Source of the DNA: Thermotogota bacterium
GTDB taxonomy: Bacteria; Thermotogota; Thermotogae; Petrotogales; Kosmotogaceae
Length of the DNA stretch: 13,274 nt
Reading direction: 5' to 3'
Assembly (NCBI GenBank): GCA_034660555.1
Contig: JAYEJL010000080.1
Span: 1 to 13,274, forward strand
The translations under genes were made by a program, and so were the position numbers. Of this stretch, positions 1-13,274 are shown piece after piece (position 1 is the first letter of the stretch; every line of letters begins with the position of its first letter). Under the pieces are notes generated by a model. It was not told where the DNA came from and did not search any database. It worked only from the letters and a program-made list of their open reading frames with translations.

Positions 1-311
1 TCGTATATACAGGGAGTATCTACAAGGAATGTAAAAGAAGTATTATCCAGATTGGGAATCAAAAAAGTTGATTTCAGCAACCTTTAAAAGGATTCTTTTA
101 CAAATCATTCAGTTTCAAAGTTTATCCCAGAAACCACTGGAAAAAAATACGAACAACCAACATGATGGAAAGACTAAATAAAGAACTTAAGAGACAATCA
201 AAGGTAGTTGGTGCGTTTCCCAATGATGAATCTCTTTTGAGATTAGCAGTATCTATATTGATTAACATAAATGAAGAATGGATAACTTCAAGGAGATACT
301 TAACTATGTAA
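1..311 (+). pseudogene. IS256-family (Mutator-type DDE) transposase pseudogene
   Basis: Frame 1 from nt 1 reads SYIQGVSTRNVKEVLSRLGIKKVDFSNL* (GVSTR motif, stop 85-87). Frame 3 reads YPRNHWKKIRTTNMMERLNKELKRQSKVVGAFPNDESLLRLAVSILININEEWITSRRYLTM* (123-311), the typical IS256 C-terminus with RTTNxxER and VGAFPN. Confidence 0.88.
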
Positions 312-338
312 TATAACCTATTTTAGGATTCAGGTCAT

Positions 339-363
339 TTTTACAGCAGGTACTTGACACAAC
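339..363. repeat. Probable right terminal inverted repeat of the IS256 element
   Basis: Lies ~28 nt after the transposase stop and resembles IS256-family ends. The partner repeat is not in the window. Confidence 0.6.
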
Positions 364-405
364 ATGAATCACTCGCTAACCAACTTTTGATAACTCCTAT
401 ATAAT

Positions 406-436
406 AAAAAAAGAGGAGCATATATGCTCCTCTTTT
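406..436 (-). terminator. Intrinsic terminator after tRNA-Trp, likely bidirectional
   Basis: Perfect 28-bp palindrome AAAAGAGGAGCATATATGCTCCTCTTTT (409-436); the minus strand ends in a 7-U tract directly after the tRNA CCA end. Confidence 0.88.
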
Positions 437-512
437 GGCACGCCCGGAGGGAATCGAACCCCCAACCTGCGGTTTTGGAGACCGCCGCTCTGCCTAGTTG
501 AGCTACAGGCGT
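436..512 (-). tRNA. tRNA-Trp (anticodon CCA)
   Basis: Reverse complement is ACGCCTGTAGCTCAACTAGGCAGAGCGGCGGTCTCCAAAACCGCAGGTTGGGGGTTCGATTCCCTCCGGGCGTGCCA: acceptor stem ACGCCTG/CGGGCGT, anticodon arm GCGGT-CTCCAAA-ACCGC, T-loop TTCGATT, discriminator G, encoded CCA. Confidence 0.97.
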
Positions 513-522
513 AAGTAAAATA

Positions 523-551
523 ATTATAAACTATGATAATGACCTTTTCAA
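523..551 (-). promoter_or_regulatory. sigma70-type promoter of tRNA-Trp
   Basis: Minus strand TTGAAA (551-546), 17-nt spacer, TATAAT (528-523), 10 nt upstream of the tRNA. The -35 box overlaps the TGA stop of the mnhD-like gene. Confidence 0.8.
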
Positions 552-1990
552 GGCAAAAAGAACAAATATGTAAGAACAATTCCAATAAAAACAAAATAAA
601 TCCCTAGAGCATTGTCAAGCCTTTCAAACAATCTTGGCAAAGGTTTAAAAGAACTTCTAAATACAAAATAGGCTAAAATCCCGAGCGAAATGACAATAAG
701 AGATTCAACAAAATGATGGAAGTTGAAACCAATTATTCCGTGTAAAAATATTATCGAAATCAATATCCAGTAAGCCGTGTTAACATTCCAACTTTGCTTT
801 GATTTTTGCCTGCTATATCCAAGAAAAATGAATTTAGAAAAACTCATTACTGTCCCAATTGACGCAGCAATAAGCAGAACATCTGAAAAGTAAGGTACTG
901 AATCAAGAATCCTTCCCTTTGTTACAAAACCCGATGTTAATGGCGCACCGCTTATAGCAAGAGCCCCCACAAAAAGTGGTATATATTCCTTTTTGAGTAA
1001 TTTTCCTTTCCATTTAGAAATATCCTGGGTACCTAATCTCTCATAAATATTACCGACAGACATAAATAAAAGGCCCTTAAAAACAGCGTGGCTGAACCCA
1101 TGCCAGGCACCGGCAATGTTGCTCGCTGCAACAATAAAACCCACCTGAGAAAGTGTATGGTAGGCCAAAATACTTTTTGCCTTTTTAGAATTCATTGCAA
1201 ATATGACAGCTATAACGGCACTGATTGAACCAATAACAAGGTAGACATTACTTAACCAGTAAAAAGAATCGTAAAGTAAAAATCTTATTATCAGGTAATC
1301 TTCTACTTTTACCATTATCCCAGACAATATTGGTGAAACCTCTGTTGGCGCTCCGCTATGAGCATCGGGTAACCACATAGAAACAAAAAACAAACCTGAT
1401 TTTACAGATAAACCTATGAATATCAATGCAGGCAAAAATGTTCCTATTTCATTTAGAGATTCAAAGCTAAAGCTACCCGTTTGATAATATATTAGACCGA
1501 TAGCTATAAGATATATATAGAATCCCAAAGAAGCAATAATCATGTATTTCAAAGAAGCCCATATTTGTTTTGACTTCCTTCTATAAGCAATCAACAGAAA
1601 ACCAATAATTGAAACAAGCTCGAAAGTGACATAAATGTTAAACAAATCACGTGAAATATATACAGCATTTAATGAACCATATAATAGTGTTAGCAAATCA
1701 TAAAATAGCCCGCTGTAGTTTTTTTTCAACGAATTTATTGCAACTGCTCCAATAATTACCAGAGAAGCCAGTAAAAAAGGTAATGTAAGTTCGTCATAAC
1801 CTATTGAAATACCCAGATTGCCCCAATTTCCAAGAGCATAACTAAACTCCTTACCCAGCAGAAAAGGAATAAATACACCACATACACCAAGAGAAAGAAA
1901 AAGCAATGATATGGACAGCATTCTCCATCTGTGGAAAATCATGGAAACACTTCCAGCTATAATGGGCACTATTACAAGATATACAATCAT
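548..1990 (-). CDS. mnhD: Mrp/Mnh antiporter subunit D (MrpD/MbhH-like proton-conducting membrane transporter)
   Basis: Multi-TM protein with DLFNIYVTFE, ASLKY, KSGLF..WLPDAHSGAP..VS.ILSG..VK, SHAVFKGLLF and GAPLTSGFVTK motifs of the complex I/Mrp antiporter-like family. Confidence 0.88.
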   Translation of the reverse strand: MIVYLVIVPIIAGSVSMIFHRWRMLSISLLFLSLGVCGVFIPFLLGKEFSYALGNWGNLGISIGYDELTLPFLLASLVIIGAVAINSLKKNYSGLFYDLLTLLYGSLNAVYISRDLFNIYVTFELVSIIGFLLIAYRRKSKQIWASLKYMIIASLGFYIYLIAIGLIYYQTGSFSFESLNEIGTFLPALIFIGLSVKSGLFFVSMWLPDAHSGAPTEVSPILSGIMVKVEDYLIIRFLLYDSFYWLSNVYLVIGSISAVIAVIFAMNSKKAKSILAYHTLSQVGFIVAASNIAGAWHGFSHAVFKGLLFMSVGNIYERLGTQDISKWKGKLLKKEYIPLFVGALAISGAPLTSGFVTKGRILDSVPYFSDVLLIAASIGTVMSFSKFIFLGYSRQKSKQSWNVNTAYWILISIIFLHGIIGFNFHHFVESLIVISLGILAYFVFRSSFKPLPRLFERLDNALGIYFVFIGIVLTYLFFLP

Positions 1991-2349
1991 TGTGTTTCCC
2001 TTTCAAAAATACGCTCGATTGTATGCACATCAAGCGTGTGATATCTGTTGTGAAGCATTACTGTAAATACTAATAAAAGACTCAAAACAGCAAAACCTAT
2101 CACAATACCAGTTATAATGACAGCTTGAGGAATGGGATTGGCCATTGTTATCACATAACCATCAACAGAAGTAATAATTGGTGCTGTTATACCATTTACA
2201 GAAGAAATTCCCGTATAAAACAAAACTGTTGATATCTCAACCACTGCAAGAGATAGCACCTTTTTTAAGATATTCCTATTAAAAAACAATCCTGCAATAC
2301 CAATAAAAAAAGATACCATCGCAGTCAAAATGATAATCGATGAAATCAA
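1987..2349 (-). CDS. mnhC: Mrp/Mnh antiporter subunit C
   Basis: Three TM helices, NILKKVLSL and NPIPQAVIITGIVIGFA (MrpC consensus DP.PQAL.LTAIVI). ATGA overlaps with both neighbours. Confidence 0.9.
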   Translation of the reverse strand: MISSIIILTAMVSFFIGIAGLFFNRNILKKVLSLAVVEISTVLFYTGISSVNGITAPIITSVDGYVITMANPIPQAVIITGIVIGFAVLSLLLVFTVMLHNRYHTLDVHTIERIFERETQ

Positions 2350-3029
2350 AGCGTACCCCTCCTGACTACAAATTCGCTAGCCAGTTTCCACGAACCAGCA
2401 TACACTTTGAAACCAATTAAAAGATTTATCAATGGGATGATTCCTCCGCTTAATACAGAATAAGCTTCTGGTGGGCTGGTAAAAACCAAAACTACATCAG
2501 GAAATACCGAAACCATTGTCATGACTGAAATTACAGCAACAAATGATATTGTCTCAAAAAACTTTATTTTGTAAACGTCATAATGTGCAAGTGCCTTAAT
2601 AAAATTCGAGCAAATTCCATACAAAACAACCCCGCTGGCCAGTATTACTCCTCCAGCAAAACCACCCCCAGGGGTTATATGACCTCTCAAAACCACATTC
2701 AAGAAAATTACTATAGAGATAGCCATTATTACACCACTAAAAACCCTTGCTGTTAAAAAAACTGTTTGTTCTGAGATTTCACTTTTTGGCTCATACTTTA
2801 AAAGAAAACCAACAGATACCACAATAAGTGAAAATAAAAGCACTTCGAAAACTGTGTCATATACTCTGATTAACAAATAAACTGCGGTGACTGTATTTGG
2901 CAGATTCGTTCTTTCCCAGATTAAATGTACATTATTATCTGTTACAGCAGTTCCAAAAGCTGGTATAAAATGAACCATAAAAACAACGATAAAATATACA
3001 AAAATAATCGAAAAGACTATTTTCTTCAT
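2346..3029 (-). CDS. mnhB: Mrp/Mnh antiporter subunit B (MbhE-like plus MnhB domains)
   Basis: PNTVTAVYLLIRVYDTVFEV (N.V.A....R..DT..E motif) and GHITPGGGFAGG (MnhB signature). Confidence 0.9.
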   Translation of the reverse strand: MKKIVFSIIFVYFIVVFMVHFIPAFGTAVTDNNVHLIWERTNLPNTVTAVYLLIRVYDTVFEVLLFSLIVVSVGFLLKYEPKSEISEQTVFLTARVFSGVIMAISIVIFLNVVLRGHITPGGGFAGGVILASGVVLYGICSNFIKALAHYDVYKIKFFETISFVAVISVMTMVSVFPDVVLVFTSPPEAYSVLSGGIIPLINLLIGFKVYAGSWKLASEFVVRRGTL

Positions 3030-3721
3030 AAATATCTCTCCACCATCTTTTCGATTTCACTATTTTCCTTGAGATCATTTATGTTTTCTTCCATAACTTC
3101 CTTTATATCCAGCGAAGCTTCAGAAAACAAGAAAACATAATTCGTTCTATGTGAAGGCAGTGCCTCGATTTCGCTCTTCTTTTTAGAAAGAGATTTTAGG
3201 TGAACGTAATCAATTTCTTCACCGTTATGATTAAAAATCATTGTTTCAAGATATGGTAAATACTCAATTTCTTTTGTTGATTTTGTTATCTCTTTCGTTA
3301 TTCCACCGCACAAGATATCCAGCTTTCTCTTCTTGAGGTCATTGATCGCTTCATCAATACTGTTGTACTGCACTGATTCAATTTCATAACCCTCAATTTT
3401 TTCAATTCTTGATATTATCTGCCATTCCAATCCTTCAAAACCATTGGCGTTTCTTTCTATCATATAGGGAGTTTCAACAAAACCCATTCTCACTTTTCTT
3501 TGTTTTCTAATGGCCATTACATAAATGAGAAAAATCAGAACAACACCAACAGTAAACTGTGTAAGAGCCACATCGGGAGCTCCAATAAGGAGCATCAATA
3601 CTGAAGAGAAAAAACCAACAATCCCGTACCAAAGGACACTTTTAAAAGAGGATTTTACTATTGTAACAGCAGCAGCAGAAATAACATATAGTCCTGCAAA
3701 AAGAATTATTATATAATTCAT
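3026..3721 (-). CDS. DUF4040/MbhD-like (MrpA C-terminal) antiporter subunit fused to a truncated family-3 solute-binding-protein-like domain
   Basis: Residues 1-72 form three TMs with GAPDVALTQ (DUF4040 signature APDVA.T[EQ]). Residues ~76-231 are soluble and resemble SBP_bac_3 (GFEGLEWQI; AINDLKKRKLDILCGG; INDLKENSEIEKMVERYL). Confidence 0.8.
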   Translation of the reverse strand: MNYIIILFAGLYVISAAAVTIVKSSFKSVLWYGIVGFFSSVLMLLIGAPDVALTQFTVGVVLIFLIYVMAIRKQRKVRMGFVETPYMIERNANGFEGLEWQIISRIEKIEGYEIESVQYNSIDEAINDLKKRKLDILCGGITKEITKSTKEIEYLPYLETMIFNHNGEEIDYVHLKSLSKKKSEIEALPSHRTNYVFLFSEASLDIKEVMEENINDLKENSEIEKMVERYL

Positions 3722-3722
3722 T

Positions 3723-3995
3723 TCACTTTCTCCCGGATTTTAAAGAAGCTCTAGCAATTATGTGTGTTATTGCAGGGCTCATAATTATCAGTACCACCAG
3801 AATTACAATTGTTTCAATAACTCCCAGTAAACCCATGAAAGCAGCTGAGAGAATAAGTAGGCTTAACCCTATTGTATCCGCAACACTCAGAAAGTGTAAC
3901 GTTATTATCACTGTTTTACTAATTACAGCACGTATTGTGCCTAATACCAACAAAAAAGCTCCAGCAAAAAACAAAACATATGCCGTTGTTATCAT
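3723..3995 (-). CDS. mnhG: Mrp/Mnh antiporter subunit G
   Basis: Three TMs, LHFLSVADTIG and SPAITHIIARA (MrpG motifs), and position in the cluster. Confidence 0.85.
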   Translation of the reverse strand: MITTAYVLFFAGAFLLVLGTIRAVISKTVIITLHFLSVADTIGLSLLILSAAFMGLLGVIETIVILVVLIIMSPAITHIIARASLKSGRK

Positions 3996-4240
3996 TCTCT
4001 CACTCCAAGAAAATAGGCAGCTATGATGGTTCCACCAGTATTCATTAAAAGGAACACCAGAACAAGCTCTGAAAGAAAATTTATACTAAAAAAACCATCA
4101 AGAAAAATCATCAAAACTGCTACCTTTTGCATTATTGACGAATATGCTATTAATGTCTTCCATGGGTTTCTATCTTTCGTATACAACATCATAATTATTG
4201 TAAGAAAAAATGCAAGTCCTGTAGCTACAAAAGTAATCAT
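3992..4240 (-). CDS. mnhF: Mrp/Mnh antiporter subunit F (divergent)
   Basis: 82-aa, three-TM protein between E and G; the C-terminal NTGGTIIAAYFL resembles MrpF (F.GT.A.A.FL). Confidence 0.68.
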   Translation of the reverse strand: MITFVATGLAFFLTIIMMLYTKDRNPWKTLIAYSSIMQKVAVLMIFLDGFFSINFLSELVLVFLLMNTGGTIIAAYFLGVRE

Positions 4241-4593
4241 TTTTTTACTCCATGAACAACTAATTTGTCATCTTCTTTCATGACAACGATTTCTTCAGGT
4301 GTAAGCGTAACAGAAATAATCTTGGCAAACTCATCTATTCTGTTTTCGGGAACTTCAGTCTCGTATGCAGTAAAATTTGGCTTTCTAAAAATCAATGTTA
4401 TTGATTGAAACAAGGCTAAAGGATACTTCGATAGTATCTTCATAGATGCTCTTAGTGAATTACCTCGAGGAAGTAATTTTCTTGAAAAGTAAACTGCCAC
4501 AACGGAAATAATCAACGCAAATATTATATTTTCTAGTGAGTAATTTGGTGCAAGCATGAACCATATCATTAAAGATGCCACAAAAATAATCAT
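4237..4593 (-). CDS. mnhE: Mrp/Mnh antiporter subunit E (short)
   Basis: N-terminal TMs with IWFML, ISVTLTPEE (MrpE SITLTPG motif) and C-terminal LVVH. Confidence 0.82.
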   Translation of the reverse strand: MIIFVASLMIWFMLAPNYSLENIIFALIISVVAVYFSRKLLPRGNSLRASMKILSKYPLALFQSITLIFRKPNFTAYETEVPENRIDEFAKIISVTLTPEEIVVMKEDDKLVVHGVKK

Positions 4594-5522
4594 TCTTTGA
4601 TAATTGGCTTCACTCTGAAGCCTTCCTCCATTTTAAAATGCTGCATCCATCCGGTTAACATGTATTTTTCAATAATATCCAGTGCTTTGTTGTATTCTTC
4701 ATAAGTTATTCTCCTGGCAATTTTCTTATATTCTTTTGCTCTGTGAACAGGCCTATATTGCGACATAAGTGAAATGGGTACAGAATGAGAAAGCTCAAAT
4801 GAAACAAACTCTGCCATTTTTTCAGTTCCTGCAAGATTTTCCGGCAAAACTAGATGCCTTATTATAAGACCTTTTTTTAACTCTTCTTTAAAAGCACCAA
4901 CCTGTCTGAACATCTCTTTAATTGCCTTTCTAGTGACTGTCCAGTAATTATTCACTTTTGAGTATTTTTTTCCAATGCTGTCATCTGTATATCTAATATC
5001 CGGAAGATAAATATCAACGATCCCGTCAATAAGTTTCAATATCTCTGTTTTTTCATATCCGCTTGTATTATATACTATAGGCAGTACCAGCCCATTTTTA
5101 GCAGCAATTTTTAATGCCGAAACTATGAATGGAAGATGAGATGTTGGAGTAACAAGATTGATATTTTCTGCTCCGTTACTCTGTAAATCTACAAATATCC
5201 GGGCAAGCTCTTCTACTGAAATATCATTACCGTAATTTTTCTGGCTTATACCAAAATTTTGACAATAAACACATTTCATGGTACAACCTGAAAAGAAAAT
5301 CGTACCTGAACCACCACTTTTTACCAGTGGAGGTTCTTCACCAAAATGCCTTACCACATTTGATATTCGAGGATTATCACCCTGCATACAGATGCCCATA
5401 TCAGTATATCTGTTTACTCCGCACTCTCTAGGGCAAAGTTTGCAGTTTTCCATATGCTCCATTAGTTCCTTCTCAATATCATTTATTTTTCCACTTTTAA
5501 CCAGATCGATGTAATTTCTCAT
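4590..5522 (-). CDS. PflX-like radical SAM Fe-S protein (PFL-activating-enzyme-related, function unknown)
   Basis: N-terminal CKLCPRECGVNR..G.C, HFGEEPPL, GSGTIFFSGCTMKCVYCQN (CxxxCxxC), YNTSGYE, DIYLPD and IIRHLVLP, all typical of the PflX family. Confidence 0.9.
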   Translation of the reverse strand: MRNYIDLVKSGKINDIEKELMEHMENCKLCPRECGVNRYTDMGICMQGDNPRISNVVRHFGEEPPLVKSGGSGTIFFSGCTMKCVYCQNFGISQKNYGNDISVEELARIFVDLQSNGAENINLVTPTSHLPFIVSALKIAAKNGLVLPIVYNTSGYEKTEILKLIDGIVDIYLPDIRYTDDSIGKKYSKVNNYWTVTRKAIKEMFRQVGAFKEELKKGLIIRHLVLPENLAGTEKMAEFVSFELSHSVPISLMSQYRPVHRAKEYKKIARRITYEEYNKALDIIEKYMLTGWMQHFKMEEGFRVKPIIKE

Positions 5523-5531
5523 GAATCAATC

Positions 5532-6797
5532 CTACTCATCAGGATATATTTCCAATTTCGCGCCAAGATCCCTGTATTTTTCCCTTAGACTTTCATAACC
5601 TCTAAATATATGGCTAGCATTCTCAATAGTACTTTCTCCTTCAGCTGACAAAGCTGCCACCAGTAAAGCTGCTGCTGCACGAATATCCGGAGCGCTTACC
5701 CTGGTGCCGCTTAGTTTTTTTACACCCGATATAAAAGCTGTTCTGTCATGAACCTTTACCCTGGCTCCCATTCTGTTCAATTCATCAACATAACCAAAGC
5801 GGTTTTCAAAGACAAGCTCCTCTACCTGAGAATCCCCTTCTGCAGTACATAAAACAGCTGTTATTATTGGTTGTAGATCTGTTGGAAATCCTGGATATGG
5901 TTCTGCGCTTACCTTAAGAGGTTTTAGTGAATAAATTACTGAAACTTCAACATATTCCTCGTTTATCTCAGCATCAACACCTAGTTCTTTAACCTTTTTC
6001 AAAAAAGCCTCTGAATACTTGGCAAAGGGACCTTCCACCTTAACCTTACCTTTTGTTGCAATACCTGCAAGCAGATACGTACAAGCTTCTATTCTGTCGG
6101 GGATAATTTCGTATTCAACACCCTTTTTGTTATTGCTACCTATTACTGTTAATCTGTTGGTCCCAGCTCCCGTAATGTTTGCACCCATGGCATTAAGAAA
6201 ATTCTGCAGATCCTCTATTTCAGGTTCTCTGGCTACGTTTTCAAGTTCGAGTTCCATTCCTGGAATAAAAGCTGCTGAAGTCATTAATTGCTCAGTAGTA
6301 CCAACACTTGGAAATGGCAATTCATAGCTGATTCTTTTTGCAACGCTATCCATTATTTTGCTATGAATATCACCGTGTTCCTCAAAAATTTCAAAGCCTA
6401 TCGCCTTCAATCCATCTATATGGTAATCAACAGGTCTTTGTCCAATATTACAACCACCTGGTTTACCAACCTTAGCCCATCCACATGCCACTGTTAAAGG
6501 GCCAAGTAGATTGAATGAAGCTCTCATCTTTCCAACCAGTTCATATGGAATACTTCCAATCAATAGTTTCCCGGGATCAACGATGACAGTATTATCGGAA
6601 AAGGAAACCTGTTTGCCAACATGCTGCAATATAGAAAGCATTGTATGAACATCCTTTAAATCTGGAACATTTTTGATTATTACTCTGTCGTCAACTAAAA
6701 CAGTAGCTGCAAGTATAGGAAGTGCTGCATTCTTTGAACCGCTTGCTTTAACTCTTCCCTTGAGCTGAGTGCCCCCATCTATTACGATATGACTCAT
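5532..6797 (-). CDS. murA: UDP-N-acetylglucosamine 1-carboxyvinyltransferase
   Basis: GSKNAALP, MRAS, PGGCNIGQRPVDYH (catalytic Cys loop), PYPGFPTDLQ, FENRF and RGYE. RBS GGAGG upstream. Confidence 0.97.
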   Translation of the reverse strand: MSHIVIDGGTQLKGRVKASGSKNAALPILAATVLVDDRVIIKNVPDLKDVHTMLSILQHVGKQVSFSDNTVIVDPGKLLIGSIPYELVGKMRASFNLLGPLTVACGWAKVGKPGGCNIGQRPVDYHIDGLKAIGFEIFEEHGDIHSKIMDSVAKRISYELPFPSVGTTEQLMTSAAFIPGMELELENVAREPEIEDLQNFLNAMGANITGAGTNRLTVIGSNNKKGVEYEIIPDRIEACTYLLAGIATKGKVKVEGPFAKYSEAFLKKVKELGVDAEINEEYVEVSVIYSLKPLKVSAEPYPGFPTDLQPIITAVLCTAEGDSQVEELVFENRFGYVDELNRMGARVKVHDRTAFISGVKKLSGTRVSAPDIRAAAALLVAALSAEGESTIENASHIFRGYESLREKYRDLGAKLEIYPDE

Positions 6798-6811
6798 TAA
6801 AAACCCTCCAA

Positions 6812-8509
6812 TTATGTTTGAAAGTAACCGCTATCTACCAGATAATCCACCAATTTTGAAATAGTTTCTTCAGATTGTTTATAGTATACAGAGGTCAACG
6901 TTTCAACCGATTCACGACTTCCCACGACATTAGAAACAATATTAATAAATTCAGCCCAATTGCCTGTTTCCTCTTTGTAAGGCTCAAGCTCTGCTGGAAG
7001 ATCTTTCTGCCAATCAAAACCAATGGTTCCCTCAAATTTTGGTATTAAAGGTGTTTTAGAACTCCTTAGCCCTTTTACTTCTAAAAGATCTGAAATATTA
7101 AAGCTTTCTACTTCAAAGGTTTTTATCATCCTTTGCATCAATTCATAACTACCTGGTTTTCCTGAAAGCTTTTGTTCGTAATACACAAATCTTCCAATTA
7201 ACTGAGATCTGATGGAAATATTAACGTCCTCTTCTTTCCTTTTATTGACATTTAACGTTTTCAAAACAGCATTACCAACCCACTCAAGCTCAACAGGATC
7301 AACGTTCTCTACCCCATCAAAATCTGAATGATAATACTTGTCTGGCAAATGACCAATGAAAGGCGAAGGTACGCCATAAGCAGAAAACACACAGTGATCA
7401 GAACCACCCATAAAGGGTGATCTATAAAAACGTTTTATGGGAAAGAACCCATATGAAGGCATTCCTTCTTTCAGATAATAATACAATAATTCGGTCTCTT
7501 TTTGTGGAAGAACTGGTGGGGTTTCAGTAAGAAGTAGTGTTCCCTTTGTGATTTCCTGATCTTCACCAACCATATCAAGATTGATTGTAAACAAAGGTAG
7601 TTCATCTTCATTTTCGAGTTCTATAGCATAAGGCGTAGAACCAAAAAATTCAGGTACAAGGATTACTTTCATTGGTAAATATTCATTCTTCATTAACTCT
7701 TTGCATAACTCTATAGCAAGAGCAGCTCCACTGGCATTGTCGTTCGCTCCTGGAGAAGGATGACAAAGATGGGCTGTGATAATACCATATCTCCCTTTTT
7801 GTTTCTTTGTTAAGTCGATTTCCAGTACCTCAATATTTCCACTTTTGAGCTTACAGTTTACTTCTACTTCAATTTCTACTTCCTCGTTGTTTTTAAGAGT
7901 AGTCTTCAAAAAATTAAATACTTCATATGTAACAGAAAAAGCAAAAGCTTTATCCTTAATCGCCTTTTCATGATATGGAAGGCGTAGATAGTTTGTTAAT
8001 GTGGAAAGCTGTTCTGGAAGTCGCCCTATCTTTTCACTTTTCATTCTCATATGACAGCTGATAATACCTCGAGCTTTCCCTTTCTCAACCACATCTTCAA
8101 AAATATCAGAGGGATGTTTATCTGTTAAAACTACCTTATCTTTATAGTTTTCATCGCCACCGTACTCTACAAGCCTGTAACTCTTTCTGCCCTCAGTTGA
8201 AACACTACCAAACACGATACTAAGAGGTGTTTCCCTGGTTGACACCAAAAATCGACTGTAGGGTTTTTTAAGCCATAAAGATGATTCTCCTCGTGTCCAT
8301 ATTTTGTGGGTATTGAGATTACCATACTTAACCAAACCATCCGATTTGTATTTTTTAAAGGAAATTAAGTCAGAAGCAATACCATTACTGGAAAGATAAT
8401 CAGCAAGTTCTTTTGCAATTCTATGATATTCGTCAGTACCAGCTGCACGATTGTACCCTGATATCAATTTAATCAAAGATTTTACCTGGTCCCCATTTAC
8501 CAGCTTCAT
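6812..8509 (-). CDS. DUF4910 / M28-like zinc metallopeptidase-family protein
   Basis: AHLCHPSPGANDNASG, VPEFFGS, INLDMVG, GGSDH and YYHSDFD match M28/DUF4910 metal-binding motifs. The ATG at 8509 follows GGGGGAAATAAA, a better start than the GTG at 8530. Confidence 0.8.
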   Translation of the reverse strand: MKLVNGDQVKSLIKLISGYNRAAGTDEYHRIAKELADYLSSNGIASDLISFKKYKSDGLVKYGNLNTHKIWTRGESSLWLKKPYSRFLVSTRETPLSIVFGSVSTEGRKSYRLVEYGGDENYKDKVVLTDKHPSDIFEDVVEKGKARGIISCHMRMKSEKIGRLPEQLSTLTNYLRLPYHEKAIKDKAFAFSVTYEVFNFLKTTLKNNEEVEIEVEVNCKLKSGNIEVLEIDLTKKQKGRYGIITAHLCHPSPGANDNASGAALAIELCKELMKNEYLPMKVILVPEFFGSTPYAIELENEDELPLFTINLDMVGEDQEITKGTLLLTETPPVLPQKETELLYYYLKEGMPSYGFFPIKRFYRSPFMGGSDHCVFSAYGVPSPFIGHLPDKYYHSDFDGVENVDPVELEWVGNAVLKTLNVNKRKEEDVNISIRSQLIGRFVYYEQKLSGKPGSYELMQRMIKTFEVESFNISDLLEVKGLRSSKTPLIPKFEGTIGFDWQKDLPAELEPYKEETGNWAEFINIVSNVVGSRESVETLTSVYYKQSEETISKLVDYLVDSGYFQT

Positions 8510-8562
8510 TTTATTTCCCCCAATATACACTGTCTAATAACATTATAAACAAGTCAAAGCAT

Positions 8563-8587
8563 AAAAAAAACCGGATCTGTGATCCGG
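8563..8587 (-). terminator. Intrinsic terminator upstream of the peptidase-murA-mnh operon
   Basis: Minus strand CCGGATC-ACA-GATCCGG followed by 8 U. No CDS ends here on the minus strand. Confidence 0.85.
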
Positions 8588-8638
8588 CTAAATGTGGGGG
8601 GTCTATCTTATGGGGGATAGGGGGGTTAGTCACTATCC
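8563..8638 (-). ncRNA. Candidate ~76-nt C-rich small RNA or attenuating leader
   Basis: TACAAT -10 box at 8651-8646, predicted start ~8638, 5' hairpin GGAUAG/CUAUCC, three C tracts (C6, C5, C6) and a terminator. The -35 box is weak. Confidence 0.5.
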
Positions 8639-8774
8639 AATAAATATTGTAACCTATGAATGTTAACGCAACATTTTTAATTTTGTTCCTGAAGGTTTAT
8701 CTTTGGTAACCTCAATATTAATATCCAACACTGCGTCACATAATTCTTCAAAATCAATTCAGATCCTAGTTATA

Positions 8775-8801
8775 TTAATTAGACCAATAAAGTCTAAATA
8801 A
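8775..8801. promoter_or_regulatory. Palindromic candidate transcription-factor operator
   Basis: TTAATTAGAC-CAATAAA-GTCTAAATAA with 9 of 10 arm positions matching, upstream of the fprA promoter. Confidence 0.45.
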
Positions 8802-8830
8802 AGTTCAAACCTTTCAGTTTATACTAATAA

Positions 8831-8839
8831 TGGTAGAAT
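8831..8839 (+). promoter_or_regulatory. Extended -10 promoter element for fprA
   Basis: TG-g-TAGAAT about 25 nt upstream of the strong SD GGAGGAGG (8864-8871). Confidence 0.5.
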
Positions 8840-8877
8840 AAAATAAAAGCTTTTAAAACACATGGAGGAGGATTAGA

Positions 8878-10077
8878 ATTAACGGACCTATTGAAATAGT
8901 TAAGAATGTTTTTTGGGTTGGAGCCAATGATTTTGACACAGCACTTTTTGAAAATCTCTGGCCATTGCCCAGAGGAATTTCCTATAATTCATTTCTAATA
9001 AATGATGAAAAGGTTGCACTTTTTGACACTGTAAAAAGCTGTTACTTCCCAACCTTTTTAAAAAGAATAAGAAAAACCCTTCCTAAAGGAAAAGGGGTCG
9101 ATTATCTAATAATAAACCATATGGAACCTGACCATTCAGGTTCAATTGAAGCACTTAAAGATGCATATCCAGATATAAAAATTGTAGGAAACAACAAGAC
9201 ATTGAACTTCCTCAAAGGCTTTTATGATATCGAAGATAATACCGTAGAAATAAAGGATGGACAGGTAATTGAACTAGGGAAACACAAGTTGAGTTTTTTC
9301 ATGACACCCATGGTGCACTGGCCTGAGACGATGATGACATATGAGGAAACAGAAGGAATCATTTTTTCAGGTGATGCATTTGGAGGATTTGGTACTTTGA
9401 ATGGTGGAATTTTTGATGACGAAGTAGATACAGAATATTTCGAAGGAGAAATACTTCGCTACTTTTCAAATATTGTCGGTCGTTACAGTCCAATGGTCCA
9501 ACGGGCAATGAAAAAACTTAAAGAGGCCGAAGTTGATATCAACATAGTAGCAGCAACCCATGGCCCAATCTGGAGGAAGAATCCGAAAACTATTATTGAC
9601 CTGTATGACAGATGGAGTAGATTTGAATCAGATCCCGGGGTCGTGCTGGTATTCGGTTCAATGTATGGTAATACTCAATCAATGATGGAAGCTGTTGCAA
9701 GGGGATTAACTGAAGAAGGTGTTACAAATATTAGAATACACAACATTTCTACATCTCACTTATCATATATAATTAGAGATATCTGGCAGTTCAAAGCTGC
9801 CATTTTTGGCAGTTGCACATACAATACAGAACTTTTTCCACCAATGAAGTTATTGTTAGCAGAGCTTTCAAATAGAATGATAGAAAACAAGCTTTTGGGT
9901 TTATTTGGATCATATAGCTGGAGTTCAGGTGCATTACAGGAACTTAAATCCTTCCAGGAAAATTCAAAATGGGAACTTGTAGAGCCTACTCTTGAAATTA
10001 GACATGCACCAACAAAGGAGCAACTATCTTCCTTAAAAGAACTGGGAAGAAATATGGCAAAAAAACTCGGAACGTAA
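8878..10077 (+). CDS. fprA: Flavodiiron protein (FprA family, class A; O2/NO reductase), probable ATT start
   Basis: Diiron ligands NHMEPDHSG, VHWPE, SGDAFG and ATHG; flavodoxin motif SMYGNT. FprA-like N-terminal sequence (EIVKNVFWVGAND...LFENLWPLP) continues in frame upstream of the track's TTG at 8965 to an ATT at 8878 behind the SD; 399 aa. Confidence 0.92.
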   Translation: MNGPIEIVKNVFWVGANDFDTALFENLWPLPRGISYNSFLINDEKVALFDTVKSCYFPTFLKRIRKTLPKGKGVDYLIINHMEPDHSGSIEALKDAYPDIKIVGNNKTLNFLKGFYDIEDNTVEIKDGQVIELGKHKLSFFMTPMVHWPETMMTYEETEGIIFSGDAFGGFGTLNGGIFDDEVDTEYFEGEILRYFSNIVGRYSPMVQRAMKKLKEAEVDINIVAATHGPIWRKNPKTIIDLYDRWSRFESDPGVVLVFGSMYGNTQSMMEAVARGLTEEGVTNIRIHNISTSHLSYIIRDIWQFKAAIFGSCTYNTELFPPMKLLLAELSNRMIENKLLGLFGSYSWSSGALQELKSFQENSKWELVEPTLEIRHAPTKEQLSSLKELGRNMAKKLGT

Positions 10078-10091
10078 ATTAGGGGGAATAA

Positions 10092-10547
10092 TTGATGGAT
10101 GTTTTTTTTGTTGTAAATAGATTTTTCTTAATATTGTCAATGTTTTTCTGGGGAGCATCAATAATCTGGGTAAACGGTTTTATTAAACCTCTCTTAAAAA
10201 GGAAAACATCATCTGAAATGCAGGGATTCATTTTTAGAACTATGAGATTTCAAAGACGAGTAGTTTATTTATGTTGGCTGTTGTTTCTCGGAACCGCCAC
10301 AACTGCATATACAGCTGGAGATCCTATGCTACAACGTTTTGAGCTACTAAACACAGCCGGTATCATAACAGTAATTGTATTCTTCATACATATTTTCTTT
10401 TCATTCTACATGTTCCGAATTTCAAGAATGAATGAATACAGTCCCATGTCTATTACAGAACGAGAAGTGAAAATACTTGTAAACGGTGGCTATGTAAATA
10501 TTTTCATTTTCCTTGTGACCTTTGCACTCGCTTTTTCTCAGTTATAA
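10092..10547 (+). CDS. Hypothetical four-TM membrane protein (loosely DUF4149/CopD-like)
   Basis: Four hydrophobic segments, SD AGGGGG at 10081-10086, 14 nt after the fprA stop. Start could be TTG 10092 or ATG 10095. Confidence 0.72.
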   Translation: MMDVFFVVNRFFLILSMFFWGASIIWVNGFIKPLLKRKTSSEMQGFIFRTMRFQRRVVYLCWLLFLGTATTAYTAGDPMLQRFELLNTAGIITVIVFFIHIFFSFYMFRISRMNEYSPMSITEREVKILVNGGYVNIFIFLVTFALAFSQL

Positions 10548-10683
10548 GTGTCAAAGAACAAACTGAAACAAGAGATCATCAAAACAGTTTTATTTTTCCT
10601 AAAACAGGTACAAATTTAACATTTTAATATTGGTGGTGTTTTCGGAGTTTCAGAGATACAACCATTTAGGTCAGGCCATATTC

Positions 10684-11409
10684 TCAGTTTTTGTCAATTA
10701 TTTTCGGACCTTCAATATTGTAAAAATTTCTATAATATTCGTCGAATTTACTCTCAAGTATGTTCATAATTCTTGAGATATCTTCTTTTTCTTTAAGAGA
10801 TTGATCTGGATATATAGGAGAACCATAATGAACAGTAACTTCCTTTAATTTCTTATAATCTTTAAATATTCTTTTTATCGCTCTTAAAGGAGGTTGTTTA
10901 TCGAGTTCTGGTTTAAACGTATAACCATTTTCGATACCTACAGGAATAACTGGAACATCTGCTTTATGGGCAATTTCAGCAACTCCAGAATACAGTATTT
11001 TTTGCCAGTTCCAGTAACCTTCTGGAAATATCATGATTCTTCCATCATTTTTTAGAAAATTGACTATTTTATCTACAGTTTTATTATTGATTTCTTTCTT
11101 AATTTTTGGATCTTGTGAAACCCTAAATCGCCATATAGATTTGTAAAAAAATCTCAAAAAGGGATATGGCCCATCAACCTGGTACATAGCTCGTACTCTA
11201 AATATCTTGCTAACTCTGGTAATTAATAAAGGATCGAAGTTACCCACATGAATTGAACACAATATATATGGTGGTTTACACAATTTCCCTTTCTTCTTTA
11301 TCTTAACGATCAATGGTAAAGGAACTACAATAAAAACTATATAAAAAAACCAGATAATTTCGTAAATTATTGTGAGGAAAAAATTTTTGGTTAAAACCAG
11401 TAAATTCAT
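10684..11409 (-). CDS. PlsC-like (lysophospholipid) acyltransferase family protein
   Basis: N-terminal TM, HVGNFD (HxxxxD), IMIFPEG, GVAEIA..ADVPVIPVGI and VTVHYGSPI. Confidence 0.88.
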   Translation of the reverse strand: MNLLVLTKNFFLTIIYEIIWFFYIVFIVVPLPLIVKIKKKGKLCKPPYILCSIHVGNFDPLLITRVSKIFRVRAMYQVDGPYPFLRFFYKSIWRFRVSQDPKIKKEINNKTVDKIVNFLKNDGRIMIFPEGYWNWQKILYSGVAEIAHKADVPVIPVGIENGYTFKPELDKQPPLRAIKRIFKDYKKLKEVTVHYGSPIYPDQSLKEKEDISRIMNILESKFDEYYRNFYNIEGPKIIDKN

Positions 11410-11411
11410 TA

Positions 11412-12476
11412 TTAGTTACTCCCTTTTCCTAAACTTTTTTTCACGTGGAACATAAATATTACTGTGCCCATTAAAATCAAAAAATAGTAAATAACCAACC
11501 TCCAAACAGAGATGCTTACAATTAAATATTGCTGGGGAATGAAGTTCTTCAGAGATATGAACATTACAGATTCAAAACCTCCGCTTGAACCTGGTGTTGG
11601 TAAATAATAGACAATAAAACTTAAAAATGCCTGTATCGAAAGACTGTCTAATAAAGTAAAACCAAATTTCTCATTAGCAATAAATTGAAAACCTATTACA
11701 ATCACATAGAAAACCGCATAATTAAAAAAAACAAATCCCAAAGCCAGAAAATAATCCAAAAAAATTGTCTTTGGGGATTTTGCCCATATAAACTTCATGC
11801 TGTCATTGTACTTAATTAATTTAGTCTTTAAAGTATTCAGGATAATCTGTTTATCTTTTCCTGTTATTTTTTCAGCTAACTTAAGTAACAAAACACGATT
11901 TTTAAGGAAGTTGATGAACTTTATAAGCAACGTTCTCGAAAAAGCAAGAACTGTAAACAATGTTCCAACTGAAAGAGTTGTTATCATCCCTATGACAAAT
12001 ACTTTGCCTGTAACACCTAACGTAGCTAATATACTGAAATATCTAGAAAAGAAAATAATAGCTATAGTGGAAGTCGCAAAATTCAAATTCAAATATTGAG
12101 TAATGACAACTGCTGTTGCATGTGATAATTCAACATTATTATATGAGTTCAGCTCGTAGATTTGATAGGGTTGCCCTCCTGCTGCAAAAGGAGTAATGGC
12201 ATTAAAGAATTGCCCAAGTACTACATTAAGTGAAGTCTTAAAAAATGGAACTGAATAACCGAGACTTCTCAATAACATATATATCCTTAAAGATGCAATG
12301 AGAATACTAAACAAAAAAACTATGATACCCGCTAATGCTATATGCCAAAAATTTCTCAATAAATTAGGATCAATTGAGTTACCAAAAAGCTTTTGAATAA
12401 CTAATAATATGACTATACTTACACCGAGTCCGAAAAAAATGCCTTTTATTGGTAGAGAAGTTTTTTTTACTTCCAT
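11412..12476 (-). CDS. UPF0104 / lysylphosphatidylglycerol-synthase TM-region (flippase-like) membrane protein
   Basis: Multi-TM protein with FFNAITPFAAGGQP, LPTPGSSGGFE and VWRLVIYY family motifs. Confidence 0.88.
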   Translation of the reverse strand: MEVKKTSLPIKGIFFGLGVSIVILLVIQKLFGNSIDPNLLRNFWHIALAGIIVFLFSILIASLRIYMLLRSLGYSVPFFKTSLNVVLGQFFNAITPFAAGGQPYQIYELNSYNNVELSHATAVVITQYLNLNFATSTIAIIFFSRYFSILATLGVTGKVFVIGMITTLSVGTLFTVLAFSRTLLIKFINFLKNRVLLLKLAEKITGKDKQIILNTLKTKLIKYNDSMKFIWAKSPKTIFLDYFLALGFVFFNYAVFYVIVIGFQFIANEKFGFTLLDSLSIQAFLSFIVYYLPTPGSSGGFESVMFISLKNFIPQQYLIVSISVWRLVIYYFLILMGTVIFMFHVKKSLGKGSN

Positions 12477-12485
12477 ATTTTTCTT

Positions 12486-13217
12486 TTACTTCTCATTGTA
12501 ATAGTTACTATCATAATAATCATCATATGTGATTTTATTTCTGTTTAAAGCAACATCCAACCAAAGCTTGAATGCTTCTTTTATACCATGCATGAAGTTA
12601 ACACGAGTATATCTTCTATTTGATGTATAACAAATCATAGAAGGTATAAATTTTACTTTTCCAATTTTTTTTAGCTTTTTTGCCAGGATAAAATCTTGAG
12701 ATGCCACCTTGCTTTCTAACATATATCCACCTACTTGCTTATATGCCTTTCTTTTCATTCCAAAGTTTGCCGCACCACATAAACTAACTCCAAAAATATT
12801 TGATATAGCATTAAAAATACTATAACCCCATATCAGAAGAAGTTGTCTGATTCTCCCATCTTCCCTGAATGCCATTGGACCATATACAGCTACGATTTTG
12901 TCACTTTTTAGTTTGTCAACCATCTTCATAAGCCAGTTTTCGGGGTATATTGTATCAGCATCGCATACTGTTATAATTTTACCTTTTGCCATTGTAAAAC
13001 CTTTATGCATAGCAAAAAGTGGCCCTCTGCGCTCTTCAAAGAAAACTTTATTTGTGTATTTCTTAGCAATTTCAGGGCTGTTATCGGAGCTTCCATTATC
13101 AACCACAATAATCTCGTAATCCTTGAAAGATTGCGCTTTTATTGATTGCAAAGTACTTTCAAGCCATTTTTCTTCATTTAGTACAGGAACAACAACACTT
13201 ACCAATTTATTCAACAT
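12486..13217 (-). CDS. Family 2 glycosyltransferase
   Basis: VSVVVPVLNEE, EIIVVDNGSSD, DADT (DxD), VGGY, QDF and TSNRR. Confidence 0.92.
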   Translation of the reverse strand: MLNKLVSVVVPVLNEEKWLESTLQSIKAQSFKDYEIIVVDNGSSDNSPEIAKKYTNKVFFEERRGPLFAMHKGFTMAKGKIITVCDADTIYPENWLMKMVDKLKSDKIVAVYGPMAFREDGRIRQLLLIWGYSIFNAISNIFGVSLCGAANFGMKRKAYKQVGGYMLESKVASQDFILAKKLKKIGKVKFIPSMICYTSNRRYTRVNFMHGIKEAFKLWLDVALNRNKITYDDYYDSNYYNEK

Positions 13218-13273
13218 ATAATCATCTCTAATACATCAATCATTATTTCTGGGTACTTTATACCAGCCAATGT
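13211..13273 (-). CDS. Probable 3' end of an upstream gene (partial, product unknown)
   Basis: Open frame TLAGIKYPEIMIDVLEMIIC* runs from the window edge, and its TGA (13213-13211) overlaps the GT2 start region. Confidence 0.4.
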   Translation of the reverse strand, partial: TLAGIKYPEIMIDVLEMIIC

Positions 13274-13274
13274 T

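Follow-up and report, generated by a model that had tools for sequence, protein, structure and literature searches.

A family-3 solute-binding lobe fused to the MbhD-type subunit of a predicted Mrp-type antiporter in Thermotogota

Results

The fused gene lies within a compact Mrp-type operon

We analysed a window of 13,274 nucleotides, the whole stretch of DNA considered here, in which seven minus-strand genes follow the order mnhE-F-G-[fused gene]-B-C-D, overlap tightly and encode one pump subunit. The first, a short mnhE/mrpE-like subunit of 118 aa (4237..4593), matches Pfam MNHE just above threshold (E 3.5e-6, 27.3 bits, cut-off 27) and overlaps the next gene by 4 nt. That gene (3992..4240, 82 aa) was assigned as mnhF/mrpF-like by position: it has no Pfam match and only a weak NCBIfam subunit-F match under the cut-off (E 0.0029), and its slot is PF04066 MrpF in the relative loci L021, L037 and L053. 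An mnhG/mrpG-like gene (3723..3995, 90 aa; Pfam PhaG_MnhG_YufB, E 1.2e-9) precedes the fused gene (ORF 3026-3721), the product of which is 231 aa long. The latter is followed, with a 4-nt overlap, by an MnhB-type gene (2346..3029, 227 aa; Pfam MnhB at residues 95-214, E 1e-14) with an N-terminal extension that is likely MbhE-like, its orthologue in L021 also matching PF20501 MbhE. The operon ends with an mnhC/NuoK-like subunit (1987..2349, 120 aa; Oxidored_q2, E 1.1e-16) and its sole pump, an mnhD/MbhH-like antiporter-type protein of 480 aa (548..1990; Proton_antipo_M, E 4.9e-48). Counting the gene directly upstream, six of the seven junctions are 4-nt overlaps and the remaining one is a 1-nt gap. 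That upstream gene encodes a radical-SAM protein and is common only to a Mesotoga-like locus (L027); a radical-SAM gene near another locus (L016) is of a different type.

Mrp (CPA3) antiporters have two pump modules, MrpA-N and MrpD, whereas a single PF00361 gene is present here, and no MrpA N-terminal domain was found among the operon genes or in the clusters of relatives. By gene content, the subunit set thus matches the one-pump membrane arm of MBH rather than a full MrpA-G set, and the order E-F-G-D-(E)B-C-D is presumably the mbhA-H order of the archaeal MBH membrane arm. Homology identifies the fused gene as the predicted MbhD/MrpA-C-type subunit of a seven-gene Mrp-type cation/proton antiporter. 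No NuoH- or NuoB/C/D/I-like peripheral-arm genes stand beside it in the parts read, the contig ending 547 nt past mnhD. The Mrp surroundings of the fused gene recur elsewhere: in all 10 loci compared (other families and long-form metagenome-assembled genomes) the fused gene adjoins at least one Mrp-subunit gene, and a PF00361 pump gene is present in seven of them, one each, the other three (L015, L018 and L053) showing partial clusters. A plain MbhD paralogue of 80 aa, found in both relatives inspected, belongs to an Mbx/MBS-type cluster that also encodes NuoH- and NuoC-like proteins and an MnhE of full length. An RNA library from crude oil yielded contigs over 27 of the 30 bins that make up window positions 1900-4700, the soluble domain included, but these contigs must stem from relatives because they are only 85-95% identical to the window; identical pieces occur in the DNA run of the same study, so that DNA carry-over is possible and these contigs are no evidence for transcription of the fused gene.

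The soluble domain has a family-3 solute-binding origin and lacks the lobe 2 core

The N-terminal part of the fused protein (residues 1-75, 3497..3721) is an MbhD/MrpA-C membrane module. It matches Pfam MbhD PF13244 at residues 11-75 (E 3.7e-17, 62.7 bits, cut-off 27.2) and, by phmmer, the MbhD and MrpA chains 6u8y_D, 7d3u_A, 7qru_A, 6z16_A and 6cfw_D; the AlphaFold2 model has three transmembrane helices (2-21, 25-46 and 49-73), with the APDVA(L/M)T motif at 48-54, between helices 2 and 3 (GAPDVALTQ, 47-55). A basic linker, RKQRK (residues 72-76, 3494..3508), joins the module to the soluble domain, the DSSP helix running to 73 and a strand starting at 76. From there to the C-terminus, a second Pfam family, SBP_bac_3 PF00497, matches residues 78-231 (E 5.8e-9, 36.2 bits, cut-off 26.4) and spans profile positions 2-130 of 132. 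The first segment of lobe 1 (residues 76-160, 3242..3496), which contains the motifs KVRMGF, GLEWQI and DILCGGIT, runs b1-a1-b2-a2-b3 and then enters hinge 1 by a strand (PYLET). A lobe 2 stump follows (161-194, 3140..3241), delimited by anchor spacing and the model, and made of strand ends, a short strand (168-171) and a basic helix (172-181) with a conserved D171..K176 motif, in which D171 is nearly invariant across 32 fused forms. The second segment of lobe 1 (195-231, 3029..3139) brings the return strand YVFLF and two C-terminal helices up to the terminal MVERYL (model strand 188-199, helices 201-219 and 222-230). Mean pLDDT of the model is 83.4, with no segment below 50 and 80-86 in the stump; at a pTM of 0.65, the placement of the soluble domain relative to the helices is uncertain.

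Comparisons with two-lobed relatives show what is missing. In a phmmer search of the PDB, domain residues 9-78 match residues 14-83 of 4oen_A and residues 104-156 match 171-222, so that lobe 2 of 4oen (chain residues 84-170) faces ~25 residues of the fused protein. Between the anchors L158 and Y195 we counted 36 residues, against ~98 by manual count in 4oen, and the same Pfam positions take 154 aa here vs 216-220 aa in three ordinary solute-binding proteins (SBPs) of the same genome. Residues 74-231 superpose in VIA-align on two-lobed glutamine/glutamate binders with a Z score of 18.8 (rmsd 2.2, 155 aligned residues, 221-residue chain). Family-3 SBPs have two lobes of similar size around a cleft and a ligand-binding Arg after strand 3. 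Here lobe 2 amounts to ~25-36 residues vs ~87-98, and T145 stands opposite the Arg of 4oen in the HMMER alignment, in a stretch that varies among 19 homologues. The soluble domain (156 aa) is therefore a descendant of a family-3 SBP in which the two lobe 1 segments survive, together with the two hinge strands and a short basic helix, but the lobe 2 core is gone. These results bear out three points of the sequence-only reading: the fusion of an MbhD/DUF4040 module to both lobe 1 segments of a family-3 fold, the reduction of lobe 2 and the absence of the ligand Arg.

The domain is predicted to face the cytoplasm, next to TM3

Five K/R residues lie between TM3 and the soluble domain of the fused protein. 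Across 32 fused forms, the mean number of K+R is 0.03 at the N-terminus, 1.78 in loop 1, 0.09 in loop 2 and 2.94 after TM3; the segment after TM3 carries K/R in 32 of 32 (1 to 5) and acidic residues in none, and loop 2 is free of K/R in 29 of 32. By the positive-inside rule, a rule of thumb, we infer an N-out/C-in topology with a cytoplasmic domain, in agreement with the location first proposed from this protein alone. SBP_bac_3 domains are almost always extracytoplasmic, and the departure from this habit seen here is a prediction from charge bias only. This habit, together with best sequence matches that are binding domains fused to GlnPQ-type permeases, would favour an N-in/C-out receptor that exposes a solute binder at the cell surface, in the manner of ABC importers that carry their binding domains as fusions. 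We consider such an arrangement highly improbable: the charge bias is strong and holds in all 32 sequences, and neither the operon nor the relatives' clusters showed a gene for an ABC permease or ATPase, a sensor kinase or a channel. Moreover, the membrane module is NuoJ TM1-3-like and superposes on NuoJ TM1-3 (shown for the cyanobacterial relative), and the NuoJ TM3-4 loop lies on the cytoplasmic/matrix side in complex I structures, which would place the end of TM3 in the cytoplasm.

TM3 itself departs from its characterised counterparts. Q55 aligns with Glu69 of MbhD in MBH and G59 with the essential MrpA Glu (E706 / E656), so that the TM3 carboxylate is absent at both aligned positions; of the 32 fused forms, 22 have E at position 55, five have Q and five have S, whereas G59 is invariant. 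The E656A variant of the Dietzia Mrp is reported to be inactive (PMC7733839). Since the TM3 carboxylate of MBH and Mrp is missing in this clade, the complex may not operate as a textbook Mrp at all. In simulations of MBH, TM3 of MbhD was proposed as the gate between cytoplasmic and buried Na+ sites (PMC8679088), and cation entry has been placed at the cytoplasmic face of the small subunits (PMC8679088, PMC7419157).

The fusion is ancient and lobe 2 erodes stepwise

The fusion could have been confined to this genome, in which case the sequence-only reading would have fallen, but there are 19 full-length homologues at 42-92% identity, and a single open frame covers both domains in 97 of 151 phylum genomes and 10 of 11 family groups (frames covering profile positions <=6 to >=225 of 232; phylum taken as Thermotogota from named homologues). 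This conservation excludes a chance artefact and, on the sequence record, indicates an ancient fusion retained vertically in most of the phylum. Among the best 150 matches from 1.84 billion representatives, 34 are shorter than 300 aa; 32 of these were scanned and 28 have MbhD plus SBP_bac_3, the other four being MbhD only (P0062 and P0123) or fragments with SBP_bac_3 only (P0030 and P0118). Longer forms are present in metagenome-assembled genomes labelled Bipolaricaulota/Acetothermia, and Ca. Bipolaricaulota is the most frequent source of Atlas clusters that combine MbhD (100% of members) with SBP_bac_3 (72-73%); a genome contig search with six long forms returned 25 long-form loci.

Together these forms make a graded series, with 84, 72, 64-66, 53-62, 33-43 and 0-7 residues between the anchors. 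The shortest nest within a clade of 38 anchor residues in an unrooted quick tree, and it is from this tree and parsimony that we infer loss rather than gain of lobe 2. Some Pseudothermotoga-type forms have no stump at all, and the soluble domain is down to ~120 residues in some lineages. Over 29 long forms, mean pairwise identity is 0.64 in the transmembrane part, 0.50 in lobe 1a, 0.44 in lobe 1b and 0.21 in the lobe-2 core, which is also the part most variable in length (32-52 residues). Such poor conservation looks like decay rather than a working second lobe.

A visibly decaying lobe 2, and domains cut to ~120 residues, are what one would expect of a functionless passenger awaiting deletion. 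This relic reading, which we judge very unlikely, is already disfavoured by selection: within the genus, dN/dS of the soluble domain is 0.09, 0.09, 0.09 and 0.17, values that point to purifying selection, and that of the lobe 2 stump is 0.06-0.15. It also conflicts with retention across most genomes and family groups and, in the long forms, with a lobe 1 whose conservation comes close to that of the membrane helices (0.50 vs 0.64). Likewise, forms without lobe 1 were not seen in the Mrp-type cluster of the fused gene, the plain MbhD genes examined sitting in the Mbx-type cluster.

Ligand binding, dimerisation and docking

The sequence-only reading had proposed a ligand-regulated Na+/H+ antiporter. 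For such regulation, a solute or ion of the cytoplasm would have to bind where lobe 1 once lined the cleft, perhaps with help from the stump, and the signal would pass through the linker to TM3 and tune Na+/H+ exchange, much as SBP-type clamshells act on glutamate-receptor channels. Several observations speak for it: the domain is joined directly to TM3, the helix simulated as a gate (PMC8679088); the top structural matches include glutamate-receptor binding cores (GluD1/2 and GluR0, Z 18.4-18.8); the motifs GxExE, DIxxGG, YLET and DLxRxK are conserved; and purifying selection is strong, stump included. Isolated SBP lobes can retain weak ligand affinity, and the strong selection on the stump is as compatible with residual binding as with a structural role. 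However, with the second lobe gone nothing closes on a ligand, the Arg for the ligand carboxylate is missing from a variable stretch, the conserved motifs are generic motifs of the family fold that form no pocket, and some Pseudothermotoga-type forms do without the stump. A clamshell ligand sensor is unlikely because even the longest forms have their poorest conservation, and a varying length, in the lobe-2 core, and because the ligand Arg is gone. With its cleft gone, its canonical ligand residues unconserved and a lobe-2 core identity of 0.21 vs 0.50 in lobe 1a, the ligand-regulated claim was not supported, and we regard regulation by the remaining face of lobe 1 as unlikely.

Loss of lobe 2 also exposes a new surface, through which the domains of two complexes could pair or a soluble partner protein could be recruited. 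Glutamate-receptor binding cores are known to dimerise through lobe 1, and the Anoxybacillus Mrp structure is described as dimeric (PMC7419157). The interface reported for that dimer is nevertheless formed by MrpE and MrpB (PMC7419157), three layers away from the MrpA-C layer by geometric estimate, and no conserved partner outside the Mrp genes was found in the 10 contexts examined, where flanks vary between families. A two-copy structure prediction of the soluble domain, run without controls, gave ipSAE values of 0.00 and 0.00 and counts neither way. Altogether, we find oligomerisation or docking quite unlikely.

A cyanobacterial MrpA probably carries a further-reduced homologue

MbhD had been described in the sequence-only reading as normally a small membrane module only. 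This is true of MBH and MBS structures and of the 80-aa Mbx-type paralogues, but the MbhD proteins of cyanobacteria and of some Firmicutes bear soluble C-terminal extensions of ~86-125 aa. The short cyanobacterial 'MrpA' (NCBIfam PRK07377; all1838 in Nostoc/Anabaena PCC 7120), like the protein studied here, consists of an MbhD module with a soluble alpha/beta domain directly after it. Profile comparison of the cyanobacterial extension with the fused domain (48-row alignment) gave a probability of 79-86% (E ~1e-5) over 64 columns, the aligned part being the first beta-alpha-beta-alpha-beta of both domains; a shallow alignment of nine cyanobacterial extensions against the Thermotogota domain gave 0.03%. 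Among the top 50 rows of a structure search with all1838, eight cover residues 81/82-175/177, and in all eight the match takes in both ends of the target chain (Z 7.4-7.8, within the tool's grey zone of Z <8); seven are titled as solute-binding or Venus flytrap (VFT) proteins, the eighth being 5gzs_A 'VC protein'. Foldseek with the all1838 model returned nothing at E <= 0.001 (best hits, LysR/OxyR effector domains at 3.3e-3), and Pfam found no SBP domain in the cyanobacterial extension. The NCBIfam PRK07377 match on the fused protein reaches residue 136-144, and the profile comparisons would argue against a mere overrun from the MbhD part. Thus, all1838 probably carries a further-reduced homologue of the fused SBP domain, of only ~110 residues and without the lobe 2 stump. 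Profile comparisons with six Firmicutes extensions (Coprobacillaceae, Vallitaleaceae and Lachnospiraceae labels) gave probabilities of 0.3%, and 1.5% or 0.09%.

The further claim that no characterised Mrp complex has such a domain consequently calls for a qualification. The all1838 gene has been studied genetically and belongs to group-3 Mrp clusters with demonstrated Na+/H+ antiport, which goes against it if the homology is real; our literature search found no paper mentioning an SBP-type domain on all1838.

Discussion

The reading that we prefer, with a modest tilt of probability on its side, is that of an entrenched cytoplasmic accessory domain attached to TM3, with a predicted structural or allosteric function. 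The soluble domain would no longer work as a clamshell receptor. Its direct attachment to TM3 would fix it rigidly in place on the cytoplasmic face of the small subunits, where the Na+ path of the complex runs. There it might stabilise or cap that face, a geometry arrived at by inference, and may allosterically bias the conformation of TM3. Historically, a whole SBP would have been captured once, lobe 1 would have become indispensable to the complex, and lobe 2 would then have decayed stepwise and independently in several lineages.

A bolder extension, which we advance as speculative and doubtful, is that lobe 1 senses an ion, the pH or a solute of the cytoplasm and sets the TM3 gate allosterically, and that this module, further reduced, also acts on the short cyanobacterial MrpA as part of a widespread and unrecognised control element. 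Loss of the reduced module would then account in part for the salt and alkali phenotypes of all1838 mutants.

The combination of MbhD and SBP_bac_3 is already visible in automatic annotation (Pfam pairs and NCBI names), and a literature search found no paper describing the fusion. Mrp antiporters are the ancestors of the complex I membrane arm, and the gating of ion movement in their small subunits remains a matter of debate. A soluble domain on the proposed gate helix, selected across a phylum, would offer a natural handle on this question, and such conservation points to an unstudied accessory or control module. The fused forms would also provide a rare natural binding protein at successive stages of lobe loss, from 84 down to 0 residues, a series that bears on the origin of the two-lobed fold and on the entrenchment of captured domains. 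Should the cyanobacterial link be true, the feature would extend to organisms with existing genetic work on Mrp.

Comparison with known systems

MbhD of Pyrococcus MBH and sulfane reductase (6CFW_D and 6U8Y_D) and the MrpA C-terminus (6Z16_A, 7QRU_A and 7D3U_A) share with the fused protein the three-helix module with APDVA(L/M)T, the place in the gene order and the neighbouring subunits. However, these chains end after TM3 (94-96 aa) or continue into MrpA helices, and they have the TM3 carboxylate that the fused protein lacks; no soluble domain is attached to any of them. Family-3 SBPs (GlnBP, the GlnPQ domains 4OEN and 6H30, ArtJ, GluR0 and glutamate-receptor cores) have an identical lobe 1 fold and hinge strands (Z 17-18.8, ~155 aligned residues), whereas the fused domain lacks ~62 lobe-2 residues and the ligand Arg, is predicted to be cytoplasmic and is joined to an antiporter subunit instead of an ABC permease, sensor kinase or channel.

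KTN/RCK domains, which regulate CPA2 antiporters and K+ channels from the cytoplasm, are likewise alpha/beta domains of Rossmann-like type attached to an ion transporter; the likeness would be one of analogy only, and no nucleotide-binding motif was seen in the fused domain. The closest parallel to a lone lobe comes from engineering: 7A99, 6Y16 and 6GPC, which we take to be single-domain constructs of the T. maritima arginine-binding protein, and the halves of a Thermotoga ribose-binding protein reportedly engineered as single lobes (PMC10601554). Like the fused domain, engineered single lobes fold without their partner lobe, but they are laboratory constructs that test the duplication hypothesis, whereas the fused domain appears to be a natural decay product, under selection and tethered to the membrane.

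The window operon encodes MbhD fused to half a binding protein

The minus strand at 3026-3721, where the sequence-only reading had placed a fused gene, holds a single ORF of 231 aa. It is the fourth in a row of seven minus-strand genes that overlap at their ends by 4 nt except at one junction, where there is a 1-nt gap: an mnhE-like gene (4237-4593, 118 aa), an F-like gene (3992-4240, 82 aa), G (3723-3995, 90 aa), the fused gene, an MnhB-type gene (2346-3029, 227 aa), C (1987-2349, 120 aa) and an antiporter-like pump subunit (548-1990, 480 aa). Six of the seven were named from Pfam and NCBIfam, the F-like gene from its position and a weak NCBIfam match. This operon has a single PF00361 pump subunit, Pfam and NCBIfam found no MrpA N-terminal domain in it, and its gene order is that of mbhA-H of the archaeal MBH.

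That an MbhD module is fused here to a family-3 solute-binding protein (SBP) domain was borne out by Pfam, phmmer, an AlphaFold2 model, VIA-align and Foldseek. By Pfam, residues 11-75 match MbhD (PF13244, E 3.7e-17) and residues 78-231 match SBP_bac_3 (PF00497, E 5.8e-9, 36.2 bits with the cut-off at 26.4), the latter match spanning profile positions 2-130 of 132. Such full coverage is no proof of both lobes, because the PF00497.25 model has only 132 positions, which span 216-220 residues in ordinary SBPs of this genome; the same positions take up 154 aa in the fused protein versus 216-220 aa in three ordinary SBPs. In a phmmer search of the PDB, the soluble part aligned to a GlnPQ-type binding domain in two pieces (domain residues 9-78 with 4oen_A 14-83, and 104-156 with 171-222), so that about 25 residues stand opposite the 87 lobe-2 residues of 4oen, and lobe 2 is indeed shortened. 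T145 lies opposite the ligand-binding Arg in this alignment, confirming that the Arg is absent. A profile of 19 homologues recovered 57 PDB sequences at E <= 1, SBPs as well as MbhD/MrpA chains.

In the AlphaFold2 model (mean pLDDT 83.4, pTM 0.65), three helices (2-21, 25-46 and 49-73) are followed from residue 76 by the beta-alpha-beta-alpha-beta of lobe 1, and a long strand (153-165) leads to a small element made of a strand (168-171) and a helix (172-181), before a long return strand (188-199) and two C-terminal helices. VIA-align superposed residues 74-231 on a 221-residue glutamine binder with Z 18.8 and rmsd 2.2 over 155 aligned residues, with similar values for GluR0 and glutamate-receptor cores, and Foldseek agreed. 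These results establish both fold and fusion: a known subunit occurs here in an unusual and conserved form, with a naturally halved binding protein attached to the antiporter.

An old fusion found across the phylum and beyond it

Among named homologues, the nearest come from a Kosmotogaceae bacterium (87% identity), from Kosmotoga pacifica and from Mesotoga prima. Used alone as query, the soluble domain matched 82 of the phylum's 151 genomes, and domain and MbhD module shared one ORF in all 25 loci read besides the window's own (L018, L024 and L025 included). With a profile built from 32 fused forms of full length, one open frame running from profile position 6 or earlier to 225 or later (of 232) crossed both domains in 97 of the 151 genomes, which disposes of a fusion restricted to one genome. 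Genome G063 has two copies, G074 has a broken copy, and the copies in G022 and G023 are partial. In G074, from a sister family, three stops interrupt the MbhD part, and a separate 198-aa frame encodes the domain (G074:C13:225030-225766).

Among 1.84 billion representative proteins, 2224 matched the domain profile at E <= 0.001 and 178 at <= 1e-10. Among the best 150, 116 were long proteins with several SBP-like stretches and 34 were shorter than 300 aa. Thirty-two of these short proteins were scanned, giving MbhD plus SBP_bac_3 in 28, MbhD only in 2 and fragments lacking the N-terminus in 2; the remaining two (P0001 and P0018) have both families in precomputed Pfam annotation. Named members include Marinitoga litoralis, a Pseudothermotoga sp. 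and Thermosipho ferrireducens. Outside the phylum, two ESM Atlas clusters with 60 and 77 members of 266-268 aa, commonest in Candidatus Bipolaricaulota, have MbhD in every member (100%) and SBP_bac_3 in 72-73% of them, and a search of genome contigs found full-length long forms, which keep more of lobe 2, at 25 loci (depositors' titles: Bipolaricaulota or Acetothermia 11, 'uncultured Thermotogae' 13, Atribacteria 1). The fusion is thus old and widespread. The domain pair is already apparent in automatic annotation; in the full-text literature, subscription papers aside, we found neither this fusion described nor any soluble domain attached to MbhD or to short MrpA.

Near-identical DNA to window positions 1900-4700 occurs in three brine-metagenome runs of one study (X1-X3, 0.34-0.98 of sampled words), with five matching pieces in X2, all at least 99% alike. 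Crude-oil runs X6 and X7 contain relatives at 85-95% identity, and oil-field and sediment runs gave small word shares only.

In all ten contexts scanned, Mrp-subunit genes adjoin the fused gene; a PF00361 gene is present in seven, one apiece, a partial cluster is visible at L015, L018 and L053, and flanking genes beyond the Mrp cluster vary. In the window, a radical-SAM gene (4590-5522, 310 aa, PF04055 and Fer4_12) overlaps mnhE by 4 nt at its end and, with a MurA-like gene upstream (5532-6797), forms an arrangement common to the Mesotoga-like locus L027 and absent in other families. Farther along are a flavodiiron-type protein (8965-10077, plus strand; ODP/metallo-beta-lactamase fold and flavodoxin domain), a 151-aa ORF lacking a Pfam match (10092-10547) and three consecutive minus-strand genes (10684-13217) for a family-2 glycosyltransferase, an LPG_synthase_TM-domain protein and an acyltransferase, which look like a membrane-lipid or glycolipid modification cluster.

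Lobe 2 shows graded loss, and the remainder is under selection

Lobe 2 was measured as the number of residues separating L158 in the YLET motif from Y195 in YxF, both of them conserved anchors. An ordinary SBP has about 98 (4oen, from the phmmer alignment); among fused proteins the number falls from 84 in P0171, which aligns to almost the entire length of a binding protein (4i62_A 32-260), through 72 in P0158, 64-66 in other long forms and 53-62 in Marinitoga-like and two further lineages, to 33-43 in most Thermotogota (36 in the window protein and its family) and 0-7 in Pseudothermotoga-type proteins of 188-195 aa. A quick, unrooted tree, built by maximum likelihood from 72 sequences, groups the long forms in one clade (SH-aLRT 100) and nests the shortest forms among forms with 38 residues; this tree has many long branches and includes some lobe-2 columns, and was used for the nesting of the shortest forms only. 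Across 29 long forms, the lobe-2 core (32-52 residues) is the least conserved segment and the most variable in length, with a mean pairwise identity of 0.21, as compared to 0.64 for the helices, 0.50 and 0.44 for the first and second segments of lobe 1 (1a and 1b) and 0.42 for the DLxR segment. All but the shortest forms retain lobe 1, both hinge strands (YLET..F and YxF) and a strand-helix with D171 and a basic DLxRxK motif. Lobe 2 is seen at successive stages of loss.

What is left of the domain is no relic. In four pairs from the window's genus, dN/dS was 0.09, 0.09, 0.09 and 0.17 for residues 76-231, and it was 0.06-0.15 within the genus for the 34-codon stump of lobe 2 (residues 161-194); synonymous sites are saturated in more distant pairs. 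The strong selection on the stump leaves scope for binding at lobe 1, whose exposed face could hold a ligand and make this a ligand-regulated antiporter, as the sequence-only reading had headlined. We consider this unlikely: a clamshell sensor would lack its second lobe and its ligand Arg, around which the sequence is variable, the conserved motifs are fold motifs of the family, and lobe 2 is relaxed even in the longest forms.

Soluble tails on other MbhD proteins

NCBIfam PRK07377 models match the fused protein from residue 3 to 136-144, below their cut-offs; one control genome has a match above cut-off, and Synechococcus elongatus is among the genomes listed. Cyanobacterial MbhD proteins (168-223 aa) carry soluble tails of 86-123 aa, and their family includes all1838, 'mrpA' of Nostoc/Anabaena PCC 7120. 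According to a review, growth and photosynthesis are impaired in all1838 mutants, and the title of the original paper cited there ties the gene to alkali and Na+ sensitivity (PMC5703873).

In our all1838 model (48-row alignment, pLDDT 77.7), TM3 is followed by an alpha/beta domain of five strands. In the top 50 of a wide structure search, all eight rows covering residues 81/82-175/177 span both ends of the target, seven being solute-binding or VFT proteins by title (82-93 residues aligned, Z 7.4-7.8, values under 8 being the tool's grey zone); this is the discontinuous pattern of lobe 1. By hhalign, the two C-terminal profiles matched over 64 columns (85.6%, E 5.6e-6, and 79%, E 1.6e-5), in register from strand 1 through strand 3. 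Foldseek gave no match to the model at E <= 0.001, and a profile comparison with a 9-row cyanobacterial alignment gave no signal. On balance, the cyanobacterial tail is probably homologous to the SBP-like domain.

Firmicutes MbhD proteins (181-200 aa) have tails of 107-125 aa, for which hhalign detected no relationship to the SBP-like domain (0.1-1.5%). Those of MAGs labelled Coprobacillaceae, Vallitaleaceae, Eubacteriales and Lachnospiraceae (L059-L065, L072, L077) start with RIFTVYY, a second kind of appendage at the same MbhD position.

A predicted cytoplasmic module next to TM3

The 32 fused forms have on average 2.94 K+R in the ten residues following helix 3, where none has an acidic residue, and 1.78 in loop 1, against 0.03 ahead of helix 1 and 0.09 in loop 2; an N-out/C-in topology is therefore predicted. 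The positive-inside argument thus holds as a charge bias, the cytoplasmic location of the SBP-like domain itself being a prediction. The three-helix module is homologous to NuoJ TM1-3: the window's fused protein has a weak Pfam Oxidored_q3 match, and the helices of the cyanobacterial relative superpose on NuoJ/ND6 chains (Z 8.7-9.6). In NuoJ, the loop joining TM3 and TM4 faces the cytoplasm. Of 32 sequences, 30 have a soluble domain with a net negative charge (-10 in the window protein). A cytoplasmic family-3 SBP domain is unusual.

In the Mrp structure, MrpC, MrpA-C, MrpF and MrpG are described as successive three-helix layers with MrpE as a cap (PMC7419157), and simulations of MBH led to the proposal that MbhD TM3, with its pi-bulge, is a gate between cytoplasmic and buried Na+ sites (PMC8679088). 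In the fused protein, strand 1 of the soluble domain begins two residues past the end of TM3 (AlphaFold2 model), and the linker is a few basic residues in all 32 fused forms. Because the domain joins TM3 directly, TM3 is a proposed gate and the linker is short and basic, we favor an entrenched cytoplasmic accessory module, which would be held rigidly at the small-subunit face, stabilizing or capping it, and might also bias TM3. We infer its cytoplasmic position, its contacts with other subunits and its effect on TM3.

Two further observations fit this accessory module without proving it. First, the fused gene belongs to a stand-alone cluster, in contrast to a plain 80-aa MbhD paralogue, which in both relatives examined sits in an Mbx/MBS-type cluster with two pump subunits, NuoH-/NuoC-like genes and a full-length MnhE (155-163 aa). 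Second, MnhE of the stand-alone cluster is short in Thermotogota (118-140 aa) and full-length in the long-form MAGs (162-164 aa). Where the SBP-like domain occurs, MnhE may have a truncated ferredoxin-like domain on the cytoplasmic side. The Pfam match of the window MnhE (118 aa, 4237-4593) stops at profile position 121 of 145. The second clusters of the relatives, at L085 (G049:C1:260500-274500) and L086 (G138:C1:1224700-1238800), run E-F-G, plain 80-aa MbhD, MbhE/B, C, two pump subunits, NuoH-like, NuoC-like; only the fused MbhD was seen in the genome to which the window belongs (95.5% complete, 188 contigs).

Mrp antiporter structures have ...ALTQxxxE in TM3; this Glu is E706 in the Anoxybacillus protein and E656 in that of Dietzia, for which E656A is reported as inactive (PMC7733839). 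MBH and MBS have ...A(L/M)TE, with the Glu at an earlier position, Glu69 of MbhD (PMC8679088). Position 55 is occupied by E in 22 of the 32 fused forms, by Q in 5 (those of the Kosmotogaceae and of Marinitoga) and by S in 5, and G59 is invariant. Unlike both Mrp and MBH/MBS, the window protein has neither TM3 carboxylate and carries Q55 and G59 instead (window 3545-3559), residues which suggest that the ion-coupling site may be altered in its clade.
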